A DNA stretch of 64,000 bases from Nitrospiria bacterium (lineage in GTDB: Bacteria > Nitrospirota > Nitrospiria > Nitrospirales > NS-4): positions 67,214 through 131,213 of the forward strand of contig JBGPTH010000002.1 in the NCBI GenBank assembly GCA_041490525.1. Reading direction: 5' to 3'. Shown here piece after piece: positions 1-64,000 of this stretch (its first letter is position 1; every line of letters starts with the position of its first letter). The notes under the pieces are model-generated. The model saw only the letters and a program-made list of their open reading frames with translations, did no database searches and had not been told where the DNA came from. The position numbers and the translations under genes were made by a program.

Positions 1-20
1 GGTTCGCTCCCCACCAGGCC

Positions 21-431
21 TCACCCAACGCCGAGGGCTTTGGCCGCCTTTTTCACGTCTCGGGGCTTGACGAAGAGGAGGGCTCCGTAGCGGCCGGCCC
101 CCGCGCAAACGGCCTGGAGCGCGGTGATGTTGATCTTGGCGTCGGCGAGCGTGGCCATGAGCTCGGCACCGGCTCCGGGGCGATCGTCCCCTTCCACGAG
201 AAAGCAGGCCTTGGGCCCCTGGATCTTCAGTTTGGCCTGCTTGGCTGCGGCCTTGAAAGCCACGGGGTCTGAGGCTACGAAATCGAGCTGAGCGCGGCGG
301 TTCCGGGGGAAACCGGAGAAGGCCAGGAGGTTCACGCCGGCGGCGCGGAGCAGGCCGAGCGCGCGGGCGCCTTCGCCGGGCTTGTCCTGGGTCGTCATCT
401 TGAAGTATTGCGCAATACGAATGGTATCCAT
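21..431 (-). CDS. small regulatory-domain (ACT-like) protein, hypothetical
   Basis: 136-aa ORF with an ATG start. It has two repeated beta-alpha-beta-like segments (GVNLLAFSG..., INITALQAV...). The family call is from memory only. Confidence 0.5.
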   Translation of the reverse strand: MDTIRIAQYFKMTTQDKPGEGARALGLLRAAGVNLLAFSGFPRNRRAQLDFVASDPVAFKAAAKQAKLKIQGPKACFLVEGDDRPGAGAELMATLADAKINITALQAVCAGAGRYGALLFVKPRDVKKAAKALGVG

Positions 432-515
432 GGTTCCATCCTCCTCTCTCGAGCCCGCACAGTGGGGCGTGATTCATAAAATAATGAAGCGTCCGAGCCC
501 TCGACCGATCCGCGG

Positions 516-1511
516 TCAGGCGGCCGTCAGGTACCCGTTCTCCCTGAACCAGGCGAGCGCATCCCGAATGGCGGTCTCGACCGGATTCCGGGGATAGCCC
601 AACTCACGAATCCCTTTGGCGCAGTCATACTGCTGCATGTGCTTGAGCATTTCCACAAAGAACCCGGGGACCGGCGCGGGCTTTCGAAGCACGGTACGAA
701 AGGCCCAGTCCCCAAGCTTTGATCCGTACCGTGCCAGCTCGAACGGGACTTGCGCCACCGGGCCTCTCACTCCAGCCATGCGCGCGATCAAGGTGTTCAG
801 CTCCTTCTGGGTCGTGTTCCAGTTCCCCAGAATATACCGCTCGCCCACTCTGCCCCGTTCAGCCGCTCGGATCAGGCCGGCAGCCACGTCCCGGACGTCG
901 ATCGCGTTGACCGGCCCCTGGACGTACGCGGGCATTTGGCCCCGGGCGATCATCAAAATCAGAGTGCCGCTCGTGGGCTTGCGGTCGTAGGGGCCATAGA
1001 AGGCGGTGGGATTCACCACCACCGCCGGAACGCCCTCCCGGGCGGCCTCCAGGACCGCCGTCTCCATCGCAGCCTTGGCCATGAGATAGGGGTTGTTCGG
1101 AAACAGGGATACGAACGGGCAGTCCTCGTTCGCGAGTTGATCGGGATCAGCGGGAAACCCGATCGTCGTCAGGGTGCTGGTGAACACGAGCCGGTCCACC
1201 GACCCACGCCGCACCGCGGTAAGCAGAATCCGCGTCTCAGCCAGGGCCTGGGTGGTGGCGGCCTCAACCGGAATCGTCCCCGGCGGGTAGTAACTGGCGC
1301 ACTGGTACACCACCCGCACGCCGGCACAGGCCCGGCTCAGCGAGGCGGCGTCCTGGAGGTCCCCCTGGACACGCTCGACCTGCAACCCTTTCAACGTGAG
1401 CACATTGCTGGATGGGCGGACCAGCGCGCGAACGTCGTCGCCTTTGGCCAGCAACGCCCGCACCAGGTTCGACCCGAGGAATCCCGTCGCGCCCAACACT
1501 AAGGCCTTCAT
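516..1511 (-). CDS. NAD-dependent epimerase/dehydratase (SDR family, HpnA-like / dihydroflavonol-reductase-like)
   Basis: 331 aa with the N-terminal Rossmann motif GATGFLGSNLVRALL. Overall resemblance to sugar epimerases, including the hopanoid-associated HpnA. It has a 4-nt overlap with the upstream gene. Confidence 0.8.
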   Translation of the reverse strand: MKALVLGATGFLGSNLVRALLAKGDDVRALVRPSSNVLTLKGLQVERVQGDLQDAASLSRACAGVRVVYQCASYYPPGTIPVEAATTQALAETRILLTAVRRGSVDRLVFTSTLTTIGFPADPDQLANEDCPFVSLFPNNPYLMAKAAMETAVLEAAREGVPAVVVNPTAFYGPYDRKPTSGTLILMIARGQMPAYVQGPVNAIDVRDVAAGLIRAAERGRVGERYILGNWNTTQKELNTLIARMAGVRGPVAQVPFELARYGSKLGDWAFRTVLRKPAPVPGFFVEMLKHMQQYDCAKGIRELGYPRNPVETAIRDALAWFRENGYLTAA

Positions 1512-2542
1512 CGTTGCTCCGCCACCGGCTTCTCGACGCCGGCGAACTCCTCCCGCGCCTCCTGATGGAGGAGGTCTCCCTCCCCCGTATAGCGGGGGGA
1601 AAAGTGAAACACCACGAGTTCCCGGACGCCGGCTTTTCGGGCCAGGCGGCCGGCCTGCCGGGCCGTCAGATGGTGCCGCTCCTGCGCCTTGTCGGCATCC
1701 CGGTCCAAATAGGGGGCTTCGCAGTAGAACACGTCCGCCTCATGGGCCAGCTCGATGATCTTGGCCTCGTTCTCCTCGTCGTAGCGGGCGTCCACCACAT
1801 AGGCGATCTTTTGCCCGCGGGAGATCGTCACGAACCGGTCCCGCACGTCGCCCAGCACGAACTCCCGCTCCTCCTTGCGGTGCTCGAAGTACAAGGTGGT
1901 GGTGAACCGAAAATCATCGGGCCGGCCGTCCCAGAGGTGCTGCTTGACCTCCTTCAGCCACGAGCCGACTGGAAGCCCGACGGCGCGCAGCCGTTCCTTG
2001 TTGATGTTGACGTGAAACTTTTCCTGCAGCGCATAGGCGAAGGACGGAACGCGGTGGTTCAGCGGTGTGGCAAAGACCGTGAACATGGGGTCCACCAGCA
2101 CCGGAAACGGCTCGCCGGCCGGCCGAATTTCAGGAGGACCCTCCAGGGGAATAAACCCGTCCGTGGCGCGGAAGAGGACCGAGCGGACCTGGCGGGGATG
2201 GAACTCGCGCACCTCGATGGTCAGGGGATAGCCTTCCACCAGGTTCCAGGTATAGCCCTGCAGCTTCCCGGTGACATTGGCGGCCAATCCCGGCGGGCCG
2301 TAGAGACGCAGGGCCTTCCCCCGGCCGAGCGCCACCCGTAACAGGGGATCGAATCCGATGAAGTGGTCCATGTGCGTGTGTGACACGAACACCTCACCGG
2401 CGCGCAACAAGCGCGTCGGTCCCAGGGCGTCGTTCTCGCCCAGGTCGAAGAGGAGCGCGCGCCGGGCCCATCTGATCTCGACATACAGGCCGGGATCGCC
2501 GAACGGAGGGTTCACCAGATAGCTGGAAAATGAAGGCGTCAT
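1508..2542 (-). CDS. MBL-fold metallo-hydrolase (RNase Z-like)
   Basis: 344 aa with the metallo-beta-lactamase signature HTHMDH. The length and layout fit RNase Z-like MBL proteins. Confidence 0.75.
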   Translation of the reverse strand: MTPSFSSYLVNPPFGDPGLYVEIRWARRALLFDLGENDALGPTRLLRAGEVFVSHTHMDHFIGFDPLLRVALGRGKALRLYGPPGLAANVTGKLQGYTWNLVEGYPLTIEVREFHPRQVRSVLFRATDGFIPLEGPPEIRPAGEPFPVLVDPMFTVFATPLNHRVPSFAYALQEKFHVNINKERLRAVGLPVGSWLKEVKQHLWDGRPDDFRFTTTLYFEHRKEEREFVLGDVRDRFVTISRGQKIAYVVDARYDEENEAKIIELAHEADVFYCEAPYLDRDADKAQERHHLTARQAGRLARKAGVRELVVFHFSPRYTGEGDLLHQEAREEFAGVEKPVAEQR

Positions 2543-2679
2543 GCAAAGGCAGCCTTAATGACGAGTATCATGATCGTCCCGGTCCATAAAATCAATCGGC
2601 GAGGACAGGCTGTCGTTTCGGATGATTCACGGCCGGCGGGCTCGTAAACCATGATGACCTGCCTCGGAACAGGAGGGAG

Positions 2680-3615
2680 TTACGCCCCCACGCGGGCGTT
2701 CTTGAGCGCGATCGCCACGCTGCGCTGGAGTCCTTCACGGGTGGCGCGGCGGACGGGGCTGGCGTGGAAGGTGGCCCGAAACTCCTCTTCGGTCTGGTTG
2801 GCGAGGGTGTCCAGGTCCGGATTGAGGGTCATCGGCGTGGCTCGGAACGCCGGTTCTGCGGTCTCCGTTGCCTGGTGGTTGTAAGGGCACACGTCCAGGC
2901 ATTCGTCGCAACCGAAGATCTGGTTCGCCAGCGCCTTATGAAATTCCTCTGAAATCGCCCCCTTGTGCTCGATGGTGAGATAGGACAAGCACCGCCTCGA
3001 ATCCACCACATAGGGCTCGGTAATGGCCCCGGTGGGGCAGGCCCGGATGCAGAGCGTGCAGGTGCCGCAGAGATCAGCCCCCGGCTCATCCGGGGTCAAA
3101 TCCGCCGTCGTTACCACCTCACCCAACAGCAGCCAGGATCCGTACTCTCCGGAGACGAGGTTCGAGTGTTTGCCGATCCAGCCCAGGCCGGACCGCTGGG
3201 CCCAGGCCTTCTCCATGACAGGCCCCGTATCCACATAGGCCAGGCTCCGGGAGTCCGGCGTCTCCGCCTGGAGGAACGCGACGAGCGACTCCAGGCGTTC
3301 GCCCAGAACGCGGTGGTAATCGGTCCCGCGGGCGTACCGGGCGATGCGGCCCTGTCCGGGATGGTCGTCCGGGCGATCCTCGGTGTAATAGTTCATCCCC
3401 ACGGAGACAATGGCCCGGATGCCCGGAAGCAGCAGGGCCGGATTCTTCCGTTTCGCGGCGGTGCGGCCCAGCCAATCCATCTCGCCGTGATTGCCTCGGG
3501 AGAGCCATTCGGTCAGACGGGGCGCCTCCGGACGGTCGGAGATGACGCGGCTGACGCCGACGGCCTGAAAGCCCAATTCGCGGGCCTTGAGCTTGACCCG
3601 GTCCGTGAGCGTCAT
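2680..3615 (-). CDS. queG: tRNA epoxyqueuosine(34) reductase
   Basis: 311 aa with two 4Fe-4S ferredoxin motifs (CGTCTLCIRACPTGA and CDECLDVCPYN) in the QueG arrangement. Confidence 0.85.
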   Translation of the reverse strand: MTLTDRVKLKARELGFQAVGVSRVISDRPEAPRLTEWLSRGNHGEMDWLGRTAAKRKNPALLLPGIRAIVSVGMNYYTEDRPDDHPGQGRIARYARGTDYHRVLGERLESLVAFLQAETPDSRSLAYVDTGPVMEKAWAQRSGLGWIGKHSNLVSGEYGSWLLLGEVVTTADLTPDEPGADLCGTCTLCIRACPTGAITEPYVVDSRRCLSYLTIEHKGAISEEFHKALANQIFGCDECLDVCPYNHQATETAEPAFRATPMTLNPDLDTLANQTEEEFRATFHASPVRRATREGLQRSVAIALKNARVGA

Positions 3616-3800
3616 GGCAAAGTGCCCCCGGGCCAGCCCTGGTTATCCATGGATGCCGTAGCGAGGCGGTCGAGACCGAAGCCTGCCATGGCTTCTCGCA
3701 AGTAAGGATGACGCAGGCGTACTCGCAGCAGTACGTCGAGGAAGCCGAACGAGAAAAGCCGTGCCGGGCGAGAGGATCGGACGACGCAGTAGGTATTCAT
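3612..3800 (-). CDS. hypothetical small basic protein (weak call)
   Basis: 62-aa ATG ORF packed tightly between neighbours. It starts 6 nt after the upstream stop and has an ATGA overlap with the queG start. GC3 is fairly high. There is no RBS and no recognisable domain. Confidence 0.3.
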   Translation of the reverse strand: MNTYCVVRSSRPARLFSFGFLDVLLRVRLRHPYLREAMAGFGLDRLATASMDNQGWPGGTLP

Positions 3801-3806
3801 GGGTAA

Positions 3807-4169
3807 TCAGGGCTGAGGACAATCAAAATACACGGTGAATTTGGCGCTGCACTGGCGGGCCTGGCACGTGCCGCACATGCCGGTGATCCGGGTCTTCCAG
3901 TCGGTCCGCTTGTCATCGAACCGGCAAGAGATGCCCGCGGACCTCTCGATGTCGGTCCAGCGAGTCTGGGTGGCCGTGTTAACGGCCACCTTGCAGGAGG
4001 GCGGGACCGGGACCTCGCACTGCCTGCCGCTCATGCCTTTTTTGATGCTTCCGATCTGGCACGAGCTTGATGTCTGCGTGTCGCGGCCGAGAGGCTGGGC
4101 ATCGGCCTGCATCGCGATGCCGACGACGCACAGGACAACTCCCGTCTTAAGGATGCGAGTCCATCGCAT
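3807..4169 (-). CDS. secreted cysteine-rich hypothetical protein
   Basis: Internal ATG at 4169 (MRWTRILKTGVVLCVVGIAMQADA) gives a signal peptide followed by about 95 aa with 9 Cys. The 108 codons upstream in the same ORF are Arg/Gly/Asp-rich, overlap the PolX start region, and were not accepted. Confidence 0.45.
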   Translation of the reverse strand: MRWTRILKTGVVLCVVGIAMQADAQPLGRDTQTSSSCQIGSIKKGMSGRQCEVPVPPSCKVAVNTATQTRWTDIERSAGISCRFDDKRTDWKTRITGMCGTCQARQCSAKFTVYFDCPQP

Positions 4170-4253
4170 GGGCGCTATCCTAGCAGTCCCGAGGGGAGGG
4201 CGCAACGCCGCCCCCTGCGCATTCTCTCCTTGGCATGATAGACTGCCTCCGTC

Positions 4254-5939
4254 ATGATGACCAAGCGCGAGATTGCAGGCATCCTGGAGGAGATTGCGTT
4301 CTTCCTGGAGTTGAAGGGCGAGAACCTCTTCAAGGTCAAGGCCTATGCGAACGCCGCACGGGTGATCGAAAGCCTCCCCGAGGAGCCGGCTGTCCTCGTG
4401 CAGAAGGGTCTTCTCGCCAGCGTGAAGGGAATCGGCCCGACCCTTGCCGGCACGGTCTCCGAACTCGTCACCACGGGAGTCTCGACCCTGCACCAGGAGT
4501 TGAAAGCCTCGTTCCCTGCGGGTGTCCAGGAGATCGCCGAGATCCCGGGTCTCGGTCCCAAGAAGATCAAGGCCATTTACGATCAGTTGAACGTCGGGTC
4601 GATTGGGGAACTCGAATACGCCTGCATCGAAAATCGGCTCGTGGGCTTACCAGGGTTCGGCGCCAAGACCCAGGAGAAGATTCTGGCCGGCATCCGCCAG
4701 CTCAAGCGGCGTCAAGGGTTTCACCTCTATGCGAACGTGATCGAAGAGGCCGACCGCATCCTGGAGGCCGTGCGCGCCATGGCGGGCGTCACCCGGGCCG
4801 ATCTGGCCGGGGAGATTCGCCGCCGGGTTGAGATCGTTCAGAGCATTGCGCTGGTGGTGGCCGGAGCGAAGCCGCCGGCATTGCTGGAAGCCCTGCGAGC
4901 GGTGCCGGACACGACGCAAGTGGAGTACCTTCCCGAGTCGTCCAGCATCAGCGCCCGATCGCCCCAGGGGCTTCCGGTGAGCATCAAAGTATGCAGCACC
5001 GAGGACTCTGGCCTTGCGCTGTGGCTTGGGACAGGCAATCCAGAGCATGTCGAGGCGGTCCGGCAGCGGGTGCGGGCGGGGACGATGCCGAAGGCGCAGA
5101 CCGAGGAGGCCGTCTATGCCGCCGCGGGCCTCCCGTACATTCCGCCGGAGCTGCGCGAGGGCCACGGCGAGATCGCGCTGGCCGAAACGGGGAACCTGCC
5201 GGTCCTGATAGAAGCCGGCCAGATCCAGGGCATTTTCCACAATCACACCATCTACAGCGACGGTTCAGCCACGCTGGAGCAGATGGTCGAGTCGGCCCGA
5301 GCCCTCGGGTATCGCTACATCGGGATCTCCGACCACAGCCAATCGGCCTTTTACGCCAACGGCCTCAAAGAGGATCGCATCCGGGCGCAGCACGCTGAAA
5401 TCGTCGCAGTCCAGAAGAAATGCGGCGGCATCCGGATCTTCAAAGGCATCGAAGCCGACATTCTGGTGGATGGCGCGATGGATTACCCAGACGAGGTTCT
5501 GGCCGGCTTCGATTTCGTGATCGCTTCCGTGCACAGCCGCTTCAATCTGTCCGAGGAGGACCAGACCCGGCGCATCTGCCGGGCCTTGGCCAACCCGTAC
5601 GTCACCATGCTGGGGCATCCTACCGGTCGGTTGCTGCTGTCGCGGGACGGGTACCGGGTGGACATGCGGAAGGTGCTGGACACCGCGGCCGAGCACGGGA
5701 AGATCGTGGAGATCAACGCCAATCCCCACCGGCTCGATCTCGATTGGCGCCTCTGCGCCTATGCGAAGGAAAAGGGCGTCCGGTTCAGCATCAACCCCGA
5801 CGCCCACAGCACGGACGGACTCGCGGTGGTCCCCTTCGGCGTCAACGTGGCCCGCAAAGGCGGCGTCACTGCCGCGGATGTCGTCAACACACTGCCAGTG
5901 GAAGCCATGGCGTCCCGTCTGCAAGCCATGAAGCCATAA
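4254..5939 (+). CDS. polX: DNA polymerase X family protein with C-terminal PHP phosphoesterase domain (PolX)
   Basis: 561 aa. The N-terminal half has helix-hairpin-helix motifs (GIGPTLA, IPGLGPKKI, LPGFGAKTQ). The C-terminal PHP motifs are HNHTIYSDG, SDHS, SVHS and LGHPTGR. Confidence 0.85.
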   Translation: MMTKREIAGILEEIAFFLELKGENLFKVKAYANAARVIESLPEEPAVLVQKGLLASVKGIGPTLAGTVSELVTTGVSTLHQELKASFPAGVQEIAEIPGLGPKKIKAIYDQLNVGSIGELEYACIENRLVGLPGFGAKTQEKILAGIRQLKRRQGFHLYANVIEEADRILEAVRAMAGVTRADLAGEIRRRVEIVQSIALVVAGAKPPALLEALRAVPDTTQVEYLPESSSISARSPQGLPVSIKVCSTEDSGLALWLGTGNPEHVEAVRQRVRAGTMPKAQTEEAVYAAAGLPYIPPELREGHGEIALAETGNLPVLIEAGQIQGIFHNHTIYSDGSATLEQMVESARALGYRYIGISDHSQSAFYANGLKEDRIRAQHAEIVAVQKKCGGIRIFKGIEADILVDGAMDYPDEVLAGFDFVIASVHSRFNLSEEDQTRRICRALANPYVTMLGHPTGRLLLSRDGYRVDMRKVLDTAAEHGKIVEINANPHRLDLDWRLCAYAKEKGVRFSINPDAHSTDGLAVVPFGVNVARKGGVTAADVVNTLPVEAMASRLQAMKP

Positions 5940-6111
5940 TCGCCGAAGATCGCGGGTCCTGTCGCCGCATTACCCTGACGTGCTCGCGCTCCGCCAAGGG
6001 CAAGCAAGTCGCGCTGTGCTCCGCCAGGGTCCCATTCGGCGCCACCCGCTGCTTTATGCCGCTTGACAGGTCCTCAGCAGCAGCCTAGCCTAATCGTCAG
6101 CTATTAAGATG

Positions 6112-6133
6112 AGGTTCGAGTCCTGTCCGGGGA
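6112..6133 (+). repeat. orphan copy of the 3' end of tRNA-Asn (T-loop plus 3' acceptor strand)
   Basis: aggttcgagtcctgtccgggga matches tRNA-Asn 26519-26540 (aggttcgagtcctgcccgggga) at 21 of 22 positions. No matching 5' acceptor strand or D/anticodon arms lie upstream. Confidence 0.7.
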
Positions 6134-6171
6134 TAGATCAATTTTTGTCCTTAAGTTAGTGGGGACATCTG

Positions 6172-6672
6172 GTGTGGCTTCTTTATAAGTTACTTGCCGT
6201 TACCGCTTTGGTTTTGTTGGGCGCGCCATCCTTTGCGGCGGAATGCCTTCCTCTGCCTAATAAAGTGGAGAAACTGATTAAGGCCTACGCTGATGAGATT
6301 CGTGGGGCTGAATATTGTAAATTTCGGAAAGTGGCGCGTGGCGATATTGATGCGGACGGAGTTGAGGACCTGGCAGTAGTTTTTACTGTCGAAGGTGCTT
6401 GCAACGATGACAAAGAAACTACTCCGGGAGCCTGCGGGAATCATCACGAGTCATTTATGATGGTCTTTCTTGGCAAGTCTCTGAAAAAAGTGCCTAGGCT
6501 AGAGGTTGGCTCTAGGGGTGTAAGGGCAATAACTTCGATTGAGATCGTTAATGAGGCTGTTGCGGCTGAAACCTTAGCATACGGAAGCGATGATGCTCAG
6601 TGCTGTCCGTCGGTAAAAGGGAACGCAGCCTTCATCCTGAAAAAAGGTGTTCTGACCGAGAAGCGTCAATAA
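6172..6672 (+). CDS. secreted hypothetical protein (AT-rich islet)
   Basis: 166 aa with a GTG start and signal peptide LLAVTALVLLGAPSFAAE. It contains several Cys. The composition is visibly AT-richer than the flanking genes. No family was recognised. Confidence 0.5.
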   Translation: MWLLYKLLAVTALVLLGAPSFAAECLPLPNKVEKLIKAYADEIRGAEYCKFRKVARGDIDADGVEDLAVVFTVEGACNDDKETTPGACGNHHESFMMVFLGKSLKKVPRLEVGSRGVRAITSIEIVNEAVAAETLAYGSDDAQCCPSVKGNAAFILKKGVLTEKRQ

Positions 6673-6716
6673 CTATGCGAGATGAGGCGGGGGAGGTTAA
6701 TGGGCAGCCTACTTTG

Positions 6717-6764
6717 TTCTCGGGACCTCGAATCGCAAGGTTCGAAAAGCGTACAGGCCGGGGA
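6717..6764 (+). repeat. 48-nt tRNA-like repeat, copy A
   Basis: ttctcgggacctcgaatcgcaaggttcgaaaagcgtacaggccgggga. It is collinear with copies B-F and sits 44 nt after the stop of the preceding ORF. Confidence 0.75.
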
Positions 6765-6818
6765 GTCACTTTTTTTGTCTCAGGTGAGAGTGTGAAGGCC
6801 GTATTCAAAAATATTTTT

Positions 6819-7052
6819 ATGGGAGTGGGTTCGATAATTATCGCTGGAGTATTTTCGATATTTATTGGGGCCGTATGGACGATGTCTATTCTTTCATTGC
6901 AGGATAGTAGCGTCTCCATGCTACAGACGCTAGCCGAATTCTTAAAAGATTTGTGGTTCATAGGCTATCTACTGTTTGGTCTATTTATCATCGCAGTGTA
7001 TCGAACCTTTTTGTGCTTTTTTGATGTGGAAAAGGGAAAAGAAGCGGGCTAA
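6819..7052 (+). CDS. small membrane protein, hypothetical (weak)
   Basis: 77 aa counted from the ATG at 6819, with two hydrophobic helices (GSIIIAGVFSIFIGAVW and FIGYLLFGLFIIAVY). It is AT-rich, and the 5' part of the longer ORF runs through repeat A. Confidence 0.3.
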   Translation: MGVGSIIIAGVFSIFIGAVWTMSILSLQDSSVSMLQTLAEFLKDLWFIGYLLFGLFIIAVYRTFLCFFDVEKGKEAG

Positions 7053-7059
7053 GCGGGCG

Positions 7060-7853
7060 ATGATCATCAAGGACAACGAATCGGTCGATATCCAGACGCC
7101 AACCGGGGCCATGCGCACGTACATATTCAGGCCTGCGATGGAGGGGCGTTATCCGGGCCTGCTCCTGTACTCGGAGATCTTCCAGGTCACGGGGCCGATC
7201 CGGCGCACCGCGGCGTTGATGGCAAGCCACGGATTCATCGTGGCGGTGCCGGAGATTTACCACGAGCTGGAGCCGGCCGGCACGGTGCTGGCCTACGACG
7301 AGGCCGGCGCCGAGCGGGGCAACAAACACAAGATTGCCAAGGAGCTATCGAGCTATGACGGCGACGCGCGGGCGGCCCTGGACTACCTCAAGGCCTCGCC
7401 GCATTGCACCGGCAAGCTGGGCGTGATGGGAATTTGCATCGGGGGCACCTGGCGTTCCGCGCGGCCATGAATCCCGACGTGCTGGCCGCCACCTGTTTCT
7501 ACGCGACCGACATCCATAAGCGCGGACTGGGGAAGGGCACGCACGACAACACTCTGGACCGGATCGGCGAGATCAGGGGCGAGATGCTGATGATCTGGGG
7601 ACGGCAGGACCCGCACATCCCCCGCGAAGGGCGCGCGCTCATCTACAACGCCATGAGCGACGTCGGCCTGCACTTCCAATGGCACGAGTTCAACGCCGCG
7701 CACGCGTTCATCCGCGACGAGGGGCCCCGGTACGATCCGGCCGCGGCGCAAATCTGCTACGGCATGGCGTTGGAATTGTTCAGGCGGAGGCTGGGTGAAG
7801 GCGATGTGCGGTCTGAGCGTCCGGCCGCCGGACACACCGAGACCAAGCACTGA
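7060..7853 (+). pseudogene. dienelactone hydrolase family protein, interrupted by a 1-nt frameshift in a G5 run
   Basis: Two overlapping ORFs (7060-7470 and 7404-7853) together make one alpha/beta hydrolase. The nucleophile motif GICIGG is followed in the other frame by HLAFRAAMNP. The frames switch at ggggg 7441-7445. Confidence 0.7.
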
Positions 7854-7868
7854 GGGGACGCCCTTCTC

Positions 7869-9032
7869 CTACTCCGGAAACTTGAACTCGCGCAGCTCCA
7901 TCTTCTCCAGCGCCTGTTTGACCAACCCATAAACGTCCAGGCGGGACTCGGCTCTGCGGACGTCTTCCAGCTTCGCCTGCGTGGCCGGATGGGGAGGCAT
8001 GAACAGCCGGCAGCAGTCCTGGTCCGGCTCGATCGAAGTTTCGTACGTCCCGATCTTCTGCGCCTGCTCCGTGATCTCCACCTTGTCCATGCCGATCAGC
8101 GGGCGCAGGAAGGGCAGGGTGGCGGCTTCATCGATGACTGTGATGTTGCCCGCCGTCTGAGAGGCCACCTGGCCGAGGCTGTCGCCCGTCACCAGCGCCC
8201 AGCATTTGTTGGCCCTGCCGATCTCTTCCGCAATCCGGACCATGAGCCTCCGGTAGAGCACGACCCGCAGCGGGGCCGGCGCCATGAGGACGACCTGCCG
8301 CTGGATCTCCCCGAAGGGGACCAAGTACAAACGGGAATAGTATTGGTGGCGGGTGAGGCGGTGGGCCAGCTCTTCGGCCTTTTCTGCGGAGGCTCGGCTG
8401 ACGAACGGATGGCCGTGGAAATGAATGAAGACGGCCCGGCACCCCCGCTTCATCATGCGATAGGCCGCGACCGGCGAGTCGATGCCGCCCGACAGCAGAC
8501 ACGCCACCTTGCCCGACATGCCCACAGGCAGGCCCCCGGCTCCGGGGAACCGTTCGCAATAGTAGTAGGCCCCCGCGCCCATGATCTCGATGAAGATGGT
8601 GAGCTCGGGGTCTCCCAGGCTCACGTGGGCTCCCGTGCGCGCCACGACTGCCGCGCCCACCTGGCGGTTCACGTCCAAGGAAGTCAGCGGATAGGCCTTG
8701 TCGGCCCTCTTGGCGGTGACGCGGAAGGTGTGAAACGAGAGACCCTGGACCGCCTCGCAGACCGCCGCCGACATCGCCTCGATGTCGCTGGAGACGTACC
8801 GGGCCGCAGCGAAGTTCGCGAGACCGAAGGTGTCCTCCAGCCGGGATTTGATCGGCACCCATCGTGAGAGGTCCTCCAGGGAAATCCGAATCCGGCCGGC
8901 CAGGCTTTCGACCTGCCGGACGCCGAGTCCCCGCAAGCCTTCCCGGAGATTCCGCACGAGCCGGTCCACGAGGAACGCCCGGTTGCGTCCCTTCAAGGCG
9001 AGTTCATGATAGTGGGCGATGACGTAGTGCAC
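7869..9032 (-). CDS. thiI: tRNA 4-thiouridine(8) synthase ThiI (short form, no rhodanese domain)
   Basis: 387 aa with a THUMP-type N-terminus and the PP-loop motif SGGIDSPVAAY. Confidence 0.85.
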   Translation of the reverse strand: MHYVIAHYHELALKGRNRAFLVDRLVRNLREGLRGLGVRQVESLAGRIRISLEDLSRWVPIKSRLEDTFGLANFAAARYVSSDIEAMSAAVCEAVQGLSFHTFRVTAKRADKAYPLTSLDVNRQVGAAVVARTGAHVSLGDPELTIFIEIMGAGAYYYCERFPGAGGLPVGMSGKVACLLSGGIDSPVAAYRMMKRGCRAVFIHFHGHPFVSRASAEKAEELAHRLTRHQYYSRLYLVPFGEIQRQVVLMAPAPLRVVLYRRLMVRIAEEIGRANKCWALVTGDSLGQVASQTAGNITVIDEAATLPFLRPLIGMDKVEITEQAQKIGTYETSIEPDQDCCRLFMPPHPATQAKLEDVRRAESRLDVYGLVKQALEKMELREFKFPE

Positions 9033-9056
9033 GTGCGGTCAGCCTGGGCCGGGGGA

Positions 9057-9977
9057 TCAGTGGCCCAATGATTCCAGATACCGTTCGCAGTCCATGGCGG
9101 CCATGCACCCGGAGCCGGCCGCCGTGATGGCCTGGCGATACACATGGTCTTGCACGTCCCCCGCGGCAAACACCCCGGGCACGCTTGTCCGGGTGCCGTC
9201 GCGGGTGAGGATATAGCCTTTTTCACCCATCGCCAATAGATCCGCAAACAGGGTAGTGTTGGGGAAATGACCGATCGCCACAAATACGCCGTCACAGGGT
9301 TTCTCGGTGACCGCGCCGGTCTTGACGTCCTTGATCCTCACGCCGGTCACCACAGGCTGGCCCAGGATCTCGACGATCACCGCGTTCCAAATGAAGCCGA
9401 TCTTTGGATTCTTCGTGGCCCGGTCCTGCATGATCTTGGAGGCCCGGAGCTTGTCGCGGCGATGAACGACCGTGACGCGCGAGGCGAACTTCGTGAGGAA
9501 GGTCGCCTCCTCCATCGCAGCATCGCCGCCCCCAACCACCACGAGCTCCTTCCCCCGGAAGAAAAAGCCGTCGCAGGTGGCGCAGGTTGAGACCCCGTGC
9601 CCCAGCAGGCGGCGCTCCGACTCCAGTCCCAACATGACCGCGGAGGCACCGGTTGCGATGATGAGCGTCCGGGTCTCGACCGTCCGCTCGCCCTCGATCG
9701 TGAGGGTGAAGGGGGACCGCTTGAGGTCCAAGGCCGACACGTCGCCGCGCAGGAACTCCGTCCCGAAACGCTCGGCCTGCCCCCGCATCTCCTTGATGAG
9801 GTCGGGGCCGAGGATGGCATGGCGAAACCCGGGATAGTTTTCCACCTCGGTGGTGAGCCCCAATTGGCCGCCGGCCTGCACTCCTTCGATCAGGAGGGGG
9901 GAGAGGTTTGCGCGGCCGGAATAAATGGCCGCGGTGAGCCCCGCCGGCCCGGACCCCATGATGACGACATTCCGCAT
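9057..9977 (-). CDS. trxB: thioredoxin-disulfide reductase
   Basis: Start taken at [13 protein letters not shown]. It has the redox-active CATCDG and the NADPH motif GGGDAA. Confidence 0.9.
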
Positions 9978-10249
9978 GGCGGGACTGTAGCACAGGGCGC
10001 CGCCGGAAAGCACGGTTCAAGGAATTGGCGGGTCCCAGCCTGACAACTCCTGACATCCTGGGCGTTTTCTGTCTTTTTCTGACCCGACCGGTTTTTTCAG
10101 TTCAGTTTGCCTCTTTCCTCCCCGTGTCGAAGTGCCTGATTTTTCTACGCCAAACCGCAGATGTCAAAGATTTCCTAGGATGATCAAAACCTTCAAGCAC
10201 GCCAATCCTTTGACGTCAGATATGCTCCCCCCCTCGACCGGAGGGACCA

Positions 10250-11152
10250 ATGTCACGGCAAGATTCCAATCCGCTCCTCAAAATGATCTTAGGGTCATTC
10301 CTGGCCGGAGCTTCCTGTCTCCTGTGGGTGGGAACGGCCCTTGCCGAGACGTTGGTCTGCCCCGGCCCGGACAGGACCGAGCTTTTTACTGACCGGAGCG
10401 GACCTGGTTGTCGAAAGTTTGTTGAAAAAAATTCTGTCCAAATCTACCAGGGCACGCCGCGACACTCCTACTCGGCGTCTGCGCCGCTCCCCGTGCCTCC
10501 CTCCTCCGCGTTTCCTGAAATGAAACCCTCGTCTTTCCCTGCTGTCAGGGGCCAGGTGCCGATCCTCATGGTGAATAAACTTTCCTCCGGAAATCCGGAT
10601 CGGGGGACGCCAATGGCGAATGCCGGGGAGATGGCCTGGGTGGACCTGGCTATCAACTATCTCGAGGCGGGGACGGGTCCGGAGGCCACCACCGATTCTC
10701 ATTTTGGAGAGAGCGTCGAAGCGTCACTGCGAAACGCGACGATTGCCGCGGGGAAAGCGGTGGGTTACGATCCTCGATTCCTCAAGGTCCATCTGTCCAT
10801 CCGGACCTCCTTCCTCCACAACCGCCTCCATATTGATGGTCCCAGCGCGGGAGTGGTCATGGCGGTGGGGATTGCGTCGGCTCTGCTCGGGGATTCCCTG
10901 CGTCCGGATGTCTGCATGTCCGGGACCATGAACCCCAACCTGGAAGTGGGACCGGTCGGAGGATTGGAGGAAAAGATCAAGGGGTGCAACCAGTTCAATC
11001 ACCGGGAGATGATCCTCCCTTCGGGACAGACCTCGATGGACCTGACCTTGAAGGGGATGGGCTATCGGATCAAGCTGACGGAGGTGAGCACCTTGGCTGA
11101 AGCCTATCAGGCTGCGACCGGGTTACCAATTCGCCTGTCTTCCCTTCAATAG
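10250..11152 (+). CDS. secreted protein with C-terminal Lon-type (S16) protease domain
   Basis: 300 aa with signal peptide ILGSFLAGASCLLWVGTALAE. The C-terminal half carries the Lon catalytic Ser motif DGPSAG and a downstream GGLEEKIKG (candidate catalytic Lys). There is no ATPase domain. Confidence 0.65.
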   Translation: MSRQDSNPLLKMILGSFLAGASCLLWVGTALAETLVCPGPDRTELFTDRSGPGCRKFVEKNSVQIYQGTPRHSYSASAPLPVPPSSAFPEMKPSSFPAVRGQVPILMVNKLSSGNPDRGTPMANAGEMAWVDLAINYLEAGTGPEATTDSHFGESVEASLRNATIAAGKAVGYDPRFLKVHLSIRTSFLHNRLHIDGPSAGVVMAVGIASALLGDSLRPDVCMSGTMNPNLEVGPVGGLEEKIKGCNQFNHREMILPSGQTSMDLTLKGMGYRIKLTEVSTLAEAYQAATGLPIRLSSLQ

Positions 11153-11190
11153 ACCACCGACCCACAAATTATTCCGTAACAATTCCTCGG

Positions 11191-11793
11191 TCATGCCAGC
11201 CCCTGCAACTCCGCATAAATTTTCTTCACATCCTGTCTCAGCCGCTCGATCGGCAGCGTGCCGTCGATGACATAGTCGGCGACCTTGACCTTTTCGGCGA
11301 GCGGCATCTGGGCGTGAATGCGTTTGCGCGCGTCCTCCTCTGACAGGTGATTGCGCCCCATGAGCCGTTGGATCTGCGTCTTCTCGTCGGCGGTGACGAC
11401 GATCACCCGGTCCTTGGTCTTGTGCGCCCCGGTCTCGATGAGCAAGGCGGCGTCGAAGATGATCACGGCGTGGGGGCCGTTGGCCGCAGGAGCCCGGCAG
11501 AGCCGCTCCTCCTCGGTGAAGACGTAAGGGTGGATGATGGCCTCCAGCCGTTGGCGCTGAGCGGAATCGGCGAAGACACGCCTGCCGAGTCCCTCCCGGT
11601 CCACGGTCCCGTCCGGACGCAGCACGTCGCGCCCGAAGGCCTCGATGATTTCCTTGTAGGCGGGCCGGCCCGGTTCCACCGCCTCGCGCGCCAGCACGTC
11701 CGCGTCGATGAGGTGTGCTCCGCATTCCACAAAGAGCCGCGAGACCGTGCTTTTGCCGGTCGCGATCCCCCCTGTCAGGCCGACTCGCAACAT
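11191..11793 (-). CDS. coaE: dephospho-CoA kinase
   Basis: Start taken at MLRVGLTGGIATGKST (P-loop). The 123 upstream codons of the long ORF are Arg/Pro-rich and were not accepted. Confidence 0.85.
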   Translation of the reverse strand: MLRVGLTGGIATGKSTVSRLFVECGAHLIDADVLAREAVEPGRPAYKEIIEAFGRDVLRPDGTVDREGLGRRVFADSAQRQRLEAIIHPYVFTEEERLCRAPAANGPHAVIIFDAALLIETGAHKTKDRVIVVTADEKTQIQRLMGRNHLSEEDARKRIHAQMPLAEKVKVADYVIDGTLPIERLRQDVKKIYAELQGLA

Positions 11794-11850
11794 CCCAAAA
11801 CGATAGCACATTGCATCGGCCCGTGAAAGCTCGGTACAATCCCCGCGCGT

Positions 11851-12450
11851 ATGAGCACGGACCTTATCGATGATGGGATAAAAGCCCAATTGAGCCGGGA
11901 GTGGGACCGGTTCAGGAAGGCGTTGTCTCAGGCCGGCGATATCGGCGAGTTGAACCCGGGGGAGTGGCGCATCCTCGCGACGCGCGACCGGAAGGGCCTT
12001 CCGCCCGCCGTCTCGGTGGCGACGCTGCAGCGGCTCGTCACGCTCGAGAAATCCGGCCTTCGCGGGCAGGCTATCCGGGGCGGGGAAGAGACCAAGGACC
12101 CGACGATGCGGCTGGCGGTGCAGGCGCGGGCGGGCGAGCCGCGCCTCCAGGACGCCGATCACAGCGAAGTCTATGCGGTCCTGGCCTACCAGGCAGGCAG
12201 GCGCTTGGGATTAAGTGAAAGTCAGGCGGTGGCCTTCGGAGATGCCGTGGCCTACCTGCTGACCGGCTGGAGCCAGGCCCATGCCGAAGCGCGCCATCTG
12301 GACAGAGTGATGATGGAGTTTAAAAAGGGGGCCGGTTCTCCGCCCGAAGGAGGATTCGTCTGGAGCGACCTCCACTCCCTGATGAGCCGCAAGGGGTTCA
12401 AGCAGATGGTGGAAGCGGCGCGGGCCATCGGCACGGCGGGGGCCCGATGA
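11851..12450 (+). CDS. hypothetical protein
   Basis: 199-aa ATG ORF with an ATGA overlap onto the next gene. No domain was recognised. Confidence 0.45.
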   Translation: MSTDLIDDGIKAQLSREWDRFRKALSQAGDIGELNPGEWRILATRDRKGLPPAVSVATLQRLVTLEKSGLRGQAIRGGEETKDPTMRLAVQARAGEPRLQDADHSEVYAVLAYQAGRRLGLSESQAVAFGDAVAYLLTGWSQAHAEARHLDRVMMEFKKGAGSPPEGGFVWSDLHSLMSRKGFKQMVEAARAIGTAGAR

Positions 12451-13208
12451 GGCGAAGCCTGGTTGGGGCCGCCTTGGGCGCCCTGTGCCTGGCGTGGCCG
12501 GCAGGTGTTGCTGCCGCCGAGGCGCCGTCGTCCGGTCGGGTCGTCGTAGTGGCTCCGGATGGGTCGGGCGCCTACACCGAAATTCAGACGGCGATCGACA
12601 GCGCGATGCCGGGTGACACGATCCTCATCAAGGCCGGCAGCTATCGAGAGGATGTGGTCGTCCACAGCAAGAATCGGCTGCGGTTGGTGGGGGAGTCGCG
12701 GGACAAGGTATCGATACTCGGCTTGAAGCGGGTCGGGGCCCTCCGGGTCGGCAAGTGGCCGTATGGCGCCAGCGAGATCGAGATCCGCGATCTGACCATC
12801 TCCCAAAACGGCGGCCTCGCCGTCGGTATCTTCAACGGAACCCGGATCCTTCTCTCCAACATCCGTGTCCAGGGGCTCTGTTATATCCAGCAGGCGACGG
12901 GGGTGCGCATCGAGCACAGCCTGCTCGGCGGCAGCGAGACCACCGGTGTGTCGTTCTCGGATGCCCAAGGAGAGCTGGTCGGCAACCGAATCAGCGAGAA
13001 CGACTATGGGGTCACGGTCGCTGGGAAGTCGGAGGTGCGCATTGAAGGGAACACGATCGCGAACAATCTGTATGACGCCGTCGTCTTTGAGCCCGGATCA
13101 AAGGGCGTAGTCGTTGGAAACACATTCGTCAAGAACGGTCGGAACGTCTCAGTTCAGGAAGGCGCCCACGCTGAAGATGCCGGCAATTTCGGGCCTCCCG
13201 CTCCATGA
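12447..13208 (+). CDS. secreted right-handed parallel beta-helix repeat protein (NosD/pectin-lyase-fold-like)
   Basis: 253 aa with signal peptide GAALGALCLAWPAGVAAAEA. It has periodic beta-helix repeats (IRDLTISQN.., ILLSNIRVQG.., IEHSLLGG.., LVGNRISEN.., IEGNTIANN.., VVGNTFVKN). Confidence 0.65.
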   Translation: MRRSLVGAALGALCLAWPAGVAAAEAPSSGRVVVVAPDGSGAYTEIQTAIDSAMPGDTILIKAGSYREDVVVHSKNRLRLVGESRDKVSILGLKRVGALRVGKWPYGASEIEIRDLTISQNGGLAVGIFNGTRILLSNIRVQGLCYIQQATGVRIEHSLLGGSETTGVSFSDAQGELVGNRISENDYGVTVAGKSEVRIEGNTIANNLYDAVVFEPGSKGVVVGNTFVKNGRNVSVQEGAHAEDAGNFGPPAP

Positions 13209-13936
13209 TGGACGAAACCTACCTCGCTCAGGCGGCGGAGATTCGACAGCTTACGGCCGACGTCCGCGAGATCACCTTCCGGATGGTGGACCCGCCGACG
13301 TTGGAGTTTCGGGCCGGCCAGGCGATTTCGGTCCGCGGCGGGAGTTTTTTCGATAAGCGCATGAAGCGCACTTACTCCATCGCCTCGCCCCCCTCGCTGA
13401 AGAACCGGTTTACCCTGTCGGTCCGTCTCGTTGGAGGCTACAAGGGCACCGAATTCATGCGGCGGATCCAGGTCGGCGACACGATGTCCTTCATGCCCCC
13501 GTTCGGAGACTTCGTCGTGGATTCGGCCCGCTCCGGCCCGCTGGTCTTCATCGCGACGGGGACCGGCACCAGCCCCTGCCGGGCCATCATTCATGATCTG
13601 CTCGGCAAAGGCAGCGGCCGGCCGATGACGTTTTATTTTGGGGTGGCCCGACCGGAGGACATCATCTACGAAGAGGAGTTCCGGACCCTGGAGAAGGCGC
13701 ACCCCAACTTTCGATACGTTGCGACCGTGACCGAACCGGGGTCCTGCTGGAACGGGCGCCGTGGCAAGGTGGCCGACCTCGTCCGCCATCTCCAGGAGCT
13801 TCCCCAGGAGGCCGACTGGTACCTCTCCGGCAACGGGGCGATGATCGACGAAGTGCAGGATATTCTCAGGACCCGCGGCGTCCCCGTCGATCGCTTTCAC
13901 ATCGAGAAATACTTCCCGGCTTTCCTGCCCCGCTGA
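13205..13936 (+). CDS. FAD/NAD(P)-binding oxidoreductase (ferredoxin-NADP reductase-like)
   Basis: 243 aa with the FAD motif RTYSIAS and the NAD motif FIATGTGTSP. It overlaps the upstream stop (ATGA). Confidence 0.75.
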   Translation: MMDETYLAQAAEIRQLTADVREITFRMVDPPTLEFRAGQAISVRGGSFFDKRMKRTYSIASPPSLKNRFTLSVRLVGGYKGTEFMRRIQVGDTMSFMPPFGDFVVDSARSGPLVFIATGTGTSPCRAIIHDLLGKGSGRPMTFYFGVARPEDIIYEEEFRTLEKAHPNFRYVATVTEPGSCWNGRRGKVADLVRHLQELPQEADWYLSGNGAMIDEVQDILRTRGVPVDRFHIEKYFPAFLPR

Positions 13937-13937
13937 T

Positions 13938-14621
13938 TCACATCGGTTCGATGCAGGCGGGGTCGTCGTTGCTGGGATTGTTGACTCGCAGGCTCACCGG
14001 GTAGGCAGTCATCTCCTCAGGGGGATAGGGACCGAGGAGACGGCGTATCTTCCCGGCGTCACGGACATCGGGATCGAGCCAGAGGTCGTAGTCCGCGGGG
14101 GAGAGGATGACCGGCATCCGGTCGTGCACCGGCCGCAGCAGGTCGTTGGGCTCGGTGGTCAGCAGCGCGCACGATTCGATGGTCCGGCCGTCCGGTCCCT
14201 CCCATCGCTCCCACAATCCGGCAAAGGCAAACAGCTTCCCGTCGTGCAGGCAGATGTACACCGGTTGCTTGCCGCGCCCCTGATGCTGCCACTCGTAAAA
14301 GCCGTCCGCAGGCACCAGGCAACGCCGCCGCCCCAAGGCCGCTCGAAAGGCCGGTTTCTCGGCTGCGGTTTCCGCTCGCGCGTTGATCATCCGCGCCCCG
14401 ATGCCGGGGTCTTTCGCCCAGCCGGGGATGAGCCCCCAGCGCGCCAGCGTAAGCTCCCGCCCTTCCGCTTGCTGCATGTCTGGGGCAGGGGGCACGCGCA
14501 CGATCGCCACCGGTTGGGACGGTGCGATATTGAAGCGCGGAGTCAGTGAGGGAATCTTCGGAAGCTGGAAGTGTTCAACCAGGAGGTGGGCCGCGGTCTG
14601 AAGGCTGTAGCGTCCGCACAT
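13938..14621 (-). CDS. SOS response-associated peptidase (SRAP/YedK family, abasic-site processing)
   Basis: 227 aa with the N-terminal MCGRYSL (catalytic Cys2) typical of the SRAP family. Confidence 0.85.
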   Translation of the reverse strand: MCGRYSLQTAAHLLVEHFQLPKIPSLTPRFNIAPSQPVAIVRVPPAPDMQQAEGRELTLARWGLIPGWAKDPGIGARMINARAETAAEKPAFRAALGRRRCLVPADGFYEWQHQGRGKQPVYICLHDGKLFAFAGLWERWEGPDGRTIESCALLTTEPNDLLRPVHDRMPVILSPADYDLWLDPDVRDAGKIRRLLGPYPPEEMTAYPVSLRVNNPSNDDPACIEPM

Positions 14622-14642
14622 GGCTTCACCCGAGCCCCACGC

Positions 14643-15938
14643 TCATTTGGGCGCCGCGACGTCAACGGTGACCTTGCCCGGATACAAGGCCCGCGGGTCC
14701 TGGCGAAGGCGCGCCTCGCGCAAGAGAGTCCGTAAGCTGACCGCCACCAAGCCCTCAAAACTTACCATGCCGTTGGTCACGACGGTGACCGGACTGGCAA
14801 GGTCCACCAGCTTCTCGTTGAGGTAGAGCGTGTAGCGCCGCACGCGCTCGGTGCGGAGCTCGATCCGATTGCCTCCGACGATGTGGGCGTCCAGCTTGGC
14901 ATACTCGCGCTTTTTCACCGCCTCGTCGCGGCGATCAATGAGGTTCTCCGAAAACTCGGCGATGCGATCCGTCGCGTCGATGCGGGCCCAGCCGAACGGC
15001 AGGAGATGGGACGCGTCCTGCACGAAGGTCAGCTTCGTGGGATTCGGATTCCGGCGCTGGTGGGCGAGCCATGCCACAAGATCGGGCAATTCCTCCCGCG
15101 GGAAAAAATGACCGCCGGCCATCGGGTGCACGCGGTCGTGTTCGCGATATATGTAGGCATACCCCAGACGGTCCAGTTCCTTGGCGATCGCGCGGCTCAG
15201 CCCCACCGGCATGACCTCATCCTGTCGTCCGTGGATGATGTACAGCGGGGTCTGACGGAAATTCTCAAGGAAGGGCATCAGGACATTATCAAGGCCGGCG
15301 GCCATCGGCACGATGGCCGCAAACCGTATCGCATGGTGTGCCCCGATCAGATACGCGCCGATCCCGCCGTTGGACATGCCGGTCAGAAACACCCGGTCGG
15401 GATCGATGTGGTAGCGGGATGAGACGGCATGGATTGTGGCGAGGGTCAGATCCTCGCCGGTCCTCGTCCACCAATTTCCCTCCATCAGCGTCGGACAGGC
15501 GAGGATATAGGCCTCCCCCAAGCGGGTCTGCCACCGCTCCAGGTAGCTGTCGCCGGTGAAGCCGGCCCCGTGGAGGCAGATGACGAGTCCATAGGATTGG
15601 TCGGGACGATAGGAGTTCGGGACGTACAGGCCGAAGGCGAACGCCCGGGCGCCCACCCGGACCTCCTGGCCGGGTTGTGCGCCTACCGGCTGAATCCCGT
15701 AGGAGCGGCCTGCGGCGAGCACGGCCCCGACCGTGGTCACGGTCGCATCCGTGCGGCTCAGGATATTTTCGAGAAGCTGATCCGCCTTCTCGGCGTCAGG
15801 GGTCTCCACGTAGTTGCGGACCAAGGCCTGGAGGTCCGGGGCGACCGGCGCGGCTGCCTGATCGCTCCACGCAGGGAGGGCTGTATTCAGGCCGAGCACG
15901 AGGATGAGCAACAGAAGCGAGGCTGGGCGCAGGGGCAT
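14643..15938 (-). CDS. secreted alpha/beta hydrolase (esterase/peptidase-like)
   Basis: 431 aa with a signal peptide (LLLLILVLGLNTALPAWS) and the nucleophile elbow GMSNGG. Confidence 0.65.
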   Translation of the reverse strand: MPLRPASLLLLILVLGLNTALPAWSDQAAAPVAPDLQALVRNYVETPDAEKADQLLENILSRTDATVTTVGAVLAAGRSYGIQPVGAQPGQEVRVGARAFAFGLYVPNSYRPDQSYGLVICLHGAGFTGDSYLERWQTRLGEAYILACPTLMEGNWWTRTGEDLTLATIHAVSSRYHIDPDRVFLTGMSNGGIGAYLIGAHHAIRFAAIVPMAAGLDNVLMPFLENFRQTPLYIIHGRQDEVMPVGLSRAIAKELDRLGYAYIYREHDRVHPMAGGHFFPREELPDLVAWLAHQRRNPNPTKLTFVQDASHLLPFGWARIDATDRIAEFSENLIDRRDEAVKKREYAKLDAHIVGGNRIELRTERVRRYTLYLNEKLVDLASPVTVVTNGMVSFEGLVAVSLRTLLREARLRQDPRALYPGKVTVDVAAPK

Positions 15939-16036
15939 GAAATCACGCTAGCACGCCGGTTAGGGCTTGTCAAAAAGGTCTCGGAAAATGTACCCTGTTA
16001 GCTTCACCACCTGCTTGACGAAAGGAGCATGATGGC

Positions 16037-17209
16037 ATGGCCGGATTTCCGATAGAGCCCGCGGGCCGGATCAAGACCCTGCCGCCCTATCTCTTTGCGG
16101 CGATCGACGAGCTGAAACAGAAGGCGATCGCCCGGGGGGTGGATATCATCAATCTTGGGATCGGCGATCCGGACCTGCCGACCCCCGCGCCGATCGTCGA
16201 GCGGATGCGGCAAGCGGCGGCGGACCCCAAGCATCACCAGTATCCGTCCTATGAGGGCATGTTGAGCTTCCGGAAGGCGGTGGCCGACTGGTACCGGCGC
16301 CGCTTCGGGGTGTCGGTCGATCCGGCCGCCGAGGTCCTCACGCTGATCGGGTCGAAGGAGGGGATTGGCCATGTCCCACTGGCCTTCGTGGACCCGGGCG
16401 ACGTCGTGCTGGTGCCGAGCCCCGGCTACCCGGTCTATCCGGTGGGGACGAGCTTCGCCGGCGGCACCCCGTATTTCATGCCCCTGACGAAGGCCAACCG
16501 CTACCTCCCGGACCTGGCTGCCGTGCCGAAGGATGTGGCGCGCAGGGCCAAGCTGATGTACCTCAACTACCCGAACAATCCGACCTCCGCGACGGCCGAC
16601 AAGGAATTCTTCACACGCGCGGTCGCCTTCGCCCACGAGCACCGGATCATCGTCTGCCACGACGCCGCGTATTCCGAGATCTATTACGACGGGCGGCGCC
16701 CGTCCAGCTTCCTGGAGGTGGACGGGGCCAAAGACGTCGGAGTGGAGTTTCACTCGCTGTCCAAGACCTTCAACATGACGGGGTGGCGGATCGGGTTCGC
16801 GGTCGGCAACCGGCAGATTCTGGCCGGCCTCGGGAAGGTCAAGAGCAACCTGGACTCCGGGGTCTTCCAGGCCGTGCAGGAGGCCGGGATCGCCGCCTTG
16901 GAGGCCGGCGACACGCTGGCGAACGGAATCCGATCGGTGTACCAGGAGCGTCGGGACGTGCTGCTGCCGGGGCTCAAGCGGATCGGCCTGGAGGTGGAGC
17001 CGCTCCACGCGACCTTCTACGTCTGGGTCACCGTGCCGAAGGGCTTCACGTCGGCGTCCTTCACGGCCCACCTGCTTGAGCAAGCTGGGATCGTCACGAC
17101 GCCGGGAAACGGGTTTGGGGAGGCCGGCGAGGGCTATGTCCGGTTGACGCTCTGCACCCCGAAGGAACGGCTGCTCGAGGCGATTACGCGGATTGAAAAG
17201 GCCGGATGA
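16037..17209 (+). CDS. class I/II pyridoxal-phosphate aminotransferase (LL-diaminopimelate aminotransferase-like)
   Basis: 390 aa with the PLP-lysine motif SLSKTFNMTGWRIG and the N-terminus LPPYLFAAIDELK...INLGIGDPDLPTP. Confidence 0.8.
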   Translation: MAGFPIEPAGRIKTLPPYLFAAIDELKQKAIARGVDIINLGIGDPDLPTPAPIVERMRQAAADPKHHQYPSYEGMLSFRKAVADWYRRRFGVSVDPAAEVLTLIGSKEGIGHVPLAFVDPGDVVLVPSPGYPVYPVGTSFAGGTPYFMPLTKANRYLPDLAAVPKDVARRAKLMYLNYPNNPTSATADKEFFTRAVAFAHEHRIIVCHDAAYSEIYYDGRRPSSFLEVDGAKDVGVEFHSLSKTFNMTGWRIGFAVGNRQILAGLGKVKSNLDSGVFQAVQEAGIAALEAGDTLANGIRSVYQERRDVLLPGLKRIGLEVEPLHATFYVWVTVPKGFTSASFTAHLLEQAGIVTTPGNGFGEAGEGYVRLTLCTPKERLLEAITRIEKAG

Positions 17210-17748
17210 GCGGCGTGACGGCCTATATCGGGATCGGATCGAATCTGGGGGATCGCCGCGACCTGTGCGCCCGGGCGCTGGGGCTTTTGAATCTGCTCCC
17301 GCACAGCGCCCTGACCGACTACTCCAGCACCTACGAAACCGAACCGGTGGGGGACGCCGGCGGGCCGTTCCTCAACCTCGTGGCCCAAGTGAAGACCGAA
17401 TTGTCGCCCGTGCGGCTGCTCACGATCCTCCAGGAGACGGAGCGGGGCCTGGGCCGCGACCTCGAGCGACAAGCGGGGCCCCGTACCATGGACCTCGATC
17501 TGCTCTTCTACGGCGATCAGGTGATCCGTAAGGAAGGCCGGAATGAGCTCATCGTGCCGCACCCGCGCCTCCACGAACGCCGGTTTGTGCTGACGCCCCT
17601 GGCCGAATTGGCACCGGACTTGATCCACCCGGTTCTGGGGCAGACCGTAGCGGCGCTCTTGGCCGCGCTCCGCGATGCGCATACAGTCCGTCGTCTGGCC
17701 GATCCCGTCGTGCCCTGGACCCGCGATGCGGAAGTTCCGCACTGCTAG
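17206..17748 (+). CDS. folK: 2-amino-4-hydroxy-6-hydroxymethyldihydropteridine diphosphokinase
   Basis: 180 aa with AYIGIGSNLGDR and HPRLHERRFVLTPL. Confidence 0.85.
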   Translation: MSGVTAYIGIGSNLGDRRDLCARALGLLNLLPHSALTDYSSTYETEPVGDAGGPFLNLVAQVKTELSPVRLLTILQETERGLGRDLERQAGPRTMDLDLLFYGDQVIRKEGRNELIVPHPRLHERRFVLTPLAELAPDLIHPVLGQTVAALLAALRDAHTVRRLADPVVPWTRDAEVPHC

Positions 17749-18574
17749 GGCCATGACCGCCTGGGCGCGGGGGCTTCAGCGCGAGGGGGTGACGGTCGGC
17801 TTGGTCCCGACGATGGGCGCGCTGCATGAGGGGCATCGCGCGCTGATCCGGGCGGCGAGGCTCTCGTGCGATGCGGCCGCGGTCAGCATCTTCGTCAACC
17901 CGCTTCAGTTCGGCCCGTCGGAAGACCTGGCCCGGTATCCCCGAACCCTGGCGCGCGATCTCCGCCTCTGCGAGCAGGAGGGTATGGATGCGGTGTTCGT
18001 GCCCAGCCCCCGGGAGATGTTCCCGCGGGGCTTCGAGACGGTCGTGGGCGTCCGGGGCGTGACCCGACGGTTCGAGGGGGTCTCCCGGCCCGGCCACTTT
18101 GAGGGCGTGACCACGGTGGTCACGAAGCTGCTCAACATCGTCCGGCCCGAGAAAGCCTTCTTTGGGCAGAAGGACTATCAGCAGGTGGTGGTGGTCGCAC
18201 GCCTGGTCGAGGACCTGAATCTTTCGACCGAGATCGTTATGCGACCCACGGTTCGGGAGCCCGACGGGCTGGCATTGAGCTCCAGGAATGCGTTCTTGTC
18301 ACCGACCGAACGGAAGGCCGCGGCCGTGCTCTATCGAGCCTTGACGGTGGGGATAGAGATGATCCGAACGGGTGAGCAGTCGGCGAAGACAATCCGGCAG
18401 GCCATGACACGGCTGATCCGGGCCGAAACTTTGGCCCGGCTGGACTATGCGGCCGTGGTCCACCCGACCACGCTCGAAGAGGTTCGGGCAGCGCGGGGCC
18501 GGGTCGTGTTGCTCCTGGCCGTCTGGATCGGAAAGACGCGCCTGATCGATAATCTGGTGGTGACAGCACGATGA
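17726..18574 (+). CDS. panC: pantoate--beta-alanine ligase
   Basis: It has VPTMGALHEGH. The start is taken at the ATG at 17726, which gives a 23-nt overlap with folK. An alternative ATG lies at 17753. Confidence 0.85.
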   Translation: MRKFRTARAMTAWARGLQREGVTVGLVPTMGALHEGHRALIRAARLSCDAAAVSIFVNPLQFGPSEDLARYPRTLARDLRLCEQEGMDAVFVPSPREMFPRGFETVVGVRGVTRRFEGVSRPGHFEGVTTVVTKLLNIVRPEKAFFGQKDYQQVVVVARLVEDLNLSTEIVMRPTVREPDGLALSSRNAFLSPTERKAAAVLYRALTVGIEMIRTGEQSAKTIRQAMTRLIRAETLARLDYAAVVHPTTLEEVRAARGRVVLLLAVWIGKTRLIDNLVVTAR

Positions 18575-19722
18575 CTTTGCGTCAGGACAGCGTCGGACTC
18601 TATCTCCACATTCCGTTTTGCGAACGGATCTGCGCCTTCTGCGCCTTCGTCACACGCGGGTATCGAGAACCTCGGGCGGCGGCCTTCGTGTCTGATCTAA
18701 TGGCGGAGATCCGGCTCTTCGGCCGGGAGGGGCGTCTTCGCGGGCGGCCGGTGGAGACAATCTACTTCGGCGGGGGGACGCCGACCATGCTGTCGGCAGA
18801 CCAGTTGCTCGACATTCTGGATGCCTGTCGCGAAAATTTTTCCCTGGACCCCGCAGCCGAGATCGCCCTCGAAGCCAATCCCGCGACGGTCGAGGCTCCG
18901 GCCTTGCGGGCGCTCCGGCAGGGAGGGTTCAGCCGGATCAGCTACGGGGCCCAGTCCTTCGACGACGCCGAATTGAAAGCCGTTGGATCGCCGCACACGG
19001 TTGAGGAGATCAGGCGCGCGGTCGGGATGGCCCGCGAGGCCGGGTTCGCGAATCTCAATCTGGACCTGATCTATGGCCTGCCGGGACAATCCCCTGCTCG
19101 CTGGGCGGCCAATCTGGAGACCGCGATCAGCCTGGAGCCCGAGCATCTCTCCTTCTACGGGCTCACGATCGAGGAGGGCTCCCGGCTCCACCGGGAGAGG
19201 GGGCGCGGATGCCTGGCGATGGAGGCCGATGAGGTCCTCGCGGACATGTATCGAAGAGGCCAGGAAGCGCTCGGGGCGGCCGGGTACGTCCAGTACGAGG
19301 TGTCCAACTTCTGTCGGCCGGGCTATGCCTGCCGTCACAATCTCAGGTACTGGACCGACCAGGAATGGGTCGGGTTCGGGCCCGGCGCCCATTCCTATCT
19401 GGATGGAGACCGGTTCAGCAATGTCGCGTCCCTGGAAGAGTATCATCGGATGGTCACGGAGGGGGTTTTGCCGATCGCGGAACGAGAACCCGGCACTCCG
19501 GATCTCCGGTTGCGGGAGGCGATGGCCTTCGGGCTCAGAATGGTCGGCGGGGTCAGGGTGGAGCCCCTCGAATCACGGTACGGGGTTGATCCCTTGGATC
19601 GGTTCAGGGACCCGATCGAGCGCATGACCCGCGACGGCTGGCTGATCCTCGAGGACGGCGTTCTGCGCCCTAGCCTGGCCGGGATCATGTTCACCGACAG
19701 CCTGGCCGCATCGTTTCTGTGA
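18571..19722 (+). CDS. hemW: radical SAM heme chaperone HemW (HemN-like, oxygen-independent coproporphyrinogen oxidase family)
   Basis: 383 aa with the radical SAM motif CERICAFCAF. The HemN-like length and layout fit. Confidence 0.85.
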   Translation: MTLRQDSVGLYLHIPFCERICAFCAFVTRGYREPRAAAFVSDLMAEIRLFGREGRLRGRPVETIYFGGGTPTMLSADQLLDILDACRENFSLDPAAEIALEANPATVEAPALRALRQGGFSRISYGAQSFDDAELKAVGSPHTVEEIRRAVGMAREAGFANLNLDLIYGLPGQSPARWAANLETAISLEPEHLSFYGLTIEEGSRLHRERGRGCLAMEADEVLADMYRRGQEALGAAGYVQYEVSNFCRPGYACRHNLRYWTDQEWVGFGPGAHSYLDGDRFSNVASLEEYHRMVTEGVLPIAEREPGTPDLRLREAMAFGLRMVGGVRVEPLESRYGVDPLDRFRDPIERMTRDGWLILEDGVLRPSLAGIMFTDSLAASFL

Positions 19723-19727
19723 GGGGA

Positions 19728-21677
19728 TTACGGGGCCTGGGGCCCGCCGCGGCCCCCGCGGCAATAGGGGCAGAGCGTCCATTCGAGCTGGAGGGGGCGT
19801 CGACAGGCGTCGCAGGTGCGATTGAGGACGGTCCCGCAGAACGGGCAGACCTGGAAGTCATACTGCACAATGCGGGCGCAGGTCGGGCAGAGCGACTCGG
19901 TCCGGTTCGACACTTCGATCACCCGTAGCACCTCCTCGAGCGTCGTGAGGCCCGCCTTCGCCTTGCTGAGCCCGTCCTCTCCGAGCGAGGTCATCTTGGC
20001 GGCCAGAGCGGCCAGCCGCAGGTCCTGCTCCGTAGCCTCCGCCGCGATCATCTCACGGATGCGCGCGCTCGGGTCGAGGATCTCCATGATAGCGGTCCGT
20101 CCCCGGTAGCCCGTTCCGCCGCATTGGCCGCAGCCCTTTCCCGCATAGAAACGCACGTTCGCCAGAGCGTCCGGTGGGATTCTGAGCATCCTCAGCGCCG
20201 CCTGGGAGGGGGTCGCTTCTTCCTTGCAGTTCCGGCAGATGGTCCGGACCAGCCGCTGGGCGATGACCCCTTCGACGAGTGACGCCACGAGGTAGCGGGG
20301 AATGCCGAGATCGATCAGCCGGGTGACGGCCGAGGGGGCGTCATTGGTGTGCAAGGTGGAGAGGACCAGGTGGCCGGTCATGGCGGCGCGGATCGCGATC
20401 TCGGCGGTCTCGAGGTCCCGAATCTCGCCGACAAGGATAACGTCCGGGTCCTGGCGCAGGATGGAGCGCAGCGCGCTGGCGAAGGTCAGGCCCGCGTCGG
20501 GGTTGACCTGGGTCTGGTTGATCCCCTCGATGCTGGACTCGATCGGGTCCTCGATGGTGAGGAGATTGAGCGACGGGGACTTGAGGGCGTTGATCAGGGC
20601 GTACAGGGTCGTCGTCTTGCCGCTGCCGGTCGGCCCCGTGACCAGGATGATCCCCTGGCTTCGACGGGTGAAGGGCTCGATGGTGGCCAGGTCCTTTTCG
20701 GACAGGCCGATCGTATCCAGCCGGAGCAGGGACTTCGTCTGGTCGGTGATCCGGAGGACCATCTTCTCGCCGTACTGCGTCGGCATGGTGGAGACTCTCA
20801 GATCCACGTCGCGCCGTTCGATCTCCACGCGGACGGCCCCGTCCTGCGGCAGGCGCCGCTCCGCGATGTCGAGGTGGGAGAGGATCTTGAACCGGGAGAT
20901 GAGGGGCGCGTGCGCGGACTTTGGGAGGCGCAGGCCCTCGCGAAGGAGGCCGTCCACGCGGTAGCGCACAATCGTTTCCTTCCTGGTTGGCTCGATGTGG
21001 ATGTCGCTGGCCCGCAGGCGGACGGCCTCCGTCATGATCATGTTGCCAAGCCGGACGATGGGAGCATGGCGGGTCGCTTCTTCCAGGGCCCGGACCTCCG
21101 CCGCCGCCGGCGTGCCGGGGTCGGAAAGGCTCTCCAGGAGCGTCCGGTCGTACTCCTCGGTGCTGTCTTCGACGAGGGGCGCGGCCGCCCTTCCCGTCTC
21201 AGGTGCGGGGTAAAGCTTATCCAGCGCCGTTTTGATGGCGGACCGTGCGGCGATCATGGGTTTCAGGACATATCCGCTCCTGAACGAGAGGTCCCGGATG
21301 GCTTGGAAGTCGAGGGGGTCGGCCATGGCCACGGTCAGCGACTTTCCTTGGAGGCGCAGCGGCACGGTCTGATAGCGCTTCGCGAGGGGTTCTGGGATGG
21401 TCGGGGAGAGATCGGCCCGCAAATTTTCCGTGGCCAGATCCACGAAGGTGAAACCCAGTTGGGTGGACAGGCTCCGGATCACGTCGTGCTCCGAAACCAG
21501 GGCGCGATCGACTAGGACTTCCCCGAGGCGCTTGCCTGAGCTTCCGCACTCTTCCAGCGCGGGCCTCAGTTGGGCCTGAGAGATCAGGCTGGCCTCGATC
21601 AGGATCTCGCCCAGCTTGCGCCGCCGTTTGGGGAGTCCTGAGTCCTCGGCTGTCGGGTTCCCCGGTCCGTGTGCCAT
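19728..21677 (-). CDS. GspE/PilB/MshE-family secretion ATPase with N-terminal MshEN-like motifs and extra C-terminal zinc ribbons
   Basis: It has Walker A GPTGSGKTTTL and the family tetracysteine CRNC...CGQCGG. The N-terminus has KLGEILIEASLISQAQL and RLGEVLVDRALVSEHDV. The additional tail is CPTC..CPFC..CDAC..CPYC. The start is taken at MAHGPG (21677), downstream of a TGnTATAAT box. Confidence 0.8.
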   Translation of the reverse strand: MAHGPGNPTAEDSGLPKRRRKLGEILIEASLISQAQLRPALEECGSSGKRLGEVLVDRALVSEHDVIRSLSTQLGFTFVDLATENLRADLSPTIPEPLAKRYQTVPLRLQGKSLTVAMADPLDFQAIRDLSFRSGYVLKPMIAARSAIKTALDKLYPAPETGRAAAPLVEDSTEEYDRTLLESLSDPGTPAAAEVRALEEATRHAPIVRLGNMIMTEAVRLRASDIHIEPTRKETIVRYRVDGLLREGLRLPKSAHAPLISRFKILSHLDIAERRLPQDGAVRVEIERRDVDLRVSTMPTQYGEKMVLRITDQTKSLLRLDTIGLSEKDLATIEPFTRRSQGIILVTGPTGSGKTTTLYALINALKSPSLNLLTIEDPIESSIEGINQTQVNPDAGLTFASALRSILRQDPDVILVGEIRDLETAEIAIRAAMTGHLVLSTLHTNDAPSAVTRLIDLGIPRYLVASLVEGVIAQRLVRTICRNCKEEATPSQAALRMLRIPPDALANVRFYAGKGCGQCGGTGYRGRTAIMEILDPSARIREMIAAEATEQDLRLAALAAKMTSLGEDGLSKAKAGLTTLEEVLRVIEVSNRTESLCPTCARIVQYDFQVCPFCGTVLNRTCDACRRPLQLEWTLCPYCRGGRGGPQAP

Positions 21678-21720
21678 GCCGCCTGCCCAGCAACGTGAAG
21701 GGTAGAGCCGAAAGGAAAGC

Positions 21721-21748
21721 ATTATACACAAATCACGGTCGGTGTCTC
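21721..21748 (-). promoter_or_regulatory. candidate sigma70 promoter for the secretion-ATPase gene
   Basis: On the minus strand: GAGACA, a 16-nt spacer including the extended TG, then TATAAT (TGTATAAT = rc of 21721-28). It lies about 40 nt upstream of the ATG at 21677. Confidence 0.4.
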
Positions 21749-21901
21749 CGGTAATTTCCAAGTCCTTCCAGATTCAGGCTTATTAGGCCTGGGGGATCGA
21801 AACCCGCACGGTGGCCCCCCCCTCTCACCCAGCCAAACGAGGTCTCCCGGGGCGGGTTGAGGGAGGGCCTAGGGCGGCGGCCATCGGGGGCGAAAATCGG
21901 T

Positions 21902-21931
21902 TTGACAAGAGAAAGCGCACCTGAGTAGAAT
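21902..21931 (+). promoter_or_regulatory. candidate sigma70 promoter for the oxidoreductase operon
   Basis: TTGACA (21902-07), an 18-nt spacer, then TAGAAT (21926-31). It lies about 200 nt upstream of the first ATG (22135). Confidence 0.45.
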
Positions 21932-21988
21932 TGCAAATATTTTCAAGGAGTAAAAGACGGCTCCAGTCTCGATAGCCCTCTGAGGCAA

Positions 21989-22084
21989 AAGACCTACTAA
22001 ATCACGGCGCGGGGGACCCTTTTGAGGGGCGTTGTAGGTCTTCTTTTTGATTGCATTCAGAGAGGCGAAAAGCTTACTCTGAAT
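21989..22084 (+). promoter_or_regulatory. structured 5' leader: terminator-like hairpin followed by a second hairpin
   Basis: A perfect 9-bp stem, aagacctac (21989-97) with gtaggtctt (22034-42), is followed by cTTTTTg. A second perfect 8-bp stem pairs attcagag (22055-62) with ctctgaat (22077-84). Confidence 0.4.
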
Positions 22085-22134
22085 AAGCCCTGCGCTGGCT
22101 TCTCACGTTTCTCCTGGGCACAAGAGGTTTTGAT

Positions 22135-22800
22135 ATGACTCAATATGTTGTTCGGCCAGGGCCGGAAGCGTTTCTGCCCCCCTCTGCGGCCTCGAGGGGC
22201 AATGTGCTGCCGGACCCCGGACAGGCGCATATCAACGGACGGATTGTTCCTGAGGAAGAGGCCTTCGAGGAAGCGGCCCGGATGTTTCTGGGCGGGACCG
22301 TTCCCACGATCTTTCCAGGTCCCCTCGTGCTGTGGGCTTGGAATGAAAAGGCCAAGAAGAAAGCCACGGCGATCAAGTTTCTCTACGACACGATGAAGGA
22401 ATGCGTCCCCGAGGGGGCCAAGGCCATGCTGATTCCGATGCCCGATTACCGGCCGAAGTACCCCAAGATCAACCCCGAGGTGGAGATCAACCCCAACCAT
22501 CCAAACCTGACCATCTGGCATAATAAAATCGATGTCTGCATGTTCGTGGGTGTCCACTGCCACCAGGCCAACCTGTCCCTCAAGATCATCCGCGGGGGCA
22601 CCAATTGTTTCACGATCGCGATGTGCGCCCAGGCCGGTCACGAAGACGCCTGCCTGTCGTTTCGAGACGCGTCGGTTGAAAAGATCATGCATCTGGCGGA
22701 GTGGGTGAAGAAACTGAAAGGCGCGGTGCCGTTCGGCGCGCTCACGAAGCATGTCGCCGAGCTGGAAAAGAAGGATCGTGCCGGCGGAACCAGAACTTAA
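22135..22800 (+). CDS. 2-oxoacid:ferredoxin oxidoreductase, putative fifth (epsilon-type) subunit
   Basis: 221 aa (about 24 kDa), immediately upstream of the alpha/beta/gamma/delta genes. The size and position match the extra subunit of five-subunit POR/OGOR enzymes. No catalytic motif was recognised. Confidence 0.55.
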   Translation: MTQYVVRPGPEAFLPPSAASRGNVLPDPGQAHINGRIVPEEEAFEEAARMFLGGTVPTIFPGPLVLWAWNEKAKKKATAIKFLYDTMKECVPEGAKAMLIPMPDYRPKYPKINPEVEINPNHPNLTIWHNKIDVCMFVGVHCHQANLSLKIIRGGTNCFTIAMCAQAGHEDACLSFRDASVEKIMHLAEWVKKLKGAVPFGALTKHVAELEKKDRAGGTRT

Positions 22801-22822
22801 TTTTTGTAAGGAGGCCAAACCG

Positions 22823-24031
22823 ATGGACAGCCATTCGATCATCGGCACCAAAAATAAGAAGGGGCAGACGTTTACTGATCCCTATCACCTGTTTTTTGAG
22901 GCGCCGCGCATCCCGTCGTTTTTCACCGGGAGCGAGGTCATCAAGGAAGCGATCCGGCGGGCCAGCGTGGATTTGATGGTGGCCTACCCCATCACGCCCC
23001 AGAGCGAAGCGGCGGCGCTGATCGGGGAGCTGTTCGCCGAGGGCTATGTCACCGACTACATGCGCGGCGAGAATGAGTTCGGCGTGATGTCGGAGTGCGC
23101 GGGGGGGGCGTTCGGCGGCGCCCGCGTGTTTACGACGACGGCCGGGCCCGGGACCATGCGGGCCATGGAAAATTTCCCCATGTGGTCGGGGGCGCGCCTG
23201 CCGATCGAGATGATCGTGACCTGCCGCGGCATCAATTCGCCGTTGAGCATCCAGCCGGACACCCTGGAGATTTACTTCCTTCTGGAGACCGGCATGCTGG
23301 TCTGGCATGCGGAGACGGCGCAGGACTTCTACGACTGGATCCTCATGGGCTTTATAGTGGCGGAGCAGCCCGACGTCCACCTGCCGATCGCGATCTGCTG
23401 CGACGGGTTCTTCGTCACGCACACGAAGGACGTCGTGAACCTGACGCCCGCGGACATGTGCCTGCCGCCGTACGATCCGTACCGGTCGCCGGTTCCTTGT
23501 ATGGACATGGAATGCCCGCCGGTTCGCATGATGCGCGACCCGTTCATCATGAAGAGCAATTACATCAGCTACGCGACGCACGCGTCCTGGCAGCAGGAGG
23601 TCCGGGCGGCCGTCGAGCGGTCCCGCAAGCACACGATTCCGTTGCTGGGCGGCCTGATCGAGACCGAAAACACTGACGCGGAGATTCTGATTGTGTCCTC
23701 CGGAACGGCCGTGTCACAGGGGCGTGAAGCGATTCGCCTGCTGGCCGAGGAAGGGCTGCGGGTCGGGCTGGTCAAGATCAAATCCTTGAGGCCCTGGCCG
23801 TACCATGAGATTCGCGAGGCGACGAAGAGCGCGAAGCACATCTTTGTGCCGGAGTTCAACGTGGCGGGTTGGATGGCTCGGGAAATCAAGGCCACCGTTC
23901 CCGACAGCGATCGCGTGATCGCCGGTCCGCACGTGGCCGGCGGGATGACGATGCCGCCGGAGGTCATCGTCGAGCACATCCAGCGGACGCTCGGGAAATC
24001 CGTGGCGACCTTGGCCGGGCGCGGAAGCTGA
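22823..24031 (+). CDS. 2-oxoacid:ferredoxin oxidoreductase alpha subunit (pyruvate or 2-oxoglutarate specific)
   Basis: 402 aa with the RBS aaggagg 9 nt upstream. It has the conserved AYPITPQSE motif of POR/OGOR alpha subunits. Confidence 0.85.
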   Translation: MDSHSIIGTKNKKGQTFTDPYHLFFEAPRIPSFFTGSEVIKEAIRRASVDLMVAYPITPQSEAAALIGELFAEGYVTDYMRGENEFGVMSECAGGAFGGARVFTTTAGPGTMRAMENFPMWSGARLPIEMIVTCRGINSPLSIQPDTLEIYFLLETGMLVWHAETAQDFYDWILMGFIVAEQPDVHLPIAICCDGFFVTHTKDVVNLTPADMCLPPYDPYRSPVPCMDMECPPVRMMRDPFIMKSNYISYATHASWQQEVRAAVERSRKHTIPLLGGLIETENTDAEILIVSSGTAVSQGREAIRLLAEEGLRVGLVKIKSLRPWPYHEIREATKSAKHIFVPEFNVAGWMAREIKATVPDSDRVIAGPHVAGGMTMPPEVIVEHIQRTLGKSVATLAGRGS

Positions 24032-24090
24032 TCGTCGTCGCCGGACGGCAACATTCTGACTGAAACCATGATTCTGGAGAGGAGAAGCCC

Positions 24091-24993
24091 ATGAGCAAAG
24101 AAAAGATACAGATATGCGAGGAGTTCTTCGACATCATGCCGCCGGAATATCGCGACCTGGTGACCAATGCCACCTGGGGGAAAGAGGGCCGGGGGTGGAA
24201 AGATGTTGGGATCCACAAGGAGTTGATTGAGCAGCACTCCCTGTGCGCCGGGTGCCCGGAGTCCATGGCGTTCCGGTATATCCTCGCCTCACTGCCGAAT
24301 CCCGAGGATACGGTCATGGTGGGATCGACGGGTTGCACCAGTCTGGTGTTCCCGCACGTCGGCATCCACAACATCCATTCGCTCTTCGGGAACCAGAACG
24401 CCGTCGCGTCAGGCTTGAAGCGGGCGCTTACGTTGCGTTTTCCCGGCAAGGTAAAGGATGTGGTGGTCCTGGCCGGAGACGGCGCGACGGTGGACATTGG
24501 ATTGGACTACACGCTCCAGTCCTGGTTCCGCCTGGAGAAATTTACGACCATCTGCTTCGACAATGAGCTGTACGCCAACACGGGCGGCCAGGAAAGCGGG
24601 CTGATGCAGAAGGGCTTCGTGGCGAAGATGGCGCCGCTCGGCAAGACGTTCGACAAGGTGCGGCTGCCTGAGATCGCCAAAGAGTCCGGCTGCGTGTATG
24701 TCGTGAACTGCACGGTCAGCAAGCCCTCCCTCATCGAGAAGGTCGTGAAGAACGCCGTCCTGATCGCCCGCGAGATCGGCCCGACGTACCTTCAGCTCTA
24801 TACCCCCTGCATTCTCGAGATCGGGAAGAACAGCATGGAAGGGTTACAGGAGATGCGCGACGCGGAGAAGCCGGGCGAGCGCTTTGCCTATAAGGAGTTT
24901 ATCAGCGACGACGCCAAGGCGTTTTTGGCCGATCTGGCTGAGAAGGAGAAGGCCAAGAAGGCAACCGCGAAGGAAGCGTTGACGCAGGCGTAA
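24091..24993 (+). CDS. 2-oxoacid:ferredoxin oxidoreductase beta subunit (thiamine-diphosphate binding)
   Basis: 300 aa with the TPP motif LAGDGATVDIGL...NELYANTGGQ and Cys ligands (CAGCPE, GCTS). Confidence 0.85.
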   Translation: MSKEKIQICEEFFDIMPPEYRDLVTNATWGKEGRGWKDVGIHKELIEQHSLCAGCPESMAFRYILASLPNPEDTVMVGSTGCTSLVFPHVGIHNIHSLFGNQNAVASGLKRALTLRFPGKVKDVVVLAGDGATVDIGLDYTLQSWFRLEKFTTICFDNELYANTGGQESGLMQKGFVAKMAPLGKTFDKVRLPEIAKESGCVYVVNCTVSKPSLIEKVVKNAVLIAREIGPTYLQLYTPCILEIGKNSMEGLQEMRDAEKPGERFAYKEFISDDAKAFLADLAEKEKAKKATAKEALTQA

Positions 24994-25022
24994 CGCGCTT
25001 GGAGCCATAAGGAGATCCCACC

Positions 25023-25718
25023 ATGATCAAGCGGCGAATCAATATCCGAATGTCCGGCCTGGGGGGCCAGGGTGTGGTGACCTCGGCCCACGTCATGGCC
25101 ATGGCGGCGTCGAAAGACGGCAGACAGGCGATCTCGAATCCGTTCTTCGGGGCCGAGAAACGGATGGCCCCGGCGGAAGCCTATGTTCGGATCGGCGTCG
25201 AGCGGATCTATGACCGGGGCGAGCTGGTGTACCCGGAAGTGATCGAAGTGTTCCATCCCCAGGTCATCAACCAGGGCAAGAGCTACACCATGCCGTTCTA
25301 TTCGGGCATCAAGCGGGGCGGGCTGGTGATTATCAACTCCAACATGGAATTGTTGACCGACGAAGACAAACAGCGTCTGGCCGATCTGGAGGTGGCCGTG
25401 TATTACGTGAACGCCACCGAGCTCGCGCTCGAGATTGCGAGTACCGAATTGTCCACGAACATGGGCATGATCGGGTCTGTCGCCGGCATCACCAAGTGCG
25501 TCTCCATGGAGGCGCTCGACCTGGCGCTGCAAGATCGGTTCGGCAAGAAATATGTCGCATCGGGCGGGACCGCGACCCTCGACCAGGCGATCACGAAGAA
25601 GTTCGCGAAGAAGGAATTGCTGCTCGCCAAGAACCTGGCGGTGGTGAAAAAGGCCTATGAGTTGGGCGCGGAATGGGCGGCAAAGAACAACATCGAGTTG
25701 ATGGTCGCGGCGGCTTGA
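25023..25718 (+). CDS. 2-oxoacid:ferredoxin oxidoreductase gamma subunit
   Basis: 231 aa with the N-terminus IRMSGLGGQGVVT typical of gamma subunits. Confidence 0.8.
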   Translation: MIKRRINIRMSGLGGQGVVTSAHVMAMAASKDGRQAISNPFFGAEKRMAPAEAYVRIGVERIYDRGELVYPEVIEVFHPQVINQGKSYTMPFYSGIKRGGLVIINSNMELLTDEDKQRLADLEVAVYYVNATELALEIASTELSTNMGMIGSVAGITKCVSMEALDLALQDRFGKKYVASGGTATLDQAITKKFAKKELLLAKNLAVVKKAYELGAEWAAKNNIELMVAAA

Positions 25719-25734
25719 GGGGAAAGGACGGCGA

Positions 25735-26013
25735 ATGTACAACGTAGCGGTCGTGAATGACGAAAAGTGTGTGGCGAAGAAGGGATGCCGCCTCTGCATC
25801 ATGTATTGCCCCGAGGCGGACTGCATTCTTCTCGACACCGCGAAGATGGTGGCCAGGGTCGTGACCGATGTCTGCAAGGGGTGTGAGCTCTGCAAGGTTG
25901 TGTGCGATGCCGCCAAGCATCAGGCCATCGACATGCTGGCCATGGGCGCAGACGGGAAACTGTTGCATAAAAAGGGAGAGGCAGCGGGGCTCGGGCAGGC
26001 CTACGCGGGGTAA
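25735..26013 (+). CDS. 2-oxoacid:ferredoxin oxidoreductase delta subunit (2x[4Fe-4S] ferredoxin-like)
   Basis: 92 aa with two Cys clusters: CVAKKGCRLCIMYCP and CKGCELCKVVC. Confidence 0.75.
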   Translation: MYNVAVVNDEKCVAKKGCRLCIMYCPEADCILLDTAKMVARVVTDVCKGCELCKVVCDAAKHQAIDMLAMGADGKLLHKKGEAAGLGQAYAG

Positions 26014-26044
26014 GCCGCCCGTCCTCGAGAGGATATTCCGCGAG

Positions 26045-26077
26045 AAGCCCCATGGCGTCTTCGTCGTGGGGCTTTTT
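26045..26077 (+). terminator. Rho-independent terminator after the oxidoreductase operon
   Basis: A perfect 8-bp stem pairs aagcccca with tggggctt across a 14-nt loop, running into TTTTT. Confidence 0.6.
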
Positions 26078-26103
26078 GCTTGGAGCGACCGGAGGGCATC
26101 AGC

Positions 26104-26367
26104 ATGAACGACGCAATCAGGCGGTCGGTCCAGGACGTGCAACAGGCGATGGGGCACGTCAACCAGCTGTTCGATGAGTATGTGGAGGAGTTGAGGCGGA
26201 AAGGGAACGATCCCTCCGAGATCCAGCAGGCCGCCAAAAACGCCGATGCGTTGAAGGACGGGGGGCATATCTACATGTCCTGGGCGCGCCATTATGCGGG
26301 GTTGGGGGGGGATGAGGCCTCGACGGAGGATATCGACGAGGACGAGGGCCGGATCGCCGGCTTCTGA
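26104..26367 (+). CDS. small acidic hypothetical protein
   Basis: 87 aa counted from the ATG at 26104, with the RBS ggaggg 7 nt upstream. It has an acidic C-terminus (EDIDEDEGRIAGF). It lies after the terminator, so it is probably a separate transcription unit. Confidence 0.45.
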   Translation: MNDAIRRSVQDVQQAMGHVNQLFDEYVEELRRKGNDPSEIQQAAKNADALKDGGHIYMSWARHYAGLGGDEASTEDIDEDEGRIAGF

Positions 26368-26468
26368 CCGCCTCCCGCCTCACCGGACCCGCCCCGATGA
26401 ATTGCTATCCGACGGGGGCTATGCTATAAAAAAACGACCGTCGGCATCCTCGCATTCGTCCGCCATAC

Positions 26469-26544
26469 TCCCCGGTAGCTCAGTTGGTAGAGCAGCCGGC
26501 TGTTAACCGGCTGGTCGCAGGTTCGAGTCCTGCCCGGGGAGCCA
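26469..26544 (+). tRNA. tRNA-Asn (anticodon GTT), CCA encoded
   Basis: The cloverleaf was checked by hand. Acceptor: tccccgg/ccgggga. D-arm: gctcagttggtagagc. Anticodon stem-loop: gccgg-ctGTTaa-ccggc. T-arm: gcagg-ttcgagt-cctgc. Discriminator g followed by cca. Confidence 0.95.
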
Positions 26545-26578
26545 ACTGCCTTCGTGGAGAGAGGATCAAGGATGTCAT

Positions 26579-27055
26579 ATGACTGACAAGAAAATTGTTA
26601 TGCACCATGACAAGAACATTGCGCTGGTCGCTCACGACAATAAGAAACGGGACCTGGTGGAATGGGCCACATACAACCGCGATCTCTTGGCACACCACAA
26701 AGTGTATGCGACCGGCACCACCGGCGAGATCCTGGAACGCGAACTGGGCTTCAAAATCACGAGATTCCAAAGCGGACCCTTGGGCGGGGACCAGCAAATC
26801 GGTGCCAAGATTGTCGCTGACGAGATCAATTTTCTCATCTTTTTCTGGGATCCGCTCGAACCCATGCCGCATGACCCCGATGTCAAGGCCCTCTTGCGCA
26901 TGGCAGTGGTGTGGAATATTCCCATTGCCTGTAATCGGGCCTCCGCGGATTTCATGATCTCCTCTCCCCTCATGGAGGGGAAATATGATCGACTGGTACC
27001 CGATTATGAGGGTTATCGCACTCGGAAAACAGACAGAGGCGAAGGAGCAGGCTGA
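26579..27055 (+). CDS. mgsA: methylglyoxal synthase
   Basis: 158 aa, collinear with enterobacterial MgsA. Shared motifs: IALVAHD, YATGTTG, GPLGGDQQIGA, FFWDPL, PHDPDVKALLR. Confidence 0.85.
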   Translation: MTDKKIVMHHDKNIALVAHDNKKRDLVEWATYNRDLLAHHKVYATGTTGEILERELGFKITRFQSGPLGGDQQIGAKIVADEINFLIFFWDPLEPMPHDPDVKALLRMAVVWNIPIACNRASADFMISSPLMEGKYDRLVPDYEGYRTRKTDRGEGAG

Positions 27056-27110
27056 GGCGTCAGTCACCATTTCCTAGAGGAAGATGGTCTTGGGGGCTAG
27101 GCTGTCTTTG

Positions 27111-27158
27111 TTCTGGAGAACTCGAATCTCAGGGTTCGCAAAGGGCACAGATCGGGGA
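27111..27158 (+). repeat. 48-nt tRNA-like repeat, copy B
   Basis: ttctggagaactcgaatctcagggttcgcaaagggcacagatcgggga, followed by gcc as in tRNA-Asn. It sits 55 nt after the mgsA stop. Confidence 0.75.
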
Positions 27159-28171
27159 GCCGATTGTGCTCATTTTGTGCTCAACTCCACCTCACTCCAA
27201 CTCCTTCCAGCCTACTCCAGCCAAGTTGCCGTCCTGGCTGAACTCGTTGTTGGAATGAGGTGGAATGAGCCAGAGTTGGCTGGAGTTGGCCCGGTGAAAT
27301 GGTTTGCCAAGGCGAGCGTCGGGGATTCCTAAACCGTGTTTCCTTTCTCTGTTCGCATGGGCTTGCGTGACGTTTTGGACTCGCTGATTTCGTATCAGCG
27401 TCGCAGACAAAAAGGATAAGAAATCAAACAGTTGCGGAGCTCTACTACCACCCTGCTACCACTCTCGCCAAGGCTGCATTTTGGAGTACAGCGAGATCTT
27501 CCTCAATGGTCTCCATCCACTCTATTTCCTGACATAGCGCCTGGATCAGTTTAAGGGAGCAGGGCAGAAAGGCTAGTCCAACCATCGGGACCTTTCAAGC
27601 GTGGTCTTCAGAAGCCTTTGAGAGATGGATGAGGAAAGCGGGAAAACCCATCTGTTGCGAGAGGAAAACGGCTAGAGAAGCCGCACGTCGCTGGACCGCT
27701 TCAGGAGTAGAAAACCTGCCTTCTCGGTGGTTTAGCTTGCTGGCTTGCTGTTGTGGTCTGCCGTCGTTCCGGTTTCTGTCACGGTTGGAACAGAAGCCCA
27801 CTTTGCATCGTCACAAACCACTTCGTGTTGGCTGACAGCTTCACTTTTTAGAAGAGACCCGCTGTTAAGAGTTCGCAGTTGTCACTACGCAGCGCGTCTA
27901 GTTCTCAGCTATCTGAGAGAAGAAGGTCCCAACCGGACCCACCCGGATCACACCGCCGCCACGGGTTGGCTTTAGTCTGAGGCGAGTTTGATAGGGTGAC
28001 CTCGGGTGACTTCTTACGTGCATCAACTGCTGCGGACGCCGGTGGGAGGGCATCCGATTTGAGGGGATTGCCGACTTACCCGATATCCTGTATGGTGTTG
28101 TCAAGTGTGCCGTGGCGTCGAGCCCGGACAAGGGATGACCTTATTGCAAGGGCGACCGATCGAGCTGGGAT

Positions 28172-29296
28172 ATGAACTCGCCGGACCTTTCGTTCTCGAA
28201 ACTGGATTTTTCCTCCACCCCGTTTTTGGTGATCTGGGAACTGACCCAGGCATGCGACCTCGTGTGTCGGCACTGCCGGGCCTCTGCCATGCCCGAGCGG
28301 TGTCCGGAGGAGCTTACGACCGCCGAAGGACGTTGCCTGTTGGAAGAGGTTCAGGCGATGGGGACGCCCGTCGTGGTCTTGAGCGGAGGGGATCCCCTCA
28401 AGCGTCCGGATCTCCCCGAACTTATCCGGCACGGAGTCGATATCGGGCTCCGTATGGCCACCATCCCGGCGGCCACTGCCCGGATTACCCCGGAGCTGCT
28501 TGCCACGCTGAAAGCCGCCGGGCTGGCTCAGATCGCCTTCAGTTTGGACGCTTCCACTGAGGCCCTCCACGATGGTTTTCGGCAGGTTCCCGGTACCTAC
28601 CGGACCACCTTGCAAGCGATCGAGTGGGCCAAGCAGACCGGCCTGCCGGTGCAGATCAACACGACCTATTCAAGGTACAACCTTGCCGATGCCGAGCCGA
28701 TGATGGAGCTGGTGAGCCGCCTGGGTATCGTGTTCTGGGAAGTGTTCGTTCTCGTTCCGATCGGCCGCGGAAAGGAATTAGATGGGTTGACGGCAGGGGA
28801 ATGCGAAGACTTGCTCTTGAAGCTCTATAACTGTTCCACTCGGTCGCGCTTCCTCATTAAAGTCACTGAGGCGCCGCATTATCGCAGAATCATCCTCCAG
28901 CGTCGGGAGGCCTCATCCCAGGCTATGAACTTTCCCGCTGGTTCGATGATTCCTGCCCAGCTTGCCGGGGGCATGGCTGCCTCAAAGGCCTTCGGCCGGA
29001 AGGCGAAGGGCATTAATGCGGCCAAGGGTTTCTGCTTCGTTTCGCACACCGGCGAGGTCTATCCGAGCGGCTTCCTCCCGATCTCCGTCGGGAACGTCCG
29101 ATCTTCCTCTTTGGCCTCTCTCTACAGGAATAGCCCGTTGTTTCGGGTTCTTCGCGATCCCGACCAGTTACGGGGACGATGCGGGCGCTGTGAGTTTCGG
29201 GAGGTTTGCGGAGGGTCGCGGTCGCGGTCGTATGCGCTCACGGGCGATGTGCTGGCGGAGGACCCTGCCTGCATTTACAATCCTAAAGCCCCTTAG
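28172..29296 (+). CDS. radical SAM/SPASM-domain protein (AhbD/NirJ/peptide-maturase-like)
   Basis: 374 aa with the radical SAM motif CDLVCRHC. The C-terminus is Cys-rich (CGRCEFREVCGGSRSRSY...DPAC), consistent with auxiliary clusters. Confidence 0.8.
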   Translation: MNSPDLSFSKLDFSSTPFLVIWELTQACDLVCRHCRASAMPERCPEELTTAEGRCLLEEVQAMGTPVVVLSGGDPLKRPDLPELIRHGVDIGLRMATIPAATARITPELLATLKAAGLAQIAFSLDASTEALHDGFRQVPGTYRTTLQAIEWAKQTGLPVQINTTYSRYNLADAEPMMELVSRLGIVFWEVFVLVPIGRGKELDGLTAGECEDLLLKLYNCSTRSRFLIKVTEAPHYRRIILQRREASSQAMNFPAGSMIPAQLAGGMAASKAFGRKAKGINAAKGFCFVSHTGEVYPSGFLPISVGNVRSSSLASLYRNSPLFRVLRDPDQLRGRCGRCEFREVCGGSRSRSYALTGDVLAEDPACIYNPKAP

Positions 29297-29350
29297 CCTT
29301 CAGGCCGTGCTTTTTGAGCAGACGGTCAACGGTTTTTCGGTTCACACCGG

Positions 29351-29587
29351 TGTTGTGCCCCAATTAGAATTTGGACAGGGAAAGTGAGTCGGAGGGTTGA
29401 TGAAAACGGGCGTGAAACCTCCCCAGAACGATCATAATGGGAAACGGCAGTGGACTTCCGAACAGAAGATCGGCGGTGGTGTCCACATGCACCTTTGGAA
29501 GCGGAGCCTCGAACACCGCGAATTCTTTTCAGAATGGATGGTCAAAAACGAGAAACGACCTGTCCAAATATTAAGTGGGGCAGTACA
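29351..29587 (+). mobile_element. 237-bp internally deleted IS3-family (IS150-like ends) relic
   Basis: The terminal inverted repeats TGTTGTGCCCCAATTAGAATTTGGACAGG (left) and the rc of the right end TGTACTGCCCCACTTAATATTTGGACAGG match at 24 of 29 positions, with TG...CA termini. The left repeat is followed by an RBS and ATG, then a short orfA-like N-terminus (..GKRQWTSEQKI..) that runs into the right repeat. Confidence 0.55.
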
Positions 29588-29594
29588 GTTTTGG

Positions 29595-29642
29595 TTCTCG
29601 GGACCTCGAATCACAAGGTTCGCAAATTGTACGGTTTGGGGA
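29595..29642 (+). repeat. 48-nt tRNA-like repeat, copy C
   Basis: ttctcgggacctcgaatcacaaggttcgcaaattgtacggtttgggga, followed by gccacca. Confidence 0.75.
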
Positions 29643-30002
29643 GCCACCACAATTGCGTAAAGGAATTGGCAGCTTAGTCCATTACCCGGTTCGACAATTT
29701 CGAACCCTCTTCCCTTGCCCCAATTTAGGTGGGTCAGTACAACATCCTTTACTTGTGGCATTGTGCACCATTGCAGCATTGGATTACTGTGGACCATCGC
29801 AACTCACCCGGCAACAACTTGCAACGTAATTCTTCTTTAATCGCCCCCTTGCCGCCCAGCATACAAATTGCTTAATAACTAAAGAGAGTCCTTGTAACCG
29901 TCTTCTACCCCACAGCATGGATGTGGGGTAATCTAAGGTACAGGGAGTCGGCCGAAGAGGCCTTGGAGATGAGGTGGTGAGGCGGGCAAGGAAGGTCTTT
30001 CC

Positions 30003-30431
30003 ATGAGCGCACGCAAGCATTTTGACACAATGACGGTAGCGACATTCATGGAAAAGGATGTTCAATGTGGCTTCCGGAGCACTAAGGCTGACGTGCTGGC
30101 CTCGCAAATGATTGAAGGTTTCGGCGGTGTGCCGATTGTGGATGATGATAGGCGACTGGTCGGAATCGTCACGGAGTTTGATCTCTTGGATGCGCTGGGC
30201 TGCGGCTTATTGTTAAGTGAGTTGACGGCCCAACAAATTATGACCGGCTTTCCAATCAGTGCCAGGAAAGACATGGATGCTCAGAGGTTGATTCATCTCT
30301 TAAAGACGAACCATTTGATTCGGGTGCCTGTGGTTGATCAGGAAGACAGGCTTATCGGCGTCGTAGCACGTCGGGACATTCTCCGGAGTTACCTTGCCAC
30401 GCCTGAGAGAACGGGGAAGGAGGATTGGTAG
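30003..30431 (+). CDS. CBS domain pair protein
   Basis: 142 aa with two CBS-like repeats (...VPIVDDDRRLVGIVTEFDLL... and ...IRVPVVDQEDRLIGVVARRDIL...). Confidence 0.75.
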   Translation: MSARKHFDTMTVATFMEKDVQCGFRSTKADVLASQMIEGFGGVPIVDDDRRLVGIVTEFDLLDALGCGLLLSELTAQQIMTGFPISARKDMDAQRLIHLLKTNHLIRVPVVDQEDRLIGVVARRDILRSYLATPERTGKEDW

Positions 30432-30460
30432 TATGGCTCGTATCCGAAAAGGAGGACACC

Positions 30461-30664
30461 ATGTCTGTTGCCAGAGTGACCGAGATAATCGCTGCATCCC
30501 CGAAGGGTTTTGAGGATGCCCTACAAGTTGGTGTCGCACGCGCCAACAAGACCTTGCAAAACGTGAAGAGCGCCTGGGTTGAGGATCAAAAGGTTATCAT
30601 CGAGAATGGAAAAATCACGGAATACCGAGTTGCGCTGAAAGTCACTTTTGTTCTCAAGGAGTAG
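30461..30664 (+). CDS. dodecin family (flavin-binding) protein
   Basis: 67 aa with the RBS aaaggagg 5 nt upstream. The sequence MSVARVTEIIAASPKGFEDA...EYRVALKVTF matches the dodecin pattern. Confidence 0.7.
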   Translation: MSVARVTEIIAASPKGFEDALQVGVARANKTLQNVKSAWVEDQKVIIENGKITEYRVALKVTFVLKE

Positions 30665-30806
30665 TGCAGGCCGCCTACGACAGTCGCTGCCACTTATCAG
30701 GCGTGCTGCACAGGACCAGCAGGGATATTCTTGGCAAACGGTGGGACTTCTTGTAAGGTGTAACATCGGCTGATAGCTGTCTTCAACCGAGAACGCGAGG
30801 TGCGGA

Positions 30807-31046
30807 ATGACGAGGAAACCGACTAAGTTGAAGCAGGCAAGCGCTCCTTCAACAGTTAGTCGCGAGAAAGTGGCGAAACTTGCTTACGAAATGTGGTTGA
30901 CCAGGAAAGCCGAACATGGCCACGAGGTGGAGGATTGGCTGGCAGCGGAACGACTCCTGATAGAAGAATTGCAACGTCGAGGAAGCCAGGGGCGGTCAGA
31001 CGACAAGACAATGGAGGGGAAACGGCGCATTACAAAGAGGAGATAG
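30807..31046 (+). CDS. DUF2934-like small protein
   Basis: 79 aa. The segment AYEMWLTRKAEHGHEVEDWLAAE matches the DUF2934 signature as I recall it. Confidence 0.55.
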   Translation: MTRKPTKLKQASAPSTVSREKVAKLAYEMWLTRKAEHGHEVEDWLAAERLLIEELQRRGSQGRSDDKTMEGKRRITKRR

Positions 31047-31108
31047 CCGCAGGAGGATGACCGGCATAGGACCATTCCCCGTTAACCGGGGCAGGTCCCA
31101 AATTGCGC

Positions 31109-31156
31109 TCCTTGGTAGCTCAAACCGGATGGTTCGCAAATCGTACGGTTCGGGGA
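31109..31156 (+). repeat. 48-nt tRNA-like repeat, copy D
   Basis: tccttggtagctcaaaccggatggttcgcaaatcgtacggttcgggga. Its 5' part, ggtagctca, equals the D-arm start of tRNA-Asn. The ends form 7 bp when G-U pairs are counted. Confidence 0.75.
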
Positions 31157-31214
31157 TGCGGTCGCCGTTGCCGCGTTTCATAGCATTCAGCTAGAAGCAG
31201 TTTCATCTCATTCA

Positions 31215-31280
31215 GTGTTGTGCCCCAGTTAAGATTTGGACAGGCCGTTTCTCATATTTTGACCATCCATTCTTCTTTCC
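31215..31280 (-). mobile_element. truncated end of a second copy of the same IS3-family element (inverted orientation)
   Basis: gtgttgtgccccagttaagatttggacagg plus the next roughly 35 nt (ccgtttctcatattttgaccatccattct) are the reverse complement of the interior and right end of the 29351-29587 relic. Confidence 0.5.
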
Positions 31281-31299
31281 GGCAGCTGAGGACTGCAAG

Positions 31300-31367
31300 T
31301 GACCTGCCCCCTTCCAACTGGTCCAGATCGTATGTTAGATCTGGGCCGGCTGGAAGGGGGCAGGTCA
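31300..31367. repeat. 68-bp near-perfect palindrome made of two abutted IS3-type terminal repeats
   Basis: The left arm is tgacctgcccccttccaactggtccagatc, followed by an 8-nt loop (gtatgtta). The right arm is gatctgggccggctggaagggggcaggtca. The arms match at 26 of 30 positions. The outer ends TGACCTGCCCCC resemble IS3/IS407-group termini. Confidence 0.7.
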
Positions 31368-31403
31368 GGATGATGATGGATCTGACCGTGCAATGACAAC
31401 GTT

Positions 31404-33098
31404 ATGGCACTAAGTCCTTTAGCAGGAAAGCCGGCCGACCTCTCGATGCTGGTGAACGTGCCCAGACTCGTCACGGCCTATTATACCGAGACGCCTGACC
31501 CTTCAGTGCCGGCCCAGCGGGTGGCGTTCGGCACCTCGGGACATCGTGGTTCCGCATTCGACAAGGCGTTCAATGAACGGCATATTCTGGCCATCAGTCA
31601 AGCCATCTGCCAGTACCGCGAGCAGCAGGGTATCGATGGCCCACTGTTTCTGGGTATCGACACGCATGCGCTTTCCGTGCCGGCCTGCGCGAGTGCGCTG
31701 GAGGTGCTGGCGGCCAATGAGGTGGACGTCATGATCGCGGAGGGGGATGAATATACGCCAACCCCTGCCGTGTCCCACGCGATTCTCACATACAACCGCG
31801 GACGCACGACTGGACTTGCTGATGGCATCGTCATTACGCCCTCGCATAATCCGCCCCATGATGGCGGCTTCAAATACAATCCCCCACACGGCGGGCCCGC
31901 TGAGAGCAGCGTGACAGGCTGGATCGAGGCGAGAGCGAACGAGTTCCTCGATGCTGGGCTGCGGAATGTGAAACGGATTTCTTTCGAGAAAGCTCTTCGC
32001 GCCTCCACGACCCACCGGCACAATTATCTCACCGCTTACGTGAGCGATCTTGCCGGCGTCATCGATATGGATGCGATTCGCGGCGCGAACATCAGTATGG
32101 GCGTGGATCCGCTTGGTGGCGCCGGAGTTCACTATTGGGGCCCGATCGCCGAGCGTTATGGGTTGAAGCTCACGGTCGTCAACGAGGTCGTCGATCCGAC
32201 CTTCCGGTTCATGACGGTGGATTGGGACGGCCAGATCCGCATGGATCCGTCCTCGCCCTATGCGATGCAGAGGCTGATCGGGCTTAAAGACAGCTTCGAG
32301 ATCGCCTTCGCCTGCGACACCGACCATGACCGTCACGGGATTGTCACTAGGAGCGCGGGGTTGCTTCCGCCCAATCACTACCTTTCGGTGGCCATCTTCT
32401 ATCTCTTCCAACACCGGCCGAAGTGGCGCAGGGAAGCGGCGGTGGGTAAAACGTTGGTGAGCAGCCAGATGATTGATCGCGTCACCGCGAAGCTTGGACG
32501 GAAGCTCTACGAGGTGCCGGTCGGCTTCAAGTGGTTCGTTGATGGCCTGCTCGACGGCTCGTTGGGCTTCGGCGGCGAAGAGAGCGCGGGCGCGTCCTTC
32601 CTCCGTCAGGATGGCAGCGTCTGGACGACGGACAAAGATGGAATCATCCCGGCTCTGCTTGCGGCGGAGATCACGGCGCGGATGGGCCGCGATCCTGGGG
32701 AGATCTACCTCGAACTCACGCGGGAGGCCGGTGAGCCTGTGTACGAACGGGTTGATGCGCCTGCCACCCCGGAGCAAAAAGAGATGCTGGCAAGGCTCTC
32801 GCCACAGCAGGTCCGGCTCACAGACCTGGCCGGCGAAAAAATCCAGACCATCCTCACCCACGCGCCGGGCAACGGCGCTCCCATCGGCGGGATCAAGGTG
32901 ATCACGAAAAGTGGATGGTTCGCGGCGCGTCCGTCCGGGACCGAGAATATCTACAAGATTTATGCGGAGAGCTTCCGGGGAGCGGATCATCTGCGCCGCA
33001 TCCTGGAGGAAGCCCAGACGATCGTCGGCGATGCTTTGGCGGCGTCCCCGCAGCAGCCAGGGATTCCGGCCGAGCCAAAACTGAAGGAAAATCTATGA
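31404..33098 (+). CDS. pgm: phosphoglucomutase, alpha-D-glucose phosphate-specific
   Basis: 564 aa with the phosphoserine loop GTSGHRGS. It is collinear with E. coli-type Pgm from the N-terminus (LAGKPA...[10 protein letters not shown]). Confidence 0.9.
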
Positions 33099-33130
33099 GC
33101 AAACTAACACGTGTCAGCCACCCGATATAC

Positions 33131-34088
33131 TGGGCTGCTGCCGGTTTCAAAGACACCGAGTTAGGTGTATTGATGGAACCGGAGGTGGCTTATGGAGCGA
33201 CGACAGTTTACGCGGGAGTTCAAGCTTGAGGCGGTGAAGCTAATCACGGAACGCGGGGTGACGGTGGTGCAAGCCTCGCGCGATTTGGGCGTACATGGGA
33301 CGGTGCTGCGCAAATGGGTGAAGGAGTGTACGGCCGATCCGCAGCAGGCCTTTCCGGGCCAGGGGCAGATGAAGCCCGAACAGTTGGAGCTCGCGCGGCT
33401 ACGCCGTGAAGTCCTCAAGCTGAAGGCGGAGCGCGACATCTTAAAAAAAGCCGCGGCGCACGCAGGGGCTCGAAGCCACGCGGCGGCGGCGCTTCCGGGT
33501 CATGACGGAACACCATCAGCTGCCCCCGCCCGCGCCGAATCTGCTGCACCAGCACTTTGCCGTGCCCGCGCCGCATTACGTGTGGGTGGGCGATATCACG
33601 GGGATTCCCTCCCGCGCCGGGTGGCTGTATCTGGCCGTGCTCCTGGATCTCTATTCGCGACGCGTCATTGGGTGGGCCATGCAGGCCCGCCCGGATCAGA
33701 CGCTCACGCAGACCGCCTTGACGATGGCGCTCACCCGAGTGGCGCGCACCCGGGCCTGATCCATCACACGGACCAAGGGGCCCCGTATGCGGCGACGGCC
33801 TATCGCCACGTGCTGGCGCAGCATGGGCTGGTGCCCAGCATGAGTCGCCGCGGCAATTGCTACGACAATGCCGTGGCGGAGAGCTTCTTTAGTACGTTGA
33901 AAAACGAGCTGGTCCATGATCGCGACTTCCGCACTCGGGAAGAGGTGCAGAGCGCGATCTTTGAGTTTATTGAGGTCTTTTATAACCGCCAGCGGATTCA
34001 CCAAGCCCTCGGCTATGTGAGTCCCGTGCAATTTGAGACCGGTCAGCATGTGCCTTAACTACGTGTCCGTGAAATCCGGGATAGCTCA
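33131..34088 (+). mobile_element. degenerate IS3-family insertion sequence (internal deletion plus frameshift)
   Basis: Imperfect ~40-bp terminal inverted repeats start with TG (tgggctgctgccggtttcaaagacaccgagttagg versus the rc of the right end tgagctatcccggatttcacggacacgtagttaag). The orfA is intact through the A7G slippery site (33443-50). The DDE region is present but broken. At 958 bp the element is shorter than typical IS3 members. Confidence 0.8.
33192..34058 (+). pseudogene. IS3-family transposase OrfAB remnant
   Basis: OrfA is MERRQFTREFKLEAVKL...ILKKAAA. The -1 frame continues ...GLEATRRRRFRVMTEHH..APNLL..WVGDITGI..GWLYLAVLLDLYSRRVIGW. The usual 80-100 aa (HTH_21 region) between these parts is missing. 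A further frame change near 33745-33760 precedes IHHTDQGAPY...GNCYDNAVAESFF. Confidence 0.8.
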
Positions 34089-34123
34089 GGCACTGTTTTC
34101 CCAATATGACTAGGCTGTTTTTG

Positions 34124-34171
34124 TTCTCGGGAACTTGAATCGCAGGGTTCGCAAAGGGTCCAGATCGGGGA
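34124..34171 (+). repeat. 48-nt tRNA-like repeat, copy E
   Basis: ttctcgggaacttgaatcgcagggttcgcaaagggtccagatcgggga. Confidence 0.75.
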
Positions 34172-34227
34172 ATTCTTAAACTGGTGTTTCATAAACATTG
34201 TAAGATTGTCTTCCTGGGGCGGGTAAA

Positions 34228-34578
34228 ATGTTAGCGGACAAAATCTACCCCTTCTTTATTGGGACTTGGCTGGTTCTCGCGGTTGCCTCGTGGTTGTTCT
34301 ATCGCTATGCCAGTTTTGCTTTCCGCCGAAGGTGGCATGGCTATTGGGTTGGAGGGTCGGTGGGGATCGTTGGTATCTTCTTTTTGGCCATGACTGCTGA
34401 CTGGCCGACCTTTCCTTTTGTGCTTTTCTTTATACTCCCTTTGATGGCCTGGATGGTATGGCTAAGCTATCGAAAGACTCGATTTTGCCTAAGCTGTGAA
34501 GCAATGTTATCGTATCAACCTTTCCGGGTACCCCCAGATTATTGTCCGAAGTGTGGGGCACCAACCGCCAGGGTGTAA
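34228..34578 (+). CDS. small membrane protein with C-terminal zinc-ribbon, hypothetical
   Basis: 116 aa and AT-rich. It has three hydrophobic helices, then CLSC...CPKC. Confidence 0.45.
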   Translation: MLADKIYPFFIGTWLVLAVASWLFYRYASFAFRRRWHGYWVGGSVGIVGIFFLAMTADWPTFPFVLFFILPLMAWMVWLSYRKTRFCLSCEAMLSYQPFRVPPDYCPKCGAPTARV

Positions 34579-34587
34579 ACTTCCCTT

Positions 34588-34635
34588 GTCCGGGGAACTG
34601 GAAGCGTAGAGTTCGCAAAGGGTCCAGATCGGGGA
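34588..34635 (+). repeat. 48-nt tRNA-like repeat, copy F
   Basis: gtccggggaactggaagcgtagagttcgcaaagggtccagatcgggga. It sits 9 nt after the preceding stop and 25 nt before the next ATG. Confidence 0.7.
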
Positions 34636-34660
34636 GTGAGCCTAGTCTGAGGGAGTCCAT

Positions 34661-35584
34661 ATGAATGTACAACCAGGCGTCCTCGAGTCGCCGCAAGAGC
34701 ATCTGGACATCATCTTCCTCAACGCCACCACCAGCAACCGCGCCACACTCAAAGGCACGCTCCAACGCCTCTCCGAGGATGCGGCACGCCTCATGGAGCA
34801 ACACGTGGCATCCGAACTGACTGTGACCATCGGCTTCGGCAGTGGGTTCGTGGACAAGGTTTCGCCCAAGCGGCGGCCCAAAGGGCTACGCTCCATGCCA
34901 CGCTTTGAGGGCGACGAGTACAATCCTACTGAGACACAGGCGGACCTGGTCGTGCAAATTTGCAGCAACGTGAAGTTTGCTAACTACACCGCAGGCAAGA
35001 CACTCCTCGGCCTCTTGGGTGGGGCGTTCACAACCAAGGCGTACCATCAGGGATTCACCTTCCCGGGCAGTCGCGGCTTACTGGGCTTTATCGATGGCAC
35101 GGCCAACCCTGGCACTGAGGACCGGCCCAGCGTGGTGCTCGTCGGCGGCGACGATCCCGCCTTCAGAGACGGCTCGTACATGGCCTTCCGCAAGATCCGC
35201 GAGGACGTGGCCGCCTGGAACAAGCTCTCTCCCAAGGCGCAGGAAGACGCCGTAGGTCGTGGCAAGGTCGACAGCGCGGAGCATCCCGACGCGCCGACGA
35301 CAAGCCACAAGAAGAAAAGCGACGTAAAGCTGGGCCGACGCGATATCAAAATCTACCGTCGCTCGTATCCCTTCTGGTCGCCCTTCGAGTCCGGGCTGCT
35401 GTTCATCTGCTACCAGGCGGACCTGGGCCAGTACGAGGCCATTAAGAAGAGCATGGTCAGTGAGGCCAAGGGTGGCCACGACCGCCTGGAGGACTTCTAT
35501 CATGCCGTGGAGGGCGGGTATTACTTCATGTCGCCTCGGCCCACGAGCAGGGGTGGGTTTATCGGTGATTTTCTGTTCCGGTAA
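34661..35584 (+). CDS. Dyp-type peroxidase
   Basis: 307 aa with the GFIDGTANP motif and distal-Arg-region context. No signal or TAT peptide was seen. Confidence 0.85.
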   Translation: MNVQPGVLESPQEHLDIIFLNATTSNRATLKGTLQRLSEDAARLMEQHVASELTVTIGFGSGFVDKVSPKRRPKGLRSMPRFEGDEYNPTETQADLVVQICSNVKFANYTAGKTLLGLLGGAFTTKAYHQGFTFPGSRGLLGFIDGTANPGTEDRPSVVLVGGDDPAFRDGSYMAFRKIREDVAAWNKLSPKAQEDAVGRGKVDSAEHPDAPTTSHKKKSDVKLGRRDIKIYRRSYPFWSPFESGLLFICYQADLGQYEAIKKSMVSEAKGGHDRLEDFYHAVEGGYYFMSPRPTSRGGFIGDFLFR

Positions 35585-35806
35585 GTGGTTCTTCAGAATT
35601 TAGACTGCGTGCGTCGCTGGGGCTGAAGGCCGTGCCCTGCCCCTTAAAACCGGGCCGGGTCCTAAACCCCTTCCTGCCGGTCAGTTCATGAAAACTCCTC
35701 TCCTTGACGGCCCAATGTAACTATTCCGATTTGCCGGTGTCTCACAGGTATAGAGGGGCCAATGAGGACAGCCTGTAATGTTCTCCATTCATAAAGGGAG
35801 GTCAAG

Positions 35807-36376
35807 ATGTGTAAGACGACGAACGCGATAAGGTCTCGATTAACGGTCATTCTGGCTCTCGGGGCCGTGCTGACATGGATGGTCTGCGTTCCCCCTGAGG
35901 TCCGCGCCGATCCACGGCCGGAGATGAGGAGGGACCTCCATTCCGGGCACGGGGGAGGCAGGCCCGACTTCGCAGGCCACGCACTCCACAGCTTGCTTCG
36001 GCATAAAAAGGACCTGGGCTTATCAGAGGATCAAAGTGCCCAAATCAAGGCCATTGCCACCGACTATACGAAGACTCGAATTCGGGATAAAGCCGCCGCC
36101 AAACTGGCAGAGGTGGATGTTCGCACCCTCGTCCGCGACGAGAAAGCCGACCTGTCTGCTATCGAGACAGCCATGAAGAAGGCCGAGAGTGCCCGTACTG
36201 GCTTGCGTTTGGATGGGGTGAAAGCTCTGCGTACGGCGACAGCCGTGCTGACGCCGGAGCAGCGCGAGAAATGGCGAGGCGGCATGATGGAGAGACACCG
36301 AAAAACCGCAGGGTCGGGAGAGCATGGGGATGAGCTCATGGCCACCCCCCACGACCTTCCCAAGAGAGAAGGCTAA
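35807..36376 (+). CDS. periplasmic LTXXQ-motif (Spy/CpxP/ZraP-like) protein
   Basis: 189 aa with the RBS agggagg and a signal peptide. It has two LTXXQ-like motifs (LSEDQ and LTPEQ). Confidence 0.6.
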   Translation: MCKTTNAIRSRLTVILALGAVLTWMVCVPPEVRADPRPEMRRDLHSGHGGGRPDFAGHALHSLLRHKKDLGLSEDQSAQIKAIATDYTKTRIRDKAAAKLAEVDVRTLVRDEKADLSAIETAMKKAESARTGLRLDGVKALRTATAVLTPEQREKWRGGMMERHRKTAGSGEHGDELMATPHDLPKREG

Positions 36377-36399
36377 TCGTTAGGCCTGCGGATGTGTGC

Positions 36400-36426
36400 A
36401 GGGGGCGGTATTCTTTGCCGCCCCCT
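36400..36426. terminator. bidirectional hairpin terminator between convergent genes
   Basis: A perfect 9-bp GC-rich stem pairs agggggcgg with ccgccccct across a 9-nt T-rich loop. Confidence 0.5.
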
Positions 36427-36435
36427 ATCCCACAC

Positions 36436-36879
36436 TCATTTCTGTCCCCCGCGCGGAAGGCCAAGGACATACTCGCGGTCTGAGTCCCACCGCCGTTGGA
36501 GCTGACGATAGAGCTCATCCAGTTTGCCCTGCTGCTCCGGACTCAGCTTGGTTTTGAGAGCCTCGATCGTTCTGTTCATGGTCTCCTCAACGCGGGGCTG
36601 TTGCGCCATCCGCAAGCGGAGCAGTTCTCCCTCGGTCTGCGTCACAATGGACTCGATCGCCCGCTGCTGTTCGGCCGACAAGCTCAGTTCGCTGGTCAGG
36701 TGCTTCATCACCCGCGGCTTCAGCCCGGCCAGGCCTTGCTCCCACTTCTTCTGCCCTTTGTAATCATGGTAGGCGGTTGTCGCGACGTTGGCGACGAGCA
36801 GGCCGCAGAGAAACACGACGGCGAGCCCCCCCAAGATCCGCCAGTCCCTGCCGCGCATTGGGCTCTGGCTGTCGCTCAT
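36436..36879 (-). CDS. membrane-anchored periplasmic LTXXQ-motif (Spy/CpxP-like) protein
   Basis: 147 aa with an N-terminal TM anchor and the motifs LSAEQ and LSPEQ. It has a 4-nt overlap with the anti-sigma gene. Confidence 0.6.
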   Translation of the reverse strand: MSDSQSPMRGRDWRILGGLAVVFLCGLLVANVATTAYHDYKGQKKWEQGLAGLKPRVMKHLTSELSLSAEQQRAIESIVTQTEGELLRLRMAQQPRVEETMNRTIEALKTKLSPEQQGKLDELYRQLQRRWDSDREYVLGLPRGGQK

Positions 36880-37190
36880 GGGTCACCTGCAAGAGTCGCG
36901 TCCACCCCTGCCTCCGCGAAGAGGGCCGTAAAGTCGGCATCGGCCCGCCCCGCATTCCAGGTCAGCACCGATCCCACGAAAATCAGCGAAACGAGGACGA
37001 CGACAGCCGCGGCCCGCCAGACCAAAAGGGGCATCTCGAGAAGAGGTGTGACGCCGACCGGTTGCCGGCGAACCTCGCGCATGATGGAATCAAGCCAGCC
37101 GTGCGAAAAGCGGGGAGGTTCCTGAAACTCATGCGCCCGGGCCAGTGCCCGCTCAAGCTTGTCGAGTTGCTCTTTGCTCGATCGTCTCAT
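36876..37190 (-). CDS. putative anti-sigma factor (single-pass membrane protein)
   Basis: 104 aa, immediately downstream of and overlapping the ECF sigma gene. It has one TM helix (LLVWRAAAVVVLVSLIFVGSVL). Confidence 0.55.
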   Translation of the reverse strand: MRRSSKEQLDKLERALARAHEFQEPPRFSHGWLDSIMREVRRQPVGVTPLLEMPLLVWRAAAVVVLVSLIFVGSVLTWNAGRADADFTALFAEAGVDATLAGDP

Positions 37191-37858
37191 GTCGGATCCC
37201 TCAGTGCTCCCTCCAGGACCTTCCGGAGTTGTTGACGCGCGCGGTGCGCGCGTACTTTCACATTGACTGCGCTCCAGCCCAACAGTTCAGCCGCCTCTCG
37301 GACCGAATGGCCCTCGAGGTGGACTAGGGTGACGACCATACGGTTCTCGGCGGACAGCTGAGCCAGCGCCCAGTGCAGCAGCTCGGTTGTTTCCTGTTGC
37401 CGCACCAGCTCCTCAAAGCGCTCTTCAGATTCCGTTGCGAGGAGCCGCTCGGTCCAATCCTGATGCTCATCTCCCATTTCACTGATCGAGACTTCCTTAC
37501 GCGCCGCGGCGCTGCGCCATACGTCATAACAACTGCGGACCGCGATCCTGGCCAACCAATGCGCGAACGGGGTCCGGAACGCATAGGTGGGCAAGGAGGT
37601 ATAGGCCCGGACAAAGACGTCTTGCGAGACTTCGTCGACCATGTCGCCTCGAACATGGCCGGCCACGATGCGGCCGACGTGTTGCTGATAGCGGGTGATC
37701 AATTCCACAAAGAGATCCACCTCTCCGGCCAGGACCCGACGAATGATTTCCTCGTCCGCCGGCCCTGGCCCTGCCACCGTCCCCCCTGGCGCGGCCCGCG
37801 TGGAGCCGTCCGGGCTGCCCCTGGAGGATTTCGGTGCCCGGCGATCGCCCTCAGGCAT
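37187..37858 (-). CDS. ECF-type RNA polymerase sigma-70 factor
   Basis: 223 aa. Region 2 (LITRYQQHVGRIVAGHV...DVSQDVFVRAY) and the region 4 HTH (GHSVREAAELLGWSAVNVKVRAHRARQQL) are both present. Confidence 0.85.
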   Translation of the reverse strand: MPEGDRRAPKSSRGSPDGSTRAAPGGTVAGPGPADEEIIRRVLAGEVDLFVELITRYQQHVGRIVAGHVRGDMVDEVSQDVFVRAYTSLPTYAFRTPFAHWLARIAVRSCYDVWRSAAARKEVSISEMGDEHQDWTERLLATESEERFEELVRQQETTELLHWALAQLSAENRMVVTLVHLEGHSVREAAELLGWSAVNVKVRAHRARQQLRKVLEGALRDPT

Positions 37859-38087
37859 GAGGACTCTTAATGGGATAGTCGGGGGACCCTGGCAGAAGGT
37901 TACACGTTTCCTGTAACCTCACCGCTTGTTCCTCCGACTTATATCAGTAAAGGGGTGCACCCTGGCTCCGCCAACCGGCCATGAAACGACCTATTGTAAA
38001 CCGATGCCGAACCAATTGCTCGCACTGGGCTGACGAACGGTTGCTGAGGCCCTCATGAGGGACGCACAAGGAGCCCCTAAGGACAAG

Positions 38088-39308
38088 ATGTTTGAGTCAA
38101 GGCGTTTCCCTATGCTGCTCAGGCGCTGGGGGATCGCGCTGCTCGTGGTCTGTCTTCTCGCCGTCGGCGCGTACGTCGTCTCGACGAAGTCGGGCGAGGC
38201 GCAACCGCGCACCGCCGGGGCGAAGGCGAACTCCCCGGCGCGCACCGTCCCGGTGGTGGCCGTGGCCGCGAAGACGGGCGACATCGGCATTTATCTCACC
38301 GGACTCGGGTCGGTCACCCCGCTCAATACCGTCACCGTGAAAAGCCGAGTGGATGGAGAACTGATGAAGGTGTTGTTTCGGGAAGGCCAGATCGTCCGCA
38401 GCGGAGAGCTGTTGGCCGAAATCGATCCACGCCCGTTCCAAGTGCAGTTGACCCAAATGGAAGGGCAGATGGCGCGCGACCAGGCGCAGCTGAAGAACGC
38501 CCAACTTGACCTGGAGCGCTACCGTGATTTGTACAAGCAGGAAATGGTCTCCAAGCAGCAACTGGATACGCAGGTGTACCTGGTGCGCCAGTTTGAAGGC
38601 GTCGTCAAGACCGATCAAGGCCAGATCGACAACGCCAAGCTGCAGCTCACCTACTCCCGGATCACCGCGCCGATCAGCGGGCGAATCGGATTGCGGCTCG
38701 TGGATGCGGGCAACATGGTTCACGCAAGCGATTCCAATGGACTGCTGGTCATCACGCAGCTTCAACCCATTACGGTCGTCTTCACTATCCCGGAAGATAG
38801 TCTCCCCCCGGTGATCGAGAAGCTCAAGACCGGCGAGCGCTTGCCGGTCGAGGCGTTCGATCGGGAGCAGAAGCGGCGGCTCGCCACGGGGTCGTTGCTC
38901 ACGGTGGACAATCAGATCGATCCGAACACCGGCACGGTGCGGCTCAAGGCGGTCTTCCCCAACGACAACAACGAGCTGTTCCCCAACCAGTTCGTCAACG
39001 CCCGCCTGCTCCTGGACGTCAAGCGTGGGGCCACGGTGGTCCCGACCGCCGCCATTCAACGAAGTCCTCAGGGGACATTTGTCTACGTCGTGAAGGAAGA
39101 CCAGACCGTCGGGGTGCGTCCGGTCACCGTCGGCGTGGCCCAGGGGGACGAGGCGTCCATCGACAAGGGTCTGTCCCCCGATGAGCTGGTCGTCGTGGAC
39201 GGCACAGAGAAGCTGCGGGAGGGCAGCAAGGTGGACCTCACCAGGGGGCAAAGCGGGGGCCAAGGAGGGGGCCAGCCCGGCACGTCCCCGAAAGGCAAGC
39301 GACCGTGA
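38088..39308 (+). CDS. mdtA: multidrug efflux RND periplasmic adaptor subunit (MdtA-like)
   Basis: Collinear with E. coli MdtA (..[20 protein letters not shown].., ..[14 protein letters not shown].., ..[12 protein letters not shown]..). The start is uncertain between 38055 and 38088. Confidence 0.85.
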
Positions 39309-42300
39309 ACCCTTCACGCCTCTTCATCCTGCGGCCGGTCGCCACGGCTCTGCTGATGGCGGCCATTCTGCTTGCCGGCGTCCTGGCCTACCGCCAGCTA
39401 CCGGTCTCCGCCTTGCCGCAAGTGGATTACCCCACCATCCAGGTCGTCACCTTCTACCCGGGAGCGAGCCCTGACGTCATGGCGGCATCCGTCACGGCGC
39501 CTTTGGAGCGCCAGTTCGGGCAGATGCCCGGTCTGAAACAGATGACGTCCACCAGTTCCGGCGGCAGTTCGGTCATTACGCTGCAGTTCAGCCTGACCTT
39601 GAGCCTGGACGTCGCGGAGCAGGAGGTGCAGGCGGCCATCAATGCCGCGTCCACCTTCTTGCCTCGTGATCTTCCGAACCCGCCGGTCTATAGCAAGGTC
39701 AATCCCGCGGATGCCCCGATCCTGACGCTGGCGTTGACGTCGGACACCTTACCCCTGCCTCAGGTCGAGGATCTGGCCGACACCCGCTTTGCTCAAAAGA
39801 TTTCCCAGCTGTCGGGCGTCGGACTCGTCAGCATCAGCGGCGGGCAAAGGCCGGCCGTCCGGATACAGGCAAACCCGACGGCGCTGGCCGCCTATGGACT
39901 GACCCTCGAAGACCTCCGCGCGGTCATCGCGGCCGCCAACGTCAATCAGGCGAAAGGGGCGTTCGATGGCCCGCGACGGGCGTCCATCATCGGCGCGAAC
40001 GATCAACTTCTCTCAAGCAGCGACTATCGGCCGCTGATCGTCACCTATCGCAACGGCGCGCCGGTGAAGTTGTCCGACGTCGCCGATGTCATCGACGATG
40101 CCGAGAACGTGAAGCAGGCGGCGTGGATGAACGACAGGCCCGCCGTGATCGTCAACATCCAGCGCCAGCCGGGCGCCAACGTCATCGAAGTCGCCGATCG
40201 CATCAAGAAGCTCTTGCCGCAGCTGGAAAGCGCCTTGCCCTCGTCCGTCCAGGTCTCGGTGCTGACGGATCGCACGATCACCATTCGCGGGTCGGTCAGG
40301 GACGTGCAGTTCGAGCTGATGGTGGCGGTCGCGCTGGTGGTCATGGTGATCTTTCTGTTTCTTCGCACCCTGTCGGCCACGGTCATTCCCGCCGCCGCCG
40401 TCCCGTTATCCCTGGTGGGGACCTTCGGGGCGATGTATCTGATGGGGTTCAGCCTGAACAACCTGACGTTGATGGCGCTGACGATTTCGACGGGTTTTGT
40501 CGTGGACGACGCGATCGTCATGATCGAAAACATCGCCCGATACATCGAAGAGGGCGACACTCCGCTGCAGGCCGCGCTGAAGGGCTCCGAACAGATCGCC
40601 TTCACCATCCTGTCCTTGACCATCTCGCTCATCGCCGTGCTGATTCCCCTGCTGTTCATGGGCGACGTGGTGGGACGCTTGTTCAGGGAGTTCGCCCTCA
40701 CGCTCGGGATCACCATCCTCATCTCGGCGGTCGTGTCGCTGACCCTCACGCCGATGATGTGCGCGAGACTGCTGCGGCGCACGCCGAAGGAGCAGCAGGG
40801 AAGCTTCTCCCGGGCCTCCCAACACGTGTTTGAACGGGCGATCGAATTCTACGGAAAGACGTTGCGATGGGTGCTGGGTCGTCAGACGGCCACCCTCATC
40901 GTTGCGATTGGGACCCTAGTCCTGACCGTGCTGCTCTACATTGTCGTGCCGAAAGGGTTTTTCCCGGTTCAGGATACCGGGGTGATCCTGGGGATTTCCG
41001 AAGCGCCACAATCCGTCTCCTTTGGGGCGATGGCCGAGCGCCAGCAGGCGCTGGCAGCGGTGGTCCTGAACGATCCGGCGGTCGAAAGCCTGTCGTCGTT
41101 CATCGGCGTGGACGGCACCAATTCGACCCTCAACAGCGGCCGCATCCTCATCAACCTGAAGCCCCTCGCCGAACGGCGCATCAGCGCGAGCCAGATCATC
41201 CGCCGCTTGCAAGCGGACCTGGCGACGGTGCAAGGCATCACGCTGTACCTGCAGCCGGTACAGGACCTCACGGTCGAGGCCCGCGTGAGCCGCACCCAGT
41301 ACCAATACAGCCTCGAAGACCCCGACGCCAAGGAGCTGAATGCGTGGGCGCCCAAGCTGGTCGAGGCGCTCCGGGCGCTCCCGGAGCTTCGCGACGTGGG
41401 CAGCGATCAACAAGACCAGGGGCTCCAGTCCTTCCTGGCGATCGACCGCAGCACCGCCTCACGGCTGGGCATCACGCCGCAGCTCATCGATGACACCCTC
41501 TACGATGCCTTTGGCCAGCGGCTGGTGTCCACGATCTTTACGCAGCTGAACCAGTATCGCGTCGTCCTGGAAGTGAAGCCGGACTTTCAGAAGGGCCCCC
41601 AGGCGCTGCAGGACATCTATGTCCGCTCGTCCACCGGGGGTCAGGTTCCGTTGAGCACCTTCACGCAGACGATGGAGACGACGGCTCCGCTTCTCATCAG
41701 TCATCAGGGACAATTTCCCGCGGTCACGATATCCTTCAATCTCGCGCCGGGAGTGGCGCTCGGTGAGGCGGTGCGCGCGATCGAGACGGCCACGCAGCAA
41801 ATTGATCTGCCGCCCAGCATTCGGGGCAGCTTTCAGGGGACCGCGCAGGCCTTCCAGGCCTCGCTGGGCAACGAGGCGCTGCTGATCCTGGCGGCGCTCG
41901 TGACGGTCTACATCGTGCTCGGCGTCCTCTACGAAAGCTACATCCACCCCCTCACGATTTTGTCCACGCTGCCCTCCGCGGGGGTGGGAGCGATTCTCGC
42001 GCTGATGCTCTTCCGCACGGAGCTGAGCGTGATCGCCCTGATCGGCATCATCCTCTTAATCGGCATCGTGAAGAAGAACGCCATCATGATGATCGACTTC
42101 GCCCTGGACGCGGAGCGGAAGGAAGGGAAGCCCGCGGTCGATGCGATCTACGAGGCCTGTTTGCTGCGATTCCGGCCGATCATGATGACGACCATGGCGG
42201 CGCTTCTGGGGGCCTTGCCGCTCGCGGTGAGCACGGGGATGGGGTCGGAGCTCCGCCGGCCGCTGGGCATCGCCATCGTCGGCGGGCTGATCGTCAGCCA

Positions 42301-42421
42301 GGTGCTCACACTCTATACGACGCCGGTGGTGTACCTCGCGTTCGACCGACTGGCGAAACGCATCGGTGAGCGCCGTGCCTCACGTTCGAGCATTGAAGCG
42401 CTGGGCCCCGGACCCGCATGA
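39305..42421 (+). CDS. mdtB: multidrug efflux RND permease subunit (MdtB-like)
   Basis: 1038 aa. The N-terminus [57 protein letters not shown] is nearly identical in pattern to MdtB. It has a 4-nt overlap with mdtA. Confidence 0.9.
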
Positions 42422-45400
42422 ACATTTCAGCGCCCTTCATCCAGCGCCCGGTCGGCACCACCCTCCTGACGATCGGACTGGCGCTTACGGGGGCGGTCGC
42501 CTTTGGGCTGCTCCCCGTGGCGGCCCTGCCTCAGGTGGAGTTTCCGACGATCCAGGTCTCGGCGAACCTGCCGGGGGCGAGCCCCGAGACCATGGCGACG
42601 TCCGTGGCGGCCCCGCTTGAACGTCAGTTCGGGCGCATCGCGGGCGTGACCGAAATGACCTCCACGAGCTACCTCGGCTCCACGAGCATCGTCCTACAGT
42701 TCGAGTTGAGCCGGAGTATCGACGGCGCCGCCCGCGACGTCCAGGGGGCGATCAATGCGGCGCGGGGCTACCTGCCGACGGCTCTCCCGAATAATCCCAA
42801 CTACCGCAAGGTCAATCCGGCCGATGCTCCCATTATGATCCTGGGCCTGACCTCCGACACGATGAGCCGGGGACGGATGTACGACGCGGCGTCGAGCATC
42901 CTGCAGCAAAAGCTGGCCCAGGTGGATGGCGTCGGCCAGGTGGTCGTGGGGGGCGGGTCGCTGCCGGCCGTCCGGGTAGACCTGAATCCGATGGCCTTGA
43001 ACAAGTACGGGATCGGGCTCGAGGACGTCCGCCGTGTGCTGAGCACCACGAACGTGACCCGGCCCAAGGGACAGATGACGGACGGGGCCAGGACCTGGGA
43101 GATCCAGACCAACGATCAGCTCCGCAAGGCCGAGGAGTACGGGCCCCTGATCATCGCCTACAGGGCCGGGGCGGCGGTGCGGCTCTCCGACGTGGCCAGC
43201 ATCGAGGAGTCGGTCGAGGATCTGCGCACGACGGGCCTGGCCAACGGCAAGCCGGGCGTGCTGGTGATCCTCTACCGGCAGCCCGGCGCGAATATCATCA
43301 AAACGGTCGATCGGGTTCGGAGCTTGCTCCCGCAGCTTGAGGCCGCCATCCCCGCGGCCATCACCCTGTCGGTCGTGCTGGACCGGACGCCGGTGATTCG
43401 CGCGTCCTTGCACGATGTGGAGCGGACGCTGATCATCTCCGTCATGCTCGTGATTCTGGTGGTGTTCGCTTTTTTGCGGAATGTCCGGGCCACGATCATC
43501 CCGAGCGTTGCGGTGCCGGTCTCGCTCATCGGCACGTTCGGCGTCATGTACCTGTGCGGCTACAGTCTGGATAATCTGTCCCTCATGGCGCTGACGATCG
43601 CGACCGGATTTGTGGTCGACGACGCCATCGTGGTCCTCGAGAACATCACCCGGCACCGGGAACAGGGTGTGCCGCCTCGAGAGGCGGCATTGCGCGGGGC
43701 ACGGGAGGTCGCGTTTACCGTCCTCTCCATGAGCCTCTCGCTGGTCGCGGTGTTCATTCCCATCCTGTTGATGGGCGGCATTGTCGGCCGTCTGTTCCGG
43801 GAGTTCGCGGTGGTCCTCTCCGTCGCCATTGTCATCTCGCTTGTCCTGTCGTTGACCACGACTCCCATGATGTGCGCGTTGTTCCTGGGGTCGGAGAAAG
43901 CCCGTGGCCACGGGCGGCTCTACCGAGCGAGCGAGCGGATCTTCGGGTGGATGTTGTCGCGGTACGATACGACCCTGTCCTGGGCGTTGCGGCATCCGCG
44001 AGTCATGCTCACGCTGACCTTGGCCACCATTGCCCTCAACGTCTACCTGTTCATCATCGTGCCCAAAGGGTTCTTCCCCCAGCAAGACACCGGACGCCTG
44101 ATGGGTGTCATTCAGGGAGCGCAGGACACCTCGTTTCAGGCGATGCGCGAGAAGCTGATCCAGATCGTGGACATCGTCAGGAGCGATCCGGCCGTTGAAA
44201 CGGTGACCGGGTTCAGCGGCGGGGGCGGAGGCGGCACCACGACGAACACGGGCCGAATGTTCATCGGGCTGAAGCCGCTCGGGGAGCGGAAGCTCAGCGC
44301 GGATGAGGTGATTGCGCGACTCCGCGGAAAGCTCGCCAAGGTCCCGGGCGCGCCGACGGTTCTCCAGCCGGTCCAGGACGTTCGTATCGGAGGACGGCAG
44401 AGCAATGCGCAATATCAGTTCACGCTCCGGGGCGACAACTTGACCGAACTCAACACCTGGGCCCCGCGTGTGGAACAGAAGCTTCGCACCTTGCCGGAGC
44501 TGGTCGATGTGAGCAGCGATCAACAGGACCGGGGCTTGCAGTCCTCGGTGGTGTTCGACCGCAGCACGGCGTCGCGGCTGGGCATTACCCCGCAGCTCAT
44601 CGACGACACCCTGTACGACGCCTTCGGCCAGCGTCAGGTCTCGATCACATACACTTCCCTCAACCAGTATCACGTCGTGATGGAGGTCGCGCCGCGGTAT
44701 TGGCAACGCTCGGATACGCTGCAGGACATTTATGTCCGTTCTCCCAACGGGGCGCAGGTACCGCTGCGCACCTTCGCTCATTACGAATCAACCGCGACCG
44801 CGCTGTCGGTGAATCACCAGGGGCAGTTTCCGGCGGTGACCCTGTCGTTTAATTTACCGCTGGGAGTCTCGCTCGGCGAGGCGGTGAAGGCGATCGAGGG
44901 AGCCACACGCCAGATTGGTCTGCCCGCGAGCATTCGGGGCAGCCTGCAGGGGACGGCCCAGGCTTTCCAGGATTCGCTGGCCAGCCAGCCGCTGCTGATC
45001 CTGGCGGCGCTCGTGACGGTCTACATCGTGCTCGGGATCCTGTATGAGAGCTACATCCACCCGATCACCATCCTGTCCACGTTGCCGTCAGCCGGGGTCG
45101 GGGCCATTCTCGCGCTGATGCTCTTTCGCACGGATCTGAGCATCATTGCGGTGATCGGCATCATTCTGTTAATCGGGATCGTGAAGAAGAACGCCATCAT
45201 GATGATCGACTTCGCGCTGGAGGCGGAGCGTAAGGAGGGGAAGAGCTCGGCCGACGCGATCTACGAGGCCTGTTTGAGGAGATTCCGGCCGATCATGATG
45301 ACGACGATGGCCGCGCTGCTGGGGGCGCTGCCGCTCGCGCTGGGGACCGGCGTGGGGTCGGAGCTGCGCCGGCCGCTGGGCATTGCCATCGTCGGCGGGC

Positions 45401-45546
45401 TGATCGTCAGCCAGATGCTCACGCTCTATACGACACCGGTGGTGTACCTCTACCTTGACCGCTTGAGCCTTTGGTTCGAACGCATGCGGGGAGGACGTGG
45501 GCGGCGGATTGCGCAAGACAAGGCTCTGGGTCCAACGGGTCGGTGA
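42418..45546 (+). CDS. mdtC: multidrug efflux RND permease subunit (MdtC-like)
   Basis: 1042 aa and paralogous to the preceding gene. The N-terminus is ...[38 protein letters not shown]. It overlaps the upstream stop. Confidence 0.9.
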
Positions 45547-45572
45547 CGCCCCCTGCTGAGCAGCAAGCACCG

Positions 45573-46838
45573 TTACTGGGGGGCTAACTCTTCCGGCGGC
45601 AGCAGCCGGGTCTCCCGCACGTGGCGCCGGATGCCGGGGAGGGTCTTCCAGAAGATCGCGGCGCTGAGGAGGGTGGCGAGCCCTCCGATGGCGACGGTGA
45701 ACGGGGTGCCGATGTAGGTGGCCCCGACGCCCGCCAGCAGGCTGCCGAAGGTGGCCAGGCCGAGCGAGACCATCGCATAGAGGCTCATGACCCGCCCGCG
45801 CAGCGGATCGGGGGCCAGCGATTGCAGCAGGGTGTTGGTGCCGGCCAGGCCGGTCACCATGCCGAAGCCGATAACGACCAGCGCCGGGATGGAAATCCAG
45901 AGGGTGGTGCTGGCCGCCAGCGCCAGCAGGCCACACCCGAAGAGAGTCACGGCCGCCGCAATGGCGGTCCCCAGGCCCCGAACCGTCCCTCGCCTCGCCA
46001 GGCGCAGTGCGCCCGCCAGGGCCCCGACTCCGGTCGCGGCCATCAGGACCCCCAGCCCGTGAGGACCGGCCTGTAGAATGTCTCCGGCAAAGACCGGGAG
46101 CAGCGTCGCATACGGCATCCCGGCCACGCTCAGGACCGTGATCAGAGCCAAGAGCGCCCGGACATGGGGGGTCTGCCAGGCATACCGCAAGCCTTCGGCG
46201 AGAAAGGCGAAGGCGTTCATCCGCGCGGGGCGGGCGGTCTGCTCGATCCTCATCGCCAGCAGGCAGGCGAGGAGAATGAGGAAGCTCAGCGCGTTGAGGA
46301 GAAAGCACAGGCCTTCCCCTGCGGTGACCACCAGGAAGCCGGCCAGGGACGGCCCGACGATCCGCGCCGTATTGAAGGCGGATGAGTTGAGCCCGATGGC
46401 CGACGGGATCGCAGCTCGGGGCACCAGGTCCGTCATGAAGGCCTGGCGGACCGGAATGTCCAGCGCGTTGATGATCCCCAGCAGGGTCGCCAGGGCGAGA
46501 ATCCACCCGACCGTGATGTGCCCGCTGAGCGTCAGCGCCGCCATGGCGCTCGCCTGAAGGAGCGACAGCGTCTGGGTTGCGATCATGACGCGGCGCCGGG
46601 GCCAGCGATCCGCGAGAAGACCACCCACCAGCCCGATCGCCAGGATCGGTGCCCTGGAGACGAATTCCACCAGGCCGAGCAGGAAAGGCGATCCGGTGAG
46701 GCGGTAGATCAGCCAGGCCTGGGCCAGGCTCTGCATCCACGTCCCGCAGAGGGAGAGGCCCTGGCCGGCAAAGAAGAGGGCAAAATTGCGGTGCGTGAGC
46801 GCCCGCCACGGCGATCCTTTTAACGCTGAGGGCGTCAC
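45573..46838 (-). CDS. MFS transporter (EntS/MFS_3-like)
   Basis: 421 aa with about 12 hydrophobic helices and an MFS loop motif (GGLLADRWPRRRVM). Confidence 0.8.
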   Translation of the reverse strand: MTPSALKGSPWRALTHRNFALFFAGQGLSLCGTWMQSLAQAWLIYRLTGSPFLLGLVEFVSRAPILAIGLVGGLLADRWPRRRVMIATQTLSLLQASAMAALTLSGHITVGWILALATLLGIINALDIPVRQAFMTDLVPRAAIPSAIGLNSSAFNTARIVGPSLAGFLVVTAGEGLCFLLNALSFLILLACLLAMRIEQTARPARMNAFAFLAEGLRYAWQTPHVRALLALITVLSVAGMPYATLLPVFAGDILQAGPHGLGVLMAATGVGALAGALRLARRGTVRGLGTAIAAAVTLFGCGLLALAASTTLWISIPALVVIGFGMVTGLAGTNTLLQSLAPDPLRGRVMSLYAMVSLGLATFGSLLAGVGATYIGTPFTVAIGGLATLLSAAIFWKTLPGIRRHVRETRLLPPEELAPQ

Positions 46839-47039
46839 CGTCTTATTTCGGGAAGGACGCCGGCCCGGGGATCAGGAGGACCTGCCGGGTCGAGGGCTGA
46901 GGTGGTTGTCATCGGTTGTTATGTACCACAAAGGTCCGTCGCCGGTCATTCGCGATCTGGCCGGCGGGCGGATTGTGCATGAGGCACGTCTCTGCTAAAT
47001 TGAGGCCGGCAATCGGAATTACGATGGAGTGTGAACAGG

Positions 47040-48725
47040 ATGAGCGCCAACGATAAGCAAATCATATTTTCCCTTGTCGGGGTCGGCCGTGTCGTTCCGC
47101 CGAAACGGCACGTGCTCAAGGACATCTACCTGTCCTTTTACTACGGCGCAAAGATCGGGGTTCTGGGCCCCAACGGGTCTGGAAAGAGCACGTTGCTTCG
47201 CATCATCGCGGGCCTCGACAAGGAGTATCTCGGCGAGGTCAGGTTCGCCAAGGGCTACTCGGTCGGCTTGTTCTCGCAGGAGCCCGAGCTCGATCCGGAG
47301 AAGACCGTCAAGCAGATCGTTGAGGAAGGACGCGGGGACGTCATCTCGATGCTGCGGGAGTACGAGTCCATCAGCGAGAAACTGGGCGAGAATCTTTCTC
47401 CGGAGGAAATGGAAAAGCTGTTGGAGCGACAAGGCCAGTTGCAGGAGAAGATCGAAGCCGCCAACGGCTGGGAACTCGAAAACCAGCTTGAGGTCGCCAT
47501 GGATGCTTTGCGGTGTTCTTCCCCGGAAACGAAAGTCGGGGTCCTCTCGGGAGGGGAGAAACGCCGCGTTGCCCTGTGCCGCCTGTTGATTCAGGAACCC
47601 GACATTCTGCTGCTCGATGAGCCGACCAATCATCTCGACGCGGAGTCGGTGCAATGGCTCGAGCAGCATCTTCGCCAGTATAAGGGGACGATCATCGCCG
47701 TGACCCACGACCGGTACTTCCTGGACAACGTGGCCGGCTGGATCCTGGAGCTGGACCGCGGGCAGGGCATTCCCTTTCAAGGGAATTACTCCGCCTGGCT
47801 GGAACAAAAGCAGGCGCGGCTGGAAACGGAAGAGAAAACCGAGTCCAAGCGCCGTCAAACCCTCGCCCGTGAACTGGAGTGGATCCGCATGGCGCCGAAG
47901 GCCCGCCAGGCCAAAGGCAAGGCCCGCCTGACCCGCTACGAAGCTCTGCTGAGCCAGGCTTCGGAGAAGGCCGCCGATGAGCTGGAAATTTACATCCCCC
48001 CGGGACCGCGTCTCGGGAATATGGTCTTGGAGGCCAGGGACCTCCAGAAATCTTATGGCGACAGGGTGCTCTTTGAGAACGTGACGTTTTCCCTGCCCCG
48101 CGGGGCCATCGTCGGCGTTATCGGTCCGAATGGGGCCGGGAAGACGACGCTCTTTCGCATGGTCACCGGACAGGTCCAGCCCGACGCCGGGTCGTTGAAG
48201 GTCGGAGAGACGGTGAAGATCGGGTACGTGGACCAGGATCGCGCGCTGGACGGAAACAAAACGGTCTGGGAGGTCATTTCGGAGGGGGCGGATACCATCA
48301 TGCTGGGGAAACGGGAGGTCAACTCCAGGGCCTACGTCAGCCGGTTTAATTTCGGCGGGGCGGACCAGCAGAAAAGGGTCAAAGACCTCTCCGGGGGGGA
48401 ACGCAACCGGGTGCATCTCGCGCGTATGCTGAAGGAGGGGGCCAACCTCCTGCTGCTGGACGAGCCGACGAACGATCTCGACGTGAATACCTTGCGGGCC
48501 CTCGAGGAGGCGCTCGAACACTTCGGTGGCTGCTGCATCGTAAGCAGCCACGACCGCTGGTTTCTCGACCGCATCGCGACCCACATTCTGGCCTTTGAGG
48601 GAGACAGCCGGGTCGTGTGGTTCGAAGGCGACTACAGCGCCTACGAGGCCGACCGGAGGAAGCGGCTGGGGAAAGAAGCCGAGCGCCCTCACCGCCTCCG
48701 CCACAAAAAACTCATCCGGAATTGA
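47040..48725 (+). CDS. ettA: energy-dependent translational throttle protein EttA (ABC-F ATPase)
   Basis: Two ABC cassettes ([17 protein letters not shown] and [17 protein letters not shown]). The N-terminus [29 protein letters not shown] is collinear with E. coli EttA. Confidence 0.9.
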
Positions 48726-49019
48726 TCGCGGGGTGGGGCGGCCACTTACCCGGAGTATCTTTCCTCTGTAACGGACTACAGGGACCGGGTCGACCTACCT
48801 GAAAGAAGACAATTTTTGTTGCCTGCGAAGGCTATAAAATTAAGAGGCCGTCGATTTGTATAACCCATTATAAAAATTGGTTGTTATGGCCGTGATAATG
48901 GGGAAACTTTCATGAATTTCATGATCAATAATTGAAATAAAGTTTAAACCATGCGTTGGCATGGCGAATGCATGAATGGATTGTAGGGCCATCACAGCTA
49001 ACCAGTGGAAGGAGCAGTC

Positions 49020-49487
49020 ATGGCGATTGAGGTTGAGCAACCTCCCATTCCGGTGAAGACGGACGGAGGGATGGACATGGAAAAGTCTTCCAAGCCCACA
49101 ATCCTTATCGTCGATGACGAGGCCGGCCCGCGCGAAGCCCTCCGGATGATCCTTGGTCGCCAGTTTAATCTCAAAATGGCGGAGACCGCCGGGGCGGCTC
49201 TCCAGATGCTCAGAGAGCAAACGATCGACCTCGTCACCCTTGACCTGAGGCTCCCGGACGGGTGGGGAACGGAAGTGTTGCGGGAGATCAAGCAAGAGCT
49301 GAGAGGTGTGCTGGTCATTATCATTACCGGGTATGGAACCCTGGAGGCGGCCTTGGACGGGATCGAATCCGGGGCGGATGCCTACCTGCACAAACCCTTT
49401 GACGCCAAAGAGGTCATCGGGACCATCACCCAATTGCTCAATCACTCAAGAGTCAGCCCGGCCTTGGTTCCTCAGGAGACGCTCTAA
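49020..49487 (+). CDS. single-domain response regulator (CheY-like receiver)
   Basis: RBS ggaaggag. It has ILIVDDE, the phospho-acceptor context DLVTLDLRLPD, and the conserved Lys in AYLHKPF. There is no output domain. Confidence 0.75.
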   Translation: MAIEVEQPPIPVKTDGGMDMEKSSKPTILIVDDEAGPREALRMILGRQFNLKMAETAGAALQMLREQTIDLVTLDLRLPDGWGTEVLREIKQELRGVLVIIITGYGTLEAALDGIESGADAYLHKPFDAKEVIGTITQLLNHSRVSPALVPQETL

Positions 49488-49601
49488 CGGTCGATCCGAT
49501 CTGCTCTCGTTCCCCTGCCTCTGTCGTTCTCTCTTCACCGTTAACGTAAACAGCCTTTCGCCGCCGGTTTCCTGGGTCTCTGGACAAGGGGAGCCTGACG
49601 A

Positions 49602-50390
49602 TTAGCCCATGCCGCCCAGGATCAGCAATCCCAGAGCGATCCGATAATAAGCAAAGGGCTTGAAGGTATGAGTCTTGATGAAGGTCAAAAATCCCGCAAT
49701 CACGAGCAACCCCGTGAGGAAGGCGACCGCGAGGCCGACCGGGAAGAGAAGGAAGTCGTCTTGAAAAAGCAGGTCGTGGGATTTGATGATCTTGTAGCCC
49801 GTGGCCGCCACCATGGTCGGCAGCGCCAGCAGGAACGAGAATTCGGTTGCGGTCGGCCGATCCATGCCGGTCAAGAGGCCGCCCATGATGGTCGCTCCGG
49901 ACCGCGACACCCCGGGAAACAAGGAGACGCATTGCGCAAGCCCGACCCACCAGGCCTCCCGGACGCCCACCTCTTCCAACCGGAATATCCGGCGTTCCCT
50001 CACGAAATGTTCGACGGCCAGAATGACGACTCCTCCTGCGACGAGCGCGTATGCCACGGTGACCGGTCCGAACAGATGGGCTTCAATCCACCGGTGAGAC
50101 GCCAAGCCGACGAAGGCTGCCGGCAGGAAGGCGACCCCGATGCCCATCAGAAGCCGCCGGCTGGCCGGGTCGGAGGGGAGCCGCTCGACCAGGGTCCAGA
50201 GCCGGCGGCGAAAGTAGACGAAGACGGAGAGAATGGACCCGAGCTGGATGGCAATCTCAAAGGTGACGGCGGAGGCGTCGGTGAAGCCCAAGGCATGCCC
50301 GACCAGGATGAGATGGCCGGTGGAGGAGACCGGCAAGAACTCGGTCAACCCCTCCACGATGCCGAGTATGATGGCGGTCCAGATGTCCAT
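49602..50390 (-). CDS. uppP: undecaprenyl-diphosphate phosphatase
   Basis: Start taken at MDIWTAIILGIVEGLTEFLPVSSTGHL (the BacA/UppP signature). The upstream 51 codons were not accepted. Confidence 0.85.
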   Translation of the reverse strand: MDIWTAIILGIVEGLTEFLPVSSTGHLILVGHALGFTDASAVTFEIAIQLGSILSVFVYFRRRLWTLVERLPSDPASRRLLMGIGVAFLPAAFVGLASHRWIEAHLFGPVTVAYALVAGGVVILAVEHFVRERRIFRLEEVGVREAWWVGLAQCVSLFPGVSRSGATIMGGLLTGMDRPTATEFSFLLALPTMVAATGYKIIKSHDLLFQDDFLLFPVGLAVAFLTGLLVIAGFLTFIKTHTFKPFAYYRIALGLLILGGMG

Positions 50391-50554
50391 AAAGGTCCGC
50401 GCATCTTCGGCCAGGGGTGCGTGATTGTCAAGGGCGGGGACCGCGAACCCGTTTCGTAGTTGACAATAAGAAGGGTTTCGATTACATCTGGAAAGGTTAA
50501 GGTTGTGGGCGGGAATGCCCCCAAATCCCCTCGTGCCTGCCAAGGGAGGCTTGG

Positions 50555-51379
50555 ATGAAGGATCGGATCAGGAGCGGTTTGGTGCTGTTGTTGACGGCGA
50601 TGTTGACGGGGTGCGTGGTGAGCCAAAGCACGCACGAGCTGACGTTACAGGATCTTCAGGCAACCAAGAGCGATCTCGATCAAAAGCGCGTCCAGAACGA
50701 GGCGCTCAATAAGCAATTGAAGGCACTGCGGGAGGCGAATGCCAAGCTGAAGGAAGACCTGGAGAAGGGCGCGAATGAAATCGCGTCCCTGAACGCGGTG
50801 GTGGGAAAAGAGCGGCAGGCGGGGGAAAACAAGCTCAAGGACCTGGAACGGCAGGTGAAGGAACTGGCGGCCGCCAAAAGGACGGTGATGCAGGATCTGG
50901 AGGTCCAAAAGCAGCGCAATGAGGATCATCTGAAGACGATCCGGCGCCAGCAAAAGGAACTGAAGGAGCGAGAGCAGGCGGCTCTGCTGACGCCGCCCGC
51001 TCCGGCCAAGCCCGCTTCACCGTCTGCGCCGGAGCCGCCGAAGCCGCCCGTCGCTCCAGAGGGAAGCCTCCCCAATGCGGTGGAGTCCAAGCCTGTTCAA
51101 CCGCCGCCCTCCGCCACGTCACCGCTGCCCAACAAACCCATCGCCGTTCCGGAGGCGCCGAAGCCGCCTGTGACCGGCTTGCCCACCCCGGCCGGCTTGG
51201 TCGACGTGAACAGGGCTTCCCCGATCGATCTGACGTTGAACCTGGGGTTGGGCAAGGAGGATTCCGACAAGCTCATCAAGAATCGGCCGTATAAGACCAA
51301 AGAGGAGCTTGTCTCGAAGGCCGGTATCGCGAAGGCCACAGTGGACAAGATGCGGGACAAGATCACCGTCGGCCCCTAA
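50555..51379 (+). CDS. lipoprotein with coiled-coil, Pro-rich linker and C-terminal helix-hairpin-helix (ComEA-like) domain
   Basis: 274 aa with the lipobox LLTAMLTGC. It has about 130 aa of heptad-like charged sequence and a PAPAKPASPSAPEPPKPPVAP linker. The C-terminus is VDVNRASPIDLTLNLGLGKEDSDKLIKNRPYKTKEEL. Confidence 0.6.
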   Translation: MKDRIRSGLVLLLTAMLTGCVVSQSTHELTLQDLQATKSDLDQKRVQNEALNKQLKALREANAKLKEDLEKGANEIASLNAVVGKERQAGENKLKDLERQVKELAAAKRTVMQDLEVQKQRNEDHLKTIRRQQKELKEREQAALLTPPAPAKPASPSAPEPPKPPVAPEGSLPNAVESKPVQPPPSATSPLPNKPIAVPEAPKPPVTGLPTPAGLVDVNRASPIDLTLNLGLGKEDSDKLIKNRPYKTKEELVSKAGIAKATVDKMRDKITVGP

Positions 51380-51410
51380 GCTTCGGCGATCATTGCGGTG
51401 ACGAGATCGA

Positions 51411-51445
51411 GGCCATGTCCCCGAAAATGGGGCATGGCCTTTTTT
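51411..51445 (+). terminator. Rho-independent terminator
   Basis: ggccatgtcccc-gaaaat-ggggcatggcc (an 11-bp stem with one bulge), followed by TTTTTT. Confidence 0.75.
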
Positions 51446-51616
51446 GTTGGGGGACCGGTTTGACACCACACCGGGGGGGTCCATAGAATGAATTAACAAC
51501 CATTCCGTAGCGCTGGCACGCGAAGCGTGGCGCGGTGCCGGTGGACCTTCTTGAAATGGTTCGAGGCGAGAACGAGGATCGGAGAGCCATTTTCCAATGG
51601 GCTCCTGGAGGAGGAC

Positions 51617-52969
51617 ATGATGGGACCGAAAACCGTAGGACTGGGAGCGATGGTCATATGGCTCATGGGAGGAGGGTTCGTGGCGACGGCGTCCGCCGCC
51701 GAGGCCCCCTCGCCGGTGACGATACCTGAGATTCTCACACTGGACAGGGCGACCGAGATCGCTCTTTCCAACCACCCGAGCCTTCGCGTCGCCTCCGGGA
51801 CGCAGTCCGCCAACTTAGCCAGGGTGGGCCAAGCCCAATCCGCTTATTTCCCGCAAATCCAGGCCAGGGGGGCGTATCAGCAGGCGACCGCCAATGCCTC
51901 CTCGTCATTCGGCGGGGGGCCGGTCCAGCGCAATACCAGCGGTCAGAGTTTCGGGACCTACCTGAGCAACGTGAACCTCAACCAGACGATTTTCGATTTC
52001 GGAAAGATCCGGTCTCAGGTCGACACGGCGCAGTTCAACTTCCAGGCCGCCCGGTCGGATTCGGAAACCACCCTCCAGACGGTGGTCGTGAACGTGCAGC
52101 AGGCATATTACGGACTTCAGCAGGCCCAGCGCCTCGTCCAGGTGAATGAAGAAGCGCTCGTACAGTTTCAGAAACATCTCGATCTGGCCAAAGGGCGGTT
52201 CAAGGTCGGCGTGGCCCCCAAGATCGACGTGACCACGGCTGAGGTGGATCTGTCCAATGCGCGACTGAATTTGATCACGGCCAAGAACAACTGGTTGGTG
52301 GCTCGGGTCACCCTCAACAATGCGATGGGTATCATCGCGACCGGGCCGTATAATGTCGAATACCCTGGGGCGTTCGAGTCCTACGCCGTCACGATGGAAG
52401 AGGCGTTGGATCGCGCGATCCGCCTTCGTCCGGAAATGGTTTCCCAGCGCGCCCTGGAGCAGGCCGCCGATGCGGCGATCAAGACCGCCCAGAGCGATTT
52501 CTTCCCGACGGTCAGCGGTGCGGCCACGTATTCCTACAACGGGCAGGAGTTTCCGCTCGTGTGGAATTGGAACCTCACGGGGTCGGTGGCCATCCCGATT
52601 TTCAGCGGATTCCTCACCAAGCAGCAAGTGGCCGAGGCCCGCGCGAACCTTCTCAGGACCAAGGCCAACGGGGACGTCCTTCGGCAGACCATTCAGTTGG
52701 AGGTCAGTCAGGCCCTCTTGAACTTGCAAGCCGCTGAAGAACGGTTGCGGGTTACGGCCATCACCGTGACCCAGGCGAAGGAACGGCTGGCGCTGGTCGA
52801 GGGGCGGTACAAGGCCGGCCTCAGCAACGCGGTGGAGGTGACGGACGGCGAGGTAGCGCTCGTGAACGCCCAGGTCAACGATGTGGTTGCCATGTCGAGC
52901 TACCAATCCTCGAAGGCCCAGCTTGAGCGAGCCATGGGGACCATTTCCACTGCGCAGGGACGTCCATGA
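51617..52969 (+). CDS. TolC-family outer membrane efflux protein
   Basis: Start taken at MMGPKTVGLGAMVIWLMGGGFVATASAAEA, with the RBS ggaggagg. It has two repeated TolC-type halves. Its stop overlaps the start of the next gene. Confidence 0.8.
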   Translation: MMGPKTVGLGAMVIWLMGGGFVATASAAEAPSPVTIPEILTLDRATEIALSNHPSLRVASGTQSANLARVGQAQSAYFPQIQARGAYQQATANASSSFGGGPVQRNTSGQSFGTYLSNVNLNQTIFDFGKIRSQVDTAQFNFQAARSDSETTLQTVVVNVQQAYYGLQQAQRLVQVNEEALVQFQKHLDLAKGRFKVGVAPKIDVTTAEVDLSNARLNLITAKNNWLVARVTLNNAMGIIATGPYNVEYPGAFESYAVTMEEALDRAIRLRPEMVSQRALEQAADAAIKTAQSDFFPTVSGAATYSYNGQEFPLVWNWNLTGSVAIPIFSGFLTKQQVAEARANLLRTKANGDVLRQTIQLEVSQALLNLQAAEERLRVTAITVTQAKERLALVEGRYKAGLSNAVEVTDGEVALVNAQVNDVVAMSSYQSSKAQLERAMGTISTAQGRP

Positions 52970-54285
52970 AAGTGAGGTCGTGGACCGTCGGCGGTGTCCT
53001 GCTGGCGGTCGTCCTGGGAGCGGGAGGCTACGTCTACTGGAACGGGGCCCAGAACCCTCCGCCCCAATACAAGACCGCGAAGATTGAACGGGGAGCGGTC
53101 ACGCAGGTCGTGACGGCGACCGGCACGATCAATCCGGTCATCACGGTCCAGGTCGGCAGTCAGGTGTCGGGGATCATCCAGAACCTCTATGCCGATTTCA
53201 ACTCGGTCGTGAAAGCCGGCCAGGTGGTGGCCCAGATTGATCCGGCTCCTTTTCGGACCGTTGTCACGCAGATGGAAGCCAACCTCCAGAACGCCTTAGG
53301 GGGCCTGGCCCGGGCGCGCTCCGATCTTGTCCTACAGAAGCTCAACTTTGACCGCGCGAAAGCGTTGTTCGGGCAGCAACTGAATGCCCAGCAGGACGTG
53401 GATAATGCCAGGACCGCCTTCGAAACCTCTCAGGCCAATATCCAGGTGGCGGAGGCGCAGGTGAAACAAGCCCGGGCTCAATTGGAGACGGCGAAGGTCA
53501 ATCTGGAGTACACCACCATCCACTCTCCGGTGAACGGGATCGTGATCTCGCGGAACGTCGACGTCGGCCAGACGGTCGCGGCGAGCTTTCAAACGCCGGT
53601 CCTGTTCACGGTCGCCAAGGACTTGACCAAGATGCAGGTCGACACGAACGTCAGCGAGTCCGACATCGGGGGCATCACCGAAGGGAAACCCGCCACATTC
53701 GTCGTGGATGCCTATCCCAATCAAGTCTTCAACGGCACGGTGATCCAGGTTCGGAACGCGCCGATTACCGTTCAGAATGTCGTGACCTATAATGTCGTCA
53801 TCGGTGTGGACAACGCCGATCTTCGGCTCAGGCCCGGCATGACGGCCAACGCCTCGATCGTGGTCAACCGCCGGGAGCAGGTCTTGAGGGTTCCGAACGC
53901 CGCGTTACGGTTCAAACCGACCTTGGCAAGGAGCGGGGAGAGAACTGGAGGGCCGCCAACCTCGGCGTTGGGGAAGCCGGATGGCGGCGGCAAAGGCGGC
54001 TCTTCTGAAAGTGGAAGCCGGGAAGGTCCTGACGGCAAGTCCAAGTCAAAAGTGTGGCTGCGTGGCTCGCAGGGGGAGGCGACACCGATGGAGTTGAAGA
54101 CCGGCATTACGGACGGCGCCTTCACGGAACTTCTCGAAGGACTCGTGAAGGAAGGAGACGACGTGATCGTTGGTCTGGACCTGCCGAAGGGGGCCCCCGG
54201 CAGCCGTGCGGGGGGGGCCTTGCCCCCGGGGTTCGGTTCGCAGCCCGCGCAGCGGCCGAGTACTGGCACTCCGCGAGGACTCTGA
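52966..54285 (+). CDS. efflux periplasmic adaptor subunit (HlyD/MacA-like)
   Basis: 439 aa with an N-terminal anchor, a coiled-coil hairpin, and a barrel-sandwich motif (YTTIHSPVNGIVISRNVDVGQ). A Gly/Ser/Lys-rich insert lies near the C-terminus. Confidence 0.8.
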   Translation: MKVRSWTVGGVLLAVVLGAGGYVYWNGAQNPPPQYKTAKIERGAVTQVVTATGTINPVITVQVGSQVSGIIQNLYADFNSVVKAGQVVAQIDPAPFRTVVTQMEANLQNALGGLARARSDLVLQKLNFDRAKALFGQQLNAQQDVDNARTAFETSQANIQVAEAQVKQARAQLETAKVNLEYTTIHSPVNGIVISRNVDVGQTVAASFQTPVLFTVAKDLTKMQVDTNVSESDIGGITEGKPATFVVDAYPNQVFNGTVIQVRNAPITVQNVVTYNVVIGVDNADLRLRPGMTANASIVVNRREQVLRVPNAALRFKPTLARSGERTGGPPTSALGKPDGGGKGGSSESGSREGPDGKSKSKVWLRGSQGEATPMELKTGITDGAFTELLEGLVKEGDDVIVGLDLPKGAPGSRAGGALPPGFGSQPAQRPSTGTPRGL

Positions 54286-55010
54286 TGGGCCTGATTGTCT
54301 GCCGGGACCTGGTGAAGACGTATCGGCTGGGCGAGATGGAAGTCCACGCGCTGAGGGGAGTCTCGCTGGATGTGCAGGCCGGGGGGTTCGTGGCGGTCAT
54401 GGGCGCGTCGGGCTCCGGCAAGTCCACCTTGATGAATGTCCTCGGATGTCTGGACGTCCCGACGAGCGGGACCTACAAACTGGACGGGGTCGACGTCTCG
54501 ACGCTGAGCGGGAATCAGTTGGCCGACATCCGCAACCAAAAGATCGGGTTCGTATTCCAGAGCTTCAACCTGATCCCCCGGACCACGGCGTGCGAAAACG
54601 TGCAGCTCCCGCTGTTCTACCGGGGCATATCGTCGCGGGAGCAGCAGGCCCTGGCCATGCGGGCGCTGGCGCGAGTGGGGCTGGCGGGTCGTGAACAGCA
54701 TCACCCTGCCCAGTTGTCGGGGGGGCAGCAGCAGCGCGTGGCGATCGCGCGCGCGTTGGTCACCAATCCGGTCCTGATCCTGGCGGACGAGCCGACCGGC
54801 AACCTGGACAGCCAGGCATCCCGGGAGATCATGGACACCCTGACGCAGCTGAACGTCAACGAGGGATTGACGATCATCCTGGTTACCCACGAGGGAGACA
54901 TCGCTCGGTTCGCCCGGCGGGTTATTACCATGAGAGACGGCTTGATTGTGTCCGACCGGGCCACGGCCGAGGCGGTCGGGACCCCCCCGCTGTATGAGGC
55001 GAGGGGATGA
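54285..55010 (+). CDS. ABC transporter ATP-binding protein (MacB/LolD-type)
   Basis: It has Walker A GASGSGKST, signature LSGGQQQR and Walker B ILADEPTGNLD. A TGATG overlap links it to the adaptor gene. Confidence 0.9.
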   Translation: MGLIVCRDLVKTYRLGEMEVHALRGVSLDVQAGGFVAVMGASGSGKSTLMNVLGCLDVPTSGTYKLDGVDVSTLSGNQLADIRNQKIGFVFQSFNLIPRTTACENVQLPLFYRGISSREQQALAMRALARVGLAGREQHHPAQLSGGQQQRVAIARALVTNPVLILADEPTGNLDSQASREIMDTLTQLNVNEGLTIILVTHEGDIARFARRVITMRDGLIVSDRATAEAVGTPPLYEARG

Positions 55011-55312
55011 ATTTTCTCCTGATGACGGTTCTAGTGGCGTTTCGCGTGCTCGGCCGGCACCGGATGCGCTCGGCGCTGACGATGCTGGGGATCATTATCG
55101 GGGTGGGGGCCGTGATCGCGATGGTCAGCATCGGGGAGGGGGTGGCGGGCGCGAAGATGGCCTCGAACGTCGCCGGATGGCCCACGATTATTTCTCCCGA
55201 CATCCTGGTCATCGCCTTCGGATTCTCCGCCCTGGTGGGCATCTTTTTCGGTCTGTATCCCGCCAACAAGGCGTCCCGGCTGAACCCCATCGACGCGCTG
55301 CGGTACGAATAG
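55007..55312 (+). CDS. remnant of MacB/FtsX-type ABC permease (in-frame internal deletion, probably non-functional)
   Basis: Only 101 aa. The first ~45 aa are the typical permease N-terminus (RSALTMLGIIIGVGAVIAMVSIG). The last ~40 aa are the typical C-terminus (AFGFSALVGIFFGLYPANKASRLNPIDALRYE). The periplasmic domain and TM2-TM3 (about 300 aa) are absent. Confidence 0.65.
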   Translation: MNFLLMTVLVAFRVLGRHRMRSALTMLGIIIGVGAVIAMVSIGEGVAGAKMASNVAGWPTIISPDILVIAFGFSALVGIFFGLYPANKASRLNPIDALRYE

Positions 55313-55360
55313 ACCGGAGGGAGGATCGAGCGCCCCCTAGGACGCCCAAAGGAGCCGCCG

Positions 55361-55738
55361 ATGTGGAAGCACAATTTCATGTTCAGGCAATCCGAGGCGG
55401 GGCCGGTCGCCAAGACCGAGGAGGAATTGTTCCAGGACATTCAGCCGGCCTTGGACAGCGCCGGTCTGAACGGCGAACGCTATATCTCGGTCTGGGTGCA
55501 GGGGGAAGAGGAGAACGGCAAGCCGGTGATGTACACCAACATCTACGCGAGGACCGCCGTCCTGGATGTAGGACGGCGAGCCGGGTTTCTTCAGCCCTAT
55601 CAGGGCCGCTCGCACCAAATTAAAAAGTTGCTGTCGGGGCCCCAGAAGGTCTGGATCAAGCAGTGGCTGGTTCGCACCTCCGAAGAGGCCTGGGAATCGG
55701 CCGACGACTCGTTCAAGATGATCTTCGAGGAAGAGTGA
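55361..55738 (+). CDS. hypothetical cytoplasmic protein
   Basis: 125 aa with the RBS aaaggag 6 nt upstream. No domain was recognised. It is followed by a strong hairpin. Confidence 0.45.
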   Translation: MWKHNFMFRQSEAGPVAKTEEELFQDIQPALDSAGLNGERYISVWVQGEEENGKPVMYTNIYARTAVLDVGRRAGFLQPYQGRSHQIKKLLSGPQKVWIKQWLVRTSEEAWESADDSFKMIFEEE

Positions 55739-55756
55739 ACCGGAAGAGGAAATAAA

Positions 55757-55787
55757 AAGGCCGGCGCTGGTTGAAGCCGCCGGCCTT
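55757..55787. terminator. bidirectional Rho-independent terminator between convergent genes
   Basis: A perfect 10-bp stem pairs aaggccggcg with cgccggcctt across an 11-nt loop. It has an A-run upstream and a T-rich tract downstream. Confidence 0.7.
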
Positions 55788-55812
55788 CTTTGTTCCAGAG
55801 AGTGGGGGAGAA

Positions 55813-56073
55813 TTACTTCTTCTCTTCCTTTTTCTCTTCCTTCTTCTCTTCCTTCTTTTCCTTCTTTTCCTTCTTTTCCTTCTTGGACTTCTTTTCCTTC
55901 TTCTCAGCCTTCTTGCCCTCGTCCTTCTTCATCTCCGCACCACCAGCCGCAGGGGCAGGAGCCGCAGGGGCAGCAGCCGGCGCGTCCATCTTCTTCTCCT
56001 CTGCCGCAAAGGTGGAGCCGGCAAAGGTCACTCCGATCATCACCGCAAACAACGCTGCGAGAATGGTCTTCAT
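55813..56073 (-). CDS. small secreted Lys/Glu-repeat protein
   Basis: 86 aa counted from the ATG at 56073, with the RBS aaggagg 11 nt upstream. It has signal peptide MKTILAALFAVMIGVTFAGSTFA, an Ala/Pro linker, then (E)KK repeats. The mirror ORFs on the + strand were rejected. Confidence 0.55.
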   Translation of the reverse strand: MKTILAALFAVMIGVTFAGSTFAAEEKKMDAPAAAPAAPAPAAGGAEMKKDEGKKAEKKEKKSKKEKKEKKEKKEEKKEEKKEEKK

Positions 56074-56359
56074 CTTGTCTTTCACCTCCTTCCAGTCTGT
56101 GATTGCAGACCTGAGCCCTTAGGGTTCTGTGGGGAGGTTAAGCATCTGACATGCCACCCTTCAGGAAGCGGGGTGGCATGAGCAAAGCTTTTGGTTTTCA
56201 ATAACATGCGGATCTGGTCTCATCTTGAATTGCGGGGAGGGACGTGGGCGCTCTGCCTGATTTGAGGCAGAGGTCGCCCGGACTGAGTTGGCCTCTCATT
56301 GCAAACAGGAGGTCTCCCTTCTATACTCCGGCGGCGTCAGCCGGAGAGGGAAGCGGACC

Positions 56360-56923
56360 ATGCAGGGCGGCAGGACCATAACCAGTGGTGTTGGGGCGGC
56401 CCTGGGTCTCCTCCTGGTATGGCCGTCGGTCACTGGGTTAAAGGACGTCGGCCCCAGCATCACGCCGGCTCCCGAGATCCTCTACGCCCCCGAAGAGGAC
56501 CCGGCCAAGCGCTTGGTCACCCTCTATGAGGGAGCGCGCCACTACATCTATCTGGCCACCTATGGACTCACCTATCCGCCGATCGTCAAGGCCCTCGTGG
56601 CGGCGAAAAAACGAGGGGTGGATGTCCGGGTGATCACGGACCGGGGCAGACTGGAGGACCGCAATCAACGGGCTGCCCTAGAGACTGTGCATCTGGCAGG
56701 AATCCCGATCAAGGTCAATAGGCACGACGGCCTCATGCATCTGAAGCAGGCGGTTGTGGATGACCGGGTGAACACGTCGGGCTCGATGAATCAGACCTCG
56801 AGCGCGACCCGATACAACGATGAGCGGTTGGATCTCCTTCATGACGCGGCCAGCACGCGCCGGGCGAAGGAGAAATTCCTAAAAATGTGGGACGATTCCA
56901 CCCGCTACGAACCCTGGCCGTGA
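56360..56923 (+). CDS. secreted phospholipase D-family protein with single HKD motif (Nuc-like endonuclease)
   Basis: Start taken at MQGGRTITSGVGAALGLLLVWPSVTG (signal peptide). The HKD motif is HLKQAVVDDRVNTSGSMN. Confidence 0.75.
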   Translation: MQGGRTITSGVGAALGLLLVWPSVTGLKDVGPSITPAPEILYAPEEDPAKRLVTLYEGARHYIYLATYGLTYPPIVKALVAAKKRGVDVRVITDRGRLEDRNQRAALETVHLAGIPIKVNRHDGLMHLKQAVVDDRVNTSGSMNQTSSATRYNDERLDLLHDAASTRRAKEKFLKMWDDSTRYEPWP

Positions 56924-58185
56924 AGTTCGACATCGTCATCGTGGGGGCGGGGGGTGGCGGGGCGGTGCTGGGTCTGGCCGTTGCCCAGAAAGGCATTCCC
57001 GTCCTCGTTCTGGAGCGCCAACCCGGCCCGCCGACCGGCATTCGCGGCGAGACCATCCAGCCGAACGGCCAACAGATCCTCGATCGGTTGGGAATCCTCA
57101 CGGCCCTCACGCCGGCCGCCGTGCAACCGGTGCAGTGTTTTCGGTTCTACCGGATCGGGGGGGGCCACCTCTGCACGGTGGATTACGCCGCGCTCTCCCC
57201 GCCGCGCAATCACGCCCTGGTCGCGCTCTCTAATGTGGTCCACAAGCTGATCCTGGACCGGCTGTCCGCCCAGCCGAGCGCGCAATTGTGGTACGGGGCC
57301 GAGTTCCGGGGATTGTTGAGACGAGACGGGCGCGTCGCCGGGGTGGTGGTCCGGCGAGCAGGAGAGACGGCGAGCATCGAAATGCCCGCGGATTTGGTGG
57401 TGGGGGCCGACGGCGCTCAATCGATGGTGCGGCAGGCTGTCGGGATCAAGGCCGAGGTGCACCGCTATCGCCATGGCTATCTGATCGCCCTCCTGCCCCG
57501 CCCTGACGGCATGGAAGGGGAGGCGAGGTACTACATCGGACGGGGGGAGATCCTCGCGCTGTTCCCGGCTCCCGGGATGCGTGTCGTGTCCCTATACATG
57601 GTGGAGGCGGCGAAGGTCGAGGCGACGAGGGCTCGCGGGCTGGAGGCCTTCAAGGGGCGGGTGGAGGCGGTCGATCCTGCGATGGCGGCCCCGCTGAAGA
57701 GCCTGACCTCCTGGGAGCAGGTCGGCTTCCTCCCGTGCACGCGGGTCCGCGCGGAGCGCTGGGTGGCGGACGGGGCCGCCTTGATCGGGGATGCGGCGCA
57801 TGCCATGAACCCCCACGTGTCGCAAGGACGGATGCAGGCCATGGAAGACGCCATGGCCCTGGCGGAGCTGATCGAGCGATGCCGGGAGATGGGGGACTGG
57901 TCCGCCCGCGCCCTTTCCGCGTACGAAGCGGGCCGGCGGTCACAAGTCGAGATGCTGCAGCGGCTCGCGGACGAGCAGGCGCGCTTCTGGAATGCCGCCG
58001 ATCCGGTGCGATGCTTCCTGCGGGACCGCGTCTTTCGGGGATTCGACCGGAACGCCAGGCTCCGGTATCAGGTGCTGACCGCCACCGCAGGCCTTCGGAC
58101 CACTCCCCCGCTGACGTGGGCGGACCGCCTCATGGCGGCGGGCATGTTCCCTGATCCCCACGCCCATGAATCCCCCCTTCCTTAG
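56920..58185 (+). CDS. FAD-dependent monooxygenase (UbiH/geranylgeranyl-reductase-like)
   Basis: GTG start overlapping the upstream stop (GTGA). It has the dinucleotide motif DIVIVGAGGGGAV, and also LIGDAAHAMNP. Confidence 0.8.
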   Translation: MKFDIVIVGAGGGGAVLGLAVAQKGIPVLVLERQPGPPTGIRGETIQPNGQQILDRLGILTALTPAAVQPVQCFRFYRIGGGHLCTVDYAALSPPRNHALVALSNVVHKLILDRLSAQPSAQLWYGAEFRGLLRRDGRVAGVVVRRAGETASIEMPADLVVGADGAQSMVRQAVGIKAEVHRYRHGYLIALLPRPDGMEGEARYYIGRGEILALFPAPGMRVVSLYMVEAAKVEATRARGLEAFKGRVEAVDPAMAAPLKSLTSWEQVGFLPCTRVRAERWVADGAALIGDAAHAMNPHVSQGRMQAMEDAMALAELIERCREMGDWSARALSAYEAGRRSQVEMLQRLADEQARFWNAADPVRCFLRDRVFRGFDRNARLRYQVLTATAGLRTTPPLTWADRLMAAGMFPDPHAHESPLP

Positions 58186-58298
58186 CGGACGATAGACCGT
58201 CCCTCAATTTTTCCCCGGGCCGGAATGCTCTGATGAGGCCTGTCCATGATATGCTAGATATTTAATCAGAGACTTGGCCGGACCCGAAGGAGTCATTG

Positions 58299-59573
58299 AT
58301 GGCTGAGACCCCCCTCTTCACATTCGTCCACTGCGCCGACCTGCACCTGGATAGTCCCTTCGTGGGGCTCCATGCGCTGGCTCCCGAGATTTCAGGCGTG
58401 CTTCGCGAGGCGACCTTCAAGGCGTTCAACAACGTCGTTGATCTGGCGATCCGGCACGAGGCGAAGGTCCTGATCGTGGCGGGGGACGTCTACGACGGGG
58501 CGGATCGGAGCCTGCGGGCGCAACTGCACTTTCGCGACGCCCTTCGGCGTGCCGTGGACGCGGGGATCCAGTGCTGCGTCGCACATGGCAATCATGATCC
58601 GCTCTCCGGATGGGAGGCTGGGCTCAAGATGCCGCCCGCGGTCCACCGCTTCAGCGGAGAGGAGGTGGAACGGGTATCCGTGCGAGCCGGAGGCGAGACG
58701 GTTGCCCACGTGTACGGCCTCAGTTTTCCCGTCCGGGAAGTCCGGGAGAATCTGGCGGGGCGCTTTCGCAGGGACGCCGACGGTCCCTTCGCCATCGGCG
58801 TGCTGCATTGCAATGTGGGGGGCAATCCCCAGCACGACAACTACGCCCCGTGCACCGTCGAGGACCTGGTCGCGTGCGGCATGGACTACTGGGCCTTGGG
58901 ACATGTCCACACGCGCCAGGTGCTCCGCGAAAGCCTGCCCTGCATCGTGTATCCGGGGAACACCCAGGGGCGAAGCCTGCGGGAGGAAGGGGCGCGCGGG
59001 TGCTACTTGGTGCGAGTGGACACAGCGGGAGGCGTCAGGCAAGAATTCGTCCCCACGGACGTGGTCCGTTGGTATGTGGATGAGGTGGACATCTCCGGCT
59101 TGAAAACCATGGACGACCTGCTGCAGGCGCTGGCGGCGACGGTGGACCAGGCGCGTGCCAGGGCCGATGGGCGCGGGGCCATAATGCGGGTGCGGGTCAC
59201 CGGCCGAGGCGACCTGCATGGGACGCTGAAGCGCGTGGAGCCCGACCGCGATCTGGCCCGACCCCTCCGCGAGGGCGAGGGGGGCCGGGAGGATTTCGTG
59301 TGGGTGGAATCCGTGGAGGTGGGGACGCGGCCGGCCCTCGACCTCGACCAGCGGCGGCAGGTGGAGGATTTCACCGGCGACTTTCTCCGCGCCGCGGAGC
59401 GGCTCCGGACGGCAGGCGACCCCGGCGACGCGCTTCGCGAGGTATTGGCCAAACGCCCGGAGCAGCGCCTCATCGCCAATGAGCTGAGCCGCCTATCCGA
59501 TGCTGACTTACTGGACCTGCTCAGCGAGTCCGAAATCCTGGGGCTCGACTACCTGCTGCGAGACGAGGCCTGA
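58299..59573 (+). CDS. SbcD/Mre11-like metallophosphoesterase (YhaO-type DNA repair exonuclease)
   Basis: It has the calcineurin-like motifs CADLHLD, AGDVYD, HGNHD and LGHVH. The RBS gaaggag lies 6 nt upstream of the ATG at 58299. Confidence 0.8.
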   Translation: MAETPLFTFVHCADLHLDSPFVGLHALAPEISGVLREATFKAFNNVVDLAIRHEAKVLIVAGDVYDGADRSLRAQLHFRDALRRAVDAGIQCCVAHGNHDPLSGWEAGLKMPPAVHRFSGEEVERVSVRAGGETVAHVYGLSFPVREVRENLAGRFRRDADGPFAIGVLHCNVGGNPQHDNYAPCTVEDLVACGMDYWALGHVHTRQVLRESLPCIVYPGNTQGRSLREEGARGCYLVRVDTAGGVRQEFVPTDVVRWYVDEVDISGLKTMDDLLQALAATVDQARARADGRGAIMRVRVTGRGDLHGTLKRVEPDRDLARPLREGEGGREDFVWVESVEVGTRPALDLDQRRQVEDFTGDFLRAAERLRTAGDPGDALREVLAKRPEQRLIANELSRLSDADLLDLLSESEILGLDYLLRDEA

Positions 59574-59576
59574 CCG

Positions 59577-62500
59577 GTGCGCCTGTGCGGATTTCACATC
59601 GACGGCTTTGGGATATTCCGCGATCAGAGCTTGCAGGGCCTGCCGGCAGGCCTGGTCCTGTTCGTGGGAAATAACGAGAGCGGCAAGACCACCCTGATGG
59701 AATTCATCCGCACGATGTTTTTCGGATTTCCCCGCCGCCAGCGGAACGGCTATCCGCCTCTCCGCGGAGGGGCTCCCGGTGGGCGGCTCCTCGTCGAGAT
59801 GCAAGACGGGCGGCGGGTCATGATCGCCCGGACGGAGAAGGCGGTGACGATCGCCGAGCCGGAAGCCGGGTCTCTCAAAGCCGAGCCGTCGGCTCATTTG
59901 CTGGGAGGGATGGACCGGGGAACCTATGAGCGGGTCTTCGCGCTGGGGTTGACCGAGCTGTTCGGCCTGGACGTGCTCACGGAGGAATCCGTCCGCGGCC
60001 GGCTGTTGGCGGCGGGGTCGGGGTTGGGCATGTCGTCCGGCCCGGCCACGATGAAGGCGCTCGACGATGAGCTCGCCAATTTGCTGAAAGAGAGGGGAAC
60101 CTCCCCGATCATCAACAATCTGGTCCGCCAGCTCAAAGAAGGGGAAGGGCGCCTCAAGCCCCTTCAGGGGCAAGCGGCCGAGTATGCGGCCTGTCAGGCC
60201 AAGCGCGAAGAACTGGAGTTGCGCATCACGACCGCGAGGCGGGAGGCCGACCAGATCGGCCAGCGGCTTCGGCGGGTCGAACAACTGAGGCGGGCGCGCG
60301 AGCCGTGGGTCCGCTGGAGCGCCGCGCGGAAAAAGCTGGTCGCCTTGGACGTGGCCAAGGGGTTTCCCCTGAACGGCCTGGAGCGGCTCGAAACGCTCAA
60401 GCGGGACATCGAGCAATTGCGCGAGGTCCGACGGGCCAGGGAGGACGAGGCCCTGCGCTTGGAGCAGCAATTGAGCCGCCTGGCGGTCGAGGAAGTGGGG
60501 CTCGATCACCGGCAGGAAATTGAGGCCCTGATCGGCGAACGGGAAAAGCTCCAGCAGGCGGTCAAAGACTATCCCCTCCTCACGGAAGCGAAGGACCAGG
60601 CAGAGGAGGAATTCCAGCGGCGGCTGCGCGAGTTGGGGCCCGACTGGGACGCGGCCCGGCTGGCCCAGATGGACACCTCCGTATCCGTCCGCCACCGCGT
60701 GCAGGAGTTTGGGCGCCAGTTCGAGGCCGTCGAGCACAAGGCCCAGGAGACGATGGCCTTGCAGCGCATGCGGCAGGAAGCGGAATGGGAGGCGAAGCGG
60801 GCGGCGGAGGAAACCCGGCGGCGGTTGGACGAGCTGCCTCCGCCGCCGGTGACGGACGAGCAACGCATGCAGGACCAGCAGGACGCGGTCCGGACCCTGC
60901 GCGGGAACCTCCACGAGAAGACCGTCGCGACTGTCCAGCTCACCGAAAAGCGGAGCGCCCTCCAGGATACCCTCAATCGAGCGGCCGCTCTCCAGAAGCA
61001 GATCAAACACCGTCCCGATCAGTTCTCGTCGTGGACGCCGTGGGCGGCGCTGGCGGCCTGGGTGATCCTCGGCGGGGTGCTGGGGGTCCAAGGCGCCTTC
61101 CTCCCGGCCGTGATCGTGCTTCTTGTGGGCGGCGGCCTGGCGGGGTTGCTCCTCTACCTCCGCCGCCGTCAAGCAGGCGCGGAGACTTCAGACCTTCAGA
61201 CGGCCTCGCAGGAAGCTGTGGGCGCCCAACGCCGCCTGGAGGCGGAGACCCGAACGCTTTCCGAGCGCGTGGAGATCCTCGGCAAGACGATCGAGCGGCT
61301 GGCGGGAAGCGCGGGGCTTGCGACCCCGCGCGACCTGACAGAATGGGAGGCCCTGGCCGTCCGACTGGAACGCGCGAAAGAAGACCTGATGGGATGGAAG
61401 ACCCTGGAACGGCAGCACCGGGAGGCGGAGGAGCGGTGGCGGGAGGCGCACGCGCAATTCGAGCGCGCCGCGCAGGAGGCCGACCAGGCGCATCAAGAAC
61501 AGCAGCGGCTTTGGAAGGTGTGGCAGGCGTGGTTGTCCGCGCGCGGCGTCCTCGATGCCGTCCGTCCGCAAGGGTTCGAGACGGTGGTGCAGGCGGTCGA
61601 GAGCGCCCGCGTGGCGCAGGCGCGTCTGCAGGAGGCCCAGCTGCGAGTCAGCCAGTTGGAGGAATACATCCAAAGCACGCGCCAGGGCATCTCCCGGGTC
61701 TTGGAGGCGGTGGGGCGTCCCACGGACTCGGCGGACATCGGCGTCGAGGAGGTGGATGCGCTCCGTCTCGCGCTTGATGCGGCCCGCGAGGCCCGGCGCC
61801 GGCGTGAAGAGATCGGCGCGCGGCTGGAGGAAGCCCGGGCGGAAGGACTCCGGCTGCGCGACCAACTGGAGGGCAAGCAGAAGCAGGTGACGGCGTTGCT
61901 CCGTGAGGCCAGGGTCGGGGACGAGGATGAATTTTGCCGCATGGCCGGGCGCTATGAGGAATGGTGCGTCTACCAGAAGCAGGTCGAAGCGGAGGATCTC
62001 CTGTTGCGCGCCATCGCGGGGGCCCCGGAGGAGCAGGCCGCGCTCGACAAGGAGCTCGCCGCGATCTCCCCGATTCAAATCCAAGCGGAGGAAGACCGCC
62101 GCCACGCCCGGCTGCAGGAACTCGAGAAGGACATGTCCGAGGGGGAGCGCGAGGTCGGAGGGCTCAATGAGAAGCTGCTCAGGCTGGCCCAGGACGAAGA
62201 GCCCGGCCACCTGTTGCTCGAGCAGCAGACGATCCGCGAGCAACTCTCGGACGCCACGAAGCGCTGGGCCAAGCTGGTGTTTTGCCGTCATCTCCTGTCG
62301 CAGGCGCAAGGCATCTACGAACGGGAGCGCCAGCCGCAAGTCATTCGAGAAGCGGACCGCTTTCTGAAGACCATGACCGACCAGCGATACGGCCTGTTGT
62401 TGGGGATCGGCGACAGCAACATCCAGTTGGAGGACACCACGCTGAGCCGGAAGGAGGAACCGACATGGAGCAGCGGGCTCGCGGATCAAGTCTATCTGGC

Positions 62501-62780
62501 GGTCCGCCTCGGCCTGGCCCGCGAGTTCGGGCGTCACTCGGAACCGCTGCCGGTTGTCCTGGACGATGTGCTGGTGAAGTTCGACCCCATCCGTCAGCTC
62601 GGCGCCGCGAGGGTCATCCTGGAATTCGCCCGCGAGCAGCAAATATTGTTGTTCTCCTGTCACCCTGAGGTCGGGGCCATCATGGAGCAGGCGCGCCAGG
62701 AGCCGTCCTTTCAAGATACCGTCGTGGCCACCTATACCGTCTCAGACGGCGCGATCCTCCCGAGCACCGGCGTCTCGTAA
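59577..62780 (+). CDS. SbcC/Rad50-like AAA ATPase (YhaN-type) with long coiled coil and internal membrane hairpin
   Basis: 1067 aa with a GTG start 3 nt after the upstream stop. It has Walker A GNNESGKTT. The C-terminus has SSGLADQ and Walker B VVLDDVL. The middle ~750 aa are Glu/Arg/Leu/Gln-rich. Two hydrophobic helices lie at about 61030-61170 (WAALAAWVILGGVLGV and FLPAVIVLLVGGGLAGLLLYL). Confidence 0.8.
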   Translation: MRLCGFHIDGFGIFRDQSLQGLPAGLVLFVGNNESGKTTLMEFIRTMFFGFPRRQRNGYPPLRGGAPGGRLLVEMQDGRRVMIARTEKAVTIAEPEAGSLKAEPSAHLLGGMDRGTYERVFALGLTELFGLDVLTEESVRGRLLAAGSGLGMSSGPATMKALDDELANLLKERGTSPIINNLVRQLKEGEGRLKPLQGQAAEYAACQAKREELELRITTARREADQIGQRLRRVEQLRRAREPWVRWSAARKKLVALDVAKGFPLNGLERLETLKRDIEQLREVRRAREDEALRLEQQLSRLAVEEVGLDHRQEIEALIGEREKLQQAVKDYPLLTEAKDQAEEEFQRRLRELGPDWDAARLAQMDTSVSVRHRVQEFGRQFEAVEHKAQETMALQRMRQEAEWEAKRAAEETRRRLDELPPPPVTDEQRMQDQQDAVRTLRGNLHEKTVATVQLTEKRSALQDTLNRAAALQKQIKHRPDQFSSWTPWAALAAWVILGGVLGVQGAFLPAVIVLLVGGGLAGLLLYLRRRQAGAETSDLQTASQEAVGAQRRLEAETRTLSERVEILGKTIERLAGSAGLATPRDLTEWEALAVRLERAKEDLMGWKTLERQHREAEERWREAHAQFERAAQEADQAHQEQQRLWKVWQAWLSARGVLDAVRPQGFETVVQAVESARVAQARLQEAQLRVSQLEEYIQSTRQGISRVLEAVGRPTDSADIGVEEVDALRLALDAAREARRRREEIGARLEEARAEGLRLRDQLEGKQKQVTALLREARVGDEDEFCRMAGRYEEWCVYQKQVEAEDLLLRAIAGAPEEQAALDKELAAISPIQIQAEEDRRHARLQELEKDMSEGEREVGGLNEKLLRLAQDEEPGHLLLEQQTIREQLSDATKRWAKLVFCRHLLSQAQGIYERERQPQVIREADRFLKTMTDQRYGLLLGIGDSNIQLEDTTLSRKEEPTWSSGLADQVYLAVRLGLAREFGRHSEPLPVVLDDVLVKFDPIRQLGAARVILEFAREQQILLFSCHPEVGAIMEQARQEPSFQDTVVATYTVSDGAILPSTGVS

Positions 62781-62790
62781 CGATCCCCCT

Positions 62791-64000
62791 CTAGACTGTT
62801 TCGGCGTACAGGGTGGTGGCGGTCGCGTCGGTGATGCGGACGGCGGTGAGGCTGCCGGGTTTGATCGCCTGTCCCCTTTTGGGGAAGACGGCCACGAGAT
62901 TGCCGTCGGTGCGGCCCATCCACTGCTCGGAAGAGCGCTTGCCCTCGCCCTCCACCAATAGTTCGACGGTCTTGCCGAGCAGAGCCCGGTTCTTCCTCAG
63001 CGAGATGGCCCGCTGCAGCTCCACGAGGCGCGTGACGCGGTCTGATTTGACCGCGTCGGGGACGTCGTCGGCGAACTTCCGGGCGGCGATGGTGTTCTTG
63101 CGCTCCGAATACTTGAAGATGAAGGCCGAGTGGAATTCGACCTGTCGGACGAGGTCGTAGGTCTCCCCAAACTCCCCCTCGCTCTCGGAGCAGAAGCCCG
63201 CGATGATGTCGGTGGTCAGGACGATGTCGGGGCAGACCAGTCTGATCCGATCCACCAGCGCCAGGTATTCCGCACGCGTGTAGGTCCTGCTCATCAACTC
63301 GAGAATTCGGTCGTGGCCGGCCTGCAGCGGCAGGTGAATGTGCTTGCAGATCCGGGGATGGCCGGCGACCGCCTCCAGGAGCTTGTCCGGAAAATCCTTC
63401 GGGTGCGGCGAAGTAAAGCGCACCCGTTCGATTCCGGGAACCGCTGCCACTGCCAACAACAAATCGGCGAAGTCATGCGCGCCGTCCCGGTACGAGTTGA
63501 CGTTCTGGCCGAGTAGCGTGACCTGCTTGCATCCGCCGGCCGCGACGGCCTCGACCTCCCGTACCACGTTCCCACATTCGCGGCTGCGCTCCCGTCCTCG
63601 GGTATAGGGGACCACGCAAAAGGTGCAGAAGTTGTCGCAGCCCCGCATGACCGCGACCCAGGCCGTCACGCCCTCGACGCGGTCCGGGACGATGTCCGCG
63701 TAGGTTTCGTACTCGGAGAGGTCGACGGCCAGGCCCTTCCGCCCCGCGGCGGCCTGGTCCAGCAGCGCCGGAAGCGACCGATAGCTGTCCGGGCCGGCCA
63801 GCACATCAATCAGAGAGCCGGGGCCCACCAGCTCCTTCTTGAGATTTTGGGCCATGCACCCCAATACTCCAATGACGAGGCCCTTCTCCTTCTTCAGGTC
63901 CTTCAACATGCCGAGATGCCCATAGACCTTGTTGTGGGCGTTTTCCCGGATCGCACAGGTGTTCAGGAGCACAATGTCGGCGGTGTCGGCGGAGTCGGTA
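62791..64000 (-). CDS. miaB: tRNA-2-methylthio-N6-dimethylallyladenosine synthase MiaB (N-terminus beyond window end)
   Basis: It has the radical SAM motif CDNFCTFC and a C-terminal TRAM domain. The reading frame stays open to position 64000 (..DSADTADIVLLNTCAIRE..). Confidence 0.85.
   Translation of the reverse strand, partial: TDSADTADIVLLNTCAIRENAHNKVYGHLGMLKDLKKEKGLVIGVLGCMAQNLKKELVGPGSLIDVLAGPDSYRSLPALLDQAAAGRKGLAVDLSEYETYADIVPDRVEGVTAWVAVMRGCDNFCTFCVVPYTRGRERSRECGNVVREVEAVAAGGCKQVTLLGQNVNSYRDGAHDFADLLLAVAAVPGIERVRFTSPHPKDFPDKLLEAVAGHPRICKHIHLPLQAGHDRILELMSRTYTRAEYLALVDRIRLVCPDIVLTTDIIAGFCSESEGEFGETYDLVRQVEFHSAFIFKYSERKNTIAARKFADDVPDAVKSDRVTRLVELQRAISLRKNRALLGKTVELLVEGEGKRSSEQWMGRTDGNLVAVFPKRGQAIKPGSLTAVRITDATATTLYAETV

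Follow-up and report, generated by a model that had tools for sequence, protein, structure and literature searches.

In the window (the whole 64-kb stretch of DNA analysed here), a tRNA-Asn gene is followed by an array of five low-GC segments of 0.4–3 kb, invaded by IS and MITE sequences, and further copies of the features that delimit them lie in a separate one-gene insertion 20 kb upstream:

6113..6133, + strand: orphan tRNA-Asn T-arm/acceptor fragment, 'T' (GGTTCGAGTCCTGTCCGGGGA); putative attB-type half-site, left junction
6134..6716, + strand: low-GC (0.49) segment with a 166-aa ORF (6172-6672), no function assigned
6717..6764, + strand: repeat A, putative right junction of the separate insertion upstream of the array
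26469..26544, + strand: tRNA-Asn(GUU), which anchors the array
26520-26540, + strand: T-arm and 3' acceptor strand of tRNA-Asn (GGTTCGAGTCCTGCCCGGGGA); putative attB-type half-site (B) and core
26545..27110, + strand: segment 1, mgsA 26579-27055 (Pfam MGS), GC 0.53
27111..27158, + strand: repeat B, putative attP-type half-site (GGTTCGCAAAGGGCACAGATC) and core GGGGA
27159..29594, + strand: segment 2, decayed non-coding DNA, radical SAM/SPASM gene 28172-29296, MITE 29351-29587
29595..29642, + strand: repeat C, followed by GCCACCA; antisense frame with a stop (RTL-stop-FE)
29643..31108, + strand: segment 3, CBS 30003-30431, dodecin 30425-30664, DUF2934 30807-31046; GC 0.52
31109..31156, + strand: repeat D, pattern and profile match
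31157..34123, + strand: segment 4, solo MITE end 31215-31259, pgm 31404-33098, IS3-like transposase ORF 33192-34058
34124..34171, + strand: repeat E, pattern and profile match
34172..34587, + strand: segment 5, 116-aa ORF 34228-34578 without Pfam match; GC 0.49
34588..34635, + strand: repeat F, the most decayed copy (AGTTCG, left part altered) and probably the array's last scar
34661..35584, + strand: DyP peroxidase gene, beyond repeat F

The first-pass annotation had described six same-strand copies of a 48-nt repeat and a plus-strand tRNA-Asn, and both calls were confirmed, the repeats by pattern and profile searches. A degenerate pattern matched five times in the window, as against 0.01 matches expected from shuffled sequences, missing only the more diverged copy F, and a profile search of the whole window returned exactly the copies A–F, all on the + strand, with five of the six (B–F) downstream of tRNA-Asn. 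As judged by the ORF and repeat tables, the distance from the preceding unit to the repeat is 44, 55, 7, 62, 65 and 9 nt for copies A–F, respectively; of the 7–62 nt proposed earlier the minimum stands, and the maximum becomes ~65 nt. The gene content assigned earlier (MGS, radical SAM/SPASM, CBS, dodecin, DUF2934, PGM, IS3-like transposase and DyP) also holds, as does the AT-richness of the blocks: GC is 0.49–0.57 (0.60 in the pgm block) versus 0.62 in the flanks. The DyP gene, previously counted as a block of the chain, is probably chromosomal flank past the array and not a cassette, judging from locus L122, where an 88%-identical DyP gene directly follows another gene without a repeat and homology to the window begins at the DyP start codon. 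The position of segment 1 has different content in related Nitrospiraceae (L008, L072, L182), and in L123 a more distant CBS-domain ORF, without a hit at E<=1e-5, is directly flanked by repeats.

Repeat and tRNA-Asn have only ~10 nt in common, the core, and GGTTCG-to-GGGGA measures 21 nt in the repeat versus 16 nt in the tRNA. This 5-nt difference, noted at first as a caveat, proved to be the key clue: it matches the offset between attP and attB half-sites of serine integrases, for which the attP half-site of large serine recombinases (LSRs) is 25 bp long and the ZD motif in attB is 'shifted by 5 bp toward the center' (PMC3783163). An inverted right arm around GGGGAGC, giving ~48-bp quasi-palindromes, is retained in ~8–11% of sites; a recognisable right half-site is absent from ~90% of the repeats and T sites. 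Because the patterns used to collect the repeats fix GGTTCG...GGGGA, conservation figures are inflated for those columns.

The reverse complement of the repeat encodes an LSR tail, WLPxLYxLRTxRFxxPR. Locus L068 (7130-8815) encodes a 561-aa protein, homologues of which carry Resolvase, Recombinase and Zn_ribbon_recom domains; it ends in FDPNWLPGLYPLRTIRFDLAR, close to its stop codon, and the DNA encoding that end, read on the opposite strand, is a repeat copy. In tblastn against the window, the C-terminal part of this LSR has its six best matches at the six repeats, each on the - strand. Repeat B translates in antisense as LPDLCPLRTLRFEFSRTKTA followed by a stop, and the CTAGGCTG motif adjoining copies B and E is where the antisense frame reaches its stop codon (PRTKTA, then stop). 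Since the repeat and the end of the LSR coding sequence are one and the same, the repeat sequence was inherited from full elements, and we read it as the P-type half-site plus core (GGGGA followed by G) of the attP of an LSR family. Among 120 LSR homologues, 35 terminate in WLPGQDSNLRP.., which is tRNA-Asn translated in antisense; further ones have WLPGQESNLRPAG as their end, and others have repeat-type tails such as WLPELYALRTLRFEVPR, a distribution that points to a tail swap between a repeat-type and an antisense-tRNA-Asn-type C-terminus.

At the orthologous POR-operon locus of Nitrospira relatives, an LSR gene runs antisense into tRNA-Asn, with the tail WLPGQDSNLRPAG. The POR/tRNA-Asn arrangement of the window matches that of L182 and L183, where the LSR gene comes after the POR operon, an 89-aa ORF and tRNA-Asn, and its last 42 nt overlap tRNA-Asn in antisense (overlap checked in L182). 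The gene order is the same in L181; the tRNA was not detected there and is probably intron-split. In L184 two LSR elements stand in tandem at tRNA-Asn, and at their junction the inner LSR has a tail of the repeat type. Of the LSR elements at the orthologous locus, the closest ones, represented by L182, left a different, non-repeat-type scar, and the LSR subfamily behind the window scars is known only from L068-like genes and homologues with repeat-type tails. Because the 64-kb window contains neither an LSR gene nor an LSR pseudogene body, its repeat copies may be dead relics, their activity being unproven: what is left are scars and low-GC cargo, the LSR genes having gone.

In all, ~244 repeat copies were collected in 169 loci from several phyla; 52 of the loci are multi-copy, and strands are mixed in only 2 of these. 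Segments in same-strand arrays have a median length of 856 nt (~0.9 kb). The arrays are usually anchored at tRNA-Asn T-arm/acceptor sequence, matched 66 times in all loci fetched; where such a site has a same-strand repeat, the nearest repeat lies downstream in 46 cases and upstream in 7. Near-identical segments without an LSR gene recur in different arrays, and their break-points coincide exactly with GGGGA. L065 (T, isochorismatase gene, repeat) and L116 (repeat, the same gene, repeat) are 99.5% identical over 869 nt, with homology running from the left site's GGGGA to that of the right repeat. In either genome the two junctions have the same base after GGGGA, T in L065 and G in L116. The pairs L035/L042, L035/L112 and window/L126 show the same type of boundary; the L092/L154 break lies inside T.

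Taken together, the site anatomy, LSR overlap, tail swap, exact break-points and tandem element seen in these sequences suggest that the repeats are, in all likelihood, junction scars of the attR type, left by integrative elements that an LSR moves, with the 3' end of tRNA-Asn as attB. The free element would carry attP inside the 3' end of its own LSR gene; on the window's + strand, this attP would run from the last ~16–30 LSR codons, in antisense, through the P half-site GGTTCGCAAAnCGTACrGnnC and the core GGGGA followed by G to a P' half-site within the LSR coding sequence. GGTTCG would be the outer motif for recognition, to which the zinc-ribbon domain presumably binds. At the core, strand exchange, probably catalysed by the LSR and with GA or AG as the likely central dinucleotide, would join the T-arm half-site of the tRNA to the LSR body, leaving an LSR whose last codons are tRNA antisense; the 48-nt P half-site and core would stay at the far end of the insertion as the repeat. 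Because newer insertions would enter beside the tRNA half-site and displace older ones outward, the outcome would be a same-strand chain with one repeat ending every segment. Such repeated insertion would need attL (B-core-P') to remain a target; serine integrases are described as recombining attP only with attB (PMC3783163), and repeated insertion beside one tRNA is seen as an outcome in L184. The LSR-less segments would have been mobilised in trans. The earlier hypothesis of successive integrations at tRNA-Asn is thus essentially right, although the repeats are not diverged tRNA duplicates: they would be the element-side (attP-derived) half-site with the shared core, and the enzyme an LSR, not a tyrosine integrase.

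The repeats could instead be attC analogues of free single-gene cassettes, with the T-arm as attI analogue and a recombinase encoded elsewhere for which they are the normal substrate, and not LSR debris, a proposal that we consider unlikely and that differs from the LSR-scar reading solely in whether the LSR-less segments are the main mobile unit. As in integrons and CALINs, the arrays are same-strand, their segments are short and for the most part single-gene and co-oriented, and a conserved site closes each of them; a linked recombinase is often absent, and segments are shuffled between arrays. The median length of 856 nt, the 73% of internal ORFs that are co-oriented, the median of 44 nt from stop codon to repeat start, the near-identical LSR-less segments with exact boundaries in different arrays, the T sites inside arrays (L129) and the lack of any recombinase enriched among ~300 neighbouring ORFs are all compatible with it. 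An LSR gene, however, has the repeat as its 3' coding end, so that the sequence is inherited from full elements, and relatives carry full LSR elements at this same tRNA site. Unlike integrons, the system has no detectable IntI, attC-type hairpin or RYYYAAC/GTTRRRY boxes; its site is a linear half-site from a gene end and its anchor is tRNA T-arm sequence. The attC-like cassettes proposed in the first-pass annotation therefore captured the behaviour (same-strand, short segments, core-exact break-points, no nearby recombinase) but not the identity, since IntI is missing and neither the structure nor the consensus of attC is present.

An origin of the repeats as att relics of tyrosine-integrase islands or ICEs targeting tRNA-Asn is highly improbable. 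Acidobacteriota ICEs do place a 406-aa tyrosine integrase 25 nt from tRNA-Asn (L052, L056, L058, L060), with a repeat 3 kb past the integrase in L052, and an integrase fragment borders directly on a repeat in L037; they co-occur because both systems use tRNA-Asn. The ICE direct repeat, however, duplicates 45 nt of the tRNA 3' half (L055) and is not the 48-nt repeat with its ~10 shared nucleotides, and an integrase-family profile found no other member in ~1 Mb of repeat-flanking DNA. We give practically no credence to a structured RNA, be it a tRNA-Asn mimic, a 3'-UTR/REP-like element or an RNase P/Z processing signal. While the repeat usually lies downstream of co-oriented genes, often ends in GGGGAGCCA as tRNA-Asn does, and allows a small GAAYC/GGTTC hairpin and terminal pairing to be drawn in Nitrospirota copies, RNAalifold on 64 copies gave -1.0 kcal/mol, with one weakly compensated pair, four essentially invariant ones and no covariation supporting a structure. 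For five of the six window copies, single-sequence folds did not outdo those of shuffled sequences, the 5' 'acceptor' strand is not kept in Binatia and Acidobacteriota copies, A/G variation faces an invariant C uncompensated, and neither Rfam nor ARAGORN gave a match even at E<=10. The REP-like structured RNA or tRNA mimic offered in the first-pass annotation is not supported, given the absent covariation and the lack of Rfam or tRNA matches. The acceptor-like terminal pairing and the 'D-arm' likeness of copy D, both read earlier as structure, go unsupported by RNAalifold and fall in antisense codons (PRT, ELPR).

Sulfolobus SSV1-type integrases, which are tyrosine recombinases, have attP in the integrase gene, and their integration into a tRNA gene splits or changes the C-terminal coding region. 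As cited in PMC4383910 (ref 24), the tyrosine recombinase IntP of Myxococcus phage Mx8 also has attP in its gene, with tRNA-gene integration altering its C-terminal coding region. The LSR tail here likewise switches, from xLYxLRTxRF.. to GQDSNLRPAG, but the enzyme is a serine recombinase, different in family and chemistry, and only the last ~16–30 codons would be exchanged, leaving the enzyme body intact. Tandem accretion at tRNA genes is known from Islander arrays (PMC4383910) and Prochlorococcus tycheposons (bioRxiv 10.1101/2020.12.28.424599), in which, as proposed here, successive integrations at one tRNA displace older elements outward and remnants and att copies pile up; their repeats, however, are partial tRNA copies and their enzymes tyrosine recombinases, whereas the repeat here appears element-derived, shares a ~10-nt core with the tRNA and is antisense to a recombinase tail. 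With LSRs and serine integrases (Listeria A118/LI integrase, phiC31, Bxb1) the system shares the Resolvase, Recombinase and zinc-ribbon domains of its homologues, full sites that are ~48–50-bp quasi-palindromes around a short core, an outer motif that in attB lies 5 bp closer to the centre than in attP, with half-sites of ~25 and 20 bp (PMC3783163), and strictly oriented resulting arrays. Unlike them, it appears to target a tRNA gene (in a 2014 survey, integrases of the LSR class were not known to use these), to keep attP within the recombinase's own 3' coding end and to reuse one B half-site, giving tandem arrays, with many LSR-less segments that have the P half-site only.

In the insertion upstream of the array, the orphan T fragment sits just left of the low-GC ORF whose segment ends in copy A. 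The same 166-aa ORF and repeat recur in L126 (87% nucleotide identity), again with a T fragment in front, while the DNA outside T and repeat differs and the T-to-ORF spacer is unrelated too. Orphan T fragments were also found behind unrelated chromosomal genes.

The six copies of the 48-nt repeat (A to F) all lie on the plus strand, at the positions assigned to them in the first-pass annotation. A degenerate repeat pattern matches the window five times, as compared to 0.01 matches expected from shuffled sequences, and a later repeat profile recovers exactly the six copies in the 64 kb. The gene content reported between the copies is likewise borne out (MGS, radical SAM/SPASM, CBS, dodecin, DUF2934, PGM, an IS3-like ORF and DyP), with the addition of a 116-aa ORF that has no Pfam match, and so is the AT-richness of the blocks, which have a GC content of 0.49–0.57 (0.60 for the pgm block) as compared to 0.62 in the flanks. 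Together with tRNA-Asn and a second motif that accompanies the repeats, T, which consists of the T-arm and 3' acceptor strand of tRNA-Asn (GGTTCGAGTCCnnnnCGGGGA), the copies are arranged as follows:

6113-6133, orphan copy of T
6717-6764, plus strand, copy A
26469-26544, tRNA-Asn(GUU)
27111-27158, plus strand, copy B, ending segment 1 (mgsA)
29595-29642, plus strand, copy C, ending segment 2 (decayed DNA, radical SAM gene and MITE)
31109-31156, plus strand, copy D, ending segment 3 (CBS, dodecin and DUF2934)
34124-34171, plus strand, copy E, ending segment 4 (pgm and IS3-like ORF)
34588-34635, plus strand, copy F, ending segment 5 (116-aa ORF)

Behind tRNA-Asn there are five segments, each ended by a scar. 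Copy F is the most decayed of the six, and the DyP gene that follows it is probably chromosomal flank; in the comparison locus L122 an 88%-identical DyP gene is preceded by another gene, without a repeat. The orphan T is directly followed by a 166-aa ORF of low GC content, at the end of which copy A lies, and thus the distant sixth copy has the same layout, from T to repeat: copy A and its own orphan T mark an insertion of one gene behind PolX, separate from the array.

Several further elements lie close to the copies. A MITE-like element of ~237 bp with 29-nt terminal inverted repeats (TGTTGTGCCCCAATTAGAATTTGGACAGG) occupies 29351-29587, immediately upstream of copy C; one of its ends occurs alone at 31215-31259, immediately downstream of copy D, and related pieces are present in locus L045. 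The 288-aa ORF at 33192-34058 (HTH_Tnp_1 and a truncated rve domain) is probably an IS3-family relic with orfAB fused or shortened, and a related transposase adjoins a repeat in locus L043. Two stretches of the window are conserved and non-coding: 106 nt after the PolX gene (5948-6053, 86% identical to L034 3755-3857) and ~165 nt in the gap between queG and the ORF that follows it (3637-3812, 81–85% identical to L036 and L041); for both, Rfam gave no match at E<=0.1.

The repeat is not confined to this genome. When one genome per species was scanned with a pattern, the repeat turned up in 52 stretches, which belong to Acidobacteriota, Nitrospirota, Binatia, Zixibacteria, Omnitrophota and Verrucomicrobia, and a scan of metagenomes added at least 120 stretches; with duplicates removed, there are at least 244 copies in at least 169 loci. 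Among the matches listed, 52 of the 169 loci contain several copies, with mixed strands in only two. T is in some places part of a complete tRNA-Asn gene but is more commonly an orphan; among the loci fetched, 46 T sites have their nearest same-strand repeat downstream and 7 have it upstream. No match was found in IMG/VR viral contigs, on which ground we rejected a phage origin, and a literature search for the repeat's sequence string returned irrelevant papers only. Arrays of this kind appear to be a widespread route by which Nitrospirota, Acidobacteriota, Binatia and further phyla of soils and sediments gain genes as small cargo.

A structured RNA mimicking tRNA, one of the readings offered from the window's sequence, found no support. 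Folded singly, five of the six window copies are no better than shuffled sequence, and RNAalifold applied to 64 distinct copies from many genomes yields -1.0 kcal/mol and five predicted pairs, four of them essentially invariant and one weakly compensated, with a few compensated changes; there is no consensus structure with covariation and no covariance-model match. Searches against Rfam returned nothing for the repeat, either at the gathering score or at E<=10, and ARAGORN and Rfam recover the true tRNA alone and none of the repeats. The proposed acceptor-stem-like pairing does not hold up either, its 5' strand not being conserved outside Nitrospirota. With folds, RNAalifold and Rfam all giving nothing, we rejected the REP-like or Rfam-type RNA.

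The repeat is instead best explained through a large serine recombinase (LSR). When ORFs neighbouring the repeats were clustered, most clusters were housekeeping or generic families; the fifth-largest was an LSR, found in six repeat loci. In one of these, L068, the LSR gene (7130-8815, 561 aa) ends in ...FDPNWLPGLYPLRTIRFDLAR before its stop codon, and a repeat copy, reverse-complemented, forms its last ~100 nt; its homologues carry the Resolvase, Recombinase and Zn-ribbon domains (PF00239, PF07508 and PF13408). That the LSR 3' end is the repeat explains both the period-3 variation of the repeat and the antisense peptide WLPxLYxLRTxRFExPR encoded by all copies: this peptide is coding, being an LSR C-terminus that has become detached. 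An independent small gene was considered for it and rejected, as there is no start codon and only short ORFs lie upstream. Two features of the first-pass annotation take on another meaning here, since the 'D-arm' at the start of copy D corresponds to the antisense codons ELPR, and the CTAGGCTG motif, which is indeed present beside copies, is the antisense stop region (...TKTA and the stop codon).

The C-termini of the homologues are of two kinds. Among 120 LSR homologues, 35 end in WLPGQDSNLRP.. and more end in WLPGQESNLRPAG, the exact antisense translation of the tRNA-Asn 3' half, which ends at the TAA of the anticodon loop; others have repeat-type tails. The two tail types indicate that attP lies within the LSR gene itself and place the crossover within the codons for W-L-P (tRNA strand: GGGGAGCCA), so that integration into tRNA-Asn swaps the C-terminal tail of the enzyme. 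Such a change to its own coding end could affect the activity or directionality of the recombinase. We propose that the LSR catalyses recombination on the repeat and T sites.

The geometry of the sites agrees with that of serine integrases, which have a 25-bp attP half-site and in attB a ZD motif that lies 5 bp closer to the centre (PMC3783163). From the start of GGTTCG to GGGGA the repeat measures 21 nt, as compared to 16 nt for tRNA-Asn and the T fragments, and counted to the G|A centre the half-sites are 25 and 20 bp long; the repeat and tRNA-Asn/T thus follow the 5-bp offset rule and offer a natural illustration of it, with one outer motif placed 5 bp apart in the two half-sites. Right arms are seldom seen: a clear inverted arm is present after 19 of 246 repeats and 7 of 61 T sites, with none visible at most copies. 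These arms are either of the repeat type, for example GTTCGCAAAGCGTACAGATC-GGGGAGC-GATCTGTACGCTGTTGCGAAC, or an inverted T-arm. The count of 19 comes from a looser search than the one for a general inverted partner after every repeat (TTTGCGAAC, one mismatch allowed), which gave 2 of 74 copies, as expected by chance. The arm after several tRNA/T sites (...CTTGACGCTGTTGCGAAC) matches the coding end of the LSR next to the tRNA in locus L184, which marks it as a remnant of P', the attP half-site inside the LSR coding sequence, left after LSR loss. The symmetry centre is at G|A or A|G, and homology breaks at GGGGA|N, with the base after GGGGA identical at both junctions of one segment.

Comparison of loci shows segments behaving as units with exact ends. 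Locus L065 consists of T, an isochorismatase gene and a repeat, and L116 of the same gene between two repeats; over 869 nt the two share 99.5% identity, in surroundings that are unrelated, and the homology runs from GGGGA of the left site to GGGGA of the right repeat, followed by T at both junctions in L065 and by G at both in L116. A DUF6843 gene shared by L035 and L042 has the same kind of boundary, and L035 and L112, compared at their orthologous locus linked to asparaginase, diverge directly after T and differ in segment content. In the pair L092 and L154 divergence begins within T, after GGTTCGAGTCCTG, and not at GGGGA. L126 has a counterpart of the window's 166-aa ORF segment (87% identity) that keeps both T and the repeat and is surrounded by different sequence. 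Among the matches listed the median segment length is 856 nt; 98 of 134 ORFs inside segments (73%) are co-oriented, and the median distance from stop codon to repeat start is 44 nt. Because near-identical segments sit in different arrays, we argue that segments devoid of an LSR gene may be moved in trans. As a separate matter, locus L168 joins L134 position 7749 to 379 at 99.6–99.8% identity, which implies that L134 379-7749 is a circular or tandemly duplicated 7.4-kb segment with a two-segment array; this junction is unrelated to repeats.

Relatives retain elements at the same locus. In L181, L182 and L183, from Nitrospira MAGs and metagenomes, a POR operon, whose neighbourhood is the window's own, is followed by an 89-aa ORF and an LSR gene. 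In L182 tRNA-Asn lies between the two, and the 3' 42 nt of the LSR gene run antisense over the tRNA; in L181 tRNA-Asn was not detected. The L182 element is ~6.7 kb long; beyond its far junction come GCCA and a hairpin resembling a terminator, plausibly the trailer of the native tRNA. L184 has two tandem LSR elements at tRNA-Asn, with LSR and tRNA again overlapping; at the junction between them a repeat-like P half-site abuts the inner LSR, which has a repeat-type tail. The tandem demonstrates that insertion beside an already occupied tRNA happens and shifts older elements outward. Such an insertion would re-use an attL as its target, whereas serine integrases are described as strictly pairing attP with attB (PMC3783163). 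The LSR is therefore physically tied to its site, by overlap with the repeat in L068 and with tRNA-Asn in L182 and L184. The window itself has no LSR body left: below E = 0.3 nothing is LSR-like except three of the six repeats, and the other three are among chance-level matches.

Two other kinds of recombination system have to be weighed against the LSR. The arrays resemble integrons in that short single-gene cassettes follow one another, most of them in one orientation and every one closed by a site, and to this extent the suggestion of attC-like cassettes holds. However, the repeat has neither the consensus pairing nor the R''/L''-L'/R' boxes of attC (RYYYAAC ... GTTRRRY), nor a hairpin, and IntI-type or Phage_integrase proteins are absent from the 25 best-represented Pfam families among 300 neighbouring ORFs; in the window we found no Phage_integrase. 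Integron attC and XerCD/dif-like sites were both rejected because boxes and palindromy misfit, the resemblance to dif being limited to one arm. Insertion by a tyrosine integrase at tRNA-Asn does occur, in integrative conjugative elements of Acidobacteriota, where a 406-aa enzyme (L052 3195-4667) is encoded 25 nt from the tRNA; the same elements are present in L056, L058 and L060 (~10001-11330 in L056 and L058) and encode TrbI, TrbL, VirB8, TraG, VirB11 and RepB primase. Their direct repeat is the 45-nt 3' half of tRNA-Asn (L055), which fits the Islander signature and sets them apart as a separate system on the same tRNA, whereas our repeat, unlike the sites of Islander tyrosine-integrase islands, shares only CGGGGAG(CCA) with the tRNA. 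A profile of the L052 enzyme had no other match near repeats. With its own tRNA repeat and no other member near ours, this integrase was rejected as the enzyme of the 48-nt repeat.

We thus favour the LSR with good confidence. A fuller scheme is somewhat short of even chances: an LSR family spread across several phyla would use the near-universal tRNA-Asn 3' end and its orphan copies as attB, carry attP in its own gene with a swap of the tail, and mobilise in trans LSR-less single-gene segments that bear only the 48-nt P half-site, so that integron-like arrays would be built by a serine and not a tyrosine recombinase. Integration by the LSR accounts for the puzzling chain of unrelated low-GC genes split by a length-invariant repeat. 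Each part is of a known kind: serine integrases, the accretion of elements in tandem at tRNAs, and an attP located within the integrase gene; SSV1 has attP in this position. Mx8 IntP is a further case (cited in PMC4383910). We found no description of the combination of serine integrase, tRNA accretion and internal attP in the literature. Targeting of tRNA genes has long been held to be a speciality of tyrosine integrases, and as of 2014 serine-family integrases were not known to target them (PMC4383910); the LSR would extend this habit to serine integrases. With a conserved natural attB in tRNA-Asn, such an enzyme could serve genome engineering of bacteria that are hard to culture or transform.

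Related LSRs may not be limited to tRNA-Asn. A more distant LSR (L048 297-1988, ~28% identity) has a 3' end antisense over tRNA-Met (1945-2020, minus strand), and further homologues end in WLPSADSNHGHGD or WLPIADSNHGQGG, which suggests that other tRNA genes are targeted likewise.

Introns were also encountered at these loci. In a Nitrospiraceae MAG, the anticodon loop of tRNA-Asn(GUU) contains a group I intron (L008 2890-3150, minus strand; RF00028, 65.6 bits, above the gathering score). ARAGORN reports no tRNA in L181, where the LSR frame continues past the usual stop; this is consistent with the same group I intron, which is probable there. Group II introns lie 40–200 nt from a repeat copy in L003 (4727-5505, minus strand) and L050 (7373-7449, minus strand). 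Finally, two repeat-neighbouring ORFs, in the set from loci L061-L133, match PF23343 (REP_ORF2-G2P), a rolling-circle replication initiator family.
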